Positions 1-64,000 of a stretch of DNA of 64,000 bases are shown piece by piece. The notes under the pieces were generated by a model. The model had not been told where the DNA came from. It saw nothing but the letters and a program-made list of their open reading frames with translations, and did not search any database. Source of the stretch: Candidatus Heimdallarchaeota archaeon (GTDB taxonomy: Archaea > Asgardarchaeota > Heimdallarchaeia > Heimdallarchaeales > Heimdallarchaeaceae); NCBI GenBank assembly GCA_021399345.1, contig JAAFKI010000051.1:16036-80035 (forward strand), in the 5' to 3' direction. Within the stretch, counting starts at the first letter, position 1. The number at the start of each line of letters is the position of its first letter. Made by a program: the position numbers and the translations under genes.

Positions 1-760
1 AATCTTCTTTGTTTCTTCCAGGTTTTAACGTTAATCCTCCAGTTATAACAAAATCTGCTCTAGCTTCTTTTAATTGCTGAAAAAGCTCCATAAGATTTGT
101 CTTTGTATCTCCTATCCATGGAATTACAGGAGTTATATAACAACCTGCAGAAATTCCTTCTTCTCGAAATTTTTTGAGAGCTGAAAGCCTATCATTTGTT
201 GAACTCGCATTGGGTTCAAAAATAAGTTGCTCTTGTGGGTTAGAGAGAGTAATTGTAAAAGCGACCCTTGCAAATGTATCTAGATTGATTTTCTTTATCA
301 AATCAATATCTCGTAGGACTAGAGCATTCTTAGTTAATATTCTAACTGGGAAACCATAATCATAAGCTACTTGAAGAACTTTTCTTGTTATTTCTAATTC
401 TGCTTCAGCAGGTTGATAAACATCGCAAATATTGCCAAAAATATTAATGATGAATTTTGGATTACCACTTGGTATTTTTTTTCTATTTGATTGAGGTATG
501 AAATCCAAAAGGGTGTTTGTTTTTTCTCTATTGATTGGTAGAAATCCTTTGTTAATCAGATGTTCTTCAAGTAATTCAGGTGCATTAATCTTAGCTCTAA
601 TCTTATTACTATAATCATCATGCATGAAATACTCATCAGATTTTCCATCACAGTAAGAACAGTTGTGAAAGCATCCTTGATAAATATTCAAATGAATATG
701 GTGAGGACTTCTCTTAGATGTCCGAATTAGCGATTTTGCTTCATATTTCTCAATAATCAT
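1..760 (-). CDS. Radical SAM protein, SplB/Rv2578c-like (DNA-repair associated); runs off the left edge
   Basis: Not in the ORF track; manual translation from ATG at 760: MIIEKYEAKSLIRT...NIYQGCFHNCSYCDG (CxxxCxxC), DVYQPAE, ILTKNALVLRDIDL, FEPNASST. Confidence 0.85.
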   Translation of the reverse strand, partial: MIIEKYEAKSLIRTSKRSPHHIHLNIYQGCFHNCSYCDGKSDEYFMHDDYSNKIRAKINAPELLEEHLINKGFLPINREKTNTLLDFIPQSNRKKIPSGNPKFIINIFGNICDVYQPAEAELEITRKVLQVAYDYGFPVRILTKNALVLRDIDLIKKINLDTFARVAFTITLSNPQEQLIFEPNASSTNDRLSALKKFREEGISAGCYITPVIPWIGDTKTNLMELFQQLKEARADFVITGGLTLKPGRNKED

Positions 761-836
761 ACCAATCTTCCAGGAATTACTGAGAAAATAACCACATTTG
801 AATATTTAAAGGAGAAAATGAGGAAATTGGATAAAT

Positions 837-932
837 TCAGCTGCGTTTGAATTCTACTCTGAATCCACCTTTAGGATATTTCCAATCAACGCTACCATGA
901 GGACACACAATACGACAGATCCCGCACTCAAG
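837..932 (-). pseudogene. Orphan duplicate of the 3' end of fixX (last 31 codons plus stop)
   Basis: Translates LECGICRIVCPHGSVDWKYPKGGFRVEFKRS*; 79/96 nt identical to 3489-3584 by manual alignment; no in-frame ATG upstream. Confidence 0.9.
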
Positions 933-1001
933 TAATAATTTCAGAAAATCATTTAAAGATGAATATATATTATTATACAGTATTACTGGGTGTGAGATGT
1001 T

Positions 1002-2249
1002 GTGAGTGATAGTAATTTAATAAAGCTAATCAATCCTATATTGATTGCAAGAGTTCCACGCGAAGAATATACTGAGAATCTCACACTACAGAATGTACTT
1101 TCAGCAAAAAAAGACAATATGAACAAATTTTGGGATGAAAAGATAGCATTAATTATCACATTTATTGTTTCCATTGGATTCTTGATTCCTGCTGCGATTT
1201 ATGATATGGTGAGTGTTTTTAGATCAAGTGAAAATTATTCTCAAATTTTACTTCTACCTCTAAACACACAATTTAAGTTGTTTTTATATTTTTCATTTCA
1301 GTTTGGTATCATTCTGTTTATAGCTCTAATTTTCTATTCAGCATTAAGATATTACTTGATTCAGGTTAATTATAGTCCAACAAATTACAAGTACAACTGC
1401 ATAAAAAATGAGGATTTGCTATATATTCTACTCAATGAAGAAAATTGCTTAGATGAAATTATATTTTCAAAATGGAAAACTGCTGCTAATTTTGATGAGA
1501 ATCATCAAACTGAAGAAAATCTACATTCAGGTGAAAGAGAGTATTTTCTTTTCTTTGCTAAAGATTACTGGAACTGTCAATTTGCAATTCAGCCTGAATT
1601 TAAAGAAAAACTAAGTATGATTTGTATACCTTTCTTTTTAATGTCAACAATCATAATATTGGTACCTTATATTCAAAAGATCAAGGGTAACTATTCATTT
1701 ATAATAGTTCTAATAATTCCAGTTTTCGTTGTAATTGTCGTTCTTATATTATTATTAATTGAGAAAAAAATTAAGAAACCTTTAGGTTATATAGTCACAG
1801 TTCTAATTCTATTAGCTTTCATTGTAAATAATATAATGGTTGTTTTGTTTATTATATATACGAATATCTTTGCCTTTACAACCAATACTAAAAAACCTGG
1901 TTTTATAGCATCCTATTATAATATCTCTCTTTTTGCATTTTATTTCTATTCGTTTCTTGTCATATTAAGCGTTTTAGGTTCTCTAGTTGATAGGAAAAAA
2001 CAGATTCGCAGTTTTAAGCAACATTACAAAAAACAAATTATACGTATTGAAAAAACGGTTGCTCAAACAACTAATGATAATGGAGACTTAAATGGTAAAT
2101 TAATCTTATTTTATAAAAAACAGAGTGTTTTTGAGAAGGCTTCGATTCTCCCATTAAATTTTGGAAAATACATTGTAGGTTTTACAACATATCTAGGTTT
2201 TATAAGTCTTATTTCAGCTATTTTTACTTACATTCTGAATACACTTTGA
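1002..2249 (+). CDS. Multi-pass membrane protein of unknown function (island cargo)
   Basis: 415-aa ORF with about 7 hydrophobic segments; very AT-rich; no recognised motif. Confidence 0.7.
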   Translation: MSDSNLIKLINPILIARVPREEYTENLTLQNVLSAKKDNMNKFWDEKIALIITFIVSIGFLIPAAIYDMVSVFRSSENYSQILLLPLNTQFKLFLYFSFQFGIILFIALIFYSALRYYLIQVNYSPTNYKYNCIKNEDLLYILLNEENCLDEIIFSKWKTAANFDENHQTEENLHSGEREYFLFFAKDYWNCQFAIQPEFKEKLSMICIPFFLMSTIIILVPYIQKIKGNYSFIIVLIIPVFVVIVVLILLLIEKKIKKPLGYIVTVLILLAFIVNNIMVVLFIIYTNIFAFTTNTKKPGFIASYYNISLFAFYFYSFLVILSVLGSLVDRKKQIRSFKQHYKKQIIRIEKTVAQTTNDNGDLNGKLILFYKKQSVFEKASILPLNFGKYIVGFTTYLGFISLISAIFTYILNTL

Positions 2250-2280
2250 ACCCATTCAAGTACAAAAATGATTTTTTAGC

Positions 2281-2288
2281 TTTAAATA
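2281..2288 (+). promoter_or_regulatory. Possible TATA box for the zinc-finger gene
   Basis: TTTAAATA about 50 nt upstream of ATG 2335; weak evidence in AT-rich DNA. Confidence 0.3.
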
Positions 2289-2334
2289 TGGAATACCGGT
2301 TATAGAATCAGGCGTTTTACTCAAAATAAATTGA

Positions 2335-3492
2335 ATGATCTTTATGGAAGAGAAACAAGAAAAACCATTTCAATGCGGAATATGTAAACGTAGATTTAAG
2401 CGTAAAGATTACCTAAAAAGGCATATGATGGTACATACCAAGGAGAAACCATTTCTTTGTGATACCTGTGGCAAAGCTTTTTCTCGAAAAACTTCTTTAA
2501 AAAATCACTTCAGAGTGCATACAGGAGAGAAACCTTTCATATGTAAAGAGTGTGGAAAGAAATTTTCAGATAAAGGTAATCTATCAAAACATCTGAGATT
2601 GCATACGGGAGAGAAACCATATATATGCCATTTTTGTAATAAGGAATTTTCGAGATCTCATCATTTACAGTCTCATCTTAGAATTCATACTAATGAAAAA
2701 CCATTTAGTTGTACATATTGTGACAAGTCATTTTCTAGAGAATTTATTCTGAAAAACCATTTGAAAATACATACAAACCAAAAACCATATGAATGTAATT
2801 TTTGTGAGAAAAAATTTCGTCAACTAGCTCATTTAGAAAGTCACCTTCGGATACATACTGGTGAGAAACCTTACTATTGTTCTGAATGTGGTAAGTCATT
2901 CAGAACCTCATCCTCCCTTATTAGCCATAAAAGAACTCATTCTGGAGAAAAACCATACAAGTGTACAAGATGTGGAAAGGAATTTTCGAGATTATTTACC
3001 TTAAAATATCATATCAAAAATAATTCGTGTTGGTATAACAAAAAATCGTCTATTCAATGGGAAAATTTGTGCAAAGATATAGCAGAAATTCTCTTTGAAG
3101 AAAAAAAATGGAAATGGAAACCTAAAATTCTTACCCCAGAATTGGTTAATAGAAAGTGGATAATTCCTGAAATCTTAGTATTCTCACAAAATGACAAAAA
3201 GGAGCTAATTGATGCAAAAAGATCCATTGATTCTATAAGAAAAAAAGATTTAGATGTATATCCATTGTATGCTGATATTATACATTTCTGGTGTTTAGTT
3301 CCAACAAAAAGGAGAATTCAATCTAGTAATGTTAAAGTGTTAGATTCAGATGATATAATTGGTCTTCTAAAAAAGAAAGTATCTGAACAGAATTCTGAGA
3401 GAATAGACAAAATAATTTCACAAATTGAAATGTTGAAAAAAGGAATGATTATTAAAGATCAGACAATTTTGTCTGACTTCAACGAAAACTAA
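2335..3492 (+). CDS. Tandem C2H2 zinc-finger array (7 C2H2 + 1 C2HC) fused to a PD-(D/E)xK-like nuclease domain, with C-terminal PIP box
   Basis: Eight 28-aa repeats of CxxC-x3-F-x5-L-x2-H-x3-H with TGEKP-type linkers; then WE...IPE...IDAKRS; ends QTILSDFNEN. Confidence 0.9.
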   Translation: MIFMEEKQEKPFQCGICKRRFKRKDYLKRHMMVHTKEKPFLCDTCGKAFSRKTSLKNHFRVHTGEKPFICKECGKKFSDKGNLSKHLRLHTGEKPYICHFCNKEFSRSHHLQSHLRIHTNEKPFSCTYCDKSFSREFILKNHLKIHTNQKPYECNFCEKKFRQLAHLESHLRIHTGEKPYYCSECGKSFRTSSSLISHKRTHSGEKPYKCTRCGKEFSRLFTLKYHIKNNSCWYNKKSSIQWENLCKDIAEILFEEKKWKWKPKILTPELVNRKWIIPEILVFSQNDKKELIDAKRSIDSIRKKDLDVYPLYADIIHFWCLVPTKRRIQSSNVKVLDSDDIIGLLKKKVSEQNSERIDKIISQIEMLKKGMIIKDQTILSDFNEN

Positions 3493-3800
3493 CTATGTTT
3501 AAATTCTACTCCAAATCCACCTTTAGGATATTTCCAGTCAACGCTACCATGAGGACAAATAATGCGACATGTGGCACACTCAAGACACGCAACATAATCG
3601 AAGACAACGGGTCCTTCTGCTTCCTCTTCTTCTGTAAATTTGTAGCAATCTGCTGGGCATCCATATACACAATCATAAGTTGTACACTTTGCCTTACAGA
3701 TTTCTGGATTTATCTCAATATGTGCATAATTTTGATCGGTTGTGATTTTTGTTAAATCTAGTTTTTCCTCTAGTGTTTTGGGTTTGTTTGATTTGCTCAT
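3489..3800 (-). CDS. fixX: Ferredoxin-like protein FixX
   Basis: CPADCY, CLECATCRIICP, WKYPKGGFGVEF; directly downstream of fixC. Confidence 0.92.
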   Translation of the reverse strand: MSKSNKPKTLEEKLDLTKITTDQNYAHIEINPEICKAKCTTYDCVYGCPADCYKFTEEEEAEGPVVFDYVACLECATCRIICPHGSVDWKYPKGGFGVEFKHS

Positions 3801-5092
3801 AATGATCTCACCGCTCCTATTAAAAGTTTAATTAATCCAAATAATTTACCTTTTTTGAAAACATATCCTATGGCTGATGTAACTATTCTCTTTCTAGGAT
3901 ATCCGTTATTTCGTAATAGTTTTTCGAACAATCCTGTCAATAAATCAGGAACATAAGTAAACATCATTTTATTTTCTAGAAAGTGTGAAGCTCTTTTGAA
4001 TGTTTTAAGGTCTTTGTAAGCGAAGCTCTCTTTAAGTTTCTTCTTGTATAGTTTGGTTTGTTTTTTAGTATAATCGTTTGTTTGTAATATTTCTATAGCA
4101 GCTTCACCAGCTACTTTGCCTGATTCTAAGGCGAAATTTATCCCTTCAATGTATAATCCTGCATTCAGAACCATACCAGCTGCATCACCGACGACTAAAA
4201 CACCATTACCATATAATTTTGGCATGTGCTTGAAACCACCCTCTGGAATGATGTGAGCAGAATATTCTATCATTTCAGCATCTTTCAGCAGTTTTTTGAC
4301 ATAAGAATGCTCTTTGAACTCCTCAAAAACTTCAGGTGCTTTCAGCTTTTTCTTAGTTAAAACATCCATATTAAGGATGAGCCCAAAAGAAACTGTTTCC
4401 TGATTTGTATAGTAGAATCCTCCACCAGGAATACCTTTTGAATACCCTAAAATTTCGTTGTTCATACCTTCGTTATCATCTAAATGAAATCGCTCTTCAA
4501 TTTTTTTCTTAGGTAATTTATAGGTCTCTTTCATACCAAGAGCAAAATGACGAGGTTTTGGTTTTTTAGCTAGTTTTGCTTTCTCAACTAGCATGGTATT
4601 TGCACCTTCTGCAATAATTACTAGCTTTGCTTTGAGAACTTCCTCACCTGATTTTACACCAACAATTTGTTTATCATTCCACACTAAGTCTTCTACCATT
4701 GTATCTGGTAATATCATAGCTCCAGCTTCTTCTGCTTTGTCTGCTAACCATCGGTCAAACTTAGGTCTTATAACTGTCACACCATTGTATGGAACTTGAT
4801 TGAAATTCCTTAGATCTGCATCAATTGTAACACTTTTAGACTCAGAAAGTAGAGTTATTTTTTTGGTTGTAAGATATCTTTCAAATGAATTCTCATCCTC
4901 CCAGTAATTTGGGACTAATTCATTCAGAATGGGACCATATAAAGCTGCACCACTAACATTTTTTGCACCAGAATATTGTCCTCTTTCTAAAACAACAGTT
5001 TCGATACCAGCTTTAGCAAGTGTTAAAGCTGCTGAAATACCAGCAGGTCCAGCACCAACAATAGCCACATCAAAATCAAATTCTTCTGACAT
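3797..5092 (-). CDS. fixC: FAD-dependent ETF-quinone oxidoreductase FixC
   Basis: GAGPAG, GAKNVSG, RPKFDRWLA, EYSAHIIPEGG, GDAAG; operon context. Confidence 0.92.
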   Translation of the reverse strand: MSEEFDFDVAIVGAGPAGISAALTLAKAGIETVVLERGQYSGAKNVSGAALYGPILNELVPNYWEDENSFERYLTTKKITLLSESKSVTIDADLRNFNQVPYNGVTVIRPKFDRWLADKAEEAGAMILPDTMVEDLVWNDKQIVGVKSGEEVLKAKLVIIAEGANTMLVEKAKLAKKPKPRHFALGMKETYKLPKKKIEERFHLDDNEGMNNEILGYSKGIPGGGFYYTNQETVSFGLILNMDVLTKKKLKAPEVFEEFKEHSYVKKLLKDAEMIEYSAHIIPEGGFKHMPKLYGNGVLVVGDAAGMVLNAGLYIEGINFALESGKVAGEAAIEILQTNDYTKKQTKLYKKKLKESFAYKDLKTFKRASHFLENKMMFTYVPDLLTGLFEKLLRNNGYPRKRIVTSAIGYVFKKGKLFGLIKLLIGAVRSL

Positions 5093-5147
5093 TATAATTT
5101 GATTTCTAAGTATTTATTTATAAACTCTGTTACTTGTCAAATTCGTA

Positions 5148-5846
5148 TTATTCAGACGAGTTTAAGCCATATCCCCAATTTCCATTTTCATCATAATTGA
5201 AGGATTTGAACATACCACAAGCATTCCAAATATCATCAAACCAAGTTTGAATTAAACGGGGAACATCCTCTGTTTTTGCATAATCTTCAATGTAAATCTC
5301 ATCTAGTTTTATTACATCTTCTTGTATAGGTGTTGGAATGGCTCCCAGTATTTCTTTATTCAATTTCATTAAATATCCTTCAACACCAATAAGAGAAAGA
5401 TACATACTAAAAGGAGGTTTGACATTTATTCGTTTGAAAACTTCTACATAATCTGGAATTGCTGTAATTACTTCCTTCTCAAAATCTATACTAGGGATTT
5501 CTTTTTTCTCAACAATTGGTTTGAGTAGACTCCCTTCTACAGCTTCTATAATCCCTCTTCGATATAAATGAGCATAAGATCTTGCTCCTCCTGATAAATC
5601 AGTGGTATATGTAAGAAAACCATCGAATGTGTGGCTCATTTCCATCCCTATATATCTGATAGGTTTCAGATACTTTGGATTTCGCGAGATAATTTCAATA
5701 TTGTAGTTTTTATCGATAGTTGAAGATTCTTCGGCGATAAGATGTAATACTATCTTTGCTGTTTCAGGAATTTTAATAGGAGCTCTATTGTTTTTCAGTT
5801 CATTTATTCGTTCATTTCTGAAAAAGCCTTTCACGATAATAACCAC
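5148..5846 (-). CDS. Hypothetical protein resembling the C-terminal region of AlbA_2/Schlafen-domain proteins, inserted in the fix operon
   Basis: FRNERI, KIVLHLI, SYAHLYRRGIIEAV, PPFSMYLSLIGVEGY, FDDIWNACG..S.NYDENGNW. Confidence 0.6.
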   Translation of the reverse strand: MVIIVKGFFRNERINELKNNRAPIKIPETAKIVLHLIAEESSTIDKNYNIEIISRNPKYLKPIRYIGMEMSHTFDGFLTYTTDLSGGARSYAHLYRRGIIEAVEGSLLKPIVEKKEIPSIDFEKEVITAIPDYVEVFKRINVKPPFSMYLSLIGVEGYLMKLNKEILGAIPTPIQEDVIKLDEIYIEDYAKTEDVPRLIQTWFDDIWNACGMFKSFNYDENGNWGYGLNSSE

Positions 5847-5886
5847 CCGATTTTTTATTTAAAGTTTGTTTAAAAAGAAAAAAGGA

Positions 5887-6855
5887 TTATCCTTGAAGCT
5901 TTTGCTTAAGGATTGGAAGGATTACATGAAGATCTCCAATAATACCATAATCAGCAAAGTTAAAGATTGCAGCTCCTTCATCAGTGTTTATAGCTATCAG
6001 AGTTTTTGCTTTGATTCCACTCACGTGTTGTGGGGCTCCACTTATGCCTGCAGCAATATAAAGGTCTGGTGAAACTGATTGTCCTGTTTGTCCAATCTCA
6101 TATGTTTCTTCAATCCAATGAACATCTGTACACGCTCGAGTAGCTTCTATTTCACCACCCAAAATATCAGCAAGTTCTCTAATAATTTGGAATTGTTCTT
6201 TTCCACCAACTCCTCTTCCACCTGCAACTATAATTTTTGCGTCTTTCAAATTAACAGTTCTTTCAGCTTTCTTGATTTCTATATGTTTTACAAGCATATC
6301 TTCTTCACTAAAAGTAACATCAAAAGATTCAACATTTGGTGAACCGCCATCTGGATTTTCATTCACAAAGAATGCGCCTGCTCTAGAAGTTGCGAACTTA
6401 ATAGCACCTTCAATTCTAGTCACTTTCATTGCTTGATCATCTCTAACTGGTGTATGGAAGTGTAGATCATCACCAACTATTGAAATATCATTGATTCGTT
6501 GAGCACATGAAACTCCATGATGAACTGCAAGTCTTGGAATTAAATCCTCTCCATATACTGTTCCTGCAGCAATAACTAACTTAGGTTCAGTTTTTTCAAT
6601 AACCTCTAGCATTGCTTTAACATAAGGTCTACTGAGATAGACTTCTAGTTCAGGAGCTTTTACAGATACAACTCTTGAAGCACCATGCTTTCCAAGTTCA
6701 GTTATCCATTCATCTTTAATCTGATGACCGAATAAAGCAACTATAATTTCACTGATTCCAGAAATCTCTGTTAATTTGTTTAAGACTCCAAGAGTGTTTT
6801 CCTCGATAATATCTTCTCTAATTTGACCAAAAACTAATGTTTTCACCATAATCAC
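5887..6855 (-). CDS. fixB: Electron transfer flavoprotein alpha subunit (FixB/EtfA)
   Basis: IIVAGGRG, IGQTGQSVSPDLYIAAGISGAPQH, AINTD, ADYGIIGDL. Confidence 0.93.
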   Translation of the reverse strand: MIMVKTLVFGQIREDIIEENTLGVLNKLTEISGISEIIVALFGHQIKDEWITELGKHGASRVVSVKAPELEVYLSRPYVKAMLEVIEKTEPKLVIAAGTVYGEDLIPRLAVHHGVSCAQRINDISIVGDDLHFHTPVRDDQAMKVTRIEGAIKFATSRAGAFFVNENPDGGSPNVESFDVTFSEEDMLVKHIEIKKAERTVNLKDAKIIVAGGRGVGGKEQFQIIRELADILGGEIEATRACTDVHWIEETYEIGQTGQSVSPDLYIAAGISGAPQHVSGIKAKTLIAINTDEGAAIFNFADYGIIGDLHVILPILKQKLQG

Positions 6856-7652
6856 GCTCCTAGTTTTACCTCATCTTCTTTCAGTTTCGCTAGAAGATTT
6901 TCAACTTTTTCCTCAGGTTCACCTTCTTTGATTATGTAACTTTCTTTCTCAATAACAATATTAGAGAATGAAACTTCAATTAAAGAAGCTGCTTCTTTTC
7001 CAACAACACTTGAACTAAGCCCTAAATCAGCAGCAGTCCATTTTGGAATTTCTGCTCTTTTAGCTGTTAGAATTCCTCTCATGGATGTATATCTTGGAGT
7101 AAAATATTGACTATCACTGCAACTAATCACTCCTTTATTAGGCATAGCGACAATCTTTCTACCACCTTCTAGAACATGTCCAACTTTATAACCTGAGTCT
7201 ATAACTTCAATTTCTTCAGCATAGAGAACACTTGGTAAACCAAGTTTCTCAGATAACATAGCTCCAATTGCATAGGAACCAGTTGATTGTTCTTCAACTC
7301 CTAGAAAGACTAAATCAAATTCTCCTATTTTTCCTAAAGCTTCAACATATACTTTAGCTAACAGAAGAGGGTCATCTGTGTAGATGGTTTCATCTGCTAT
7401 CTCAATAGCATCAGTACAACCCATTGCTATTGCTTCTCTCAAAGCTTTGTTGGGTTTTAAACCTCTCACACACACAGCTGTAACTTCTGCTCCAAGCTGA
7501 TCTTTAAGCTTTAGAGCTCCTTCCAGAGCGTTTTTACTTGAAGGGTTAATGACTAAATCATCTTCACTAACGCGTGTGGAATCAAAATAATCCACTCCTT
7601 GAAGCTTGACCTGTGTGCTTACTATTTGTTCTATAAACACAATAATCTTCAT
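6852..7652 (-). CDS. fixA: Electron transfer flavoprotein beta subunit (FixA/EtfB)
   Basis: MKIIVFIEQI, INPSSKNALE, LREAIAMG, PRYTSMRGILTAKR; ATG at 7652 preferred. Confidence 0.92.
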   Translation of the reverse strand: MKIIVFIEQIVSTQVKLQGVDYFDSTRVSEDDLVINPSSKNALEGALKLKDQLGAEVTAVCVRGLKPNKALREAIAMGCTDAIEIADETIYTDDPLLLAKVYVEALGKIGEFDLVFLGVEEQSTGSYAIGAMLSEKLGLPSVLYAEEIEVIDSGYKVGHVLEGGRKIVAMPNKGVISCSDSQYFTPRYTSMRGILTAKRAEIPKWTAADLGLSSSVVGKEAASLIEVSFSNIVIEKESYIIKEGEPEEKVENLLAKLKEDEVKLGA

Positions 7653-7785
7653 AATATTCAACAAAACTGAATAAAGATGTTAAATAAATATTACTACATA
7701 TCAAATATTCGTAGATGGGGAAAAAAGATTTATTTCAAAGAGAAAATCTTAAGAAAATGTAAAACCTCAATAAATTTGAGATATC

Positions 7786-8844
7786 ATGACTATTGACAGA
7801 AAAAAAGTCATCGAAACCCAAATCGAACTAAGCAATCTAATAGGATGCCCTGGGCATGAAGTTGAGGTAACTGACTACATTCTAGTAAAACTGGAAAAAT
7901 TAGCTGTAGATAAAGCCTGGATTGATCCTCTAGGAAATGTATTAGCAATCAAAGAAGGTTCTGACCCCAACGGATTAAGAATAATGCTTGATGCGCATGT
8001 TGATGAAGTAGGATTTATGATTTCACATATTGATGATTTTGGCTTTATCACTATTGAAACGCTTGGGGGAATTGACAAACGCTTGATGTTGGGAGCTTTA
8101 ATTCAATTTCACACTACAGAAAGAAAAAGAATTATCGGTGTTGTAGGGACATCTCCACCTCACATAACCAGACAAGAAGATAGAGAAAAAGTTCCACCCA
8201 TAAATGAAATGTTTGTGGATATAGGGTGTAAATCATATCAAGAAGTAATAGATATGGATTTAGATATTGGTTCAGTAGGAACATTCTACACTGAATGTAA
8301 ACAGCTTAATGACAATATCCTATTAGGAAAAGCATTTGATGATCGTACAGCATGTAATGTTTTGTTACAAGTACTTGAACAGCTAAAGGATATTGAAATC
8401 CCAAATACACTTTTGATTACTTTTGCAGTGCAAGAAGAAGTTGGAGGTAGGGGAGCTACAGTAGCAGGTTTTACTTTGGATCCAAGTATTGCTTTAGCTC
8501 TTGAGAACACTATTGCTAGCGATGTTCCTGGTGTTCCTCCAGCAAAAATGATCACAAAACTAGGAAGTGGACCTGCTGTAACAGCAGCAGATAGATCATT
8601 AATTGTACCAAAGAAGATTCTTGATAGAATCAAAACTGCCGCAGACATGGATGGAATTACATGGCAATATAAGAAACCAGTATATGGCGGAACAGATGCG
8701 GGTAGAATCTCTTTAACAAGATCTGGTGTTCCTTCTGGTGTAGTTTCTGTCCCATGTAGATACATTCATGCTAATGCAGGTTTACTTCAGATTGATGATA
8801 TAGTAGATACAATAAAACTTGTTATAAACTTTTGTAAGATTTAA
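7786..8844 (+). CDS. M42 family (TET) aminopeptidase
   Basis: DAHVDEVG, GKAFDDR, QEEVG, GGTDAG, PCRYIH. Confidence 0.93.
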   Translation: MTIDRKKVIETQIELSNLIGCPGHEVEVTDYILVKLEKLAVDKAWIDPLGNVLAIKEGSDPNGLRIMLDAHVDEVGFMISHIDDFGFITIETLGGIDKRLMLGALIQFHTTERKRIIGVVGTSPPHITRQEDREKVPPINEMFVDIGCKSYQEVIDMDLDIGSVGTFYTECKQLNDNILLGKAFDDRTACNVLLQVLEQLKDIEIPNTLLITFAVQEEVGGRGATVAGFTLDPSIALALENTIASDVPGVPPAKMITKLGSGPAVTAADRSLIVPKKILDRIKTAADMDGITWQYKKPVYGGTDAGRISLTRSGVPSGVVSVPCRYIHANAGLLQIDDIVDTIKLVINFCKI

Positions 8845-10313
8845 TCTTTCTTCTTAAACGGATCTGGCCCTCTGAACCAAGAGAATGCTGTAGCAAAGAG
8901 CATGAAAACTGCAAACACTGCAAAAAGAACTTTCATTGCAGGTACATAATTAGCAACATCAGCTAAGTCTCCACCATTTCTTCTTTGGAAATAATTTTGA
9001 CTATATACGAAAACAGCTGTTGCCAAAGCAGTTCCTAAACTAAACCCAACATTAGTAGATAAGCTGAGAAGACCATTCGCAACTCCTAGTTTATTTTCTG
9101 GAGATGATGACATTACAGAAGTATTATTAGGCGCAATAAAGGCTCCTAGTGCAATACCAATAATAATTGCTATAATCACAAGAATCCAGTTCTTTACATC
9201 AGCTCTTACAAAAACCGCTCCGAACACTAGAGAAAGGGTCATAGTACCAATTCCAAGTGTGGTAATATATTTTGCATCAATTTTACCAGATAAATATCCA
9301 GAAATAACAGCTGTTGCTGCCATAGCTATTGGCGTTCCTAAGATTATTAATCCTGTTTTTATCTGAGACAAACCTAGAATATCTTGAACAAATAATGGCA
9401 GCTGAAAGATGATAACACACAACCCTAGATAAGCAAATACAGCTGAAAAAATACCTATCGAGAATCTTCTATTCTTAAACATAGATAGATCCACCAAAGG
9501 ATTATCCGTTTTCTTTTCCCATAAAATAAATGCTATAAAAAGTAATATGCTCATTCCTAAACATATTCCACTCCACGTTGCAGTATAACTACCAAAAAGA
9601 CTCACTTCGTCAAAAATGCTTGCAAAGATACTGAAACTAAAAACCATTAAAAAGAGAGAGAATGCTAAAAATGTAGAACCTGGAATATCTGATTTTCTTC
9701 TTGTTTCTTCAATTGGAGGTGTTTTAGGGATAATTACTTGAACCCAGAATAATCCTATTAGCCCTATAGGAACATTAATCAAAAATATCCATCCCCAGCG
9801 AAGATAAACGGTGATAACACCTCCCAAAATTGGTCCTATAGATAGAGCTAATGCAATAATTAAGGAATTCAAACCAATTGCTAACCCTCTGTTCTGTTTT
9901 GTTGTAAATCTAGTAATTATGGCCATACCATTAGCTACTAAACCAGTAGCTCCTATTCCTTGCAACACTCTGAAAATAACCAGAGCAAGGAGCGTTTTAG
10001 CAAAAAAACAGAGAAGAGAAGCTAAAGAAAATATAACCATTCCTATTTGAAAAACCAGTTTATTGGAAAACCTGTCACCTAAATCTCCTGCAATAGTTGT
10101 AAAAGCTATCATGGTTAATAGATAGCTTAAGATAATCCACTGGACTGCGTTCTGTGAAACTCCTAGACTATCTCTAATAGTTTTCAAGCCTATAAATACA
10201 ATTGTTCCATCAAGTGACGCAAGAAATGCTCCTAAACCAGTAGCTGAAACTAGAACCCAGATTTTAATTGGAGACTTAGATTCCTTATTATTCTCTGTAG
10301 AAATAACATTCAT
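8841..10313 (-). CDS. MFS drug:H+ antiporter (DHA2-like, 14 TM)
   Basis: LDGTIV, GDLGDRF, FRVLQGIG, WIFLINVPIG; ATG 10313 preferred over the upstream start. Confidence 0.9.
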   Translation of the reverse strand: MNVISTENNKESKSPIKIWVLVSATGLGAFLASLDGTIVFIGLKTIRDSLGVSQNAVQWIILSYLLTMIAFTTIAGDLGDRFSNKLVFQIGMVIFSLASLLCFFAKTLLALVIFRVLQGIGATGLVANGMAIITRFTTKQNRGLAIGLNSLIIALALSIGPILGGVITVYLRWGWIFLINVPIGLIGLFWVQVIIPKTPPIEETRRKSDIPGSTFLAFSLFLMVFSFSIFASIFDEVSLFGSYTATWSGICLGMSILLFIAFILWEKKTDNPLVDLSMFKNRRFSIGIFSAVFAYLGLCVIIFQLPLFVQDILGLSQIKTGLIILGTPIAMAATAVISGYLSGKIDAKYITTLGIGTMTLSLVFGAVFVRADVKNWILVIIAIIIGIALGAFIAPNNTSVMSSSPENKLGVANGLLSLSTNVGFSLGTALATAVFVYSQNYFQRRNGGDLADVANYVPAMKVLFAVFAVFMLFATAFSWFRGPDPFKKKD

Positions 10314-10380
10314 TAAGAACAAATTTTTGTTTTCACACTTTATTAAAAAACTTTTGCAATAGGTCGATGAAAAAACTAAT

Positions 10381-10947
10381 TTAATGTAAATCTTCAAATT
10401 CTTTGGCTAGGATGTCCATTATATAGACATCATGATATCTTCCTTGAAGAAAATGTGCTTCTCTTTTCAAACCTACTTCTTTAAAGCCAATCTTCTCGTA
10501 AACATGGATTGCTTTTTTATTATAATCCATTACCATCAATTCTAGTCTGTGAAAATTCAATATCATAAAACCAACTTTAAGCAAGCTAATCATTGCGTCT
10601 GTGCCATAACCTTTGTCATGATTTTTTGGATCGTGAATTGAAATACCAATAACAGCTGATCTATTTATTTGCAGAAAATCTCCGATACCACATGTACCTA
10701 AGAATTCTTTAGTTTCTAGTGTTTCTATGGCAAAATTATAACCTTTTCCTGATTTAGCTATATCATGAGAGTATTGAATGAATTCTTCTTCCATCATGGA
10801 AGACATTGGAATAACTGTTCCTAATCCAACACGTGATTCATAAGTATTCCAGTGTTTCATAATATCCTCTAAATCACTTTTTTCTAGAGGTCTTAATCTA
10901 ACTTTTTCTCCTTCAAAAGGTGATTTTGTTTGATAAATGTCTGGCAT
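10381..10947 (-). CDS. GNAT N-acetyltransferase, RimJ/RimL-like
   Basis: VRLRPLE, KGYGTDA, LNFHRLEL.V, N.KAIHVYEKIGF. Confidence 0.9.
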   Translation of the reverse strand: MPDIYQTKSPFEGEKVRLRPLEKSDLEDIMKHWNTYESRVGLGTVIPMSSMMEEEFIQYSHDIAKSGKGYNFAIETLETKEFLGTCGIGDFLQINRSAVIGISIHDPKNHDKGYGTDAMISLLKVGFMILNFHRLELMVMDYNKKAIHVYEKIGFKEVGLKREAHFLQGRYHDVYIMDILAKEFEDLH

Positions 10948-11094
10948 AAGTTTTGTTCAACATAAGATTTTAAGAATGTTTAGTTAACATATTACTAATA
11001 GAAAGAGGTCAATCTTCTTTTATGTAAAAAGTCATTTATATATCTGAATTAGACTAGACCATCTAAAATTTACAATCCAAAGAAAGGGATAATC

Positions 11095-14000
11095 ATGAGC
11101 TATATTAACAATTTAATGCAAAAAACCTTCAAAAGGAGATTAGGAAAGAACATAGGAACTTTGGTAGCTATAGCTCTTGGTGTATCTCTAATGGTGGGAG
11201 TGCAGATTACAATTACTAGTTTTACTGCAACAGCTGTAGACTTCTTTACAGATGCTATAGGAGAAAATGATATAATAATCAGTGGATTTGGTTTACCAAT
11301 TACTGATTACGAATCAATCATTGATACAATTGATAATTCTGGTATTGATTATGCTGCTATTAATGCTAGAATAACGCAAGATGTAGCCGTTTATAATCTT
11401 GTATCAGGTGATTTAGAGAAGGGTGTAAGTCTTACGGGTGTTGAATTAAATGAGGATCCAGTATTTGGTAAGTTTTATGATGAAAATGGCACGGAAATTA
11501 GAAGGCTTGATTTAATAAAACACTTTTCAAATGAATCACATGTTTTACTAGGTCCTGATCTGAAGGACGATTTGAACATTACAGTTGGGTCGAATATCAA
11601 AATAAGAATAGGAGAGTTTGATCCTATTGGACTTAAATTTGATTACAAAACTTATGATATGCAAGTAGCAGGTTTTCTCAACGATGAGGGGAAGGGGAAA
11701 GAATTAGGTGGGAGAGTAATTTGGACAAGTATCGATAATATTAGATCTATAGTAGGCTTTGCACCCAATCAGATTACAGAATTAAATATTGCATTAAGTT
11801 CTAATCACGATGAAAATCCAATTGATAATGATTATGCAATATATATAGAGGAACAATTGAAATTGATTCTTGATGCAGAAAATAATGGCTTGATAATAAT
11901 AGCCTTTAGAGCTTTACTTCTAGAAATAACAGATGAAGTTTTAGCTGATGTTCTACTAGCTTTCAATCTTTTTGGAGCATTAATAATATTTTCAGGAATT
12001 TTACTCCTGGTAAATATTCAACTTATACAAGTAGAGGATAGAATCCAACAACTGGGAATCTTAAGAGCAGTTGGAGCTAGACGGAGAGAGATTGTAAGAT
12101 TATTTATGGTAGAATCAACACTTTTTGGTTTGATTGGTTCTCTTTTAGGAGTTGGGGGAGGATACGGAATGTCAATTTTCTTAGTAAATCGCATAGGTAA
12201 AACATTCTTTGATGGAGCAATTGGTTTAAGGCCCACAGTAACAATAGGAGCTGTTGTCTATTCGATTGTCCTTGGACTAATTCTAGCTGTAGGTGCAGGT
12301 GTATTTCCTGCTATAAGAGCAGCTAGAATAGATGTAATAGAGGTAATTAGAGGAATAAAGAAAGTAGGTAGAAAGAGAACAGGAAAAATTACTCTAGGGC
12401 TTGGATTAGCTTCTCTTCTAGGTGGAATTGGTATCCTTGGAGCTCAGCTTGTTAGTTATGATTCATTTTTCACAAAAGCTGGATGGGACACTGCGATAGA
12501 ACAATGGATGTTTATGGGGGCAATTGCTGCTGTGTTAATGGGTGTGAGTTTATTACTCGGATATTTATTTTCGAAGAAATTTTTAGGGAATGGTATAGGT
12601 CTTACTTTTATTGGTATAGCAATAGGCATGTTAATATTTAGTGTGCCTCAGCTAAAGGATGTTCGAGAAAATAGTAAGATTCTAGTAACTCTTGCAGTAG
12701 TTCTAGCTTTAGGATCTATTATTTGGGTAGGTGTGAATTTAAAATCAGTAACTAACTTCATCAGAACAGTTTTGTATAGAACTCGTCTGAAAAAAGGAGT
12801 ATCTTTAGTTTCAAGCAAATACATGACCTCTAAAAGTATGAGAAGCACTTTGACTTTTGGGATTTTTGCTCTTGTTTTAACAATGAATATATTTGCAGCT
12901 GTCTACCAAACAACTTATTCATACAATACATTAGAATCTGTTGAGTTTCTAAGTGGAGGAGCAAGCATATTTATTGAGTTAGACACTCCAATTACCAATG
13001 AAACGCTTGTAAACGTTGAACAAGACCTTTATGCAGTAGATGAAGCTATTACTAATGTAAAAGGAATTAATTCAACAATTGCGATAATACAAGTAGATGA
13101 AGAAATAAGTGAGCTTGAAATCCCTACGGATATTTTACCAACATATGTTCACATGATTTACAATGATACCTTTAAGGAAGGGGACGATTATAAATTTGAC
13201 TTTATGCTTGATTCTTCTATACCTTTCTTCTTCGAAGATTACAAACCAGGAGGTTCTGAAAATTTTCAAAGAGAATATAGCCATCAAATATGGGATTTCT
13301 ACTACAACCGAACTAAATTTAGCCGAAATGGAACGGAAATTGATAATGTAAATGGTCTACCTACTGTCTTAACAACAAGTCCCTTTCTATTACCGGGTAA
13401 CATATTTAACATTACTAGTTTTATTGGATCCCCTGTTGAAGTGATAGTTTTAGCAAATGTTAGACAATATCCTTTCAGTCAAGGCCAGGGTTTGCCTGCA
13501 ATTCTAATAACACCAGATTTCTATCCGAAACTGATCCCAAACTTTGCACTTTATCCAAAACATACAAGATATTTAGTTAGTACTAGTGAGGATTTCAAAA
13601 ATGGACGAAACACAGAAATAGCAAGTAATATTGAAGAATTTTTCAACGGTAACGATTCTCTGCTTGTTCAAACTGAAGATTTTGTAGCAGCGTCTTCTTA
13701 TGATGTTTGGGAAGTCATGTTGGAATTTGTAGATTTCCAAGTAAAAACATTTGATTTCCTACAATACTTTGTAGGATTTGGACTAATTGTTGGAGCTCTT
13801 GGAATGATAATCATAGCAGTTAGAAATGTAGCGGAGAGGAGAAGAGAAATTGGTATGATGAGAGCGATAGGTTACAAGAAGAGACAAATCATTGGTACGA
13901 TCATGATAGAAATATTCATCCTAGCAATACTAGGTCTAGTCATGGGATTCCTAAATAGCTTGATGTTAGGGTGGGCTTTTGCTAATATCTATGACTGGAG

Positions 14001-14133
14001 TTTAGTTCTCCCAGGTTGGAGAATATTGATTTATACGGGGATTATGATTGGAATTGCTATTGTAGCATCAATAGTTCCAGGAATAAGAGCGAGTCAAATA
14101 ACTCCAGCTGAAGCAATAAGATATGTAGGGTGA
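11095..14133 (+). CDS. ABC transporter permease, FtsX/MacB-like with two FtsX domains
   Basis: DRIQQLGILRAVGA and ERRREIGMMRAIG motifs; large extracellular loops. Confidence 0.9.
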   Translation: MSYINNLMQKTFKRRLGKNIGTLVAIALGVSLMVGVQITITSFTATAVDFFTDAIGENDIIISGFGLPITDYESIIDTIDNSGIDYAAINARITQDVAVYNLVSGDLEKGVSLTGVELNEDPVFGKFYDENGTEIRRLDLIKHFSNESHVLLGPDLKDDLNITVGSNIKIRIGEFDPIGLKFDYKTYDMQVAGFLNDEGKGKELGGRVIWTSIDNIRSIVGFAPNQITELNIALSSNHDENPIDNDYAIYIEEQLKLILDAENNGLIIIAFRALLLEITDEVLADVLLAFNLFGALIIFSGILLLVNIQLIQVEDRIQQLGILRAVGARRREIVRLFMVESTLFGLIGSLLGVGGGYGMSIFLVNRIGKTFFDGAIGLRPTVTIGAVVYSIVLGLILAVGAGVFPAIRAARIDVIEVIRGIKKVGRKRTGKITLGLGLASLLGGIGILGAQLVSYDSFFTKAGWDTAIEQWMFMGAIAAVLMGVSLLLGYLFSKKFLGNGIGLTFIGIAIGMLIFSVPQLKDVRENSKILVTLAVVLALGSIIWVGVNLKSVTNFIRTVLYRTRLKKGVSLVSSKYMTSKSMRSTLTFGIFALVLTMNIFAAVYQTTYSYNTLESVEFLSGGASIFIELDTPITNETLVNVEQDLYAVDEAITNVKGINSTIAIIQVDEEISELEIPTDILPTYVHMIYNDTFKEGDDYKFDFMLDSSIPFFFEDYKPGGSENFQREYSHQIWDFYYNRTKFSRNGTEIDNVNGLPTVLTTSPFLLPGNIFNITSFIGSPVEVIVLANVRQYPFSQGQGLPAILITPDFYPKLIPNFALYPKHTRYLVSTSEDFKNGRNTEIASNIEEFFNGNDSLLVQTEDFVAASSYDVWEVMLEFVDFQVKTFDFLQYFVGFGLIVGALGMIIIAVRNVAERRREIGMMRAIGYKKRQIIGTIMIEIFILAILGLVMGFLNSLMLGWAFANIYDWSLVLPGWRILIYTGIMIGIAIVASIVPGIRASQITPAEAIRYVG

Positions 14134-14137
14134 TACA

Positions 14138-14842
14138 ATGAGTGAAGAAATAATACTAAAAACAAAAAACCTGCATAAGAAATATGCTGAAGGAACATCA
14201 ATGGAAGTACATGCTTTAAGAGGTGTTGATATAGAGATCAAAAAAGGAGAAATGGTTGCGATCATGGGTCCAAGCGGATGCGGCAAAACTACTCTCTTAA
14301 ACCTTCTAGGTGGCATTGACCAACCTTCAGAAGGAATTATTTATATCAACAATCAAGATATAAATCAATTAACAGATACTGAAGTAACTGAATTTAGGCT
14401 CCATAATATCGGGTATATTTTTCAGTTGTTTAATCTGTTTGAATTTCTTTCAGCTTTAGACAATACAGCTCTGCCTTTACTATTAACTAAAATAACTAAG
14501 TTGGAAGCTGAAGAAGAAGCAAAAATGATGCTTAGACAAATGGGTCTGGGTGACAAGATTTTTCATCTTCCAAATGAGCTAAGTGGAGGAGAGCAGCAAA
14601 GAGTAGCTGTATCAAGAGCCCTCTTGATGAATCCTGCAATTATTCTTGGTGATGAGCCAACTGGTGATTTAGACCAAGAAACTTCAACAGAAATTATGAA
14701 TTTATTTGTTTCAATTAATGAAAATTACAATCAAACATTTCTTGTTGTTACTCATTCAGAACATATAGCGAAATTTTGCCACAGAACTATCCGCATTGTA
14801 GATGGGGTGATTGTTGATGATGGGAAGAAGGTGAAAAAATGA
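14138..14842 (+). CDS. ABC transporter ATP-binding protein (LolD/MacB-like)
   Basis: GPSGCGKT, LSGGEQQR, DEPTGDLD, VTH. Confidence 0.95.
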   Translation: MSEEIILKTKNLHKKYAEGTSMEVHALRGVDIEIKKGEMVAIMGPSGCGKTTLLNLLGGIDQPSEGIIYINNQDINQLTDTEVTEFRLHNIGYIFQLFNLFEFLSALDNTALPLLLTKITKLEAEEEAKMMLRQMGLGDKIFHLPNELSGGEQQRVAVSRALLMNPAIILGDEPTGDLDQETSTEIMNLFVSINENYNQTFLVVTHSEHIAKFCHRTIRIVDGVIVDDGKKVKK

Positions 14843-16692
14843 ACGAATATGTAACTATACCAACTTATGGTACTGTGGAACTTACCCTAGGGGTTCTAAT
14901 TAACAAACTAAATAGAGATTCACTTGATTTATTTACAAAAAGAGTACGTAGATATCTAAAACAAAAACTAAAAGCTATGTCAATAGATGTACTTGAGGTT
15001 AATACATTTCTTATTTTTACATGTAGTTTTCCTCTTGAAGAAGTTGAAAATGATGAACAAAGAAAAACTGTTGTCAACCAAGTTGAGAATATAATTCAAG
15101 ATTATTGTAAAAAAGAATGTGGCCTCTATGCAAAACAAATCCGCAAAAATGTTGAGATTCGAGATATAACAAAAATGATTGTTCAATTAGTAAAAAGCTC
15201 AACTTCTGAAAAAGACAAATCTTTGTTGGAAAATATTGTGGAAATAACAGCTGATATTGATGATAGGGTTATTTATCATGTAAGTGATGTTTTGCTAAAC
15301 AGCTTTATCGCCATTTGGGATTTTCCTAGAGATTATCCGGACATTATTATGTTTCCAGATTTAATCCTAAAACGAGAAGTAAGTGATAAAAAGCAAAATA
15401 TTCCTCTCAGATTAATAGCTGAAAATTTGCTTATAATGCAATTTGGAAAAGCATGTTCAAACAATCTTAAGCCTATATTGAAATCTTTAGAAGAAGCAAT
15501 ATTAACACTTGAGAACTTGTTACAAGATTCTAAAAAGATTAAGAATTTAGAAGAGAATATGAGTAATAAACTATGGAGAACCTTGAGAGTGATTTTTGGC
15601 TTGCTTTCTTCAACACAACAAGTAGTTTCAGTTCAATTAAAGCAAATCAACCGAATTGCTCAAGTAAGAAATGATCTAGTTGAAGAAGTTAGGAAACTAG
15701 ACTATGCTCCATTATTGGATTATATAATGCTTCTTGATACAATTATGCAGTGTTCTGACCATATTGAACGATTGAATAATCTTCAAACACAAGTAAAACA
15801 AAATTATCAAACTTTACTTAATATCATAAATCATTTCAAAGATGTTCCTGAAAGAGAAGTTGAAGATGTTAAAGATTTATCCTTGATATTCATCAAAACA
15901 TTAGCAGAAATTCAGCTAATGAAATTTTTCTCAGATAAGTTTCGTGATTTAGCTTATTTCCAAACTATTCCAACTAAAGTTTCTCTAGAAAAAGTAGAAA
16001 AAATAGCTATAGATTCAGATATAATTCTAAAAGGGGTTGCACTTTTCAAAACTTATCGTCTAGTTGGGTCAACAGTTTATGCTCTACGGGGAATAGATGT
16101 TGAACTTAAGAAAGGAGAAATGACTGCTTTAGTTGGACCTTCAGGATCTGGCAAGACGACATTACTAAATCTTCTTTCAGGGTTAGATACACCAAATAGA
16201 GGAGCGGTGTTCCTTTTAGGTAGAAACATAGATACAATGACTGATGCAGAAGTCTCGATGTTTAGACGAAGAAATATGGGATTCATTTTCCAATATTATA
16301 ATCTAATTCCACAATTAACAGTTCTCGAAAATGTTATGTTACCTGCTCTGATGATAAATAGACCAAAGAAAGAAGCAAGAGCAAAGGCAATCGAATTGAT
16401 TAAAGAAGTTGGATTAGAAAGATTTCAGAATCAGTTTCCAATAAAACTATCAGGCGGGCAAATGCAACGTGTAACCATAGCCCGTTCCATGATTAATGAT
16501 CCAGCTGTCCTTTTTGCAGATGAACCAACAGGTGACTTAGATTCAGAAACAGGTCAGGTAGTTATTGACTTAATAAGAAAATTTGCCAAAGAAAAGAATA
16601 CAGCGGTTATATTAGTGACTCATGATTTAGAGATGGCAAAGATTTGTGACCGAATAATTGAGATGGGAGACGGAAGATTAGTTTCTAATTAA
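14839..16692 (+). CDS. LolD-like ABC ATPase with ~390-aa N-terminal helical domain
   Basis: C-terminal GPSGSGKT, LSGGQMQR, DEPTGDLD; N-terminal amphipathic helices. Confidence 0.88.
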   Translation: MNEYVTIPTYGTVELTLGVLINKLNRDSLDLFTKRVRRYLKQKLKAMSIDVLEVNTFLIFTCSFPLEEVENDEQRKTVVNQVENIIQDYCKKECGLYAKQIRKNVEIRDITKMIVQLVKSSTSEKDKSLLENIVEITADIDDRVIYHVSDVLLNSFIAIWDFPRDYPDIIMFPDLILKREVSDKKQNIPLRLIAENLLIMQFGKACSNNLKPILKSLEEAILTLENLLQDSKKIKNLEENMSNKLWRTLRVIFGLLSSTQQVVSVQLKQINRIAQVRNDLVEEVRKLDYAPLLDYIMLLDTIMQCSDHIERLNNLQTQVKQNYQTLLNIINHFKDVPEREVEDVKDLSLIFIKTLAEIQLMKFFSDKFRDLAYFQTIPTKVSLEKVEKIAIDSDIILKGVALFKTYRLVGSTVYALRGIDVELKKGEMTALVGPSGSGKTTLLNLLSGLDTPNRGAVFLLGRNIDTMTDAEVSMFRRRNMGFIFQYYNLIPQLTVLENVMLPALMINRPKKEARAKAIELIKEVGLERFQNQFPIKLSGGQMQRVTIARSMINDPAVLFADEPTGDLDSETGQVVIDLIRKFAKEKNTAVILVTHDLEMAKICDRIIEMGDGRLVSN

Positions 16693-18044
16693 ATTCGTTT
16701 TCTTTCTATTTTTTTAATTTTCTTAACCCATCTATCGAACTTTTCTGGGTTTTCTGGATAATTTTGAGACAGTTTCTTTATTTTCTCTGCAAGAAGTAAA
16801 CCTTTGGCAACTTTAATGAGTAGTTTGGGTTTTCTTAAACCTTTGAATACCTTTTGTAATATAGGTAGTTTAACAGCTGTTGAGTACATTATGGAGTCTA
16901 CGTCTTCTTGCGAAATAATACCTTTTTCAAAAAGAAAAGAGAAATCGCTGAAAGGAACTGAATTGAGCAGCTTGTGAACTGCTATACCTAATCCTCCATC
17001 ATAACCATACTCCTTCCATATTTTGATGTTATATTTCCAGAGAAAACTCTCAGTGAAATCTTGATTTCTTATTGCTAACTCAACAATTTCTGAAGCATAG
17101 TATGCACTCAATAACGCTGGTCCATGCCCCTCACCGCTAATTGGGTTAACAAGTGTAGCTGCATCTCCACAAGTGATGAAACCATCACAAACCATTGAAT
17201 ATAGAGGTAAGCGACCAGGAAGAGTGTCTCCAGCTCCGTCCAAAACTTTGGAATCCGGAAAGATTTTTTTCCGAAGTATTTCTAAAATGGTTTTGGTATT
17301 CGAATCTTTGTTATTATCGTTCAATAACCACCCAACTCCAATATTCAGCTGTTTTTCTCCTTTAGAAAAAATCCAAAAATATCCAGGAGGTGGCATCTCA
17401 TCGTGATATTCTATTCTCATTTGCTTTTGATAATCATGTGGTTTGGAGGTTTCGATAATTTCTCTATAGGATACAATGGTTTCTCTTTTGAGTAGTTTTT
17501 TTGAAAACTTATTACATACAGAATCTGGGATAGTTCTTCTAACAATACCTGTGATACCTGAACAATCGGCTACTATCTTGGCATAGATACTGATAATATG
17601 ACCATTGGATTGACGGATTTTACATCCTACTACTTTGTTTTTTTCAATTATCGTTTCAACCGCTTTATGATTTGGTTTGAAGGTTACACTTGAATAATCT
17701 GTAAGAGACTTCAGTAGTCGTTGACCATATTTTAATCTATCAATAGTCTGTGAAGTGAAATCTATAGATAATTCGAAATCCAAAACAGGACGAAAATGTG
17801 CTGAATCAAGGTTCTCTGCAACTTCCTCACCTCTTGGTTGCATTATTCCAGAGAGCTCAAATAATCTTCTTGTTGAATTTGGACTCAATGCATCTCCACA
17901 TGGCTTGTAACCTACTTCTTTCTTTGGTTTTTGATCTATCAGTATTGTTGAGATGTTTCTTTTTCCAAGATTAATAGCCAAGCTTACTCCTGCGGGTCCT
18001 GCACCAACAATTAGTACATCAGTATCAATGTGTTGCTTCAGCAT
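16689..18044 (-). CDS. Geranylgeranyl reductase family (digeranylgeranylglycerophospholipid reductase-like)
   Basis: GAGPAG, KPCGDA, GYFWIFSKG, GDAATLVNPISGEG. Confidence 0.9.
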   Translation of the reverse strand: MLKQHIDTDVLIVGAGPAGVSLAINLGKRNISTILIDQKPKKEVGYKPCGDALSPNSTRRLFELSGIMQPRGEEVAENLDSAHFRPVLDFELSIDFTSQTIDRLKYGQRLLKSLTDYSSVTFKPNHKAVETIIEKNKVVGCKIRQSNGHIISIYAKIVADCSGITGIVRRTIPDSVCNKFSKKLLKRETIVSYREIIETSKPHDYQKQMRIEYHDEMPPPGYFWIFSKGEKQLNIGVGWLLNDNNKDSNTKTILEILRKKIFPDSKVLDGAGDTLPGRLPLYSMVCDGFITCGDAATLVNPISGEGHGPALLSAYYASEIVELAIRNQDFTESFLWKYNIKIWKEYGYDGGLGIAVHKLLNSVPFSDFSFLFEKGIISQEDVDSIMYSTAVKLPILQKVFKGLRKPKLLIKVAKGLLLAEKIKKLSQNYPENPEKFDRWVKKIKKIERKRI

Positions 18045-18125
18045 TAGAATGTTATTGAAATCATGAGATTAAAAATTTTTCATAACGATTAAATTTTTAC
18101 AGATGAGATATCTTAAATATTCAAA

Positions 18126-18605
18126 GTGAATCCTAATTCAATAATGCAACCCAATTCTAAAATACATTTTTACCAAGAAATAATAAAAAAAGCTCACGAT
18201 TCATTCCGTGAATTTCTTGTTCATTTACCAGAAGACATTCTTGAATGGCAAATACATGAATCTTTGAATTCTGTTAGGTGGATAATAGAGCATGTAATAC
18301 ATGATCAGTTGTGGATAGCTAATGTAATAATGAATAATTATGAAGAAGGTTATCATTTCGAGGAAAGCGTTGATCAATATTCTCTGGATGAACTTGTAGA
18401 GAAGTATGATGATGTTTTTATAGCGATTGAAGAGAAATTTGCAGATCTCAAAGAAGAACATCTAAATGAAGCAAGAATGTATAAAGAATTTAGTCTCTCT
18501 GTTGAAGATTGGCTATATGAATACATTCATCATTTAAATCATCATAGCGGTGAAATTAGTTTAATATTAACAGCTTGGAAGAGAAAGAAGCGATCTTTAC
18601 AATAA
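18126..18605 (+). CDS. DinB/YfiT family protein
   Basis: NSVRWIIEH...HHLNHHSGEI four-helix-bundle metal motif. Confidence 0.8.
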   Translation: MNPNSIMQPNSKIHFYQEIIKKAHDSFREFLVHLPEDILEWQIHESLNSVRWIIEHVIHDQLWIANVIMNNYEEGYHFEESVDQYSLDELVEKYDDVFIAIEEKFADLKEEHLNEARMYKEFSLSVEDWLYEYIHHLNHHSGEISLILTAWKRKKRSLQ

Positions 18606-18611
18606 GAACGC

Positions 18612-19496
18612 CTATAATGACTCCAACAACTCTTCTGGAAGAGCTGGTTCAATATGTATAATTAAATCCTTGAAATCTTTATCTTGTTCTAATTCGGCTT
18701 TAACTTCTTCAGAAATCTCGTGAGCTTCAATGATTGATAGCTTTGGATTTACTAAAATATGAAAGTCTCCAGTATAGGAACCCAAAACGGACCTTAATCT
18801 AATGATATGTACTTCCTCTACATGTTCAAAAGAAAGCACTTTTTCCCTTAGTTTATCAATTATTTCCTGAGGTGGTCCTTTATCTAGTAATTCTGGTAGA
18901 GAACTCTTAGTTATTTCATAACCAGTGTACAAAATCAAACATACTATGACCAATGCAAAAGCAGGATCTAACCACCAAACATTATATTTGACACCAAGAT
19001 ATGCAAACCCTACAAAAATAGAAGAAATTGCATCTGTTCTATAGTTTTTGGCATTTGCTATGTATACAGCAGAATTTAGCTTCTTTCCAATTGTCATCAC
19101 TCCAAAGTAAAGAAGTATTTTACCTACGAAAGAAATAGCTGCAGCGACAAGAACAAATATTTCTAAATCATAAGGTGTCCCCTCTACAAGTTTGATAATT
19201 GCATTTTCAGCAATAAAGTAAGAAGAAAGAAACATAGTAGATGCAATAACTAAGCTTGATATCATCTGAAATTTATGATGCCCAAAAGGGTGATCCTGAT
19301 CTGCAGGCTTTCTGCTTCTTCTTTCTCCAACTCCTGCTATAGATGCACCCACAAGATCTAGAACTGAATCAAAACCATCAGCTATCAAACTAATTGATCC
19401 AGAAATAGTTCCAACTACTAATTTCAAAGTCATCAAAATTATATTCCCTCCAATTGAGAGAATATTAGCAGTAGCTGCTAGTCCTATTCTTGCCAT
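18612..19496 (-). CDS. Cation diffusion facilitator (FieF-like)
   Basis: SISLIADGFDS, PADQDHPFGH, YRTD, IHIEP. Confidence 0.92.
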   Translation of the reverse strand: MARIGLAATANILSIGGNIILMTLKLVVGTISGSISLIADGFDSVLDLVGASIAGVGERRSRKPADQDHPFGHHKFQMISSLVIASTMFLSSYFIAENAIIKLVEGTPYDLEIFVLVAAAISFVGKILLYFGVMTIGKKLNSAVYIANAKNYRTDAISSIFVGFAYLGVKYNVWWLDPAFALVIVCLILYTGYEITKSSLPELLDKGPPQEIIDKLREKVLSFEHVEEVHIIRLRSVLGSYTGDFHILVNPKLSIIEAHEISEEVKAELEQDKDFKDLIIHIEPALPEELLESL

Positions 19497-19575
19497 TAGA
19501 TGATAAACTCTTATGTATTCAATAAATTTTCTGTTTAGAATAAAACTACTTACTCAGACTAGAAAATGAAAAAGA

Positions 19576-20925
19576 TTACTTACCTCCACTTACCCGAAGT
19601 GGAGAAAGTAACATCCAAGGAGCCTCATGTCCGCTACGATTTTCTGTCTCCTTACTCATATTTTCAAGTTTTTCAAATATCTCAAAAATTGTACATCCTA
19701 TGACTGCATTCTTAACGGGATATTGTAGTTCTCCATCCTTGACATAAAATCCTTGATTGATCTGAGCTGAAACCTGTGGATTATCTCCTCGTGAATGAAT
19801 AGAAGATGACATCAGATATATCCCTTCTTTCATATCTGTAAGTAAATCATCCTTTGAAACAGAACCAGCTTTTATTTTCATTGTGTAAGGTGATGGTTGT
19901 GGTCTTGAAGCAAATGAACTCCTTGATGCGTGACCAGTGTTTTCTAATCCAACCAATGGAGCAGTATAAGAATCTGTAATGTAGGTTTGCAGAATACCGT
20001 TTTCAACTAGAGTTAGTTTCTTTGGGACAACTCCTTCATCATCAAAACCTGCAGAATCTGTTCCTTCTGGAATAAATGGATCATCAGTTATAGTCAGCTT
20101 TGATGAAGCAATTGCATCACCAATTTTATCTACAAAGAAAGCCGTTCTATTAAAGACACTGAAAGCATTAATTCCACTAGAAAGTATGGGACTTATAGTT
20201 CCATAAGCACTATCTGGATCAAGTAAGATTGGTAATGATGCAGTTTCGATTTTTTGAGAACCTAACATTTTTTTAGATCGTAATCCAGCTTCTGTTCCAA
20301 TTTTGATATGGTCAAAATTTTTCATTTGGGTTGCAGCATCATAGTAATAGGCATTACCAATATCTTCTCCTTCTTGTATCTTGACGCCTAGATATCCACT
20401 TACAGAAGTTTGAGAGGCAAATCTGTCTACACCTTCGGAATTTAGAATATATCTTTCCCCTATTCCTGCATTGAAATTTCCGCTTATAATTGCATCATCT
20501 CTAACAGTTGCTTCTTGAATGGAATCAAGAATTAAATCTGTAAATTCTTCAACCGAAATATCTACTACTGCTTCATCAAATCGACCAGAAATTGTAGGAG
20601 CTGCTTTAGGATCATAAGGTAAGGATTTGAAATTTGGATCAGGAGGACTTACTTCTGCAAGAGCATAAGCATCCTTTACTGTTTTTTCCAGTGATTCTTC
20701 TGTAAAAATGGTTGTAGATGCCATTCCTATTGCATTATCCTTTATAACTCGAATTCCTAAACCAGAATTGCTAGTATCTGTAAAACGTCTAATAGAACCA
20801 CGTTCAATCTGAATACTTTTTACAGACCCGAATATTGTGTACGCTTCAACTTGGTCTGCACCAAGGGATGTACCATATTTAATAATATATTTTGCTAGAT
20901 CGTGAAGATTTTCTTCAGTTGACAT
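19576..20925 (-). CDS. pmbA: TldE/PmbA family protein
   Basis: GLGIRVI, FDDEGV, TGHASR, no HExxH; start ATG 20925 overlaps the tldD stop (TAATG). Confidence 0.9.
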   Translation of the reverse strand: MSTEENLHDLAKYIIKYGTSLGADQVEAYTIFGSVKSIQIERGSIRRFTDTSNSGLGIRVIKDNAIGMASTTIFTEESLEKTVKDAYALAEVSPPDPNFKSLPYDPKAAPTISGRFDEAVVDISVEEFTDLILDSIQEATVRDDAIISGNFNAGIGERYILNSEGVDRFASQTSVSGYLGVKIQEGEDIGNAYYYDAATQMKNFDHIKIGTEAGLRSKKMLGSQKIETASLPILLDPDSAYGTISPILSSGINAFSVFNRTAFFVDKIGDAIASSKLTITDDPFIPEGTDSAGFDDEGVVPKKLTLVENGILQTYITDSYTAPLVGLENTGHASRSSFASRPQPSPYTMKIKAGSVSKDDLLTDMKEGIYLMSSSIHSRGDNPQVSAQINQGFYVKDGELQYPVKNAVIGCTIFEIFEKLENMSKETENRSGHEAPWMLLSPLRVSGGK

Positions 20926-22343
20926 TATTTTGACCCTCCTACGACAAGATTGGAAACAGCGAGATTCGGGCCTCCACCGGTTACTGGGACCCATTGTCCC
21001 CCCTTTCCACAAGTACCTTCGAAGGCTGGTTCCCAAGGTTTCCCAATTGCAAAAGTGTTCTGCAGTACTTCTAATGTCATGCCCGACATACCTACGTTAC
21101 CCATCATATCTGTTATTTCACCGTTTTCAATGAAGTATCCCATTTGGCAAGAGAAGTAGAACTGTCCTTTGGCAGGCATAACATACCCACCATAAGAATC
21201 CTTCAGATAGACCCCATCTTTAGCGATTTCAGCTATTTCCTCAATTTTCATCTCTCCTCCATCAACATATGTGTTGCCCATTCGAGCTTGAGGAGTCACA
21301 TTAAAATTCATCGCTCGTCCGGAACCATTTGGCTCCATTCCTAAAGCTGTTGCAGTTTCCAAAGTGTGGAAGTACTCCTTAAGGAAACCACCCTCAACAA
21401 GAACTCGTTTTCGAGCTTTGGTTCCTTCTGAATCATAAGCAAATGACCCCCTTAATCCTTTGACTGTAGGATCATCATAAACATTTATTTCTTCAATTCC
21501 GACTTTTTCACCAATCCTTCCTTCAAGAACTGATGTTTTAGCTATAATGGCATCAGCTTCGCATGCGTGGCCAAAAGCTTCATGAATGAAAACTCCTGTT
21601 AACGATGGGTCCATAACTACATTCATTTTTCCTGATGGAGGTTCCTTAGCTATTAATAGCTTTTCAGCCATAACTGCAGCTTTTAATCCTTCTTCTTCAG
21701 GATCCCATTTCTCAATCAATTCCCATCCTCCAGCTCCACCAGCAGAATCAAAAACACTTTGCATTTTTGTTCCTTCTCTTCCTATGATATTTTTCATAAT
21801 TCGTATTACATGAGTTTCATTTTCAACTTTGGTCCCTTTACTATTAATAATAATCTCATTTCCATGGGATTCTTGATAAGTTGAGGAAGATTCAGCAATT
21901 GAATCAGAATACTCTCTAGCTGCTTTTTCTGTTTTAACAACTTTTTCGAATTTGGCCTCTTTATCTACTGCTCGAGGATCTATTTCAATGGTTGTTGCTC
22001 CCTTTCCTTCAAATACCCAGCTGTCACTAATACTTCTTTCCTGTTTGGTATATTTTGAACCAGTTCGTGCCATTTTCACAGCCTTTTCAGCAGCTTGCAA
22101 TATTGATTCCTTATCTGTTTTGACAATAGTTGTAAAACCCCAAGCATTGTCAATCAATGCTCTAATGGCAATACCTCCAGTAGTTTGATTACTAACACTG
22201 TCAAATCTACCGTTTCTAACTGTGAAAGATTCTCCCATTGCGTAAGCATATCTTATGTCTAGAAAATCTTTCGAAGAGAGAGACACCTTGTTGATTGCGT
22301 ATTCTAAAATGTCCAACATACGTTCTTTCTGTTCTGATATCAT
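20925..22343 (-). CDS. tldD: TldD metalloprotease
   Basis: HEAFGHACEAD, YDSEG, RMGNTY, CGKGGQWVPV. Confidence 0.93.
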   Translation of the reverse strand: MISEQKERMLDILEYAINKVSLSSKDFLDIRYAYAMGESFTVRNGRFDSVSNQTTGGIAIRALIDNAWGFTTIVKTDKESILQAAEKAVKMARTGSKYTKQERSISDSWVFEGKGATTIEIDPRAVDKEAKFEKVVKTEKAAREYSDSIAESSSTYQESHGNEIIINSKGTKVENETHVIRIMKNIIGREGTKMQSVFDSAGGAGGWELIEKWDPEEEGLKAAVMAEKLLIAKEPPSGKMNVVMDPSLTGVFIHEAFGHACEADAIIAKTSVLEGRIGEKVGIEEINVYDDPTVKGLRGSFAYDSEGTKARKRVLVEGGFLKEYFHTLETATALGMEPNGSGRAMNFNVTPQARMGNTYVDGGEMKIEEIAEIAKDGVYLKDSYGGYVMPAKGQFYFSCQMGYFIENGEITDMMGNVGMSGMTLEVLQNTFAIGKPWEPAFEGTCGKGGQWVPVTGGGPNLAVSNLVVGGSK

Positions 22344-22388
22344 AATATAAACTTAATTGTAAAACAATGAGGAAAAAACTAGCTAATA

Positions 22389-23414
22389 CTATACTCTTAT
22401 CGAGGTTTGTTTTCCGCAGCTTTTACAAGTTCCTCCATTTGAGAGTTGTTTGATTTTAACATTATACGATAACCTTTCAACCAAGGTTTTGCCGCAATTT
22501 AAGCAAAAAGTTGTATTTATTTCAGAGTAAGGAAGGTTTCCAGTAAAAACGAATTTAAGACCTTCTTCTTCTGCGATTCTTTTGGCTTCAATTACCGTAT
22601 CAACTGGAGTTGGAGGTACATGTTGCATTTTGTAATGAGGATAAAATCGACTAAAGTGAACAGGTACATTTTCATCCATTTCATTAATTACCCACCGTGA
22701 AAATTGTCTTATTTCATCAGAAGAATCATTGTAATCGGGTATAAGTAGCATGGTTAATTCAATATGAATACCCTCTTTCCACATTCTGATAGCATTTTGT
22801 TTGACGTATTTCAGAGCAGGAAAAGTTGTTACTTCTTTATAAAAATCCTCATTGAAGGCTTTGATATCAAAATTAACTGCATCAATAATTGGTAACAATT
22901 CTTCAAGTGGTTTTTCATTAATCATTCCATTGGAAACAAGAACATTTCCTATATTATTTTCATGAGCTAGCTTTCCTGTGTCTCGTATCCATTCCAAGTT
23001 AATCAAAGGTTCATTGTAAGTATAAGCAATTGTGTCACATTTGTTTTTTCGTGTCATATCGATAGCATTCTGAGATGTAATTTGAATCAAATTATTGCTC
23101 TCAGCTGATATTTGGCTGATACTCCAATTCTGACAATGAGCACAATGAAGGTTGCATCCTGCTGTTCCAAAACTCATTGTTGAAGAACCTGGTTTGTAAT
23201 GATAAATTGGTTTCTTCTCTATAGGATCAGCATGAACTGAAGTAAATCTATTGTATCCAAGTGCATATAGCTTCCCATCAATATTTTTTCTCGCCTGACA
23301 GTTACCTAATTCTCCAGACTGAATTATACAGTTTCTTGGACATAACAAACACTGAACTTTCTTTCCATCTCTTTTCTCATAAAATTCTGCTTCAAACAAT
23401 GCCAATTGAACCAC
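22389..23414 (-). CDS. AmmeMemoRadiSam-type radical SAM enzyme (PflA-like)
   Basis: CLLCPRNC, DPIEKKPIYH, GCNLHCAHCQNWSISQ, YTYNEP, HFSRFYP. Confidence 0.9.
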   Translation of the reverse strand: MVQLALFEAEFYEKRDGKKVQCLLCPRNCIIQSGELGNCQARKNIDGKLYALGYNRFTSVHADPIEKKPIYHYKPGSSTMSFGTAGCNLHCAHCQNWSISQISAESNNLIQITSQNAIDMTRKNKCDTIAYTYNEPLINLEWIRDTGKLAHENNIGNVLVSNGMINEKPLEELLPIIDAVNFDIKAFNEDFYKEVTTFPALKYVKQNAIRMWKEGIHIELTMLLIPDYNDSSDEIRQFSRWVINEMDENVPVHFSRFYPHYKMQHVPPTPVDTVIEAKRIAEEEGLKFVFTGNLPYSEINTTFCLNCGKTLVERLSYNVKIKQLSNGGTCKSCGKQTSIRV

Positions 23415-23616
23415 TTAAACATTATTCGCCGATAAGCGAGTTAATTGAAGTAAGCTTAACTATAAATCTGTCGATTAATGATTTACAGATTTGTACATCT
23501 CCAAATTTTATAGAATATTATTCTTAAAAAGAAGATGCTCGTTTTTTTTTACCGCTTGTTATTCATTTCTGGGTGACTTATACCAAAAACTAAAAAAAGA
23601 TGAGAATAAACTACTC

Positions 23617-24306
23617 ATGGTTACGGGTAATATGTCAAAGGATGAATCCGAGAGTAAAGATTTGAATATCATAAAGTTGAGAAAAGGAGAAACTGTTGAT
23701 ATTAGCAAAGCTTTAGGGTCAAATAAACGTATATCAATTCTAAAATACTTATCTGTGGAAGAGCTCAACTTATCTGAAATTGCTAACAAAATTAACAGTA
23801 CTCCTCAAGCTGTTTATCATCATTTACAGATTCTTGAGAAATCAAAATTAATCTATGTAGTCAGAGAAGAAAAAATTAAGAATATGGCTAAAACCATAAA
23901 GTATTATCGCGCAAGTTATCAACCTGATGCAATAAATCTTCTTCTTTGGGCTCCTCTTGAAGAATTGGAACTCACAGAATTGGAATCAAGGGTTCCTTTA
24001 CCTGAAAGACCTGTACAGAGAATTGTCAGAAAAATGGCAGATAAAGTTTTTACAGATTTGAATGAGTTTAAAATTGAAAGTCTAACATCAGTAATTAAGA
24101 ATATGATAGATTTAACTCATGAATCTATGAACTCCCTCAAAACTGACTATGGATTAGACATGGATGATAAACTCTGGAACTTAATTCTACTTTTTTCTAA
24201 TCTTTCAGTTTTAAATGCGGTAAAAAAAATGACTGAAGATAAGAAACAGAGGAATAAAGTCAATACCTTATTATCCCTGCTATTTGAGGAATTAGAAGAA
24301 ATATGA
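23617..24306 (+). CDS. ArsR-family winged-helix transcription regulator with C-terminal helical domain
   Basis: KALGSNKRISIL, LSEIA, PQAVYHHLQILEKS, KYY; start at 23617 or 23632. Confidence 0.85.
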   Translation: MVTGNMSKDESESKDLNIIKLRKGETVDISKALGSNKRISILKYLSVEELNLSEIANKINSTPQAVYHHLQILEKSKLIYVVREEKIKNMAKTIKYYRASYQPDAINLLLWAPLEELELTELESRVPLPERPVQRIVRKMADKVFTDLNEFKIESLTSVIKNMIDLTHESMNSLKTDYGLDMDDKLWNLILLFSNLSVLNAVKKMTEDKKQRNKVNTLLSLLFEELEEI

Positions 24307-24324
24307 GGTAAATAATAAGAAAAC

Positions 24325-26970
24325 TTACTTCTTACTTACCTTGTTGTTGTTGTTAGATGTTGATGAAGAGAAATCAAGAGTTTTCTGACTTGATGTTTGA
24401 ATATCTTTAAGTTCCACTTTCACACCAATCCGCTTTACATCCCTTAAAGCTTCTTCTAGATAATGCTCTTTGTCGATTTTTTGAACGTCAACGAGAGTTG
24501 GATGTTGAGCTCGTTTGTATAGGGAAGAGTTTCCTTCAAGAATTATGAAGGGAAATCTTTCAAAATCCTTCCATATTTCATCTAAATTTAGATCCATTTT
24601 CATAGAATAATCTTCGAGAGCACCGATTGCAGGGGTTTTTGATTTGTAATCTTTCGGATTCCTTCTGATGGGACCAAAAATGGTTGTTTTTTGGATAAGT
24701 TCTTCTCCAGAAATTTTCTTGAATGCAAGACATAACTCAATCACTTTTTTTCTAGCTTTTTCAAGATTTCCATCTTCCAGAACACATTGTAATGCGGCTT
24801 TTTGAACTTCTTTTGCGAATGGTGAAGTATCACTACGGATTGCTTCAAAACCAATAATTGTAAGGTCACCAGTTACAACACTGATATAACTGTATCTCTT
24901 CTTCGTTTCAGGAGCAAAAACAATTCTTAAGGCTAAATCAACAAATTCTAATTCCATTTCTTTTGGAAGCTTGGACTCATAAAATTCCAACAATTCTTGA
25001 ACTTCAGGAGCATCTGATAACTTAAAAGAATGCCCTTCCTTAATTCTTTCTGCTAAATTAAATATTGTATCTGTGTCAGCAAGTTTCACAAAAATACTAT
25101 CTGTATCTCCATAAATTACCTGACATTTATTATCAGATATTTCTTGTGTCCATTTATCCACTTTCTTAATATATTCCTTAGCAATACTTGTGATTGCATT
25201 AGAGATTTCAGTATCATAAAAGCGACTTCCTACGTAATTATGACTGCCATAAAGTGAGTTAGCTGTGACTTTCAATGCACTTGATTTAGTCTTTAATTTG
25301 CGGAGCTCTTTTTCTAAGCCTCTTTTCTTATCAGAATCTAAATAAGTTCGAAGATATGTTTCAAGATCAGAGATTTCTTTCTTAATTTCCTTTCTCTCCT
25401 CCAAAAGACCCCTCATCATCACTCGTATCCCTGTATCAGGTTCGTTACGAAACTTTTTCTCAGGTAATGCCATGGACCCCTCATAGCTTTCACCTCCAAT
25501 GTTGAATGCGACCATGATTGATGGAAACATTGATCTAAAATCAGCTATTAATACAGCGGAATGCAAAGTACCTTTCGGAACTAAAACAAACCCTCCAATT
25601 GCAATTGATCTTGTGCTCTTTCTGTAGGCTAATTCTTTTCTCGTTGGTTCAGGTGGTATTAATGTATTTTTATGTTTCAAAATTCTAAAAAGTTGAAATT
25701 CTCCTATGTGCCTTGGAGTTGAGTATATACCCTCAGAAGGGCGAAGACCTACATATTTTATAACTTCAACCCATTCTAACATCCCCATTTCGAAAAACAG
25801 ATGATAGATTATTTTTGTGTCTAAAGTGCATGAGTCAATAAGCTTTTTCTTGTAATTCTTTTGATTCTTTAAGTAAACATTAGACCAATATTGATTAATT
25901 GTATCATAATCGGCTTCTCTTTCGATATTCAGAAGTTCTCTTGAGAATTCAGTTAAATTTTTCTTACCAGATTTTGTTCTCAACCATCGAGTACTTTTAA
26001 CAAGATCGTAGGAAATGTAACCTGGGATTCTATAACCTAAATATCCTACAGGCAGTTTAATTTTAGCATCTTGAAATGGTCCAAGTCTCTCAGAATCTAA
26101 CCCAAGAATTTCCATGCGAGCAATAAGATAAGGCAAGGTTACTTGATTTCCATTAAAAGTAACAATTATTTCTGGTGATATTGAATGTATTTCATTGATT
26201 AGATTATTAATAAGTTCTCTTTCACAATCATTTTCTTCTTTTTCAAGAAAGAAGTTTTTAGACTCTATATTTATTCCATCTTGACTCCAGCTTAGAGACG
26301 CAGTAATAATTCTTTGTTTGCTTTCTTCTTGAATACTGGAAAAATTCTGGATTTTTTTACCTTCTTTTGTCAAAGAGTTAATAACTATATTTAGACTAAG
26401 AATAGTGAATTGAAAAGATTCTTTTTTTTCCGAATTTTTAATATTATGAAAATCAGTTTCTAAAACTCTTCCAAATTCATGAGATTCTTTCTCTTCATAA
26501 TTAGATATTTCAATCCAATTGAGACTTTTGATATTTGTGTCTATAAGAAATCTTGAAACATAAGAAATATCCTTTTCATAGCTTTTAATCCCTTTTTCTT
26601 TTAATTTATTACTATATTTATGAATACGCCAAGGATTTCTACCAAGTATTTTGTAAAGAAAAGTTGGTTTATTCTGATAATATTTGTATTTAGTAATTTG
26701 GTAATGGTTCTGTATCCAATCACCAAATTCCTTTTCAGTATAAAGAAGACTCTGAATAGCATTTGTAGTCTCTGCAAGGTCATCAATATAGAAATATGGA
26801 TAAAAACCAGTAACATGGATGATCAGAGTCTTATTATCTTTTGTCTTCCCTCTAATTCGAACAATAGGTTCTTCAGTTTCATCCTCCTTTTCACGAATAA
26901 AAAAGTCTAAATCTACTAATAAGAATTCCAAAGGAGAGGGAGTGTCATTCATCTCTCTAACACCTTTCAC
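24325..26970 (-). CDS. polB: Family B DNA polymerase with intact polymerase motifs and degenerate 3'-5' exonuclease motifs
   Basis: DFRSMFPS, KVTANSLYG, YGDTDS, KKRY; ExoI LNIV, ExoII FNGNQVT; C-terminal QKTLDF. Confidence 0.92.
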   Translation of the reverse strand: MKGVREMNDTPSPLEFLLVDLDFFIREKEDETEEPIVRIRGKTKDNKTLIIHVTGFYPYFYIDDLAETTNAIQSLLYTEKEFGDWIQNHYQITKYKYYQNKPTFLYKILGRNPWRIHKYSNKLKEKGIKSYEKDISYVSRFLIDTNIKSLNWIEISNYEEKESHEFGRVLETDFHNIKNSEKKESFQFTILSLNIVINSLTKEGKKIQNFSSIQEESKQRIITASLSWSQDGINIESKNFFLEKEENDCERELINNLINEIHSISPEIIVTFNGNQVTLPYLIARMEILGLDSERLGPFQDAKIKLPVGYLGYRIPGYISYDLVKSTRWLRTKSGKKNLTEFSRELLNIEREADYDTINQYWSNVYLKNQKNYKKKLIDSCTLDTKIIYHLFFEMGMLEWVEVIKYVGLRPSEGIYSTPRHIGEFQLFRILKHKNTLIPPEPTRKELAYRKSTRSIAIGGFVLVPKGTLHSAVLIADFRSMFPSIMVAFNIGGESYEGSMALPEKKFRNEPDTGIRVMMRGLLEERKEIKKEISDLETYLRTYLDSDKKRGLEKELRKLKTKSSALKVTANSLYGSHNYVGSRFYDTEISNAITSIAKEYIKKVDKWTQEISDNKCQVIYGDTDSIFVKLADTDTIFNLAERIKEGHSFKLSDAPEVQELLEFYESKLPKEMELEFVDLALRIVFAPETKKRYSYISVVTGDLTIIGFEAIRSDTSPFAKEVQKAALQCVLEDGNLEKARKKVIELCLAFKKISGEELIQKTTIFGPIRRNPKDYKSKTPAIGALEDYSMKMDLNLDEIWKDFERFPFIILEGNSSLYKRAQHPTLVDVQKIDKEHYLEEALRDVKRIGVKVELKDIQTSSQKTLDFSSSTSNNNNKVSKK

Positions 26971-27132
26971 GTACTGTTGATGTACATTAATCCCTCCGTA
27001 TTATTTAAACTCTTTTTAAATACTAGGGGGATTTATGAACAGTTAGAAAAAAAGTCAAGTTTTCAGTATTTAAATCACATTTGGATACGTTAAATTTTTA
27101 ATCTATTAAGTCACATTTTATTATGTTGTTAT

Positions 27133-27510
27133 ATGTCCTCTAGAAGAACACCGCCAGATGTGTATAAAAATAAGAAGAAATTGGAACTATCAGCTCAGAC
27201 TAAAAGTGGAACAATTGAAGAGACAATTACCCTAACTAAACCATCTGAAGATGATGATCCTAGACCCCATTATTGGTTTATACTGATGTTATCATTTGGT
27301 CAAAGATCAGGATATGTGTATGACCGTTCAGGATTACATATACCAGAACCAGATGCCTATGTTTATAGTGTTGAACTATGGAAATTCAAGGGATCTGCAC
27401 TTAAAGGGGTAGAAAATGTGTCAAATAGAGTAGACTTTGATTTAGCAGTTAAAACATTTCAGAGTTTACAAGAAGATTTAACTAAACAGGGTTTCAAATT
27501 GCTTAATTGA
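27133..27510 (+). CDS. Hypothetical protein
   Basis: 125-aa ORF filling an intergenic gap; no recognised motif. Confidence 0.6.
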   Translation: MSSRRTPPDVYKNKKKLELSAQTKSGTIEETITLTKPSEDDDPRPHYWFILMLSFGQRSGYVYDRSGLHIPEPDAYVYSVELWKFKGSALKGVENVSNRVDFDLAVKTFQSLQEDLTKQGFKLLN

Positions 27511-27515
27511 ATTAG

Positions 27516-28082
27516 TTATATCAGACTTACAACTAATGTAGCTATTATTGGAATAAAAGAGCTAAGAACTATTATGACTAGTTTCTTAGGCTGGTAGAAG
27601 GGTTTCTTTAAGTCTCCAAGCTTTGCTTCATCCTTTTGCATAATCTTTACATTCAAATATAGAATTGCTGCAAAAAATATCAAAATAGAGAATGCTATAC
27701 TCAGGATTTTCCATAAAGCGAGTGTTTTATCGAAATAAACGATACTAAAACCATATATTGGTAAAAATCCAATATAAAAAAACATAATTTGAAGAGCAAT
27801 TTGTGCATAAATTGTTTTTGAGGGTTCAATTTTTGTTGTGAAAAGAGCTGTTTTTGCAGATAAAGATACAGCTACATAGAGAAAAAATATCGATATGATT
27901 ATCAATATTATTCCTAAAACCCCCAAACCTACATGTATTCTATGTTTTACAAAACTATTGCGAATTAGTGCTTGTCCTCCTCCTAAAAGTGCAGCTAAAA
28001 TTATCGCCCCAAAGGGATTGAGAGTTTTTGGTTTTTTGATAATAGGAGCCTTGGCTAGGAGGTCTTTTTCAGAAATTACCAC
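27516..28082 (-). CDS. Hypothetical membrane protein (about 5 TM)
   Basis: Hydrophobic segments; abuts the NUDIX gene. Confidence 0.7.
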   Translation of the reverse strand: MVISEKDLLAKAPIIKKPKTLNPFGAIILAALLGGGQALIRNSFVKHRIHVGLGVLGIILIIISIFFLYVAVSLSAKTALFTTKIEPSKTIYAQIALQIMFFYIGFLPIYGFSIVYFDKTLALWKILSIAFSILIFFAAILYLNVKIMQKDEAKLGDLKKPFYQPKKLVIIVLSSFIPIIATLVVSLI

Positions 28083-28532
28083 TTAATTCCCCTCTGAAGG
28101 TTCTTTTGCAAGTTCGTTTTCGCGTAAATACCTTTCAGCTGCCCTTATAACTTTTCTTGTGTTTTCAAAAGTTAATGTTTTCAGAGCTTCTTCATAAGTA
28201 CACCACAAGAATCCAATATGTTCCTTTGAGATTTTTACTTCAGTTGTTGATGATATCCCAATCAGATAAATGACTGTTTTTTTGATTTTATGAGGACCTC
28301 TTGTGAAATAATAAGTAATTTTATGTTGAAACTCTTCCAAAACGGATATATCTTCTATTCCTGTCTCCTCAAATGCTTCTCTGAGAGCAGCTTGAATGAC
28401 TGTTTCCTTGCCTTCTATCCTGCCTTTGGTCAACCCATACCTATTCTCTGTTATTCTACTTCGTCCATAGTTGAGCAGTAAATAGCGACCAGAATTATAA
28501 ATTACAATACCAGCAGATGTTTCAAGTTGCAT
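28083..28532 (-). CDS. NUDIX hydrolase, Ap4A hydrolase-like
   Basis: SAG, KGRIEGKETVIQAALREAFEETG Nudix box, SKEH; ATG 28532 preferred. Confidence 0.9.
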   Translation of the reverse strand: MQLETSAGIVIYNSGRYLLLNYGRSRITENRYGLTKGRIEGKETVIQAALREAFEETGIEDISVLEEFQHKITYYFTRGPHKIKKTVIYLIGISSTTEVKISKEHIGFLWCTYEEALKTLTFENTRKVIRAAERYLRENELAKEPSEGN

Positions 28533-28638
28533 ACTATCATCGGCGTTTTTATTAAGATTTGACTTTTTGTTAATAAGCTTATTGTAATTGTCTAAAAGTA
28601 GGAGATAGTTTAATAACACTTAGAATGAATAAAAAATA

Positions 28639-29484
28639 ATGATTCACTTAGTAGCTTTCATTGATATTGAAGTAGGTCTAGGGAGAACAATCTATCAAGA
28701 TAAAACTCTTCAAATTAGTGAATTCTTAATCTGGCCAATGATAAGTGCTCTCAATAATTTTGTTAGTGAGTGTACTGCTAGTGAAAGAGGACTAGTTAAT
28801 GCAGCTTTAGAAGACATAAAGATATATCTTTATTCACCTTTGGGAGAATCAAACCCACTTAGAATTGTTTTTTTCACAGATTTGTTTGATAATAACGAGT
28901 ATTTGGAGAAAAAAGGACAAGCTATCTTCAGTGTTTTATCAAAATATATCTCATTTGAAACTTTTGATCCTCCAACTGAAATTATTGGAAGAGCAAGGGC
29001 AATAGCAAAGTACACCCAAAATTTCCCAACAGAAATTTTAGCTCCTCAATTCTTGGATGAATTACGAAGAAAATTGATGAAACTTGAAGAATCCGAAAGC
29101 ATTTATGTTGCCGATTTCTTCATTGGAGACATAGATCAAGGGAAAGTATTCACATTCTTAGAAAGTACTGAGTTACAAGAAAAAGATAGTGTTGTATTGT
29201 TTTCAGAATTATTAACTGCATTTTCAATAGACAGCGAAATATTCGTTAAATCGTCTCTATCAAGAAAGGAAAGGAACAGATTAGAAAACCTAGAAATAGA
29301 TACAAGTGAGCTAATTGAAGGGTGGTTCTTGAGACAACTATCTGAACAAGAAAGTGATTTTTGGTTGGTAGGCTACTTCTATTACGATAAAAGAAAAGAG
29401 GAAGAAATTAAACAGTATCTAAATTGGGCAGCTGTTAAAATGAAAGAGGAATTAAGTGTACTTAACCTTAAAAGGCCTTTTTGA
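28639..29484 (+). CDS. Longin-like domain protein (possibly two domains)
   Basis: MIHLVAFID..G...LIWPMISALNNFVSE...IKIYLY...LRIVFFTD pattern typical of Asgard longins. Confidence 0.55.
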   Translation: MIHLVAFIDIEVGLGRTIYQDKTLQISEFLIWPMISALNNFVSECTASERGLVNAALEDIKIYLYSPLGESNPLRIVFFTDLFDNNEYLEKKGQAIFSVLSKYISFETFDPPTEIIGRARAIAKYTQNFPTEILAPQFLDELRRKLMKLEESESIYVADFFIGDIDQGKVFTFLESTELQEKDSVVLFSELLTAFSIDSEIFVKSSLSRKERNRLENLEIDTSELIEGWFLRQLSEQESDFWLVGYFYYDKRKEEEIKQYLNWAAVKMKEELSVLNLKRPF

Positions 29485-29489
29485 AATAA

Positions 29490-30995
29490 TTAATTTTTAA
29501 CTGTTTTTTCTTCTTCCTCTTCCTTGACTGGAAACTTCCATGCCATTAGAAGGTTAAATGGAAAGAGGACCATGCTTATGATAAAAACAGCTAGAAAATT
29601 GACTCTTGAAATGATCAATCCAGCAAGAATAGATGTTGGAAACCAACCTAATTGATGAAGTCCTTGAACCATACCATAAGTCTCAGCTCTTCGCTTTCTA
29701 TCAAAATTAGTTAAAATAGACATTATCCCTGGCATCCAGAATGCAACACTTGCACCCATTCCAACCCAGCCAATCATGATTATATACAATCTATATTGTG
29801 GAAGAGTGAAATACGCTATAATATTAGAAGTGAAGAATAAACTTCCTGTAAGTTGACTCAGCAGTAGAAGTTCTGATTTTTTTAATTTATCCGATATTTT
29901 AGTAACTGGGATAAAAATTAATAATGTACTAACACTGAAAGCAAGTTGAAGAACAGCTATATTACCTTCATTAAAATCATATTGAGTAACCAAACTTCCC
30001 CAGAAGATGCTAATGCTTAACCCCCATGTTAATGCATCTAAGATGAAAAATCCAATTGCATAAGGAACTCCTGGATTACGAAATATATCTCTGAATAGAG
30101 TTAGGTTTGTTTCAACTTCATTATAGTAATCACTTCTTACAGATTGTTTGTTTCTTCTCTTTATGAGATAATAGGGAATGGAGAGATAAAGAAATATTGA
30201 TTTGAACATTTGTAGGAACATTTGATAAACTGCTATCAACGATTGCAAGAGCTGTTTGGATATGCTTGAAGTATAATCTTTTATTATGTGGGGTTCTTTC
30301 AAAGCGAACAGCTGATAGAGAAACATAATCAATCGTAGAACCGCTAGAACATAGAAATATACCCATATTTCAATTCTATCTGTTAAAACACGAATAACTA
30401 AAGGTCCTATTAAACCAGTTGCGTAAAATGCTAAATTGATAATGCTGAACGATGATGCTGTTTTCTTTTTTTCTGCACTTTCAGCTACTAAAGCACTCAC
30501 TGCCGGATCACCAAAGCCAAAAGCAATAGATACACAGGATAAACCCAAAAATGCTACAGCAAGTGCGTAAGTTATAGGAAAGCCAGTTGTTGCAATTTCA
30601 GAAAAACTAGCTATTTTCAGAGGAAAGCTTGCTCCAAAGGAATAATAGGAAAATGGATATTTTATGGAAAGAAGCCCTGAAGTACCAAATAATAACATTG
30701 AGATAGGAAGAAAGATAAAACTTCCAAGAACTACTCTTTTTCTACCTATCTTGTCACTTATTTTTGATGCAAAAACCATCGGTATAATTTGGATAAGAGC
30801 TGCTAAAGTCATGATCAAACCAAGAGTTTCTTCAGGATTAACATTTCTTCCAGTTGACTCAATCATTTTAACAATAAAAGGTTGTAAAATTACATTATAG
30901 AAACCATGAATCAATCCTGAAATAAGATTAGCTACCACTAGAACGCGTATATTTACTCTTCTAGATGGATGCAAATTTACCTCATGGATTACCAT
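29490..30995 (-). CDS. MFS transporter
   Basis: KISDKIGRKR and KISDKLKK motif A repeats; 12-TM pattern. Confidence 0.88.
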   Translation of the reverse strand: MVIHEVNLHPSRRVNIRVLVVANLISGLIHGFYNVILQPFIVKMIESTGRNVNPEETLGLIMTLAALIQIIPMVFASKISDKIGRKRVVLGSFIFLPISMLLFGTSGLLSIKYPFSYYSFGASFPLKIASFSEIATTGFPITYALAVAFLGLSCVSIAFGFGDPAVSALVAESAEKKKTASSFSIINLAFYATGLIGPLVIRVLTDRIEIWVYFYVLAVLRLIMFLYQLFALKEPHIIKDYTSSISKQLLQSLIAVYQMFLQMFKSIFLYLSIPYYLIKRRNKQSVRSDYYNEVETNLTLFRDIFRNPGVPYAIGFFILDALTWGLSISIFWGSLVTQYDFNEGNIAVLQLAFSVSTLLIFIPVTKISDKLKKSELLLLSQLTGSLFFTSNIIAYFTLPQYRLYIIMIGWVGMGASVAFWMPGIMSILTNFDRKRRAETYGMVQGLHQLGWFPTSILAGLIISRVNFLAVFIISMVLFPFNLLMAWKFPVKEEEEEKTVKN

Positions 30996-31092
30996 GAAGT
31001 TTGAATAATAAAGATAGTTAAAAAGTAATTGCTGAATATCATATTTTTGTCCAAAGGATAGATTTTATATACACTTTATAGGTGGGAAGCTT

Positions 31093-32475
31093 ATGACAGA
31101 TTATTTGGATACTCCTATATCGTGGGGTTCAGAAATCATTAATGGATTTGTACCAAGTCAATATGAAGATCAAACTAAGTTTTTACATCCACCAGAATTT
31201 TCCAAAACCCCAATGTTTGAAGGAACAGTTAAGGAAGCTTTACTGAGAAAATTATCCAATCCATTGGGATATGACCTCTCATTTGATAAGCTTATTGAAC
31301 AGAAATATCAAAAAGGTAAACCTATTGTTTTTGTAGTTGATGATTACACAAGACCGAATAATCATACTAAAATAATTTTACCTATAATGATTGAAAAAGT
31401 CCTTTCTCTAAACGTTTTGAAAGAGGATATCAGAATTCTAATAGCTACAGGCACACACAGACTTCCAAAGGAGTCGGAATTTACAAAGATACTTGGAGAG
31501 CAAATCTCTGAAGAATATAGATCACAAATAGTTTCACATGATTGTGATATTGAAGGCGTCTATGTTGGAGAAAGTGATGCTGGAACTCCCATGGAATTTG
31601 ATAAATTAGCCTTTGAGGCATCAATATTGGTTCCAATAACTGATAGTGAATTACACTATTTCGCTGGTGTAGCGGGAACTATTAAAGAAATATGTCCTGG
31701 AATTGCTACTAGAAACACTGTAAGGCAAAACCATCCTAAAATGTTTGACAGAAAACTAGGTTTCCATCCTGGTTGTAAACTAGGAGGAACAGAAGAAAAC
31801 CCAGTAATTACTGATATTAAAAATATGGTTAATATTATTAAAACAAAAGTAACAATTTTCGGTATTGATACAATAGTTACAGAAGGAAAAATAGTTTACA
31901 TTAGTACTGGAGATTTAGTAGAATTACATGATGAAGCAAAACAACATATTGTTAAGATGAGAACTCTACGATTACCAAAAGCTGCTGGAATTGTTGTTAG
32001 TGGAATGCAAAGCTGGGGGATTAATCTCTATCAAGCTGGTAAAGGAATCCACGCTGCTTGGAATGCGGTTAAGCACGATGGCAAGGGAGAAATTCTAGCG
32101 GTTGCACCTCTTCCCGACGGTATAGGCAATGCCAATTATGAACAAGTAATGAAAGAAACAGGTGATATGCCACTCCAAGAAGCTCTTGAATATATCTTAG
32201 ATAATTACTGTACAACTGAGACATTCAAAATAGGGAACCAAAAACCGGTAGATACCATGAGAATTGTAAAGATGATTGGAGAAGGAAATCTGAAAATGAT
32301 CTCAGATTGGGATGCCGAACAATTAAGAAAGTACTATCGAGTTGATCCTATAAAAAATCCGGAAGAATCTCCTGTAGATACGCTAAGAAGAGCAATTTCA
32401 AAATATATGTCTAAAAATCCAGATGAACTAATTTACATAATGGATGATCCTGGATTATATGTTATTATTGAGTAG
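31093..32475 (+). CDS. larA: LarA family nickel-pincer-dependent racemase/epimerase
   Basis: DDYTRP, IATGTHR, HD, HYFAG..G..K.ICPG, NH, INLYQAGKG. Confidence 0.85.
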   Translation: MTDYLDTPISWGSEIINGFVPSQYEDQTKFLHPPEFSKTPMFEGTVKEALLRKLSNPLGYDLSFDKLIEQKYQKGKPIVFVVDDYTRPNNHTKIILPIMIEKVLSLNVLKEDIRILIATGTHRLPKESEFTKILGEQISEEYRSQIVSHDCDIEGVYVGESDAGTPMEFDKLAFEASILVPITDSELHYFAGVAGTIKEICPGIATRNTVRQNHPKMFDRKLGFHPGCKLGGTEENPVITDIKNMVNIIKTKVTIFGIDTIVTEGKIVYISTGDLVELHDEAKQHIVKMRTLRLPKAAGIVVSGMQSWGINLYQAGKGIHAAWNAVKHDGKGEILAVAPLPDGIGNANYEQVMKETGDMPLQEALEYILDNYCTTETFKIGNQKPVDTMRIVKMIGEGNLKMISDWDAEQLRKYYRVDPIKNPEESPVDTLRRAISKYMSKNPDELIYIMDDPGLYVIIE

Positions 32476-32497
32476 GATCATTTTTCTTTTATTCTTT

Positions 32498-32755
32498 TTA
32501 TATTTCTAAAGCTTCTTCTGGCCACATTTTCTCCACAACTTCGCTGTTGCATTTCATACAGAGATTTTTCTTTTGGATAATCCCATCTCTGTCTGTAGAA
32601 AAGTTCTGAATTAAACCACGGTCACAGAGAATATCAGATTTACAATCTCTGCAATAAAAATATCTTCCTGTTTGTTTAGGTGACCATAGATATTTACTAC
32701 AGGAGGCACAGCGATCTCTAAAATCACATTTCATGTGTTGAGCAATAATAGTCAA
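32498..32755 (-). CDS. Small Cys-rich zinc-binding protein
   Basis: C..CASC..CRDC..C..CMKC in 85 aa. Confidence 0.65.
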   Translation of the reverse strand: MTIIAQHMKCDFRDRCASCSKYLWSPKQTGRYFYCRDCKSDILCDRGLIQNFSTDRDGIIQKKNLCMKCNSEVVEKMWPEEALEI

Positions 32756-32983
32756 CTATTTGTCCTCCTTTTTCATATACCAGTCATGATATGCTCTTTT
32801 ACGTTCTCTATCTTTTCTTTCTGTTTCTTCAGTAGTTTCCCCAACAATTTTTTTCTGTTCATTACGAACTGTAGTTTTAACGTTATCAAGCTCTCCTCTT
32901 TTGAAAGAAAGACCACAATCTAAGCAAACCATAAAAGGAGCTTTATATTTTACTTCGCCACCGCAATCTGGGCATCTCGCCAT
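32756..32983 (-). CDS. Small zinc-ribbon protein with charged helical tail
   Basis: CPDCGG...CLDCG, ends YHDWYMKK. Confidence 0.75.
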   Translation of the reverse strand: MARCPDCGGEVKYKAPFMVCLDCGLSFKRGELDNVKTTVRNEQKKIVGETTEETERKDRERKRAYHDWYMKKEDK

Positions 32984-33085
32984 ATTTACACCTTCTGTTC
33001 AATGAATACTAGCAAATTGTCTTTTAAAAGTTAGTCTATTGTGTCAAAAAAAAGTATACCAAATACACACTTCTTAAAAAAATCA

Positions 33086-33159
33086 TGGTGCACGCACCGG
33101 GATTCGAACTCGGGTTTCAGCCGTGGGAGGGCTGAGTCCTACCACTAGACTATGCGTGC
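33086..33159 (-). tRNA. tRNA-Gly(CCC), intronless, CCA encoded
   Basis: GCACGCA/TGCGTGC acceptor stem, CAGCC-CTCCCAC-GGCTG anticodon arm, TTCGAAT T-loop, ACCA end. Confidence 0.95.
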
Positions 33160-33230
33160 TAGAGATAGATAAAAACAAGCTAACTTTCTTTTAATTCTTT
33201 CCATGTAATCTTTATTTAATTACACATAAA

Positions 33231-34418
33231 CTATGTTCTTACTAAGGAATCAACTGTTTCCAGGAAAATTAGTATTTCATTCTCAGTATTGTAAAGATGA
33301 GTTGATATTCTTACTAAGTCATTGAATTTAAGCTCATACATATACAGATGAGAACACAAAGCCCCACTTCTTACTTGTATATTTTTCATATCATCTAGAA
33401 CCATAGCCAAATCGTGTGCTTCAATTTTTTCACTGCCAAATGACAAAATTGGTCCATATTCAGCTCCCTCAATTTTGTTTAACTTAATAGAAGGAATGCT
33501 TTCTAAACCAGCTCTTAGCTTAGAATGTAATTTTTTCTCATGCGCCTGAATCTTTGATAACCCAAAATTCGATAATAGTTCTAGACTATTAGTCATTGCA
33601 TTTATATTGGCAACATTAATTATCCCTGTTTCAAACTTCGAACCTGAAGAATTAAGGAGATAGGAATATTCTTCAAGTGCAATTATTGAACCTCCTCCAA
33701 CAATTAGAGGATCCATTTCATTATAGATTTCATTATTAGTAATCTGGAATGCTGTACCTGCAGGTCCTAAAGCACCCATGCATCCTGAAGATACAACTAT
33801 ATCTGGTGTTTCTTTATCAAACATAATCTCTTCATGGCCCACTGAATAACTAATATCTAGAATGAATGTGGCATCCACTTCTTTACAGATTTTAGCTATC
33901 TTATTCCATTCTCTCTTCACACCATTAGTAGCTGTTAAAGAAGAAAGAAGCACAATGTCTTTTGGAGAATGTATTGTTTCACTAATATTCTCAACAAGGT
34001 TTGTTTCATCTTCGATATTAAGATAATCAATCTTTGTACCAAAAGAATTATTAGCTTTTATTGCAGGAGCTAAAATAGAATGCTCCTCTAGAATACTAGT
34101 AACAACTCTTTTTTCACCTATATTCGGCATTGAATGAAAGACACTTGTTAGAACCGTTTCTCTTGATGGAAAAAATGAAATTTGGGCTGGTTCTACATTG
34201 AATATCCTCGAAAGTGATTGCCTATTTTTTTCCAGAAGTCGATTACTAGAAGAAATTTCACTGTGTACCCCCCTAACAGGTGCTCCTCCTCCGTTTTTGT
34301 AATATTCATGTATTTTTTTCATAGAAGAAACAGGAATTTTTCCAATTGTAGCTGAATCTAGATAAATTTGATCAGGTTTTAGGTTAAATTCAATTCCAAA
34401 TCTTGTAGTAATCGTCAT
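33231..34418 (-). CDS. Class V aminotransferase / SufS-like protein lacking the PLP lysine
   Basis: YLDSAT, GGG, KFETG, VRSGALCSH, STHLYNT; SSGCMG replaces SGHK; start 34418 or 34439. Confidence 0.85.
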   Translation of the reverse strand: MTITTRFGIEFNLKPDQIYLDSATIGKIPVSSMKKIHEYYKNGGGAPVRGVHSEISSSNRLLEKNRQSLSRIFNVEPAQISFFPSRETVLTSVFHSMPNIGEKRVVTSILEEHSILAPAIKANNSFGTKIDYLNIEDETNLVENISETIHSPKDIVLLSSLTATNGVKREWNKIAKICKEVDATFILDISYSVGHEEIMFDKETPDIVVSSGCMGALGPAGTAFQITNNEIYNEMDPLIVGGGSIIALEEYSYLLNSSGSKFETGIINVANINAMTNSLELLSNFGLSKIQAHEKKLHSKLRAGLESIPSIKLNKIEGAEYGPILSFGSEKIEAHDLAMVLDDMKNIQVRSGALCSHLYMYELKFNDLVRISTHLYNTENEILIFLETVDSLVRT

Positions 34419-34593
34419 GGTTCTGTTAGGTTTATTCATAGTAGATTTTAAAATCTTCCTTGCTATGAAATCAAAAAGTTTGAATACTAATAAGAACATA
34501 ATTAATTAGGGAAAATCTAGAGGATGATCGTAAGGCATTTGGTAAAGCATTAGCGATGCCAGAAAGAAGCAAGGTGACCTATGATTTTCTCTT

Positions 34594-35787
34594 TCATATT
34601 TCTTCCATTATTGATTCTAATGTTTCTAGAAAAGAATTGATGTCTTCTTTTGTGTTATAAAGATGAGTAGAGACTTGAACTAGTGATTCTCGCTTCAATT
34701 CATCCATAAAAAGATGAGAACATAATGCTCCACTTCTAACATAAATGTTAGTCAGATCTTCTAGAATAATTGCTATATCATGAGCATCAATATCTTCACT
34801 AAAGAAGGAAATAACAGGGCCATATGATAAACCATCTTTCTCAACAATATCTATCTTGTTAATATTCTTAAGGCCATCATAAAGGGTTTTCCTTAATTCT
34901 TGCTCATGTTTTTTGATTTTTTCAAAACCAACATCTGAGAGCAGTTGCAGACTATTTGCTAAACCGGAAATAGAGGCTATATTCAGTGATCCTGGCTCAT
35001 ATTTATTTGGAACTGATGCTAATCTATAGCCAGATTCATTTACGGAAACAACAGCCCCTCCACCTACTAAAACTGGGTTGAATTCTTTCTCTATTCCATC
35101 TGAAATGATTTGAAAAGCGGATCCATGAGGACCAAGAGCACCTATATCTCCAGATGAAATGATGATGTGTGGAGAAATCTTATCAAAATTATATGCTGCA
35201 TGACCTACCCCATTTGATATGTCTAAGATAAATAATAATTCATTGTCTATTGCTAATTGAGATAAACTTTTCCAATCTCTTTGAACTCCCATTCCTAGAG
35301 TTAGAGATGACAGAACGATTGCTTTTGTTTTTGTATCAATCTTTGCTTGAATGGAAGAAACTAAATCGATTTCTTCTTCTATTCCTGTAAAGTTTAGCTG
35401 CGTTCCACAGAATTTATTCAAATTCAAAAGTGGTGTTATTACTGAATGATCATCTAGAGAACTAGCAATAATTTCACTTTCTTTATCGAATCTTTGAGAA
35501 AAAAGTGCATTAAACATAGCGGTTTCTCTTGATGGTAGAAAAGAGACACGTGACCTGTCAACATAGAAGATATCTCCGATAGTTGAACGAGATTTCTCTA
35601 GTGTACGACTAGCATTGATTGCAATTTTATGTGTGCCCCTGCTAATCCCCCCTCCATGTTTGGAATAAAAATCACTCATGACTGATACTGAGGACTTAGG
35701 TAGTCTTCCTGCAGTTGCAGAATCTAGATAAATTTCGTTTTCATTAATGATGAAATCTATCCCAAAGTGATTTTTGACAGTCATCAA
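34594..35787 (-). CDS. Second SufS-like paralogue lacking the PLP lysine
   Basis: YLDSAT, RGTH, KYEPG, VRSGALCSH, STHLYNT; SSGDIG replaces SGHK. Confidence 0.85.
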   Translation of the reverse strand: MMTVKNHFGIDFIINENEIYLDSATAGRLPKSSVSVMSDFYSKHGGGISRGTHKIAINASRTLEKSRSTIGDIFYVDRSRVSFLPSRETAMFNALFSQRFDKESEIIASSLDDHSVITPLLNLNKFCGTQLNFTGIEEEIDLVSSIQAKIDTKTKAIVLSSLTLGMGVQRDWKSLSQLAIDNELLFILDISNGVGHAAYNFDKISPHIIISSGDIGALGPHGSAFQIISDGIEKEFNPVLVGGGAVVSVNESGYRLASVPNKYEPGSLNIASISGLANSLQLLSDVGFEKIKKHEQELRKTLYDGLKNINKIDIVEKDGLSYGPVISFFSEDIDAHDIAIILEDLTNIYVRSGALCSHLFMDELKRESLVQVSTHLYNTKEDINSFLETLESIMEEI

Positions 35788-35869
35788 TGAATTGATTGAA
35801 ATCAGATTGATTTAAACGTTTGTTTCCAAACACCATTTTTTTATATGTAATTCAAATTTCAAGCATGTT

Positions 35870-36325
35870 ATGTTAAATAATCTAGATAAATTGGCAATAA
35901 ATTTGGAAGAGAATATTAACAATTATTTGAATGTATTCAACGATTTACTGGACAACATATCTAATTTATCTAGTAGTAAAATTAATGATGTCCTCTGGAA
36001 ACTGAGGTCTGATTTAGAACTATTGATAATAGAATTTAAATTTGCTTTAGAGAAGGAAGATAAAACAGAGAGATGGCAATCTTCATTCAAAGAAGAACTT
36101 AAAGGGACAAGTTCAAAACAAAAAGCTATAACGATGTTGGAAAGATATAGGAAGAGCAATCAGGAAACCCAAACAATTTTTAAGAAGAAACCTGAACAGA
36201 GTTTCCGATATTTTTGGAAATTAAAAGAGACTATTTCCTCAATTCTTTCAGCATTTCCAGAGCAGAAAATTGAGTGGTCTAATGGTGAGTTGAAGAAGGT
36301 TTCTGAGGATGTTTTTGAAATTTGA
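35870..36325 (+). CDS. Hypothetical helical protein
   Basis: 151-aa ORF upstream of and co-oriented with the ARPC4-like gene. Confidence 0.6.
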   Translation: MLNNLDKLAINLEENINNYLNVFNDLLDNISNLSSSKINDVLWKLRSDLELLIIEFKFALEKEDKTERWQSSFKEELKGTSSKQKAITMLERYRKSNQETQTIFKKKPEQSFRYFWKLKETISSILSAFPEQKIEWSNGELKKVSEDVFEI

Positions 36326-36373
36326 TTACATCTAACAGCAAATATAAAACAGTAAAACACTTTGGTTACTTGT

Positions 36374-36862
36374 ATGAGTTCTCATTCACCTGAGTTTTTA
36401 GAAGATAAGGAAAAAATCAGGCAAGCTATGAAACTTGAAAGATACGTCTGCCCCCATAGAGAAATTAACTATCCTTGTGTAATCTGTAAAGATTGCAGCG
36501 ATATGGATTTAAAGCAATTTCCACTTAAAAATGGGTTTATCGAGAAAACTAGAAATTCCAGTTTGATTTCACTTATTTTTGAACTTAGAGATCCTTTCGA
36601 TGATATGTTACTCAAACGACTAAGTGTAGCACTTTATGAAGCTACAGGAATTGTTCAAAAGGAACCAGAACCAGGATTTTCCATTACATTTTATATATCT
36701 GAAGCATTACTAGAAAAAATATCTGAAATTGAGAAACTCATAGATTTTATAGCGGATTTCCAGCATAAATTCCTCTCTGAAACAATAGCTGCAAGAAGTG
36801 CTTTAAATAAATGGGAAAGATCAACAACAAAGCGGCTATTATGGGACATGAGTTTACAATAA
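36374..36862 (+). CDS. ARPC4 (Arp2/3 complex p20 subunit)-like protein
   Basis: Collinear matches to eukaryotic ARPC4 as recalled: IEKTRNSSLIS~IEGSINSVRVS, KEPEPGFSITFYIS~RKPVEGYDISFLIT, KLIDFIADF~KLVDFVIHF. Confidence 0.75.
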   Translation: MSSHSPEFLEDKEKIRQAMKLERYVCPHREINYPCVICKDCSDMDLKQFPLKNGFIEKTRNSSLISLIFELRDPFDDMLLKRLSVALYEATGIVQKEPEPGFSITFYISEALLEKISEIEKLIDFIADFQHKFLSETIAARSALNKWERSTTKRLLWDMSLQ

Positions 36863-36870
36863 AAAGAAGA

Positions 36871-38016
36871 TTAAGAAACACTCTTCCAGAATAATCCTAT
36901 TTTATCAGCGTGATTTCGAACTTCAAACATTTCTGTAGTAGAAACTCTTCTCTTAATCTCAGGAAATCTATCAGTTTGAAGAACAATATAATCGGGATGA
37001 TATTGGCCCATAATGTTTACAAGTGGTGTATTAAGATTCTCATTGATCCAGTCCAGAAGAGGAATAGAACAACACTTTGTGTGGTTTGGCATAACTAGGT
37101 GACGAATTATATACTCGCCTGATCCTCTGTCTTCAATCATTCTCATATTTCTTTGAAGCGCCTCCCAATATTTTGGTGCTTTGGAGTACTTGGTTGCACA
37201 TTCTTTGTTTGAATATTTCATATCTGGTAGCCAAATATCAAAAAGATCTGCAATCAGTTTCATGCTCATATCAGTAAGATACATGTTACTATTCCACAAC
37301 ATTGGGACATCAACTTGTGTATGTTTGAAAGATTCTAAAATCACATGTAAGTTTGGTGTAGGTTCTCCTCCAACAAAATTGATATTTCTCGCATTCTGTT
37401 TAACCAGAGTGAAATAATGTTGTGCAAGCTGAATGGCTGATGTCCCTCTCCCCTTAATTCTCTCAAACCCAAATTCGTGACTTATATCCCAGTTTTGACA
37501 AAACTGACAATCAATAGTACAGCCCAAAAAGAATATTGTACCGCTAGGGACAATAGGACTTTCTTCCCCCATATGAATGAAAGCTGAGCTAACATATGCC
37601 TTATCATCAACTCCACATTTTCCAACTTCTCCTTCATCACGGTTGGCTCTGCATCTATTCTCACAGAATTCACAGGAAGAAAGAACATCTTTAAAGATAG
37701 TTAGTTTCAGCTCTAGATAATTATTACTTGTGACGTCCTCAGCTTTGTACAGCTCTGCAATTTCTTTCTCAATCTTTTCAAGTGGAAGATGCTGTTTCTC
37801 TGCTATCCACTTCTTGAATTTTGGATGGTAGTGTTCATGAATATTCATTAATTCATCTTTATCTTTGTAACCATTAAAAGGAACATGAAATAATCGGGCT
37901 AGTTTGTAACGGGGTATACGTTTCCCCTGAAATATTTCTCTGTAATACACTAGACGATTTTCTAATTCAACTTGTTGCCAAACAGTCATTGTATCTCTTT
38001 TTGAAAGAGTCCACAT
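36871..38016 (-). CDS. PflX-like radical SAM protein
   Basis: CEFCENRCRANR, HMGEE, PSGTIFF.GCTIDCQFCQNWDIS, GGEPTP, IIRHLVMP, NIMGQYHP. Confidence 0.9.
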   Translation of the reverse strand: MWTLSKRDTMTVWQQVELENRLVYYREIFQGKRIPRYKLARLFHVPFNGYKDKDELMNIHEHYHPKFKKWIAEKQHLPLEKIEKEIAELYKAEDVTSNNYLELKLTIFKDVLSSCEFCENRCRANRDEGEVGKCGVDDKAYVSSAFIHMGEESPIVPSGTIFFLGCTIDCQFCQNWDISHEFGFERIKGRGTSAIQLAQHYFTLVKQNARNINFVGGEPTPNLHVILESFKHTQVDVPMLWNSNMYLTDMSMKLIADLFDIWLPDMKYSNKECATKYSKAPKYWEALQRNMRMIEDRGSGEYIIRHLVMPNHTKCCSIPLLDWINENLNTPLVNIMGQYHPDYIVLQTDRFPEIKRRVSTTEMFEVRNHADKIGLFWKSVS

Positions 38017-38172
38017 TAATAAAAAATATGTAAAGTATCTGAAATACTTTGTGCTGGAATAATATTAAAAGAAATAGGCCGAACATCAACTTATAGATAA
38101 ATGTTAAGGAGGAAATTCTCAAAAAAAAGATGTTAGTTTAATAAGATTTAATAATGAAGTTCAAAAAATATC

Positions 38173-39213
38173 ATGAAATTAATGTCACAGTCTCCACTGC
38201 ACGAAGCTGAATATTACGATGTACTTGATGAAGAAAATAAAGTAATCCTATGTCGCTTATGCCCCATAGAATGTACTTTGCTAGTTGGAGAGATTGGTAA
38301 ATGTTCTTCGCGTATAAATCTTGAAGGGAAAATGTATTCTCTAACTTATGGATATACAGATATGAAGATAGATATGATTGAAAAACAACATGTTTTTCAT
38401 TTTCATCCAAATTCAAGAGCACAAACATTTTCTACTTACAATTGTAATCTTGATTGTGATTATTGTGTAATGCCTGATAAGATTGGGGTTGATCCAGCTC
38501 AAACTAGTGCAAAAAAACTAGCTCCTGATCAAGCTGCAATGTTTGGGATGGCATCAGGTTCTAAAGTTATGGCTTTTGGTGAAGCTGAACCACTAATATC
38601 TTTTGAATGGGTTCGTGATACAGCGATTCTTGCTCAGCAGAGAAATCTGAAAGTGTTATTGAGAACCAATGCATATTTCAATGAAGAACCTGTTAAGGAG
38701 ATTCTTGAGTATGTTGATGCGGTTATTATTGACATAAAGTCAGTTACTGATACCGGGTATCAACAAAAGTGTCATGCAGGTACTTTCAAAGAAATTAAGA
38801 AGATTATCAAGTTGATTTATGAAGAGGAAAAACTTCTCGAACTAAATTTCGTTATCCATGGAGCACTTGAGAATACTGAAGGACAAACTAGAGAACTAGC
38901 CGAATGGATAAAAGAAGAACTTTCAGTATCTGTTCCGCTACACTTAGATAGATTGCTCCCTGCTCATAGACTTAAAGAAGTACAACCTACAACTACAGAA
39001 TTATTAGAGAAATGTTATCAAATAGCTAAGGACGTAGGCTTAGAGTTTGTTTATTTAAACAATGTACCTGATCATGAAGCATCACATACTTATTGTCCAA
39101 AATGTGGAGAATTGCTTATTTATAGAGGAGCTTCAGCAACAGAAGTAAGGAGAATCTCTTTACAAGGAAATTGTAATAAATGTGAAACTAAGCTCAATAT
39201 AGTTTTCAAATAA
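38173..39213 (+). CDS. Divergent AmmeMemoRadiSam-type radical SAM paralogue
   Basis: CRLCPIEC, IEKQHVFHFHP, CNLDCDYC, TYCPKCG. Confidence 0.85.
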   Translation: MKLMSQSPLHEAEYYDVLDEENKVILCRLCPIECTLLVGEIGKCSSRINLEGKMYSLTYGYTDMKIDMIEKQHVFHFHPNSRAQTFSTYNCNLDCDYCVMPDKIGVDPAQTSAKKLAPDQAAMFGMASGSKVMAFGEAEPLISFEWVRDTAILAQQRNLKVLLRTNAYFNEEPVKEILEYVDAVIIDIKSVTDTGYQQKCHAGTFKEIKKIIKLIYEEEKLLELNFVIHGALENTEGQTRELAEWIKEELSVSVPLHLDRLLPAHRLKEVQPTTTELLEKCYQIAKDVGLEFVYLNNVPDHEASHTYCPKCGELLIYRGASATEVRRISLQGNCNKCETKLNIVFK

Positions 39214-39226
39214 AAGATTGAATTTT

Positions 39227-39547
39227 TTAAGCAATTGATTCAATAGTAAAATCTACAATCATTATGTTTAATTGTCCTTCCAGTTCCTCTTTTACCAAAT
39301 CAATGAATCTGTGAATATCCTCAGTTCCATCCCTGTAAGAAGCTCTGAAAAGAAATTGAATTTCTATCCAATCTTCGTAAAAAAAGGTTGTTTCTAATCG
39401 AGGTTGTCTTTTAGGTTCTTTTTCTGCAATTTCTTTTTGTACCATGTTTAGATGAAGATCGAATTCTCCTAAGTCTTCATACTGACCTTCATCATTTGGT
39501 TGTGCAGTAATCCCACAATAATAATGGTAAAAACCTGAAGTTGTCAT
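39227..39547 (-). CDS. Hypothetical acidic protein
   Basis: 106-aa ORF directly downstream of lonB. Confidence 0.6.
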   Translation of the reverse strand: MTTSGFYHYYCGITAQPNDEGQYEDLGEFDLHLNMVQKEIAEKEPKRQPRLETTFFYEDWIEIQFLFRASYRDGTEDIHRFIDLVKEELEGQLNIMIVDFTIESIA

Positions 39548-39553
39548 TTCGGC

Positions 39554-41497
39554 TCATTTCTTCTTATCAGTGTTAAGTGCTGAATGTTCTAAAGCTAAGT
39601 CTTCATACTTCTTAGCAATATAGCTATATTCCTTTGGAAGAGCATTTCGAAGTACTTCGTGAAAGTTTGTTACTGGGATGATTTCCACCATTCCTTTATA
39701 CCTTTCTTCTAACTTAACATCATCTATATTTTGAATTGGTACAATGACTCGCTTTATTCCAGCTTCAGTTGCAGCTTCAATTTTTGCAGTAACTCCACCA
39801 ACTGGAATAACTATTCCTCTAACTGTTAAACTACCAGTCATAGCAGTATCCTGCCTAATTGGTGCTTTCTCTAGAGCTGATATGATAGAAACAGCTATTG
39901 AAATAGAAGCTGAATCTCCTTCGACACCAGAATAAGAACCAACAAATTGAATGTGGTAATCAAAGTCTGAAATATCTTTACCGACATACTTCTTTACAAT
40001 TGCTGAAACATTCTGTACAGCTTCTCTAGCAATAATTCGTAATTGACCTGTCGCAATGATTTTTCCTTCTCTTCTACTGAAAGCTGGAACAACTTCTGCT
40101 TCGATAGGCATAACAATACCTGATCTTTGATTGATGACAGCAAGGCCATTTACTCTTCCAACTTTGGCATCATCAGTTTCAAAGATTTTGTAGAGTTTTC
40201 TTGAATCGGCATAAGAATCACTCATTTGATTTTCCAAAGTTCTTGCAATAACCTTGGCATTTCTAAGTGTCTCAGCAGATACTAAATCCTCTCCATTTTC
40301 TTTGGCTAAGTCGCCTGCAGCTCTAATTAACCCTCCTAATTCTCGTAATCGTAAAGTAAGATGGTCTTTCTTGTCAGCTCTTCGTTGAGCTTCATAAATT
40401 ATTTCTTCAACTGCTTCATGTTTGAAGTGAGGAATCCTTCGATCTTTTACAATCTCTTGCGCACAAAAACGAGCTAGCTTTCGTCTGTTCTCAGGAGTAT
40501 CTTTCATAGTGTCAGTCATATAAACCTCATAGCCAGATCCTTGAATCCTTGATCTCAATGCAGGATGCATGTTACGAGTAGTTTCAATATTACCAGCTGC
40601 AATTAAAACAAATTCACAGGGAACTGGGTCGCTTCTAACCATTGCCCCACTACTAAGCTCTGATTGACCAGTGATTTGTAGTTTACCCTCTTGCATGGCA
40701 GTAAGTAGTTTTTGCTGAGTTCTCATTTCAAGAGTCCCTATCTCATCACTGTAGAGAACACCAAGGTGAGATTTGTGAATTAAACCACTTTCTACACGTT
40801 CGTGAGGTGGAGTTCCTAATCCTCCAGATTGGAAAGGATCGTGTCTAACATCACCAAGGAGAGCCCCAGCATGTGATCCAGTAGCATCATTAAAGGGTGC
40901 TTTTTCCTTCTTACTATTATCTACTAATAGTTTTGGTACAAGCATTTCGCTTTTAGATCTGGATTGATTAAGCATAAAGAAAATGAAAAAACCTACAAAC
41001 ATAGCCATCAAAAGAGTCTGTGGTTGACTAGCTGGATTACCAGCAGTAGCTATCAATGCATAACCAATTATAGCAAGTAAGATTGCGATAGAAATAATAA
41101 ACCGCTTATTTCCACTTTTTCTAGCCAGCTCTGCATCCATCTCAACTTTTCTAGCACCATGACCTGCGGGAAGGTTTGCTACGCGTGGTTGGTTTGGATA
41201 TTTAGGGTTGGCTATACATAAAACATCAACAAGCTCCTCTTTAGGAAGAAGTTCAGCCATTGCTTGACCAAGCATGCTTTTACCTGTACCTGGTTCTCCA
41301 ATCAAAAGAACATGTCTTCTCTGTAAGGCAGCTTTTTTGATAATTTCAGTAGCATTTTCCTGACCAATTACTTGATCAATTAAACGAGGAGGTACAGAAA
41401 TTTCACTTGTATCATTGAATTCAATGTCCAATAGTACTTTTTTTCTTGCCTTAGGCTTTACCTTTTTCTTGGCTTTAGATTGAGTTCCAGACGCCAT
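39554..41497 (-). CDS. lonB: Archaeal membrane-anchored Lon protease
   Basis: GEPGTGKS, two TM segments, GALLGDVRHDPFQSGG, VEGDSAS, PVGGVTAK; ATG 41497 preferred. Confidence 0.96.
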   Translation of the reverse strand: MASGTQSKAKKKVKPKARKKVLLDIEFNDTSEISVPPRLIDQVIGQENATEIIKKAALQRRHVLLIGEPGTGKSMLGQAMAELLPKEELVDVLCIANPKYPNQPRVANLPAGHGARKVEMDAELARKSGNKRFIISIAILLAIIGYALIATAGNPASQPQTLLMAMFVGFFIFFMLNQSRSKSEMLVPKLLVDNSKKEKAPFNDATGSHAGALLGDVRHDPFQSGGLGTPPHERVESGLIHKSHLGVLYSDEIGTLEMRTQQKLLTAMQEGKLQITGQSELSSGAMVRSDPVPCEFVLIAAGNIETTRNMHPALRSRIQGSGYEVYMTDTMKDTPENRRKLARFCAQEIVKDRRIPHFKHEAVEEIIYEAQRRADKKDHLTLRLRELGGLIRAAGDLAKENGEDLVSAETLRNAKVIARTLENQMSDSYADSRKLYKIFETDDAKVGRVNGLAVINQRSGIVMPIEAEVVPAFSRREGKIIATGQLRIIAREAVQNVSAIVKKYVGKDISDFDYHIQFVGSYSGVEGDSASISIAVSIISALEKAPIRQDTAMTGSLTVRGIVIPVGGVTAKIEAATEAGIKRVIVPIQNIDDVKLEERYKGMVEIIPVTNFHEVLRNALPKEYSYIAKKYEDLALEHSALNTDKKK

Positions 41498-41659
41498 AAA
41501 TATCACAAATATAGATAACCGTATTTTCAATTGATAAGGTTTACTGACGTTAATAAAGATATGTTTTAAGTCAAAATTTCTGTGAGTTATGAACAAATTC
41601 TATCTTTAATTTAAATGAAAAGGCTTTAATTTCCAATCGATTATAATTGCAAGAGTAAT

Positions 41660-42550
41660 ATGAAAATACTTGCAGGTCCCAACTCAGAACAACTTGCTCA
41701 GAAAATAGCTGAACAATTGAATCTTACAATGTTAAGTTTATCTTACAAATACTTTACAGATGGTGAAACCTATTTTAAGATTGAGGGAAATTTAGAGAAG
41801 GAAGACGTAATTATTGTTCAAACAACCTACCCAGATCAAGAAAAAAGGTTACTTGAACTAATTTTTCTAACTAATACATTAAAAGAACTAGGTGCAGATA
41901 AAGTAATTGCAGTAGTTCCATATCTATGTTATGCTAGAGCTGACAGAAGAAGACTAGATGGTGAAGTTGTATCCCATACTATTACTATGGATTTACTTCA
42001 GCAAGCAGGACTAGATTCACTTATTACAATTAACGTTCACAATCAAGAAGTATTTCATAAAACAACAGAAACTTTGGAAAAGTATAATCTTAGTGCTCTT
42101 CCAGCAATTTCTGATTTCTTAAAGGATAAAGTAAACGAAGAATGGATTATAGTTGGACCTGATAAAGGTAGTCAAGAAGAAATTAAAACATTAGCCAAGG
42201 AACTTTCTTTACTGAGTTTCATATTAGAGAAATATAGAGACCCACAAAGTCATGAAGTACGATTCAAAGAAGCAGATTTTGTTTGCGAATCAAAAACAAT
42301 CATTCTTTTTGATGATGTAATCACTTCTGGAGGTACAGCTATCAAAGCAAGTAAGATTCTTCTTGATAAAGGACCTTCTAGTCTTAAATTTATAGTTGTT
42401 CATGGTCTCTCTGATTCTGAGGTTTTCAAAAAGATGTATAATATAGGTGTCGATTCTATTCTGTCAACAAACACTGTGCCAAGAGAAGATATAGAACAAA
42501 TTGATATCAGTTCTCTGATTAGTAACTTTATTGGAGAAAAATTTCTATGA
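41660..42550 (+). CDS. prs: Ribose-phosphate pyrophosphokinase
   Basis: FTDGE, PYLCYARADRR, GPDKG, DDVITSGGT. Confidence 0.93.
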   Translation: MKILAGPNSEQLAQKIAEQLNLTMLSLSYKYFTDGETYFKIEGNLEKEDVIIVQTTYPDQEKRLLELIFLTNTLKELGADKVIAVVPYLCYARADRRRLDGEVVSHTITMDLLQQAGLDSLITINVHNQEVFHKTTETLEKYNLSALPAISDFLKDKVNEEWIIVGPDKGSQEEIKTLAKELSLLSFILEKYRDPQSHEVRFKEADFVCESKTIILFDDVITSGGTAIKASKILLDKGPSSLKFIVVHGLSDSEVFKKMYNIGVDSILSTNTVPREDIEQIDISSLISNFIGEKFL

Positions 42551-43575
42551 AAAAATACCTAGCACATATCTGTGGTCATTTTCAACCATTGGGGTATGAA
42601 GAGCTTTATGCAGTATTAGAAGCAGAAAATGTGAAGTATCATGTAGTAGAAGTAAACTCTCAAATCGTTATTTTCGAAACAGATGATAATCCTATATACG
42701 CTGTGAGTAGATGTGCTTTTGTTCATTCACTTCTTGAGTTAACAGATACTGGAGAAATTGATGAACATAAAATAATCTTTCAACACACATATGAAATATC
42801 AGAACTGGGAACAGGTTCAACTTTTTGTTCAAGAGTAACTAGAATTGGTAAAAAGGAAGTTAAAATTAAATCAGTGGATTTAGAAAGAGATTTGGGAAAT
42901 CATATCTACAAGAAGTTTGAAGAAAATGAACTTGAGGTTGATTTGAGATCCCCAGATTATACTTTTCGAACAATTCTAATAAAAAATCGATTCTTCTTAG
43001 GTTTAGAAATATGGACAATTGATCGCAAAAAATACTCGATTAGGGAGCCTGGAAAGAGAGATTTTTTCAGACCAGGAGCAATGAGAACTGATTATGCCAG
43101 AGCCTTGGTGAATCTGTCTAGAATAAGAAGAGGTGAAATCTTTTTTGACCCTTTCTGTGGAGGAGGAGGTTTCCTTTTAGAAGCGTCATATTTGGGGGCT
43201 TATACAATAGGTACAGATTTAGATCCTTATGCAGTCAAAGGTTCAGTTAGAAATATGAAACAATTCAAGCGATCAAATTATGAAGTTCTTCAAGGGGATT
43301 CTCGCAACATACCTATAAAATTCTTTCATGCAGCTGCAACTGACCCTCCTTATTCATTGCAATCATCTACTCATGGAGAAAAAGTTTCAAAATTGACATA
43401 TGATTTTTTAACTGAGTCAAAAGAATATTTGATGAAAAACAGACATCTTGTCTATTGTACCCCTTCTACTCTCGAACCTGAAGCAATTGTCGAAAAAACT
43501 GATTATCAGATAGTAACACTAATAGATACATTCATTCATAAATCGTTAACTAGAAGAATCCTTGTCTTAAAGTGA
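42547..43575 (+). CDS. trm11: tRNA m2G10/m22G10 methyltransferase (THUMP + Rossmann MTase)
   Basis: FFRPGAM, ARALVNL, DPFCGGGGFL, TDPPY, HKSLTR. Confidence 0.88.
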   Translation: MKKYLAHICGHFQPLGYEELYAVLEAENVKYHVVEVNSQIVIFETDDNPIYAVSRCAFVHSLLELTDTGEIDEHKIIFQHTYEISELGTGSTFCSRVTRIGKKEVKIKSVDLERDLGNHIYKKFEENELEVDLRSPDYTFRTILIKNRFFLGLEIWTIDRKKYSIREPGKRDFFRPGAMRTDYARALVNLSRIRRGEIFFDPFCGGGGFLLEASYLGAYTIGTDLDPYAVKGSVRNMKQFKRSNYEVLQGDSRNIPIKFFHAAATDPPYSLQSSTHGEKVSKLTYDFLTESKEYLMKNRHLVYCTPSTLEPEAIVEKTDYQIVTLIDTFIHKSLTRRILVLK

Positions 43576-43579
43576 TTGA

Positions 43580-44500
43580 ATGTCAAATGAGATGTCCATA
43601 ATTTTCCTAGGAACCTCTTCGGCTCCTCCTCAATCAACCAGAAAACAGAGTGCATTAGTTGTAAAATACAAAAGTCATACTCTTCTCTTTGACGTAGGTG
43701 AAGCAACACAATACCAGATGATTGACCAAAAAATAAAGTTCACTAAATTAACAATAATTCTTACTCATCTCCATTCTGATCACACACTAGGACTTATGGG
43801 ATTACTTATAACAAGGAATTTTCGCAATATTAAAACTCCAATCACTATAATAGGACCAGCTTGGACATCAAACTTTGTTTCTCTTCTATTTTTAGCTTAT
43901 AGATTTAAGCCAGAATATGAAATTAAAATAATAGAGACTTCTGGTGGAAATATTTTAGAGAATAAGGATTTTAGTTTAGATTCATTTCCTATTACTCATT
44001 CAGATACTAGTTTTGGTTATAGATTAGTTACTAAGCCAAAAAGGCGCAAATTCAATGTTGAAAAAGCAACAGAAATGAATGTTCCACGAGGAGAAATGTG
44101 GAAAAAGCTTCAGAATGGTATTTCTGTAGAAATAGATGGAAAAACTATTTCTCCTTCCGATGTTCTAGACAAAGTAGAGAAAAATAACCTTAAAATTGTC
44201 ATTACAGGTGATACTCCTTTTGATGAGAAAGTAATTGAATTTGCAAAAAATGCTGATCTCTTGATTCATGATGCTACCTACCCCCCTTATGAAGAAGAAA
44301 GAGCGAAAAAACATCTTCATTCTACTTGTATTGATGCCGCTCAAGTTGCAAAAAAAGCAAAAGTAAAACGGCTAATAATGACTCATATATCTGAACTTCA
44401 CAAGAATTTGGAAGAATCCTTAAGAGATTCTAGGGAAATATTCTCAAATTGTGAGTTTGCAGAGGATGGATTAAGAATTGAATTAAAACCTAAAGACTAG
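43580..44500 (+). CDS. rnz: Ribonuclease Z
   Basis: FLGTSSAPP, THLHSDH, exosite arm, TGDT, HDAT, HST, THIS. Confidence 0.93.
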   Translation: MSNEMSIIFLGTSSAPPQSTRKQSALVVKYKSHTLLFDVGEATQYQMIDQKIKFTKLTIILTHLHSDHTLGLMGLLITRNFRNIKTPITIIGPAWTSNFVSLLFLAYRFKPEYEIKIIETSGGNILENKDFSLDSFPITHSDTSFGYRLVTKPKRRKFNVEKATEMNVPRGEMWKKLQNGISVEIDGKTISPSDVLDKVEKNNLKIVITGDTPFDEKVIEFAKNADLLIHDATYPPYEEERAKKHLHSTCIDAAQVAKKAKVKRLIMTHISELHKNLEESLRDSREIFSNCEFAEDGLRIELKPKD

Positions 44501-44939
44501 TGATTTCAGAAAATTTTCTGATTACCAACTCTTTCCCATCTTCTGTTTTTGGTACAAACCAGTCTAAGAATTTATCACAATCATCGGGTTGAATAATTAA
44601 TTCAACATCTCCTAATGGTGAAGAAGTACCTTCAGTAGTAAAAGCAATTTTATTAGCAAAAAGCGCTTGTTTGTGCAGAGGGATAATTAAAGAATTAGAG
44701 TAATAATCACGTCTTATACATTGCCTGACTGAATCTAATATGAAATTTTGCCTTATGTGATTGAATAATCTTTTCAAAACATCAATTGGAAGGTTTTCGG
44801 CAGTAAAATAAGTGATTTCCTCATCATCAATACGTTTGAGTTCAGGTTGAACACAAAGTAAATTCTCGATACACATCATAACTTTGCTTTCTTCTTCAGT
44901 AGAAAAAAGAGGTACTCGCAAACTCAATTTTATTTGCAT
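44490..44939 (-). CDS. UPF0201/DUF54 RNA-binding protein
   Basis: STEEESKV, IRQNFILDSVR, LHKQA, SPLG, DWFVPKTEDGK. Confidence 0.85.
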   Translation of the reverse strand: MQIKLSLRVPLFSTEEESKVMMCIENLLCVQPELKRIDDEEITYFTAENLPIDVLKRLFNHIRQNFILDSVRQCIRRDYYSNSLIIPLHKQALFANKIAFTTEGTSSPLGDVELIIQPDDCDKFLDWFVPKTEDGKELVIRKFSEITSL

Positions 44940-45517
44940 TATCTCACCCTTTTGTTCAATTCTTCAAGAAGACTTAATGAATGTTCTCTAAAAGATTCAA
45001 GAGCATTATTATTTGGAATCACATAATTTGAGAAAGCGATAGTCTCTCCTAATCCAAGTTTTAATTCATCTTCATCTCTCAACCGAAAATCTTTTTCAGT
45101 TTGGGGAGCATCTTTCCGCCCTCTCAATTTAAGTCGATCATATCTTAGTCTTGGATCTACATGTATCGCAACAATCAGAAAATCATTATTAAGATGATTC
45201 TTGAAATGTGTAACTTCAGCTTGACTTCTGATTCCATCAATGATAATCATGAGAATACCTTGTTGTTTCAATTTCTCTATTGTTTCACAAGTAAGATGGG
45301 CTACAGCTGTCTCACCAAAATCTTCTCTTAGCTTGATCATGTATTTTCTGCTCATCTCAGGGGTAGGTTCGAATCCTTCCTCAATGACTTTTGTTCTGAC
45401 TACATCACCCATTACAACAGTTTGATAACCCAGTTTTTCAGCGAATCTAGCGAATTCACTCTTACCAGAACCAGGCATTCCAGTAACTCCAATGATTGTT
45501 GCTTTGGGTTTAGTCAT
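44939..45517 (-). CDS. UPF0200 P-loop kinase (archaeal dephospho-CoA kinase-like)
   Basis: GMPGSGKS, MGDVVR, IDGIRS..E, RGRKD, RDEDELKLG. Confidence 0.88.
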   Translation of the reverse strand: MTKPKATIIGVTGMPGSGKSEFARFAEKLGYQTVVMGDVVRTKVIEEGFEPTPEMSRKYMIKLREDFGETAVAHLTCETIEKLKQQGILMIIIDGIRSQAEVTHFKNHLNNDFLIVAIHVDPRLRYDRLKLRGRKDAPQTEKDFRLRDEDELKLGLGETIAFSNYVIPNNNALESFREHSLSLLEELNKRVR

Positions 45518-45621
45518 TTAGTTCATTGTGAGAATAATTAAGGTAATTAAAAATGTTGTTAAAGCAAATTGATTGTAACCTCGTCAAAATTTATAAAATG
45601 ATAGAAAATTGTTATTTGAAA

Positions 45622-46188
45622 ATGGTACGTGCATTCATATCTATCAACTTTGAAGATGAAAATGTCTTGAAAGGAGTACAAGAAATTCAGGATCAAATCA
45701 AGAATTCAGGTGCAAATGTAAGACTAGTAAATCCTGAGATCTTGCATATTACCATGGAATTTCTAGGTGAGATATCGGAAGAACAAGTAACCATCTTATC
45801 AGAGATGCTTTCAGAAATAGAATTTGAAAGCCTGAAACTTCAAGTAAAAGGACCTGGTGTTTTACCAAATGAGAAACATATCAGGGTTGTTTATTGCGAA
45901 ATAAACGGAGAGATTGAAAAACTGAAGGAAATTCAAAAGGAAATCAGAAATAAATTAAGAACTAAGGGTTTCAAAGTTGATTCTAGACCTTTTAAACCTC
46001 ATTTAACAATAGGAAGAGTGAAATCGCCCAAAAATAAGGACGAATTGATTAAGGTTATAAATAACCTTTCAGAATATAGCTGCGGAGTTCAAGAAATTAG
46101 TTCAGTACAACTCAAAAAATCTATATTAAAAACAGAGGGACCAGAATATTCAGTACTCTATAAAGTAGAAGCATTAGATAAAAGGTGA
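45622..46188 (+). CDS. thpR: RNA 2',3'-cyclic phosphodiesterase (2H family)
   Basis: RAFI, HITMEFLG, PHLTIGRVK, GPEY. Confidence 0.92.
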   Translation: MVRAFISINFEDENVLKGVQEIQDQIKNSGANVRLVNPEILHITMEFLGEISEEQVTILSEMLSEIEFESLKLQVKGPGVLPNEKHIRVVYCEINGEIEKLKEIQKEIRNKLRTKGFKVDSRPFKPHLTIGRVKSPKNKDELIKVINNLSEYSCGVQEISSVQLKKSILKTEGPEYSVLYKVEALDKR

Positions 46189-46192
46189 TTTC

Positions 46193-47680
46193 ATGAGTAA
46201 AAAAGCCCCAAAGGATACTTCAAAAGTAATTGAAAAGAAAGTTTTGGAAGTAATTCAAGTCCAATGGGAACAACATGAGAGGGTAAGAGAGATTCTTTCA
46301 ATTCTCAGAGAAAAGATACAACAGGATTTAGGTTCTTTAGGGTATATTGGGAGAGTTGAAACTCAAGGTTCTTTTGTCAGAAAAACCTATCTAAGTGAAG
46401 ATGAGACATTCGATCTAATGCTAATCCTGCAAAGAGCTGATAAACCAAAGATGCACCAAATTCTAGATGCTTTGGAAAAAAGATTGAAAAAAGATAGAAT
46501 AAAAAAGGATCCAATAACAATCACAAAACATACAGGAAAAATCCCCTATCTTAGAATTGTTGCGGGTGATGAACTCATTAATCTCTTTGTAGGCTTTGAA
46601 GTAACACCAGGAGAAGAAACAAAATCCATTTTTGATTTAATCCCGATGCATTCTCAATACCTGATTACGCATATGAAAGAAGAAGATAGAAATGAAGTTC
46701 TTCTACTGAAGAAATTTCTGAAGACCATAGGTGTTTACAGAAATGAAGTAGGTGCAATTGGTTTCAATGGATATCTTTGTGAATTACTCATTTTGTTTTA
46801 TGGGACATTTGAGAAAACTATCGAAAACATTGGAAAATGGAGACCTAGAACGATTATTGATTTGAAGAAAAACTTTGAGAAGTCAGAAGATGTAGATCTT
46901 CTAACAAGTGAAATGTTATTGAAATATTATCCTTTATATGTACCAGATCCTCTAAATCCTAAGGATAATGTTGCAGCTGATGTATCTGTTGATCAATTTA
47001 CCTCATTGGTGGCTGCAGCTAATACATATAGGTTTGAACCAAAAATTAGTTTTTTTGAAGATTTACTCTGTGAGATTCCATCATATTCTGACCTTATGCG
47101 AAAAATCATCTTTTCAGGTAGACAACTTGTAATTCTAGCTACTAAGCGAAATTTTCAGGAAACTGAAATTTGTTGGCAAAAAGCAATTTCAATGAAGAAT
47201 GGCTTTCAGGTAGAATTATTTAACAATAACTATATTTTGGAAAGATCAAAAGCATTTGTCTCTGATGAGTATTATGGCTTATTTTTGTCATTGCTGGATT
47301 TAAACCCACAGATTTCAATTAGAAAAGAAGGACCTTTAATTACATCAGAGGAGTCTCTTAAATTCCTTCAGCAATATACTAAGCACGTTGATGTTGTAGC
47401 TGGACCATTTATAGATAATGAGCGCTGGGTAATTCACTTTACAAAGAAAGGTCAGAATGTATTCGAATTTCTTGAAAGTTTGGTGAAGAAAAATACTTTC
47501 ATGTTGAATGTTGATTCATTCCTTAAAATCGAAATTAAGGAAAAACTAAAGATTTTTGGGGCAGATGAAAAGCTTGGTGAAATCTATGAAACTGATATTT
47601 CTTTAGCAGAAGATCTTTTTCTATTCATAGAAAGGAAACCTTTGTGGATATGTAATTTAGAACAAGCTGATCAAATATGA
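46193..47680 (+). CDS. cca: Archaeal class I CCA-adding enzyme homologue with degenerate catalytic motifs
   Basis: GSF..TYL, PYL, LLKKFLK.IGVY, GFNGYLCELLI, DP.NP..NVAA; conserved position after thpR. Confidence 0.85.
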   Translation: MSKKAPKDTSKVIEKKVLEVIQVQWEQHERVREILSILREKIQQDLGSLGYIGRVETQGSFVRKTYLSEDETFDLMLILQRADKPKMHQILDALEKRLKKDRIKKDPITITKHTGKIPYLRIVAGDELINLFVGFEVTPGEETKSIFDLIPMHSQYLITHMKEEDRNEVLLLKKFLKTIGVYRNEVGAIGFNGYLCELLILFYGTFEKTIENIGKWRPRTIIDLKKNFEKSEDVDLLTSEMLLKYYPLYVPDPLNPKDNVAADVSVDQFTSLVAAANTYRFEPKISFFEDLLCEIPSYSDLMRKIIFSGRQLVILATKRNFQETEICWQKAISMKNGFQVELFNNNYILERSKAFVSDEYYGLFLSLLDLNPQISIRKEGPLITSEESLKFLQQYTKHVDVVAGPFIDNERWVIHFTKKGQNVFEFLESLVKKNTFMLNVDSFLKIEIKEKLKIFGADEKLGEIYETDISLAEDLFLFIERKPLWICNLEQADQI

Positions 47681-47699
47681 AAAAAGAAGAAAGGAAAGA

Positions 47700-49067
47700 T
47701 TAGTTTTTTAATTTCCTTCTAACGAAAATGGGAATTACTAAAGCAACCAATAGTATCCAGAAAGTCGAAAAACTTGTTTTGACATAAACAGCTGGATTTT
47801 TGAGAGGATAAGGGTCAATTGTATTGAATGGACCATCTAAAGGATACTCAGCCCTCCTCCTCAGATCATCCCAATAATTTCCTTCGAGTGTTGTTTTATC
47901 ATACCAAGTTGTGTTAAATCCTTCATCAAAAGCTTGACTCTTCCCATTTTTGTTGTTTTTTATGAAATCATTATGATGAATAATGTGTTTGTAAGCATGA
48001 TATTCCTGTGTTTCGAAAATTATAGTTAAATTGAGCAATATTGCATATAGTGTATTCCTTTCGAAAATATTGTAATTATATGTTACAAAATATCCTATAG
48101 CTTTGATTCCATACAGATTCTCACTTATTTCGTTATATGTGATGTTTATGTAAGATGAAGCCTTATATATCTCAAATCCATACAAAGAGTTTTTAGTACA
48201 GGTGTTGTTACTAAAGATGGAATGATAACTGTTAATTCCAATACCTATTTCATTATTTGCACAGTAATTGTTTGAAATCTCACTAAAATCAGCACTAATG
48301 ATCATTCCAAAATCATTGTTACTACAGATATTGTTTGAAATTGTAAGGTTTGAACCAAATAGATGCATACCTCCAGCATTAAAATTGATTTGATTCTCTC
48401 TAATTACGCTCCCTGAAGCTATAAGCTCAATTGCTCGGTGTTGATTGAATTCACAAGTATTTTTCTCTATCAGAACAGCAGAATTATTTCCAATAATTCC
48501 AATAGCTATATGAATACCATAAGTGTTATTTGAAACTACATTTGCTGATATTTTTGCTACGTATTTATCATCAAGTAAAGGTTCCTCCCCTGTCATATTT
48601 TCAGGAGCAGGAACTCTTGGATAATAATCTAGAAGAGATATTCCTGTAGCGTTGTTGTTTTTGACTATATTATTGACAATTTGAGCTGTACCTTGAACAA
48701 TACTAATTATCCAAATACCAATTTTTTCAGCATCAATCTGACAATTCCTAATTATGAAACTTTTTGAAGTTGAATTTATTGAAATCCCTACGCTTGAAGA
48801 TGTATTAATATCCAGATTTTCAATTAAATATGGTTCTTCAGGGGTCCCTAATCCGGAAAATCCATAATCTGTAAAATTATCATCTGAACTAATCAGAATA
48901 GGCCCACTCGAAACTAAAGAATCAAAGTTGAATGTTTCAGTCTGATGGATTTGTGTAGTTTTTATTCCATTTTGATTTGAAGAAACAGAATAAGTAATAA
49001 AAATTGAGCTAAGAAAAATAAGTAAAATTAAAAAAATTGGTTTGATTCTTGTAGTTGCATCCCTCAT
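47700..49067 (-). CDS. Secreted right-handed beta-helix (NosD/CASH) cell-surface protein with C-terminal membrane anchor
   Basis: Signal peptide, GTPEEPYLIE, Asn-rich repeats, GNYWDD, DPYPL, TM + RRK. Confidence 0.88.
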   Translation of the reverse strand: MRDATTRIKPIFLILLIFLSSIFITYSVSSNQNGIKTTQIHQTETFNFDSLVSSGPILISSDDNFTDYGFSGLGTPEEPYLIENLDINTSSSVGISINSTSKSFIIRNCQIDAEKIGIWIISIVQGTAQIVNNIVKNNNATGISLLDYYPRVPAPENMTGEEPLLDDKYVAKISANVVSNNTYGIHIAIGIIGNNSAVLIEKNTCEFNQHRAIELIASGSVIRENQINFNAGGMHLFGSNLTISNNICSNNDFGMIISADFSEISNNYCANNEIGIGINSYHSIFSNNTCTKNSLYGFEIYKASSYINITYNEISENLYGIKAIGYFVTYNYNIFERNTLYAILLNLTIIFETQEYHAYKHIIHHNDFIKNNKNGKSQAFDEGFNTTWYDKTTLEGNYWDDLRRRAEYPLDGPFNTIDPYPLKNPAVYVKTSFSTFWILLVALVIPIFVRRKLKN

Positions 49068-49353
49068 ATCAAATAGCTAATTGTGCTTATGAGTTAATAA
49101 ATATTGTCAGTTAGAAGTGGAATTTAGCTTTCTCGAACAATTTTCTATAGTTTATTTCCTATATATTCTTGCGAGTTTAGATTCGTTTTTCATCATAAGT
49201 CCTAATTCTAAATCTAGCAAAACAGGCAAGAGTGTTAGAAAATACCTTAAAATTATCAATGAATATTTGGGAGATATGAAGTAGGAGAATTGTTGCTACA
49301 GCAAACACACGTTTCAGATATGAATATGAGAGAACAGCTGCAGCAATAAAATT

Positions 49354-50004
49354 TCAACTATCCTTTTTTTGAAGAAGGAACATTGAATCCTCATTTTGAT
49401 TAGTTCGGTATGGATATTTTTTTTCTTTAAGTAACATCAAATCGGGAAATGTTTCAAAATAATTTTTTGCGAAATTACCCTTCCACAGAACATTAGACTT
49501 CCCTCGGTAAGTAATTTCTTGATGAGTCTCTGCAAAATATTCAAACCCCCAAATCCATTGTTTTGAGCAACGATAAATTTCACTTAAAATTTCATTAAGA
49601 TCATTTGGTGAAATATGTATCAACACTCCGCTGGTGAACACTAAATCAAAATACCCATCTTTAAAAGGGGTATCAAATCCCGATCCCTGAAAGATATTGA
49701 TGTTTTTTGTATGCTCCTTGGCTTTTTCTACCGCATATGGTTGGAGTTCGATTCCATAAAGGTTTTTGAAACCCATTGCTTGTAAACATAGCAGTTGATG
49801 GCCAACATTACACCCTACTTCTAAAACCTTAATATCTCTTGAAAAACCACCAATACATTCAGTATTCATAGCAGTTCGAGAAATTCCCCGGGTTTCTTCA
49901 TAGAACTTATCCCATTCTTTAACATTCAAGACTTCATTTCTATCGGTATATTCTTTACCGAAATTGCCACTCCAGAATTCCATTTGTTCTGTTTTCTTTA
50001 CCAT
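49354..50004 (-). CDS. Pseudaminic-acid-biosynthesis-associated SAM methyltransferase
   Basis: FWSGNFGKEYTDRN, LEVGCNVG, FDLVFTSGVLIHI, EYF, YRG. Confidence 0.85.
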   Translation of the reverse strand: MVKKTEQMEFWSGNFGKEYTDRNEVLNVKEWDKFYEETRGISRTAMNTECIGGFSRDIKVLEVGCNVGHQLLCLQAMGFKNLYGIELQPYAVEKAKEHTKNINIFQGSGFDTPFKDGYFDLVFTSGVLIHISPNDLNEILSEIYRCSKQWIWGFEYFAETHQEITYRGKSNVLWKGNFAKNYFETFPDLMLLKEKKYPYRTNQNEDSMFLLQKKDS

Positions 50005-50274
50005 TTCTACATTTACCTCGTTGTATCACAGCGTTTTATATAATGAACATACTCTAATTGGTTAATTTTCTTGTTTGCGCTCATTCAAAGACTTCTTAAG
50101 AAACGTCATTTTCTCCTTTTTTCTACCCTCTGAAACTAAAATGAATGAAATTTCTATTTAAATCTTACTTCAATAAATCAAGGCTTTTTGGAACACTTTT
50201 GTAGAGAGATTATAATAAGATGCAGAAGAAGCTCTCTATACGAACACATTTCCATTTTGAATATTCCAATTTTC

Positions 50275-50844
50275 TCATTCAAGATTAATCTGATTCAATT
50301 CCTGATTTCTTTTGTTTTTGTTTTCCTTCCTTTCTCTTCTCTCTTCTCTTCTTTTCATTCTCTTTTCTATAAATTTAGGATTGAAAGTCCACAGATCATT
50401 CCAGGTAAAATTACTGATTAAACCAGCATAAAATGCAATTGTCATCACCAAGTACTTATTCCAGAGCAATGACCCATGAAGCCCCATCATAATTCCTGTA
50501 TAAATTGCATATCCTACAAAGCCAATTAGGGTGAATTGAAAAAACTGAAAGATAGTACTTGGTTGGAATTCTTTGCCTTGATTTTTAAAAGTCCAAATTT
50601 TGTTCATAACGAAAGTAAAAACAAAAACAATAGCCATGGAAAGCAGAGATGCTATAACACCTTGATTAATGGCAAATATCCATATTGATATGTCAATATC
50701 CTTCAAAAGAGTGATCCCCAATAGCATATCAAAGAGATATAACAGAAGAAAGTTCAATCCCCAGCCAATAGTTCCTATGATTGCGAATTTAATGAACCTT
50801 TTTCCTCTTTCCGTAGAGAAAAATCCTGCTTTCTCTTCTGTCAA
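50275..50844 (-). CDS. GtrA family membrane protein
   Basis: FIKFAIIG, NKIWTF, NF.WNDLWTF. Confidence 0.85.
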   Translation of the reverse strand: MTEEKAGFFSTERGKRFIKFAIIGTIGWGLNFLLLYLFDMLLGITLLKDIDISIWIFAINQGVIASLLSMAIVFVFTFVMNKIWTFKNQGKEFQPSTIFQFFQFTLIGFVGYAIYTGIMMGLHGSLLWNKYLVMTIAFYAGLISNFTWNDLWTFNPKFIEKRMKRREERRERKENKNKRNQELNQINLE

Positions 50845-50961
50845 AATAATGACCTTCTATAAACCACAAAATGAATGAAATAGGCTGCTTTTAAAAATTG
50901 TGAATTATATATGAGGGAGAAGGTAAAAAAAATATAAGAAAAATGAATGAAGAGATAAATG

Positions 50962-52197
50962 TTAGAATATTTTCAATTCTCTTCCTAAATCTTCAAATTT
51001 CATTAAAGCAAAGTCTAAATCTTCTTTTGTCAGACCTGCGTTCATCATTACTCTAATTCTAGCTGTACCTCTTGGAACCATTGGAAAGACTATTGGTAAG
51101 GCAAATATACCTTCTTCCATGAGTCTGTCGCTTAGATTTTTAGCAACTTCATTTTCTCCGCAGATTATAGGCACAATAGCAGTTGGACATTTAGATGAAG
51201 CAACTGTTATGTCATGTCCATAACCTATGTCAACGATTTTGCTCTTGAAGTAAACACAGTTATCTAGGAGTTTTTCTACTACAGGTTCATGAAAAGGTGA
51301 TTTAGGATCTAGAACTTCTAAAGAACCAAGAGCTGCACCAGCAACTGCTGGAGGTTGGGAACCACTAAGAAGATAAGAGCGACCAGTGTTTCGAAGGAAA
51401 TTGACTAAGTTTTTAGAACCAACGATAGCTCCACCAACAACACCCATAGCCTTAGAGTAAGTATTCATTTCAACTTGAACATCACCTTGAAGACCAAAGT
51501 GATCAACGATACCTTTACCTTTTTTATTGCGACCAAGAACACCGTCTCCATGTGCATCATCGACAAATATCATAGCTCCATATTCTTCACCAAGTTTCTG
51601 TATCTCATCCAATGGAGCCATGTCTCCGTCCATCGAAAAGACACCATCAGTTATGACTAATATTCTCTTTTCTCCATTTGGATCTGCTGCATCTGCTTCT
51701 TTTAATCTCTCTTCTAGACTACCCATATCACAGTGATCATAAATTGTTCTAACTGTTTTAGTCAATCGCACTCCATCTATAATTGATCCATGATTTAGTT
51801 GGTCAGAAATAATAAAATCATTTTTTCTAACTAAAGTTGGAATAGCTCCTTCATTTGCTATGAATCCACTCATCCATACCATTGAAGCTTCTTGCTCTTT
51901 GAAATCAGCATGTTTTCGCTCCCATTCCTCGTGAATTGCCATATTTCCAGCTATTGCTCGAACTGAACCAGAACCAGCACCATATTTCTCAACTGCTTCT
52001 ATAGCTCTTTTCCTTAAATGTGGATGATTTGCTAGATTTAAGTAATTATTTGAACATAACATCAATAATTCTTTACCATCTACTTTAACTTGAGTTTCTG
52101 AAGGGGTTTCCAATGATCTATGTACCCATTCACGACCTTCTTTTTGGATTTGTTTGTATTCTTCTTTCAAAAATTGTGTTGGATTTCTTTTTGCCAT
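50962..52197 (-). CDS. PLP-dependent alpha-oxoamine synthase (Kbl/BioF family)
   Basis: SNNYL, LNHGSIIDG, DGVFSMDGD, DDAHG, TYSKA, ARIR. Confidence 0.93.
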   Translation of the reverse strand: MAKRNPTQFLKEEYKQIQKEGREWVHRSLETPSETQVKVDGKELLMLCSNNYLNLANHPHLRKRAIEAVEKYGAGSGSVRAIAGNMAIHEEWERKHADFKEQEASMVWMSGFIANEGAIPTLVRKNDFIISDQLNHGSIIDGVRLTKTVRTIYDHCDMGSLEERLKEADAADPNGEKRILVITDGVFSMDGDMAPLDEIQKLGEEYGAMIFVDDAHGDGVLGRNKKGKGIVDHFGLQGDVQVEMNTYSKAMGVVGGAIVGSKNLVNFLRNTGRSYLLSGSQPPAVAGAALGSLEVLDPKSPFHEPVVEKLLDNCVYFKSKIVDIGYGHDITVASSKCPTAIVPIICGENEVAKNLSDRLMEEGIFALPIVFPMVPRGTARIRVMMNAGLTKEDLDFALMKFEDLGRELKIF

Positions 52198-52369
52198 GTT
52201 GGCACCTCTAATTCTTTAAGGTCTTATCAAACCCTCCCTTTTTATTCTTTATCCTCGATAGCTAAAATTTCTTGGATGAATAATAAATTGCGCTTAAGTT
52301 TGTGTAGTTCAGCAAAGATTTTTATATTTATCTCCATTAGTCAGCTCAAGTCTTGAAGTGTTGAGAAAT

Positions 52370-53899
52370 ATGGTTTCGGTTAAGTATGAAAAAGTGAGTA
52401 TCGCTTATGATGATTTTGTAGCTATAGACAATATAACACTGAATGTTCACGATGGAGAAATAACAACCTTGTTGGGCCCTTCTGGATGTGGTAAATCTAC
52501 ACTTCTAAGAGCTCTCGCTGGTTTTGTTGAACCCTTTGAAGGACAAATTTATCTTGGGGATAAAGAAATAACTTATCTCCCACCCCAAAAGCGCAATACT
52601 GCCATGATTTTCCAAAATTACGCCTTGTGGCCTCATTTGACAATTTTTAAAAATGTTGAATATGGTTTAAAGCTTCGATTAAAAAGTCAAATTGTTTATA
52701 TTGCAGATGTCAATCCTGAAGGAGTCATAGAAGGAGTTTCTTTCAATAATTATGGGGCATCTGAAGAATTAACTCAAGCTGCAGAAAACTTGAAGGAGTT
52801 TATTATTGGTAAAAAACCACAAGAAGTTTGGCACTTCACTGTTGAAGATATTCTTCAAGTTTTCAAAATTCCAGAAGATATATCTGCATTTAAATTGAAA
52901 TATAGTTTAAATTCAATCCACCGACTAGCGAAATTCTTAATAGGGGCTTTACAAGCAACAATTAGATTTCATTATGAAAATATCGTTAAAGAGCTTCCAG
53001 AGTGGATTCCAAAAAGAAAGACTAGATATGAAAAAACTAATATTAGAAAAAATCCTTTACTTAATTTCTTCTGGATAATAAAACCTTATTTCTGGATTAA
53101 CAGAAGAGCAAACTATCTAGATGCAAAAGCTTCTTTGGATCCTGCATTCAACTTCAGAAAGAAAAAAGTAGAAGAAGTGTTAGAATTAGTTCAACTTTCA
53201 GATCAAGCTGAAAAACATCCAACAGAGCTTTCTGGAGGACAACAACAGCGTATCGCTCTTGCTAGAAGTATCGTCGTAGAACCTGATATTCTCTTATGTG
53301 ATGAACCTTTGAGTAATCTTGATGCTAAACTTAGAAAGGAATTAAGAACTGAAATTCGTTCAATCATCAAAAAAATCGGTATGACTGCAGTGTATGTGAC
53401 TCATGATCAGGCAGAAGCTCTTGCAATTAGTGATAGGATTGCAGTTATGAATATTGGTTTTATTGAACAATATGGAACTCCTCTAGACGTTTTCACAGAT
53501 CCTAAAACATTATTTGTTGCTCAATTTGTTGGAAGTTCAAGTACAGTATCAGGAAAAGTGATAAAAGCTAATGTTGTTGAGCTTAAGGGTGGTGATCGGA
53601 TTCCAATCGCTACTAAAGAAGTTCTACCAGTTGATACAAAAGTTGACCTTGTTATTAGACCTGAGAATATTCTGTTAAATAAGGAATCTGAAAGCACTGT
53701 TGAAATCGAAATCAACACAATCGAATATCTTGGAACTGAAGTAAAATTAACAGGATTGTTAGAAGATGGTACAATTCTTCTAGTAGATGTTGTTGAACGT
53801 ACTGAAGAATACGCTAAGTTGAAAGTAGGAGATAAAATTCTCGCCCATATAATTCCTGAAGAAATATTTGTTTTTGTAAAAGATAAGAGAGTATACTAA
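52370..53899 (+). CDS. PotA/MalK-type ABC ATPase with ~160-aa internal insertion containing an IscU-like segment
   Basis: GPSGCGKS, FQNYALWPH, [insert], LSGGQQQR, DEPLSNLD, VTHDQ, TOBE tail. Confidence 0.88.
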   Translation: MVSVKYEKVSIAYDDFVAIDNITLNVHDGEITTLLGPSGCGKSTLLRALAGFVEPFEGQIYLGDKEITYLPPQKRNTAMIFQNYALWPHLTIFKNVEYGLKLRLKSQIVYIADVNPEGVIEGVSFNNYGASEELTQAAENLKEFIIGKKPQEVWHFTVEDILQVFKIPEDISAFKLKYSLNSIHRLAKFLIGALQATIRFHYENIVKELPEWIPKRKTRYEKTNIRKNPLLNFFWIIKPYFWINRRANYLDAKASLDPAFNFRKKKVEEVLELVQLSDQAEKHPTELSGGQQQRIALARSIVVEPDILLCDEPLSNLDAKLRKELRTEIRSIIKKIGMTAVYVTHDQAEALAISDRIAVMNIGFIEQYGTPLDVFTDPKTLFVAQFVGSSSTVSGKVIKANVVELKGGDRIPIATKEVLPVDTKVDLVIRPENILLNKESESTVEIEINTIEYLGTEVKLTGLLEDGTILLVDVVERTEEYAKLKVGDKILAHIIPEEIFVFVKDKRVY

Positions 53900-53974
53900 T
53901 ATTTTCTTCTTTTCTTCTTTTCTTCTTCTGATAGAATCTTTATATATGTCTATTTTTCCTTTTAATCGATTACT

Positions 53975-54655
53975 ATGTTTGAGTATGAAGGAATCAAAAT
54001 TCATTGGTTAGGGCATGATGCTTTTTTGATTGAAGCAAAGGGGAAAAATATCTATATTGATCCATATAAGTTAGGTAAAACTGATTTACCTAAAGCTGAT
54101 ATAGTGATTAGTAGTCATGAGCACTTTGATCATTGCAATCCTGAAGCAATAAACCAAGTCACAACAAGTGAAACAATCCTACTTGGGCCATCAATTGTTC
54201 AAGAGATATTTGATGAGAAAATTACTCAGAAGAAAGTAATGAAAGAGCTAAACCCAGGTGATTCTCTAGAAATTGAAGGAATCAAGATCTCTGCAATTGC
54301 TGCTTATAATATTCATAGGTTTAGAGATCCAGAAACAAAAACTCCTTTCCATCCCAAAGAATCTGGGCATATAGGTTCAATTTTGGATATTGATGGCATC
54401 ACTGTTTATCATGCAGGAGATGCAGATAAAATTCCTGAGATGGATGGTTTAAAACCAACCATTGCTTTAATACCTATTTCAGGAACATATGTGATGGATG
54501 TTGATGAAGCTGTTGAAGCAGCTAAGGCAATAGATGCTGAATTTACCATTCCTATGCACGTAGGACGCGGAATAGGGGAACTTTCATTCATTGAAGAATT
54601 CAAGAGTAAATTACCTAACTATAAAGTAATAACAATGGAAATAGAAGAAGATTAG
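53975..54655 (+). CDS. Metallo-beta-lactamase fold hydrolase (UlaG-like)
   Basis: WLGH, IDPY, SHEHFDH, YHAGD, IPMH. Confidence 0.9.
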   Translation: MFEYEGIKIHWLGHDAFLIEAKGKNIYIDPYKLGKTDLPKADIVISSHEHFDHCNPEAINQVTTSETILLGPSIVQEIFDEKITQKKVMKELNPGDSLEIEGIKISAIAAYNIHRFRDPETKTPFHPKESGHIGSILDIDGITVYHAGDADKIPEMDGLKPTIALIPISGTYVMDVDEAVEAAKAIDAEFTIPMHVGRGIGELSFIEEFKSKLPNYKVITMEIEED

Positions 54656-54663
54656 AAATATTT

Positions 54664-55803
54664 CTACTCCTTTTTCTCTTCTTTTTTCTCATATTCCCAA
54701 GGTAAAACGAGGTCTATTGTGTTATCAATTAAGAAAACTGCTATTTCCTGATTTGGATAACATCTGATGTCATCCCAGATTCCTAGAATTGTTCCATAAT
54801 CTGGTGCTACAATGGTTTCCTTGATTTTACCAAAAATATCCCTAACTTCAAAAATTGGTATCCCTTTTTCAACGATTTCTCCAGCTTTCACAAGAGGAAT
54901 AAAGAAACCAGAATGTGAAGTTCTAATCAAAATCTCTCGCCACATTTTTTCATCTAACACTGGAAAATCAGTTATTTTTACTAAATCTCCTTCAATCATT
55001 CCAGTATATTTTAATACATTCCAAACACCAATTTTGGCATTGGCTACAATATCTGTATCTACATAACCAGAAGCTCCCAATTCAACGGTAAATCCTGGTT
55101 TCCGATATTTATTTACAAAGCTACCAGTAGTAGATCTTTGCAAATTTTCCTTAAAATAATATTTAGGTGGCCCCTCCAACACTAAAGTAAAACCAAATGC
55201 TTCCACCAGTTTTTTAGTCTTATCAAATAGTTCTTGTGATTCTTCTTTCTGGTTTTCATTTTTTTCATCATAGTATACTCTATCTAGGTATGAGTATGGT
55301 AAAGAACGAATAGCATGACAATGGAGATCAATGAAATAATCGACTTGATCAAATATCTTTGCAAATTTGGTGTAAAACTTCTCCTGGATATTTGGATGTT
55401 TTTCTGGATCAAGATTTTCATCATATAGGTCTACATACTTTAACTGAGGTTTCTTCTTGGGTTTAGGGTCTGGCCATAGTCTATTGGGATCTGTACTCAC
55501 ATAAAGTGGTGTCCGAGTCATTACCAATAATCCAGCAGGATTCAACGATGGTATTATAATTAATGTTCCTTTTACTTGTGTAGGGTCTACTTCTTGAATT
55601 ATTTCCTGAAGAGTTACCAAACCATGGAGTTCATTTCCATGAATGTTACCGGTTAAAAGGAAAGTAGGGCCTTCCTCTAAGCCTTCAATCAAGCAAATTG
55701 GTAATCTCTCTTTTGTCCCATGTGGATACTCCAACATGTCAATATAGCCAAAAACCTTCTCTCCCTTTTTGCTGTGAATATTAAAAACTTCCATTACGTT
55801 CAT
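54664..55803 (-). CDS. Succinylglutamate desuccinylase/aspartoacylase (M14) family
   Basis: HGNE, DPNR, IDLH, TVELG, C-terminal biotinyl-like domain. Confidence 0.88.
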   Translation of the reverse strand: MNVMEVFNIHSKKGEKVFGYIDMLEYPHGTKERLPICLIEGLEEGPTFLLTGNIHGNELHGLVTLQEIIQEVDPTQVKGTLIIIPSLNPAGLLVMTRTPLYVSTDPNRLWPDPKPKKKPQLKYVDLYDENLDPEKHPNIQEKFYTKFAKIFDQVDYFIDLHCHAIRSLPYSYLDRVYYDEKNENQKEESQELFDKTKKLVEAFGFTLVLEGPPKYYFKENLQRSTTGSFVNKYRKPGFTVELGASGYVDTDIVANAKIGVWNVLKYTGMIEGDLVKITDFPVLDEKMWREILIRTSHSGFFIPLVKAGEIVEKGIPIFEVRDIFGKIKETIVAPDYGTILGIWDDIRCYPNQEIAVFLIDNTIDLVLPWEYEKKEEKKE

Positions 55804-55875
55804 CTTTTACAAATCAAATAACTATTTAGATTTTTCTTATGAAAAGTTGAAAGAATTTTACAAATAATCCTGTTT

Positions 55876-57165
55876 TTATTCATATTCTTTCATTATTTGA
55901 AATGTTATTACATCATCAATCCAAGGCAGTTTTGCAATTGATTTTTCAACTAAACTAAAAGCTTTACCTATGCTTCGCATCTTGATATTAATTAGCAAAT
56001 CATATTGTCCTGTAATAAATGATACACTTTCTATTCCTTTTATTCTAGTTAATTCTTCAACTTTTATTGCAAATCCTTGTTTTGCTTTCGCTAAAAGGAT
56101 ACTTTTGGTTTCTGATAATGCTAAAGCAATAACTCCGATTAATATTAGAAATGAACCTGATAGTTTCAGAACAATATCAAGTACAAGATTTTCTCCCCCA
56201 AAACCAAAAATATTAGGTAACCAGATACTAGCTAAACCAATAATGGGAAATGTAGTTACAACACTAACGCTACTCAAAGCTTTGACAATAGACATCTTAC
56301 CCATTGTAAGAGCTCTAGTGTAGAAAACAATTGATAGAAAAGCCAATAACATAGAAAAAATCACTGGAGTCAAAGCAATTTTCCAAGAATTGCTGACCTC
56401 AGAAAAACCTCCCTTTGAAAGTGCAGGAGCTGCTGCTACTACTTGACCAATAGTTATTATTAACATTGTCCAAATTCTTAAGTTGATGGAATCATAAAAT
56501 TTACCTTGCTTATCCTTGGTAGTCAAAGCTTTCTTTTGGAAGTAAATATAGAGTGCTGAAAACAATGAAAATGGTCCCACAATCATAAACACATTTAGTA
56601 GGAAATCAGTAAAGGAACCATCACTACCTATTCCTGAAACAGATGCAATAATTACACCAAAAGCTATCATGGCGATTGACTGAATTTCAACAATAACTGG
56701 CTTTTCTCTATCAGAAATTGCATCTCCAATTAGTAAGTATATTAGCACGAATTGACTAAATGGCATTATCACAGATGATCCATTTTTACTCATTAGATAA
56801 TAATAGAGAATTGTTGCCCCTGTTGCAAATATTCCTGCAAGCAATGTATAAGTAGCTGTTTTTCCTGTTGGTAGTTTTAGTTTCTGGAAATTTCCATCTA
56901 ACTTATATCCCAAGTTAAATTTTCTTCCAAGCCTTGTTCTACCTTTTCCAGGTATATGGAGTGCTAATACAACTAAAAAAGTGACTATGAACCCTACAAC
57001 CATTTCAAAAGCTCCAAAAACAAATGGATTTGTAATCATTTCAAAATTTACATAATCATCTAAGACTACATAGATACTTGTGAGTATTCCACTTGCTAAT
57101 GCCAGTAAATAGAAAGTGCTCTTTTTTCTAAATCTACTTACTGGACGATTTTCTGGAGCTGGCAT
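55876..57165 (-). CDS. EamA/DMT-like transporter fused to a C-terminal Lrp/AsnC ligand-binding (RAM) domain
   Basis: About 10 TM with YTRALTMGKMSIV; tail IKGIESVSFITGQYDLLINI...IDDVIT. Confidence 0.75.
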   Translation of the reverse strand: MPAPENRPVSRFRKKSTFYLLALASGILTSIYVVLDDYVNFEMITNPFVFGAFEMVVGFIVTFLVVLALHIPGKGRTRLGRKFNLGYKLDGNFQKLKLPTGKTATYTLLAGIFATGATILYYYLMSKNGSSVIMPFSQFVLIYLLIGDAISDREKPVIVEIQSIAMIAFGVIIASVSGIGSDGSFTDFLLNVFMIVGPFSLFSALYIYFQKKALTTKDKQGKFYDSINLRIWTMLIITIGQVVAAAPALSKGGFSEVSNSWKIALTPVIFSMLLAFLSIVFYTRALTMGKMSIVKALSSVSVVTTFPIIGLASIWLPNIFGFGGENLVLDIVLKLSGSFLILIGVIALALSETKSILLAKAKQGFAIKVEELTRIKGIESVSFITGQYDLLINIKMRSIGKAFSLVEKSIAKLPWIDDVITFQIMKEYE

Positions 57166-57170
57166 TTATT

Positions 57171-57419
57171 TCACTCTTTTAGAACTTCTTTCTCAATTAC
57201 AGATGTTTGGGTTTCTGAAATTCCTTCAATCATATGTATTTTTTCTGTAGTTACATGGAATAATTCTTCTAAATTTTCGACTATAATTTTTACAACAATG
57301 TCATATTCTCCAGTAACTACTGCAACATTAACGATATTGGGAATTTCTCTTAGAGCATTCACTACTTCTTGTGTTTTTCCTAAGTCCACAATGAAGAAAA
57401 TATACGCTGAGACGGTCAT
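57171..57419 (-). CDS. Stand-alone Lrp/AsnC ligand-binding (RAM) domain protein
   Basis: AYI, VVTGEYDIVVKI, IEGISETQTS; no HTH. Confidence 0.88.
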   Translation of the reverse strand: MTVSAYIFFIVDLGKTQEVVNALREIPNIVNVAVVTGEYDIVVKIIVENLEELFHVTTEKIHMIEGISETQTSVIEKEVLKE

Positions 57420-57550
57420 AAAGTATCATATTTTAAGCTGGAAATAAAATTTTCCACTTGAGTGAAAACTATTTCAAACAATTCTTAACAATAAGCAAAT
57501 TTTTTTTAAGGGGAAGAACAGTATCATTTTAGCATTGATGTGAATAGTAT

Positions 57551-58474
57551 ATGCGTTTCACTGGTCTAAATCCCGAAGATAAGCTCATGGAAGAAATCCA
57601 ACAATCTTACGACGAGGAAGATGAGGATATAGATGAGATTCTAGACCAGAAAAGTTTCACTGAATCGGATGTAAAGGAACTACAAGAACGAAATAGAATT
57701 CTTCTTGAAGCACTTAGAAAGGTTAAACTTCTAGTTGAAAGACTTCTTGTCCAAAATAGGGGCCTTAAAAAAAGAGTTGAGGGTTTGGAAGAAGAATTCA
57801 AACAACAAAGCAAGAAAGGTGTAAAACTAGTCTCTGCAGCAAGATATTCAGAGATGCAGAATAATGCAACAGAACTTGCTCGTAGTTTACCCAAACTAAT
57901 TAAATTAATTAAACTTCTAAATCAAGAAAATAAACTTGTAAAAGATAAATATGATACTTTAGAGAATGAATTTGAAGATTTAATTGATGAAAGAGATGGT
58001 TTGAAGGGTAAACTAATTCTACTTAACGAAGCTAATCAAGCTCAAGTTTTAACAGAATTAACTGAACTTTTCCCAACAGAAGCACTAGCTGCAAAAGCTG
58101 CTAAAGCGATGTCATCTCCTGAAAAACGTAAAGCTATAGTTGAAAATGATATAGAACCCGATTCAAAAACCATTGCAGTAGCAACAAGTGAATCTGTTTC
58201 GAGTTTTGAAGAACAAGCTAAAACAGATCTGCTTACAGTATCTGGTTTTAGTAATGAACAAATTACAAAATTGGTAAATCTTGTAATGGAAATCAATGAT
58301 AAAATAGAAAATCTTAGTGGGACCATGGTAGTACCAGGTCCTTCAAGAAGAAAGGGTAAACTTGATCTTGACCTTAGTGAAGCTATAACTGAAGGGGAAT
58401 TAGAAAAAACAGATGACCCACCAGATAGACCAGATTTAGAAGAGGTTCTAGATGATATACTTATTTCTGGATAA
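57551..58474 (+). CDS. Coiled-coil protein of unknown function
   Basis: Heptad-rich segments, acidic termini. Confidence 0.7.
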   Translation: MRFTGLNPEDKLMEEIQQSYDEEDEDIDEILDQKSFTESDVKELQERNRILLEALRKVKLLVERLLVQNRGLKKRVEGLEEEFKQQSKKGVKLVSAARYSEMQNNATELARSLPKLIKLIKLLNQENKLVKDKYDTLENEFEDLIDERDGLKGKLILLNEANQAQVLTELTELFPTEALAAKAAKAMSSPEKRKAIVENDIEPDSKTIAVATSESVSSFEEQAKTDLLTVSGFSNEQITKLVNLVMEINDKIENLSGTMVVPGPSRRKGKLDLDLSEAITEGELEKTDDPPDRPDLEEVLDDILISG

Positions 58475-58505
58475 TGAATTTTAATTGTTTTAGAGGTGAT
58501 ATGAG

Positions 58506-58952
58506 ATGTCTAACACAGAGAGTTTTGAATATGAAATTAATATGATTAAAAAAGATAATTACAAATTTGAAGTAGATTTTGGTAAAAGTACAATCCCTAA
58601 TCTACTTCTAGATGAATCAGAGGAAATTCCAGGGGGAGAGGGGCTTGGACCAACAGCATCCATGCTTCTTGCCACTGCAGTAGGGAATTGTCTATCTGCC
58701 TCTCTTATATTTTGTGTCACAAAGAAGAAACTAGCTGTCACAAACTTGAAAACTAAAGTAAAGTTTACAAGAAAAAGAAACGAAGATGGTTTTTGGAGAA
58801 TATCCAAAATAGATGTAAATTTAGAACCTGAAGTTGAAAGTAAGGAAGCTGCTCAGTATATCAAGTGTGTAGATATTTTCAGAAATTACTGTATAGTAAG
58901 TGGAAGTATAGCAGCAGGAATTCCAATTAATTTGACAGTTGATGGAAAATAG
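58506..58952 (+). CDS. OsmC/Ohr family protein
   Basis: LDE, GPT..LLA.AVGNCL, FRNYCIVSGSI (two Cys). Confidence 0.88.
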   Translation: MSNTESFEYEINMIKKDNYKFEVDFGKSTIPNLLLDESEEIPGGEGLGPTASMLLATAVGNCLSASLIFCVTKKKLAVTNLKTKVKFTRKRNEDGFWRISKIDVNLEPEVESKEAAQYIKCVDIFRNYCIVSGSIAAGIPINLTVDGK

Positions 58953-59159
58953 AGAGAGTTTCAGCTCCCCGTTTTTATTGCATTACTCTCGTTTAATGTA
59001 GTGCATGAACATCATTAACTCTCAAACGAACATCTAGATGGCATCTAATATTACTTTTGTTTAAACACTAGATATCTTGCGAAATAAAAAGCCTAGTTTA
59101 GGCAAAACCTTTAAAAAATGTAATACTGAATCACATAATACGCAAATAATACGTGCAAA

Positions 59160-60164
59160 GTGAGAATAATGACTCCAAAAACAAGCGGAAATAGAGCTTC
59201 AAATGTTTATACAATAAATGTTCCTAAAAATTTCAAAGATGCAGTTTTGGAACAATCACAACAATTCGGGGGAGCTAGTCAGATTATAACGCTTTCTCTT
59301 GATGATTTAGCACTAAGAGTAAGAAAAATGAAAAATCGAATTAACATCATAGAGGAACTTAATGATTATATCAAATTGGAAGTTCTTCTGATGAAACGCT
59401 ATGAAGAAGAGTCAAAGAAAAAACGAGAAGCAAAACTTTCTTTTCGATTAAAAGATCAAGTTAGTCAAGAAAGTTTGATGTCTATTAAGAAAAAAACAGG
59501 CTGGTCAACTTCTAAAACGGTCAGAATTTCTCTATTGTGGTATCTTTATGCCAATTTTGATGAATTTGTTGCTTCAGAAAACTTCGTACCTTTACTGAAG
59601 TGTTCGTTCTGTGGTTTTGTAACCCATGATCAAAGAGCCTTAGGAGTCCACATTCAAACACTACATGAGACTGTCTGTCCATATTGTGGAAAACATCATC
59701 CAATAACTGAAGATCATCACTGCAAACAGAAAGAAGCTGCTGCTCTACATTTTGAAGAAACCCCTGTTAGTCAAGATCAAACTACTATTGATCAGTTTAC
59801 ATCAGTACCTTTAGCAGATCTAGATTTAGATGAATCTAATCTAATGCGCCAACTAGGTTTAAGTGATCTTGGTTCTTTAAAGCCTTCTGAGGAAGAATCA
59901 AAAGTTTCTGATTTATCTTCTATGCTACCTGACAAAGAAGTATTTGATGAATCTGAAGCACAATTAGAAACAATTAGTGATGAAATTTCAAGAGTTGGTG
60001 GAACTCTTGTTGATCTTCCAGATGGTAGTTCTCTAAAGGATGTAGTAGAAGAAAGAAGGAAGACACAAAAATCTAAAAAAGCAAAGGACGAAAAAATAGA
60101 CCAATTACAAGACGAAATCTCTGAAATCCTTGAATCCTTGAAAGAAGATGGATTATTAGAGTGA
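59160..60164 (+). CDS. Putative DNA-binding protein: two RHH-like segments, C2H2 finger, second zinc motif, acidic tail
   Basis: YTINVP..ASQII, LSFRL..STSKTVR, CSFC-x12-H-x4-H, CPYC...HHC. Confidence 0.6.
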   Translation: MRIMTPKTSGNRASNVYTINVPKNFKDAVLEQSQQFGGASQIITLSLDDLALRVRKMKNRINIIEELNDYIKLEVLLMKRYEEESKKKREAKLSFRLKDQVSQESLMSIKKKTGWSTSKTVRISLLWYLYANFDEFVASENFVPLLKCSFCGFVTHDQRALGVHIQTLHETVCPYCGKHHPITEDHHCKQKEAAALHFEETPVSQDQTTIDQFTSVPLADLDLDESNLMRQLGLSDLGSLKPSEEESKVSDLSSMLPDKEVFDESEAQLETISDEISRVGGTLVDLPDGSSLKDVVEERRKTQKSKKAKDEKIDQLQDEISEILESLKEDGLLE

Positions 60165-60222
60165 TTGATACAATAACAACTATAAAATAAAAGTAACTAT
60201 ACGTAAGTATGGAGTATCTCTA

Positions 60223-61074
60223 ATGACAAGTAATCTGAAAATACTTCTCTGTGAAGATGATGATGATATTGCTTTTCTTATCAAAGTAAATATTTTAAAG
60301 TCTTATCCAGATGCAGAAGTGTTTATTACTACAACAAAAGAAGAAACTCTAACTCTTTTATTAGATATGAAATATGATATAGATGTGATATTGCTCGATT
60401 ATTTACTGGTTAATACAACTGGTTTAGAAATACTTGAAGAAATCAGGAAAGTAACAGAGATACCTGTGATAATGATAACAGGTCAAGGATCTGAAGAAGT
60501 TGCAGTAAGTGCAATGAAACTAGGAGCTTCTGATTATATTGTGAAGCGGGGTAGATTCTTTAATCAAATTCCTAATGTAATAGAGAAAGTAACCAAAGTA
60601 GAGTCGAAGTATGATTTGGATAAGATTTTTGTTTCTTTCTTTAGATTTGGTGATTCAGGAACTGATCCTATCTACATCGAAAAAATCCCTGCTGAATATG
60701 AGAATGTTCGAGAAACTGTTATTTTAGCCTTAGGGGTACTACTTTTCACCATTTTTGGTATGGGAGAACTTGAAATGCTTGAATCTGGAACTATTTCCGG
60801 ACCAGTAAAGATACCAAAAATGAAACATTATAATGCTACTAGTTTTCTCTATGTAGTGAGTGACAAAAACCAAAAAGATCCTAGATTCAGAGGTGTTGAT
60901 TACTGTATCGTAGCTTTGGGCTATCCTGCAGAATATTCAGAATTAGTTTATGGAATTGATAAAATTAAGAATATTTTGAATAAATTCTTTGAAGGAGTGA
61001 CAGATATTTCTGAGGTAAAGGAAAAAGCTAAATTGGTAGAAGAACAAATATACAATGTTGTTCGAAGGTTCTAA
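60223..61074 (+). CDS. Response-regulator receiver domain fused to an uncharacterised C-terminal domain
   Basis: LLCEDD, LLDY, TGLE, ITG.G, GASDYIVK. Confidence 0.88.
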   Translation: MTSNLKILLCEDDDDIAFLIKVNILKSYPDAEVFITTTKEETLTLLLDMKYDIDVILLDYLLVNTTGLEILEEIRKVTEIPVIMITGQGSEEVAVSAMKLGASDYIVKRGRFFNQIPNVIEKVTKVESKYDLDKIFVSFFRFGDSGTDPIYIEKIPAEYENVRETVILALGVLLFTIFGMGELEMLESGTISGPVKIPKMKHYNATSFLYVVSDKNQKDPRFRGVDYCIVALGYPAEYSELVYGIDKIKNILNKFFEGVTDISEVKEKAKLVEEQIYNVVRRF

Positions 61075-62240
61075 TTTTCTTTTAATTTCAGGAAAATTTT
61101 CTTGTACTCTTCCTCTAGTTTGACGATTTCTGTTTCCCAGTTGAACTTATTCGTGTATATTTCTGAAGCTGTTTTCTTCATATCTTTCAATCTCTCATGA
61201 TCTTGCATGAGTATAACGATTGCATCAGCTATTTCCTGCGGAGAAGTAGGATCAATTAGTATTCCAAGATTATCTATTCCCAAAGTAGCTCTCTGTAATC
61301 CTTCAAAATTTGAGCCGATAAATGGAACACCTGCGGAGCAATATTCATACAAACGATTAGGTATTCTCAAGAAATTGTTCCTTCCTGGTTGAAATAATAT
61401 CAATCCCACATCACAACTACGCATAATAGAAAGAGCATCCAAGTAATTCATCCATCCTGTTACTTTAAAGTACTCTGAAAGATTATATTTCTCTATTAAT
61501 TGTTCCATTGGTTCTAAAGATGTTCCTGACCCCATAACTAGGAATTCAAGTTCAGTCGGTTTGAATTTCTCACTTAATATTTTTGCTGCTTCAACAGTCT
61601 TAAAATAACCCAGATTATGATACATTACACCAAAATGTACAACTACGAACTTCTTATCAGTAGTGTACTCTTGTGGAATGTTTTTCTTGTGGGCAGCTTC
61701 CACATCTTTTCTAGAAGGATAATTAGCAATCCATGAACTCTCGACTTTGTATTTTCTTTTGAGGTTTTCAGAATAAGTTATTCCTGCTGTAACAACACCT
61801 TGAACTCTTTTGATGTAATATCTCTCTACCCAGGTATAACCCCACAAACCAAGAAATCCAAAAGTTTCTGACATCTGTTCTGGAAAATTCTCATGACTAT
61901 CGTAGACTAGTATTTTTGCATTTTTCTTCAATCTTGTTGCTAAAGGAAGAACATTTAGATCATGAAGATGAATAATATCATACTGGTTCTTACCAACAAG
62001 ATTCTTAACATTCTTCCAGAATTCGAAATACTTGAAAAAGAGCTTTTTTGAGCTTGGAACTCTAAGAATGGTGTACCCATCTCGTTTTTCTTCATTATCT
62101 AAATTACCCTTAGGATTTGTTCCAATAACTGTCACTGTATGTCCTTTACTAGCCAAATACCTTGCTTCTTTCTCTACTCTTACATCAGGAGCAACAGTAC
62201 TTAGAACAACCATCAAAATATTCCAGTTTTCTTGAGGCAT
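61071..62240 (-). CDS. GT4 family glycosyltransferase
   Basis: DVRVEKEA, HLHD, YDSHE, PNRLYEY..AGVP, FNWE. Confidence 0.9.
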   Translation of the reverse strand: MPQENWNILMVVLSTVAPDVRVEKEARYLASKGHTVTVIGTNPKGNLDNEEKRDGYTILRVPSSKKLFFKYFEFWKNVKNLVGKNQYDIIHLHDLNVLPLATRLKKNAKILVYDSHENFPEQMSETFGFLGLWGYTWVERYYIKRVQGVVTAGITYSENLKRKYKVESSWIANYPSRKDVEAAHKKNIPQEYTTDKKFVVVHFGVMYHNLGYFKTVEAAKILSEKFKPTELEFLVMGSGTSLEPMEQLIEKYNLSEYFKVTGWMNYLDALSIMRSCDVGLILFQPGRNNFLRIPNRLYEYCSAGVPFIGSNFEGLQRATLGIDNLGILIDPTSPQEIADAIVILMQDHERLKDMKKTASEIYTNKFNWETEIVKLEEEYKKIFLKLKEN

Positions 62241-62525
62241 TGCTTTTAGAGGAGTATTTTAACTTATCAAGGTTTTTATTAAACACTTCAAATCTCGATT
62301 TTATGTGTCGTTTTATAATTAAAACTATCTGTTGACCTCAAAAAAAGAAGGCTAACGAAAATCAAGATTCTCTTCATGTGCTCGCAGATTAAAATTTGAT
62401 TGAATTTATTTATGGATTCTTATCAAGATGGATTTCCAAATACATCAAAAGATTGAAACAATAGTTTGAAAGAACCAGTAAAAGTCAGAAATATACATAA
62501 ATGTTTGATTACTTAAAAAATTATA

Positions 62526-62747
62526 ATGGTATCAGAAAATGATTTTGGGTTAGCAATTTTTCGCCCCTCTATATACAAATTTCTTCATATGGCAAGATGG
62601 AAAGACGTTGAGAAGAAAGTTTTAGACTGTGGAGCGGGGGGTAATAATCCTCCTTTGGCACTTTTCAGTAAGCATGGTTATGGGGCTTATGGGATAGATA
62701 TTTCTGATAATGCGCTTGATGAAGAGAGAAATTTTGCAAAACACTAA
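62526..62747 (+). pseudogene. Truncated class I SAM methyltransferase
   Basis: VLDCGAGG..PPL, YGIDIS then stop at 73 aa; no room for the remainder. Confidence 0.7.
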
Positions 62748-62767
62748 GAAAAGGATGATGATGGCAT

Positions 62768-63562
62768 ATGGATATAATAGAACTCACCCCCTCGATTTTT
62801 ATCTGTCAAGATGACAACTATTACTTAGTGAATAGCTGTTGTGTAATTCTGGATTCAGAGCTAATATTCATTGATACAGGCTTGAATAATAACACTGCAA
62901 AGAAATTCGTCCGCGAAATGAAAAACAGAACTGATATGAAGAATATAAAACTGGTTTTAACCCATGCCCATGGAGATCATATAGGTGGGATAAAACCATT
63001 TGAGAACTGTCCAATAATAGTTTCAGAATATTTTCGTGGCTCATTGAATGAGAATATGAAACGATATAATTGGGGAGAAAAACGAAAAAAATACTATAAT
63101 TCGCTGGATTTTGATGTACTTACAAATCAGAAGATTATTGGTGATGAAGATAACTATATTATTTTCAAACAGATGGGTGGCCACAGCCTTGAATCGATAT
63201 ATGGATACTTTCCAAAAGACAAGATACTAATTGCAGGGGACAATTTGCTTAGCAAGATGGCCCAATATTTTCCTTTTTCCAATACCAATCTTGATGATTG
63301 GATTATCGGTTTACAAGAATGGGAGAAAATGGATATTGATTGGGTTGTCGTTGGTCATGGAGATGTTGTAAAGAAGGATCATATAACTAGAGTAAGAGAG
63401 TTCTTTGAAGAACTAGTGCTTTTCCTTGAGCGTTCTACCTCAGAAAAACTATCTGTTGAGCAGGTACTATCTCATGAACATTGCCCCACCTACTTTGAAG
63501 ATGATCCGGAAAAATTGACGGTTATGGGGATTGAAGCATATTATAAGCGGATGCTTGAATAG
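62768..63562 (+). CDS. Metallo-beta-lactamase fold hydrolase (cyclase/glyoxalase II-like)
   Basis: IDTG, THAHGDH, GGHS, AGD, GHG. Confidence 0.9.
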   Translation: MDIIELTPSIFICQDDNYYLVNSCCVILDSELIFIDTGLNNNTAKKFVREMKNRTDMKNIKLVLTHAHGDHIGGIKPFENCPIIVSEYFRGSLNENMKRYNWGEKRKKYYNSLDFDVLTNQKIIGDEDNYIIFKQMGGHSLESIYGYFPKDKILIAGDNLLSKMAQYFPFSNTNLDDWIIGLQEWEKMDIDWVVVGHGDVVKKDHITRVREFFEELVLFLERSTSEKLSVEQVLSHEHCPTYFEDDPEKLTVMGIEAYYKRMLE

Positions 63563-63575
63563 ATAGATTTTTTTC

Positions 63576-63707
63576 ATGTATGATGTGGATAAGTATCCTT
63601 TGAATAGTTCTCTTGAAAGATTAGATATCAAGTTCGCTTATTTTATAATATCCTTACTCTTGATTGGTATAACCGCCATTTTAAAAAGAAATTTTTTAAT
63701 AATCTAA
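63576..63707 (+). pseudogene. 43-codon ORF resembling the DxYPL + TM anchor tail of cell-surface proteins
   Basis: MYDVDKYPLNSSLERLDIKFAYFIISLLLIGITAILKRNFLII*. Confidence 0.35.
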
Positions 63708-63860
63708 CTTAACCGTAGATGACTGAAGTATAAGAACTTACTCAATCTTGCCAGAAGTCTTCTAGTGGGTGTATATTGCGTTCTCAAGCGAGGGAGATGG
63801 TGCTTTCCCCTTTCTCCATTTTTCTACGAGTTTAAATATGAAAGTGAGGATATATAGGTA

Positions 63861-64000
63861 GTGCTAGGTGAATACTCACCTTTCCTATGGTTCGCAGGTG
63901 CGTGACCACCTGTCCCTCAGTTAGTACTGTTTGAACCATTCAGCACGTCGCGCAATGGGTGGAATGACGTCGGAGTTCATGCGCACTCCCTTCTTTCCTC
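63861..64000. ncRNA. GC-rich structured non-coding element, unidentified, probably continuing beyond the window
   Basis: 74/140 G+C in an AT-rich window; at least seven complementary stems; TTTAAATA at 63831. Confidence 0.5.

Follow-up and report, generated by a model that had tools for sequence, protein, structure and literature searches.

Engineered zinc-finger nucleases (ZFNs), in which C2H2 fingers are joined to the FokI cleavage domain, are a laboratory invention. The proteins of R2 non-LTR retrotransposons combine C2H2 finger(s) with a PD-(D/E)xK RLE in a single polypeptide dedicated to one conserved host site, and a Cys/His motif stands just before the RLE. A different kind of mobility is represented by the mORF elements of fungal mitochondria, described from atp6 of Allomyces and from atp6, atp9, cox2 and nad3 of Glomus (PMC3630166); according to the same source, the endonuclease of the Allomyces element was shown biochemically to drive mobility. 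The mORF endonucleases are of the LAGLIDADG or GIY-YIG type and are usually in phase with the host gene in organelle genomes (PMC3630166). Finally, C2H2 arrays are known from the TniQ selectors of Asgard and other archaeal Tn7-like elements, where the array is carried by a non-nuclease TniQ protein of a multi-protein transposon (bioRxiv 10.1101/2025.07.27.667033).

The gene described here lies in a 64-kb window (the whole stretch of DNA that was analysed) of an Asgard archaeon of the Heimdall group, and full-text literature searches returned no equivalent natural zinc-finger nuclease. Like the engineered ZFNs, its protein has an N-terminal C2H2 array with TGEKP linkers and a C-terminal, putatively non-specific PD-(D/E)xK-fold cleavage module, but it carries eight fingers instead of three to six, as well as a PIP-like tail. 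As in the R2 proteins, a zinc-binding motif, here finger 8, directly precedes the nuclease domain; unlike them, the protein lacks a reverse transcriptase, nothing points to an RNA intermediate, and a long Krüppel-type array abuts the nuclease. The locus shares with the mORF elements a host gene core with a foreign C-terminus, an endonuclease ORF, a stranded native C-terminus (C*), presence or absence between close relatives and diverged C-termini, 86% identical in the archaeon (PMC3630166). It differs from them in having a ZF-PD-(D/E)xK enzyme encoded on the opposite strand, an extra membrane ORF and a location in an archaeal chromosome. The array resembles those of the TniQ selectors in its linkers, which are close to TGE(K/R)P, in its best matches to metazoan ZNFs and in a predicted link with the site choice of a mobile element (bioRxiv 10.1101/2025.07.27.667033), whereas it is joined straight to the predicted catalytic domain.

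Zinc-Finger Array

The ORF of the zinc-finger nuclease (protein P0001) occupies positions 2335..3492 of the + strand, stop codon included; it starts with ATG, is intact and encodes 385 aa. Analyses with regular expressions and Pfam agreed with the original prediction of seven C2H2 fingers and one C2HC finger with TGEKP-type linkers. Fingers 1–7 (2374..2940, +), located at residues 14–34, 42–62, 70–90, 98–118, 126–146, 154–174 and 182–202, all follow the canonical pattern C-x2-C-x12-H-x3-H, and their recognition helices (positions -1 to 6) are RKDYLKR, RKTSLKN, DKGNLSK, RSHHLQS, REFILKN, QLAHLES and TSSSLIS. Finger 8 (2962..3030, +; residues 210–232) reads C-x2-C-x12-H-x5-C and has the helix RLFTLKY. 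The linkers are, in order, TKEKP, TGEKP, TGEKP, TNEKP, TNQKP, TGEKP and SGEKP, which corresponds to the pattern T/S-x-E/Q-K-P, and the 28-residue finger period is also visible in the DNA as an 84-nt repeat family.

Pfam assigned eight stretches each to zf-C2H2 (E 7e-45) and zf-H2C2_2 (E 7e-63). With 149 bits for PF00096, against a gathering cut-off of 25.2, the array is a classical C2H2 poly-finger array, and its closest database matches are vertebrate KRAB-ZNFs with 45–55% identity. A 'C-W-Y/F' junction at finger 8 is kept in the C2H2-fused members of the family (35-sequence alignment), and finger 8 acts as an adapter finger.

Predicted Nuclease Domain

Residues 233–385 had no family in Pfam, NCBIfam, PADLOC or PHROG, the Pfam search being empty at E ≤ 1. 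The weak matches to RmuC, VRR_NUC and PinA obtained in the Pfam, NCBIfam and PHROGs search did not indicate a credible family. When the family profile was run against PDB sequences, the only matches were to VPS28, at E ~0.1, and were rejected as spurious.

The AF2 model of this region (pLDDT 92.4, pTM 0.85) contains the elements H4–21, E26–29, E48–51, E57–63, H71–79 and E83–88, which is the alpha-beta-beta-beta-alpha-beta order of the PD-(D/E)xK core, and the core itself was placed at residues ~236–348 (3040..3378, +). Foldseek and structure comparison showed that the structural neighbours are nearly all PD-(D/E)xK nucleases, with Z scores of 9.5 for AF1548 (1Y88), 8.5–8.7 for Can1/Can2, 8.0 for NucS/EndoMS, 7.6 for BspD6I, 7.0 for McrC and Bax1 and 6.5 for the FokI cleavage domain. 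AF1548, Can1/Can2 and NucS/EndoMS share the core fold (Z 8.0–9.5) with an rmsd of ~3 Å over 92–107 residues, yet they are only 6–14% identical to the domain, have no DNA-reading arrays and are regulated in other ways (cyclic oligoadenylate, mismatch recognition). FokI is a neighbour at the level of the fold only (11% identity), and the domain falls outside the Pfam family of FokI cleavage domains. The RLE domains of R2 elements were also matched in Foldseek (E 8e-4 to 6e-3), and the top fold match in the ESM atlas (TM 0.70) came from a cluster that is 100% PF18780. Residues 233–385 are thus predicted with high confidence to adopt a PD-(D/E)xK nuclease fold, as the original prediction had supposed.

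The putative active-site residues are located at the canonical spots of the model, and their positions, proposed earlier from the sequence, were the same in the intact ORF. E243 (3061..3063, +), the acidic residue of motif I, lies on helix 1 within the model helix 4–21 and is E in 33 of the 35 aligned sequences and Q in the other two. P278-E279 (3166..3171, +), motif II of the 'PD/PE' type, begins the second core strand (model strand 48–51); P278 is invariant and position 279 is E or D in 35/35. D293-A-K295 (3211..3219, +), motif III or '(D/E)xK', is on the third strand (model strand 57–63), with an invariant lysine and either D or E at position 293. K304-D305 (3244..3249, +), at the start of helix 2, is a family-specific pair that is invariant together with P278, K295 and P310. 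Judging from the alignment, the predicted catalytic signature E243...P278-(E/D)279...(D/E)293-x-K295 is conserved in the family. The PE in place of PD in motif II had been regarded as a reason to doubt the activity; relatives alternate PE and PD at this position, and PE does not count as a defect. The architecture is, by sequence and model, that of a natural ZFN-like protein in which eight fingers are fused to a PD-(D/E)xK-fold domain.

Distribution of the Family

A word-indexed search with the C-terminal domain found no homologues, and an exhaustive HMMER search was needed, which recovered 38 representatives from 1.8 billion proteins and had no eukaryotic match to the domain; the family alignment comprised 35 sequences. 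A query with the single C-terminal domain for related loci in the genome-contig collection returned nothing, and two JGI metagenome scans, using protein patterns and a degenerate DNA pattern for DAKRSIDSIRKKDLDVYP, gave no further copies.

The domain is invariably fused to tandem DNA-binding arrays of four kinds: C2H2, DUF4379 treble-clef, PF18780 homing-endonuclease-associated repeats and HTH. The family appears to be retargeted by the swap of whole DNA-binding arrays. The search of Asgard genomes for the same fusion, suggested with the original prediction, found it in 27 of 400 genomes of the phylum and in 20 of the 24 of the genus. The commonest member is the C110 paralogue, which has a fixed locus adjoining the uS11 gene in 20/24 genomes of the genus; it is under purifying selection, and its nuclease domain and fingers 5–8 are highly conserved. 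With its fixed locus and purifying selection, this paralogue is closer in pattern to a host gene than to a selfish element. Another member, the HNH-repeat paralogue, adjoins a DUF4145 gene.

Cassette in fixX

The contig carries etfAB-fixCX and a radical-SAM gene with a uniform GC content of ~30–35%, and its host is archaeal. The nuclease gene is convergent with fixX (3489..3800, -), the ferredoxin-like (Fer4_ETF_QO) predicted target gene, and the stop codons of the two overlap. Comparison with empty sites and metagenome contigs delimited an element of 2652 bp (933..3584) inserted at the 3' end of fixX. Besides the nuclease gene, it comprises an orphan membrane ORF and a substitute 3' end for fixX. 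The element-borne 3' end, now in use, extends over 3497..3584 (-), and the remnant of the displaced native end (C* copy), which is still open and has private substitutions, over 845..932 (-); the two form an 88-nt direct repeat with 86% identity and were also traced by alignment and translation, the former in contigs as well. The allele type of the element-borne end was also found in G028 and in run X2. The identities of the two copies to G034, 83/93 and 85/93, do not tell which one is native, and the C* remnant is called native because of its private mutations and the allele types seen in the runs. The layout is that of gene-end replacement, with a foreign C-terminus in use, an endonuclease ORF and a displaced native C-terminus.

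The alignment showed an empty site in the five closest genomes of the same genus. Metagenome contigs from three runs of two studies, ~98% identical to the window, join 843 to 3496 or 918 to 3571 and skip 2652 nt, so that near-identical strains also carry the empty site. No single metagenome contig crosses an islet junction, as the contigs break in the repeat. Contig L118 has identical 24-nt sequences at its two ends. Sampled words of 700–3900 were present at no more than 9% in any sequencing run, and there was no RNA run among the holders listed. A second intact cassette was detected in another metagenome, with ~70% nt identity overall and aa identities of 55% for the membrane ORF and 69% for the nuclease; it has fixX 3'-end sequence on both flanks. 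In G027, a decayed nuclease fragment lies between two copies of the fixX end. One fixed site is therefore empty in five genomes and three runs, occupied by an intact element in two cases and by a decayed one in another, the presence/absence pattern of the homing class. The independent metagenome contigs, in which portions of the gene and the unoccupied site are found, and the second intact cassette also settle the concern, raised with the original prediction, that the contig might be chimeric or eukaryotic: it is neither.

The co-carried membrane ORF (1002..2249, +) encodes an orphan multi-pass protein of 415 aa. It has one homologue in 5.8 billion clusters (55% identity), which likewise adjoins a nuclease orthologue, and it is absent from the 24 genomes of the genus. 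The pLDDT of its AF2 model was 39.6, too low for a structure search. A small membrane ORF in the G027 remnant showed no detectable kinship to it.

Predicted Target Site

The target was predicted with the canonical -1/3/6 recognition code, which was fixed before scanning; the code is crude, and its assignments of weak contacts are heuristic. The code-derived site is 5'-nTG ttt tGA AtG tGG GAC AtG GnG. With this crude code, the highest score among the ~128,000 positions of the 64-kb window falls on one sequence only, the 24-bp stretch at 3565..3588 (-), which codes for the CLEC(G/A)TC 4Fe-4S motif of FixX; when only strong contacts were counted, this copy, the carrier's own, ranked 13th of ~128,000 and not 1st. 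The insertion boundary 3584|3585 falls within the site, towards finger 8 and thus on the nuclease-proximal side, and the top site fell on a junction in only 1 of 500 shuffles of the finger order. The other half of the split site is at 913..936 (-), where the part read by fingers 1–6 is retained and the part for fingers 7–8 is replaced by element DNA.

The empty-site alleles scored higher: 33/36 with 13/14 strong bases in G018, 31 in G033 and 29 with 11/14 strong bases in G034, the site of the G018-type empty allele being GTGTTTAGAATGTGGGACATGTCG. The fixX alleles are of Gly-Thr, Ala-Thr, Ser-Ala or Gly-Val type. No site in the 3.27-Mb genome scores >28, and the orthologous site is the top match in 19 of the 23 fixX loci of the genus. 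The carrier copy matches 10/14 strong bases versus 11–13/14 in the empty alleles; immunity of the carrier is only tentatively suggested, since its 10/14 is slightly below the 11/14 of G034. No inverted second half-site was present within 90 bp of the predicted target. As the predicted site is asymmetric and stands alone, with no tail-to-tail partner, nothing points to an obligate dimer of the FokI type that binds two half-sites. For the C110 paralogue, the same code placed the genome-wide top match elsewhere; the best one near its gene, in the uS11 3' end, ranked ~50th in the genome.

C-Terminal Tail and PCNA

The protein ends with a PIP-box-like tail, Q376-T-I-L-S-D-F382 (3460..3480, +), which may dock on PCNA. 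Compared with the C-terminal pattern Q-x-x-[LIM]-x-x-[FY]-[FY], the sequence QTILSDFN has the glutamine, the leucine and one aromatic residue and lacks the second aromatic. The pattern Qxx[LIMV]xx[FYW] occurs within the last 30 aa of 15/35 relatives, and stop codons cut the motif off in 11 of 17 C110 orthologues. Modelling of the tail with the genome's own PCNA, encoded at 1078–1860 on the minus strand of contig L061, gave an ipSAE of 0.77 versus 0.06 for the best control, a mark reached by 58/80 solved complexes and 2/110 mismatched pairs. Three runs shared at least 79% of contacts, with a partner pLDDT of at least 73, and the contacts connect K374–F382 with the canonical PIP pocket. As PIP–PCNA complexes are well represented among solved structures, the model is to be read as a likeness and not as binding; the tail may dock the enzyme on PCNA.

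Discussion

The ZF-PD-(D/E)xK gene is probably that of a homing endonuclease, carried by a free-standing element of the type 'mobile ORF with gene-end replacement'. Homing, allele-specific cleavage and defence had been listed originally as possible roles; homing fits best because the islet is mobile, the predicted target is at the insertion point and the array types of the family are typical of homing endonucleases, while a role as a defence effector fits less well. In the proposed mechanism, the eight fingers would read one asymmetric site of ~24 bp, and the PD-(D/E)xK domain, tethered ~4 residues past the last zinc ligand, would cut beside the finger-8 end. The enzyme would thereby cleave element-free fixX alleles within the codons of the CLECGTC iron-sulfur motif, and repair would copy in the 2.65-kb cassette with the replacement fixX 3' end, leaving the old 3' end stranded downstream as a remnant. 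The copied-in end has a Gly-to-Ala codon change, to GCC, at two bases that fingers 3 and 4 are predicted to touch, and this may shield the carrier from its own enzyme. Several points do not favour homing. The element is opposite in orientation to fixX and has an extra membrane gene, unlike classic mORFs, and homing endonucleases do not usually have a PIP tail. Further points are the lack of an inverted half-site within 90 bp of the target and the host-like pattern of the commonest family member, the C110 paralogue. Moreover, with ~95 bp in duplicate, host recombination could have produced this structure through a Campbell-type single crossover, with no nuclease involved.

It is unlikely that the protein is a PCNA-tethered host nuclease of DNA repair or replication, guided by its array to chromosomal sites for programmed breaks or site-specific repair and recombination, with the fixX islet being incidental. 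The PIP-like tail and the PCNA model would agree with such a function, as would the syntenic C110 paralogue beside the uS11 gene, with its conserved nuclease domain and fingers 5–8, and the presence of archaeal NucS among the structural neighbours; NucS/EndoMS uses a C-terminal PIP motif. However, the copy in the window is missing from the closest relatives and near-identical strains and therefore cannot be essential, the PIP motif is truncated in most C110 orthologues, the code places the target where the element itself is inserted, and the partner arrays are typical of homing endonucleases. There is only a small chance that the protein is a regulator that binds DNA sequence-specifically, its PD-(D/E)xK-fold domain having lost cleavage and serving instead for dimerisation, ligand binding or the recruitment of PCNA or another partner, the islet having arisen by host recombination alone. 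Inactive restriction-endonuclease-like domains exist, the atlas matches include a 'NACHT-associated inactive Restriction Endonuclease', and motif II is PE in the window copy. Nevertheless, E and D interchange at motif II, and the catalytic positions are kept in 35 relatives (E243 in 33/35), with all four kinds of partner array and in the two intact cassettes, as expected of an enzyme maintained by selection.

A role in defence or exclusion, with the membrane protein and the nuclease as an accessory module in a hot spot and the nuclease cutting foreign DNA that bears the site, seems very improbable. The islet is strain-specific and has two genes, many structural neighbours are defence nucleases (Can1/Can2, Card1, McrC, Cap4), and the HNH-repeat paralogue is found beside a DUF4145 gene. 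On the other hand, one site of 24 bp would occur far too seldom in diverse invaders to protect against them, the highest-scoring predicted site belongs to a host gene, and lineages ~30% diverged share both the cassette and its position; of four family members compared with PADLOC, one gave a single marginal match (CARF_HEPN model, E 9.6e-4, 16 bits), and the membrane ORF gave none. The similarity of the fingers to vertebrate KRAB-ZNFs could also suggest that a piece of a eukaryotic gene had entered an archaeal contig through mis-binning or mis-assembly. This is effectively refuted: the ORF is intronless, has host-like GC and lies between archaeal genes on an 80-kb contig, its C-terminal domain has no eukaryotic match, and paralogues and orthologues are present in 27 Asgard genomes. 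In addition, an independent cold-seep metagenome has pieces of the gene at 90–97% identity, and another metagenome has the intact orthologous cassette.

The predicted 24-bp target and the natural 'sensitive' and 'resistant' target alleles make the homing interpretation directly testable at the bench. The protein represents a new predicted nuclease family with no Pfam, NCBIfam, PADLOC or PHROGs model, and, being compact, single-chain and directed to a long site that a code can read, it may be of interest to genome engineers. If homing is confirmed, the mitochondrial strategy of the mobile ORF with gene-end replacement would extend to an archaeal chromosome. With this locus, a second mobile-element setting is known for animal-like TGEKP finger arrays among the archaea closest to eukaryotes, which bears on the origin of the largest family of eukaryotic transcription factors. 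As a speculation that we hold doubtful, the family would be a natural re-targetable single-chain nuclease platform, in which exchanges among C2H2, DUF4379, HNH-repeat and HTH arrays redirect a common cleavage domain, the Krüppel-type arrays of Asgard archaea would already have been the target readers of selfish nucleases and transposons, and the C2H2 array of eukaryotic transcription factors would have descended from, or been exchanged with, such a module.

Zinc-finger array and genomic context

The 80-kb contig to which the window belongs comes from a 3.27 Mb genome that is 88.6% complete. The ORF has unremarkable archaeal neighbours (etfB, etfA, fixC, fixX and a radical-SAM gene), and GC content is uniform at 30–35%. 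The genome is that of an Asgard archaeon, and the zinc-finger nuclease gene is not a eukaryotic contaminant; a eukaryotic or chimeric contig, a concern raised with the original prediction, was not borne out.

The 385-codon ORF runs without interruption from 2335 to 3492 (+). Pfam recognised eight C2H2 units (zf-C2H2, E 7e-45; zf-H2C2_2, E 7e-63), and a regular-expression search placed fingers 1–7, each C-x2-C-x12-H-x3-H, at residues 14–34, 42–62, 70–90, 98–118, 126–146, 154–174 and 182–202, and finger 8, of the C2HC type with H-x5-C, at residues 210–232. The linkers are, in order, TKEKP, TGEKP, TGEKP, TNEKP, TNQKP, TGEKP and SGEKP. The array of seven C2H2 fingers and a last C2HC finger, followed by a C-terminal domain, had been described accurately and is confirmed.

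Putative nuclease domain

The 153 C-terminal residues (233–385) matched no Pfam family at a cut-off as loose as E 1, and an exhaustive HMMER search of 1.84 billion representatives returned only 38 relatives (best E 5e-29). In the alignment of 35 of these, P278, K295, K304, D305 and P310 are invariant, position 279 is always E or D, position 293 is D or E, and position 243 is E in 33 sequences and Q in two. The AlphaFold2 model built from this alignment (pLDDT 92.4, pTM 0.85) has the element order helix (4–21), strand, strand (48–51), strand (57–63), helix (71–79), strand (83–88), which puts E243 on helix 1, P278-E279 at the opening of the second core strand and D293-x-K295 on the third; as modelled, this is the textbook PD-(D/E)xK arrangement.

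Nearly all Foldseek matches in the PDB were PD-(D/E)xK nucleases (Bax1, the R2 restriction-like endonuclease, EcoO109I, AF1548, McrC, Cas4, BspD6I, NucS and HindIII). An independent all-against-all structural search agreed, with Z scores of 9.5 for AF1548, 8.7 for Can1, 8.5 for Can2, 8.0 for NucS, 7.6 for BspD6I, 7.0 for McrC and Bax1, and 6.5 for the FokI cleavage domain. The PD-(D/E)xK-like nature originally proposed for the domain is upheld by modelled fold, structural neighbours and conserved signature, and the modelled protein very probably has this fold with an intact catalytic signature. The doubt about activity attached to PE at motif II falls away, since PE and PD alternate among family members, and the window protein is likely to be an active site-specific nuclease.

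The fixX cassette

Direct repeats of 88 nt, 86% identical, lie at 845–932 and 3497–3584. In the five closest genomes of the genus, the sequence up to 932 directly adjoins that to the right of 3486, with a single shared copy of the repeated segment. Three sequencing runs from two studies also contain metagenome contigs (~98% identical to the flanks) in which 843 is joined to 3496, or 918 to 3571, with 2652 nt skipped. The inserted unit is therefore 933–3584, made up of an orphan membrane ORF, the gene for the nuclease and the fixX 3' end now in use; the old 3' end is stranded at 845–932, its reading frame still open but with private substitutions.

Pieces of the membrane ORF, finger array and nuclease domain were present at 90–97% identity in an independent cold-seep run. 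The membrane ORF had a single homologue among 5.8 billion clusters. This homologue belongs to another copy of the entire cassette (membrane ORF 55% and nuclease 69% identical, every motif intact), on a 2.7-kb contig whose two ends carry fixX-end sequence. The same 24 nt of the fixX-end repeat, CCACCTTTAGGATACTTCCAATCA, stand at the start and end of this contig (L118:1-2713; Logan, run SRR30965930), which may reflect either an assembly break in a direct repeat or a circular excised element. A third, decayed instance was found in genome G027: between fixX and a second copy of its 3' end stands a piece of the nuclease domain interrupted by stop codons.

Predicted target and fixX alleles

The finger code was written out before scanning (helix position 6 for the 5' base of the triplet, 3 for the middle and -1 for the 3' base; R/K/H to G, Q/N to A, D/E to C, small or aliphatic residues weakly to T). 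This crude code derives 5'-nTG ttt tGA AtG tGG GAC AtG GnG from the eight helices. Its single best match among ~128,000 positions on both window strands is 3565–3588 (-), whose finger-7/8 end crosses insertion boundary 3584|3585; this is the end at which the nuclease domain is attached. Only one of 500 finger-order shuffles placed the best site on a junction, and the orthologous 24-mer is the top match of its locus in 19 of the 23 fixX loci of the genus.

Empty-site alleles score 33/36 with 13/14 strongly specified bases (G018), 31 (G033) and 29 (G034), above the carrier's own in-use copy at 27; no position in the carrier genome exceeds 28, and with strong bases only the carrier copy drops to rank 13. 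The predicted site encodes CLEC-G-T-C within the CxxCxxC iron-sulfur motif of FixX, and the carrier's copy reads CLEC-A-T-C; the two bases altered are assigned contacts of fingers 3 and 4. The idea that the carrier allele confers immunity derives from this small difference in score. The Ala allele is present without the cassette in G028 and apparently also in sequencing run X2, judging from the 843 to 3496 joint and from a sequence that differs from the right-hand copy at one position.

Across the genus (fixX loci L032–L054), the residues between the cysteines of the second Fe-S motif CxxC pair vary: Gly-Thr in most genomes, Ala-Thr in the source genome and G028, Ser-Ala in G026 and Gly-Val in G037, G035 and G023. 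The variable codons coincide with bases assigned to fingers 2–4 and could reflect target-site escape. A classic homing cycle passes through sensitive, occupied, decayed and resistant states, and the distribution of fixX alleles and cassettes fits it.

Modular family and paralogues

A search of Asgard genomes for recurrence of the fusion, proposed with the original prediction, found the nuclease domain in 27 of 400 genomes of the phylum, 20 of these 27 belonging to the host genus (20 of its 24 genomes). Its N-terminal partners differ and are all tandem DNA-binding arrays: C2H2 fingers with TGE(K/R)P or with other linkers, DUF4379 treble-clef repeats, HTH repeats, and homing-endonuclease-associated repeats (PF18780, E 3e-10 in the fourth paralogue of the source genome). 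PF18780 is also carried by all members of the bacterial cluster that gave the best ESM atlas shape match (TM 0.70, 121 residues, rmsd 2.0 Å).

The source genome has four paralogues with four different arrays. The third (L003:1483-2370 (-), contig C55) runs past the contig end, and its array consists of DUF4379 treble-clef zinc-finger repeats instead of C2H2 fingers; P0008, G018:C12 and G032:C3 are full-length relatives (522–537 aa), and ~900 bp from the paralogue there is a gene for a Rab/Ras-like small GTPase. The fourth (L095:2130-3845 (-), contig C64, 571 aa) has about seven ~68-residue PF18780 repeats before the same nuclease domain, and adjoins a DUF4145 protein and two unannotated ORFs. 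In the metagenomic members P0013, P0018 and P0031, the nuclease domain is mid-protein, accompanied by an N-terminal DUF6011 and a few C2H2 fingers and by an extended C-terminal array whose Cys/His repeats are ~23 residues each (C-x2-C-...-H-V-x2-C). The TGEKP-type member P0009 (472 aa; L093:1-10408) has nearby genes for an NYN-domain protein, an AAA_22-like ATPase and a protein of 737 aa that matches rve (integrase core) faintly; this may be another mobile context.

The remaining paralogue (L002:796-1974, contig C110; orthologues at L012–L030) is a 392-aa protein with eight C2H2 fingers, non-TGEKP linkers and the same nuclease domain, 40% identical to the window protein overall and 45% in the nuclease domain. 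The uS11 gene lies directly upstream in each genus genome possessing this paralogue. Orthologues of the C110 protein share 60–78% identity, against 92–100% for uS11; among 17 aligned orthologues, fingers 1–4 vary between species, while fingers 5–8 and the nuclease domain have changed very little. A code-predicted site in the uS11 3' end, C110:1104-1127 (-), is of moderate rank (~50th in the genome), an echo of the fixX case. In the source genome, uS11 (L002:1-702) has a ~140-residue lysine/glutamate-rich N-terminal extension ahead of the conserved S11 core.

PCNA-interacting-like tail

The tail QTILSDF of the window protein matches Qxx[LIM]xx[FY] without the second aromatic residue, and a motif of this type occurs within the last 30 residues of 15 of 35 relatives. 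Modelling with the genome's own PCNA placed K374–F382 in the canonical pocket. The ipSAE was 0.77, and the highest-scoring of three controls gave 0.06; 58 of 80 solved complexes attain the mark used, as do 2 of 110 mismatched pairs. Three runs had at least 79% of their contacts in common, and the partner's pLDDT was 73 or more. Because PIP–PCNA complexes are well represented among solved structures, this result indicates likeness and not binding. Differing stop codons fall inside the motif in 11 of 17 C110 orthologues (e.g., QTLL*, QTQLT*), in two with the aromatic residue still readable just past the stop (QTLL*NF, QTTLL*F). Such a pattern hints that the tail was lost more than once and would speak against a general PCNA role.

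Role of the nuclease

The reading we favour, with some reservation, is that the window protein is the homing endonuclease of the fixX cassette. The cassette has the layout of fungal mitochondrial mobile ORFs (gene core, inserted C-terminus, endonuclease ORF and remnant of the native C-terminus), gene-end-replacing elements for which, according to PMC3630166, biochemical work showed the Allomyces endonuclease to drive mobility. That the nuclease instead serves the host is unlikely; this explanation is retained mainly because the C110 paralogue could be a fixed, perhaps domesticated, family member.

The window protein has the proposed engineered-ZFN architecture, a Krüppel-type finger array and a predicted PD-(D/E)xK-fold domain in one ORF, although its cleavage domain lies outside the FokI family; its predicted site is single and asymmetric. 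Full-text literature searches returned no description of a natural zinc-finger nuclease. Several elements were already known separately: R2 retrotransposon proteins also pair C2H2 fingers with a restriction-like nuclease, eukaryote-like C2H2 arrays act as target selectors in the recently described Asgard Tn7-like TniQ proteins (bioRxiv 10.1101/2025.07.27.667033), and gene ends are replaced by the mitochondrial elements. What appears new is a Krüppel-type array joined directly to a nuclease domain that lacks a family model, in a protein that would serve an archaeal chromosomal homing element; the databases and papers covered here contained no record of this combination.

Follow-up and report, generated by a model that had tools for sequence, protein, structure and literature searches.

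RESULTS

Organization of the locus

The window analyzed here is a 64,000-nt stretch of contig JAAFKI010000051.1 from Candidatus Heimdallarchaeota archaeon, with ~33% G+C across its whole length. Within it, a gene for a helical-bundle protein (P0002) is followed on the same strand, after 48 nt, by a gene for an ARPC4-like protein (P0001; Table 1). An earlier note on this DNA had read both open reading frames (ORFs) at these places and had described the upstream one as helical; an ORF check and an AF2 model of P0002 (pLDDT 83.4), which shows a helical bundle and, at the C terminus, a small hairpin, agree with that description. The ARPC4-like ORF has an alternative in-frame start, a TTG at 36362, but its orthologues begin MS... 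at the ATG equivalent to 36374. Because of these orthologue starts and a TATA-like box ~29 nt upstream (36340 to 36349), we took the ATG as the start codon.

Table 1 Genes, coding segments, and sequence elements of the locus, in window positions (Asgard families are given by label, f1 and so on)
Feature	Position	Strand	Basis or remark
Two tandem class-V aminotransferase (SufS/NifS-like) paralogues	33231-34499, 34594-35787	-	PF00266, each E about 1e-58
Palindrome TGTTTCCAAACA, then T-rich TATA-like box	35821-35846	+	Conserved across f1 loci, several genera
Upstream helical-bundle ORF, P0002, 151 aa	35870-36325	+	Conserved gene, no family match
BRE/TATA-like element TTACATCTAACAGCAAATATAAAA	36326-36349	+	Kept in most f1 loci while flanks diverged; putative promoter
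ARPC4-like gene, P0001, 162 aa plus stop	36374-36862	+	PF05856 match, fold match, orthologue starts
Codons of the Cys4 cluster, C26-x8-C35-x2-C38-x2-C41	36449-36496	+	Probable metal (zinc) site, from conservation
Long C-terminal helix, residues ~119-158, break at 141-143	36728-36847	+	AF2 secondary structure
Radical SAM gene	36871-38016	-	PF04055; convergent with ARPC4-like gene, syntenic across f1
Radical SAM gene	38173-39213	+	PF04055; ends in HVO_2753-like zinc-ribbon pocket

The same gene order recurs in Asgard family f1: a class-V aminotransferase-like gene on the minus strand, the helical ORF and the ARPC4-like gene on the plus strand, and a 381-aa radical SAM gene on the minus strand. 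One aminotransferase copy is divergently paired with the P0002 gene across f1, and between the two lies the TGTTTCCAAACA region, ~25 to 28 nt before the P0002 ATG at 35870; its palindrome is a candidate regulator site. A functional tie to the SufS-like and radical SAM neighbors was considered and dropped, since their synteny is confined to f1 and BLAST with them gave no match at the loci of more distant members of the family. The P0002 gene was detected in 25 of 30 f1 genomes, representing several genera, and adjoins the ARPC4-like gene wherever both were found there. This adjacency is a feature of f1 only and does not extend to all genomes in which both occur; ARPC4-like genes outside f1 mostly lack a P0002 neighbor and are flanked, for example, by carbamoyl-phosphate synthase or NADH dehydrogenase genes. 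No actin, profilin, or gelsolin gene was seen beside the ARPC4-like gene in the loci examined.

In most f1 loci, the motif TTACATCTAACAG(T/C)AA(A/G)TATAAA stands at a fixed 25 to 30 nt before the ARPC4-like ATG, and in several f1 species T-runs occur right after the stop codon of the upstream gene. Given the conserved TATA-like motif at a fixed distance, the ARPC4-like gene very probably has its own promoter. In this window the two genes are not separated by a T-run terminator, so that transcription may read through from P0002 in this genome. Of the two-gene unit proposed in the earlier note, what stands is the conserved neighborhood in f1; the unity of the pair is weakened by the promoter-like element between the genes and by the loss of adjacency outside f1.

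The downstream gene encodes a member of the ARPC4 family

The predicted product of the downstream gene matched the ARPC4 profile PF05856 at 33.8 bits (E 3.3e-8; residues 55 to 156 on profile positions 62 to 165), above the Pfam gathering cutoff of 22.2 bits, and its meaningful matches in a sequence search of the PDB were ARPC4 chains only. An AF2 model built from 20 orthologues (alignment A1; pLDDT 79.5; pTM 0.75) shows a globular alpha/beta domain that leads into a long helix at the C terminus. When the model was searched with Foldseek, ARPC4 chains filled the best nine rows (E 6e-7 to 2e-5, TM ~0.63; 1tyq_F at E 6.4e-7), followed by ARPC2. Structural alignment with VIA gave the same order: ARPC4 chain F scored Z 13.1 (rmsd 3.2 Å over 134 residues), ARPC2 was second best at Z 8.7, and unrelated folds reached at most 4.8. 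After ARPC4 and ARPC2, the next VIA matches were dimeric type III secretion chaperones (Z 4 to 5). The VIA alignment places model residues 9 to 146 on chain residues 10 to 155, and collinearity with ARPC4 therefore spans nearly the whole chain. Profile and fold both match, as expected from the earlier description of a ~162-aa protein collinear with ARPC4 and including its C-terminal helix. We regard it as practically certain that the product is a true ARPC4 (p20-Arc) family member. Its close orthologues include those of Heimdallarchaeota AB_125 (88% identical) and Ca. Heimdallarchaeum endolithica (61%), names that put the source of the window in Heimdallarchaeaceae.

A profile search of 400 Asgard genomes recovered ARPC4-like proteins in 96, nearly always as a single copy. 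They are near universal in families f1 (27/30), f5 (21/22), and f14 (6/6), and missing from two actin-bearing families, f20 (0/135) and f7 (0/12). Because large actin-bearing Asgard families go without it, the ARPC4-like protein is not a general actin cofactor. Overall, the profile searches place the family in at least 16 Asgard families, with some members falling under the Pfam threshold. When 1.8 billion representative sequences were searched, ~25 more distant archaeal members appeared, with eukaryotic ARPC4 lower in the list.

In Odin-like small genomes, the ARPC4-like module sits within longer frames of 383 to 436 aa; across P0087 and genomes G300-G303, G002-G004, and G297-G299, such frames measure 370 to 436 aa. 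One fused protein, P0087 (383 aa), has an ATC_hydrolase/V4R-like domain at its N terminus (PF14196, 28.5 bits) and ends in a CxxC...H zinc-ribbon-like tail. Another fused form, P0095 (361 aa), begins with the ARPC4-like module and continues into a ~200-aa extension without a Pfam match. The Odin-type fusion to an ATC-hydrolase/V4R-like domain hints at a ligand-sensing role that is not purely cytoskeletal.

Four conserved cysteines replace a segment of eukaryotic ARPC4

Translation of the ARPC4-like ORF gives the motif C26-P-H28 ... C35-V-I-C38-K-D-C41, in the N-terminal loop, of moderate AF2 confidence (pLDDT 64 to 70), that connects the first helix to the first strand. The earlier note had singled out this motif as a Cys/His cluster added to the ARPC4 chain. 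All four cysteines are invariant in the 20 Heimdall orthologues of A1, whereas position 28 varies (H/Q/T/K/R/N/M), so that the site is Cys4 and not Cys/His. Widening the alignment to 24 diverse archaeal members leaves C26 and C41 invariant, with C35 and C38 present in at least 90%; nearly all archaeal members carry C-x7-9-(P)C-x2-C-x2-5-C, the third-to-fourth distance ranging from 2 to 5 residues. None of the four was present in the six eukaryotic ARPC4 sequences compared. The cluster is thus real, conserved, and foreign to eukaryotic ARPC4, as had been proposed, but the histidine drops out of it. Nor is it an addition: in a joint alignment, it shares columns with the eukaryotic segment NFPSQ..KPEVEV, with Pro34 common to both, indicating substitution within a collinear segment and not an insertion.

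This pattern of conservation makes it likely that the four cysteines form a metal site, and the metal is probably zinc. Ferredoxin-type Fe-S motifs (CxxCxxC) have strict spacing, and the variable distance between the third and fourth cysteines fits a structural zinc better. There is precedent in the structural zinc site of horse liver alcohol dehydrogenase, C-x2-C-x2-C-x7-C.

The C-terminal helix retains residues that contact actin in eukaryotes

The long C-terminal helix corresponds to the one through which ARPC4 pairs with ARPC2 and touches the mother filament. In the 2.7-Å branch junction of Schizosaccharomyces pombe, ARPC4 meets actin of the mother filament through three residues: R158 by salt bridges to D80 and E83, N154 by hydrogen bonds to E83 and T126, and R55 by pairing with E99 (PMC10918085). 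A HMMER alignment to S. pombe ARPC4 (3dwl_F) matched N145 of the ARPC4-like protein to N154, which puts R149 opposite R158, so that two of the three contacts were placed. The 20 Heimdall orthologues (A1) show no variation at either residue, and their columns hold N and R/K in all six eukaryotic sequences (A3). Among the 24 diverse archaeal members, N145 is kept in 15 and R149 in 16.

The motifs WDAMER and FDTF are present at matching places in the genome's actin on contig C123 (51717-52826), and we take them, by actin numbering, to contain D80, E83, and T126. In the second actin of the genome, two of these positions are occupied by G and M. Retention of the three residues in the organism's own actin does not discriminate between readings, since they are conserved for many reasons. 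On the side of the ARPC4-like protein, the kept contact residues are consistent with filament-side binding and are no proof of it. From sequence comparison, we judge that the protein may bind actin, at a little under an even chance.

The genome has actins and a single ARPC4-like gene

The genome from which the window derives (3.27 Mb, 88.6% complete) has one ARPC4-like gene. Profiles for ARPC2, ARPC3, and ARPC5 (PF04045, PF04062, and PF04699) gave no match at E<=1 in this 88.6%-complete genome, a result to be read knowing that control genomes cannot validate these eukaryotic profiles. Since none of the three was found, the ARPC4-like protein probably does not belong to a seven-subunit Arp2/3 complex. 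Three actin-fold genes are present on other contigs, two for actins and one for an ARP-like protein.

The ARP-like protein (493 aa; G000:C125:57065-58543; L044:1066-2547, plus strand) has an N-terminal CxxC...CxxC zinc-ribbon-like extension. Its full-length orthologues were found in families f1 and f2 only, and judged by sequence it is a Heimdallarchaeaceae-restricted ARP. Codistribution of this protein with the ARPC4-like protein was considered and rejected, because with orthologues in f1 and f2 only the two do not track each other.

The upstream helical protein has its own distribution

P0002 has 25 homologues that are 33 to 89% identical to it, with W43, R46, D48, L49, E50, W69, Q70, G79, T80, W116, K119, and E120 invariant. 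The earlier note had put it forward as a candidate partner of the ARPC4-like protein, on the grounds that ARPC3 and ARPC5 are small helical subunits. Searches with Pfam (to E 10) and NCBIfam returned subthreshold noise only, with neither P21-Arc (PF04062) nor P16-Arc (PF04699) among the matches, and Foldseek with the P0002 model returned nothing at E<=1e-3. The best Foldseek row (E 0.46) would have made it a HEPN toxin, an identity dropped because the protein has no Rx4-6H motif. In a wide VIA search, the highest Z was 8.2, to bundles of the Not5/Vta1/BAG type, a score that does not rise above noise for helical proteins; ARPC3 and ARPC5 were not among the matches listed. Prediction of a complex of the ARPC4-like protein (A1), Zn, and P0002 (alignment A2) scored 0.00 in both runs, which is no evidence either way.

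P0002 diverges faster than its neighbor. Identity to the Ca. H. endolithica proteins is 34% for P0002 versus 61% for the ARPC4-like protein, and for a pair apparently on one 467-kb contig the values are 47% versus 86%. Relatives of P0002 also occur in the sister family f7 (E about 1e-14; L038, 5177-5608, minus strand; L039, 5130-5558, plus strand; L040, 5235-5660, minus strand), in which no ARPC4-like gene was found in the 12 genomes. There the P0002 relative lies directly downstream of a GatD-like gene, with a GatE-like gene divergent from the pair (both identified by eye from N-terminal sequences). In f3, the P0002 relative and the ARPC4-like gene are on different contigs. Profile matches to P0002 in f14 (E 2e-5 to 9e-4) were set aside as compositional; the one locus checked (G119) falls inside a 548-aa Ser-rich coiled-coil protein. 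With no Pfam, NCBIfam, or significant fold match, relatives in f7 genomes that have no ARPC4-like gene, and separate contigs in f3, the assignment of P0002 as an ARPC3/ARPC5-like partner is not supported. It is probably a neighbor restricted to Heimdallarchaeaceae and not a dedicated subunit; that it is a dedicated partner of the ARPC4-like protein seems to us improbable.

DISCUSSION

Our overall reading, which we consider evenly poised between right and wrong, is that the window encodes a stand-alone and probably zinc-stabilized ARPC4-family protein that possibly pairs with itself and binds actin filaments. In this proposal, the four cysteines would stiffen a loop by binding a structural metal, Zn(II) most likely; eukaryotic ARPC4 would hold the equivalent loop through other contacts. 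With no ARPC2 found, the long C-terminal helix would pair with a second copy of the ARPC4-like protein, and the resulting two-lobed unit would bind the side of an Asgard actin filament via the conserved Asn145/Arg149 face. The isolated eukaryotic ARPC2/ARPC4 dimer has micromolar affinity for filaments (PMC9894260); since that pair binds filaments alone, a self-paired archaeal version is a reasonable hypothesis. We rate self-pairing at slightly below an even chance.

Several parts of this proposal can be read differently. The least favorable to an actin role is that the ARPC4 fold here serves as a small dimeric alpha/beta adaptor or chaperone-like protein, which eukaryotes later recruited into Arp2/3. 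Such a role would accommodate the absence of ARPC4-like proteins from many actin-bearing Asgard families, the lack of linkage to actin, profilin, or gelsolin genes at any locus examined, the Odin-type fusions to an ATC-hydrolase/V4R-like domain and a zinc ribbon, and the place of dimeric type III secretion chaperones as next in the fold ranking. However, the chaperone matches score low and could stem from no more than a common arrangement, N145 and R149 are conserved in the lineage, and the organism's own actin keeps the partner residues. On balance, we hold a nonactin role to be unlikely, if still worth serious consideration. Less likely again is that the four cysteines carry an iron-sulfur cluster (e.g., [4Fe-4S]) or act as a redox switch, making the protein a redox- or cluster-dependent regulator. 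The arrangement C-P ... C-x2-C-x2-C does resemble a ferredoxin-type motif (CxxCxxC plus a remote Cys-Pro) in reverse, and in f1 two class-V aminotransferase (SufS-like) genes and a radical SAM gene flank the gene. That setting, however, is found in f1 only, with unrelated neighbors elsewhere; the third-to-fourth spacing of 2 to 5 in the wider family is unlike strict Fe-S motifs, and C-x2-C-x2-C-x7-C likewise serves alcohol dehydrogenase as its classical structural zinc site. We therefore consider an Fe-S or redox reading improbable and retain zinc as the preferred metal.

A role for P0002 would change the proposal in another way, by making the two proteins a two-subunit complex in which P0002 is an ARPC3/ARPC5-like subunit or supplies the missing helix partner in place of ARPC2. 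The genes share a strand, lie 48 nt apart with no T-run terminator between them in this window, and are adjacent in all f1 genomes with both, across several genera; this adjacency has been kept despite the faster divergence of P0002 (34 to 47% versus 61 to 86% identity). Against this, P0002 has no sequence match to P21-Arc or P16-Arc, its relatives occur in f7 without an ARPC4-like gene and on another contig in f3, outside f1 such a neighbor is lacking for most ARPC4-like genes, and a conserved TATA-like element, in some species with T-runs, separates the genes. A two-subunit complex thus appears to have only a small chance of being correct. The most far-reaching version combines several of these elements: the ARPC4-like protein would be an ancestral, self-pairing form of the ARPC2/ARPC4 clamp, the Cys4 site a metal or redox switch that controls binding to the side of actin, and P0002 a lineage-specific regulator in Heimdallarchaeaceae. 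We regard this combination as very improbable; if true, it would represent a minimal precursor of Arp2/3. The stand-alone, probably zinc-stabilized protein remains our preferred reading.

The gene family itself is already catalogued. "ARP2/3 complex subunit 4" of Asgard archaea is mentioned as a eukaryotic signature protein (PMC7444086), and a catalogue-matched ARPC4 cluster has been described (bioRxiv 10.64898/2026.10.28.762692). The window's gene belongs to this signature family, and nothing sets it apart from the other members. A literature search found no experimental study of any archaeal ARPC4-like protein and no mention of its cysteines; neither the Cys4 site across the family nor the breadth of at least 16 families was found described. 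The contribution made here is accordingly at the level of sequence and model, not of function: the whole family shares the cysteine site, which takes the place of a collinear segment in eukaryotes, the histidine is not part of it, and the supposed upstream partner is probably a lineage-restricted neighbor with its own distribution. ARPC4 and ARPC2 form the mother-filament-binding core of Arp2/3. Small and easily expressed, a lone archaeal ARPC4 with the actin-contacting Asn/Arg pair offers an entry to the origin of this seven-subunit machine, namely, to whether filament-side binding predated Arp2/3.

Among known relatives, the Odinarchaeial fused proteins (e.g., P0087, 383 aa) have the same ARPC4-like module and cysteine knuckle. 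In contrast to them, the window's protein is the bare module, without the ATC-hydrolase/V4R-like domain or the zinc-ribbon-like tail. ARPC2 (p34-Arc), the second-best fold match (Z 8.7), comprises two alpha/beta domains like that of ARPC4, with a helix at the C terminus; the ARPC4-like protein is half its size and has no sequence match to it. Eukaryotic ARPC4 (PF05856; chain F of 1K8K, 1TYQ, 2P9P, 3DWL, and 6W17) is the closest in build. The two differ in that identity is ~19 to 21%, that four cysteines stand in place of NFPSQ..KPEVEV, and that the conserved W147 and E148 of the archaeal protein have no eukaryotic counterpart. They are nevertheless of similar length (162 versus ~168 aa) and have in common the alpha/beta domain and the long helix after it, with collinearity over residues 9 to 146, as well as the N61-S62 motif, Pro34, and the Asn/Arg pair of the helix that contacts the mother filament.
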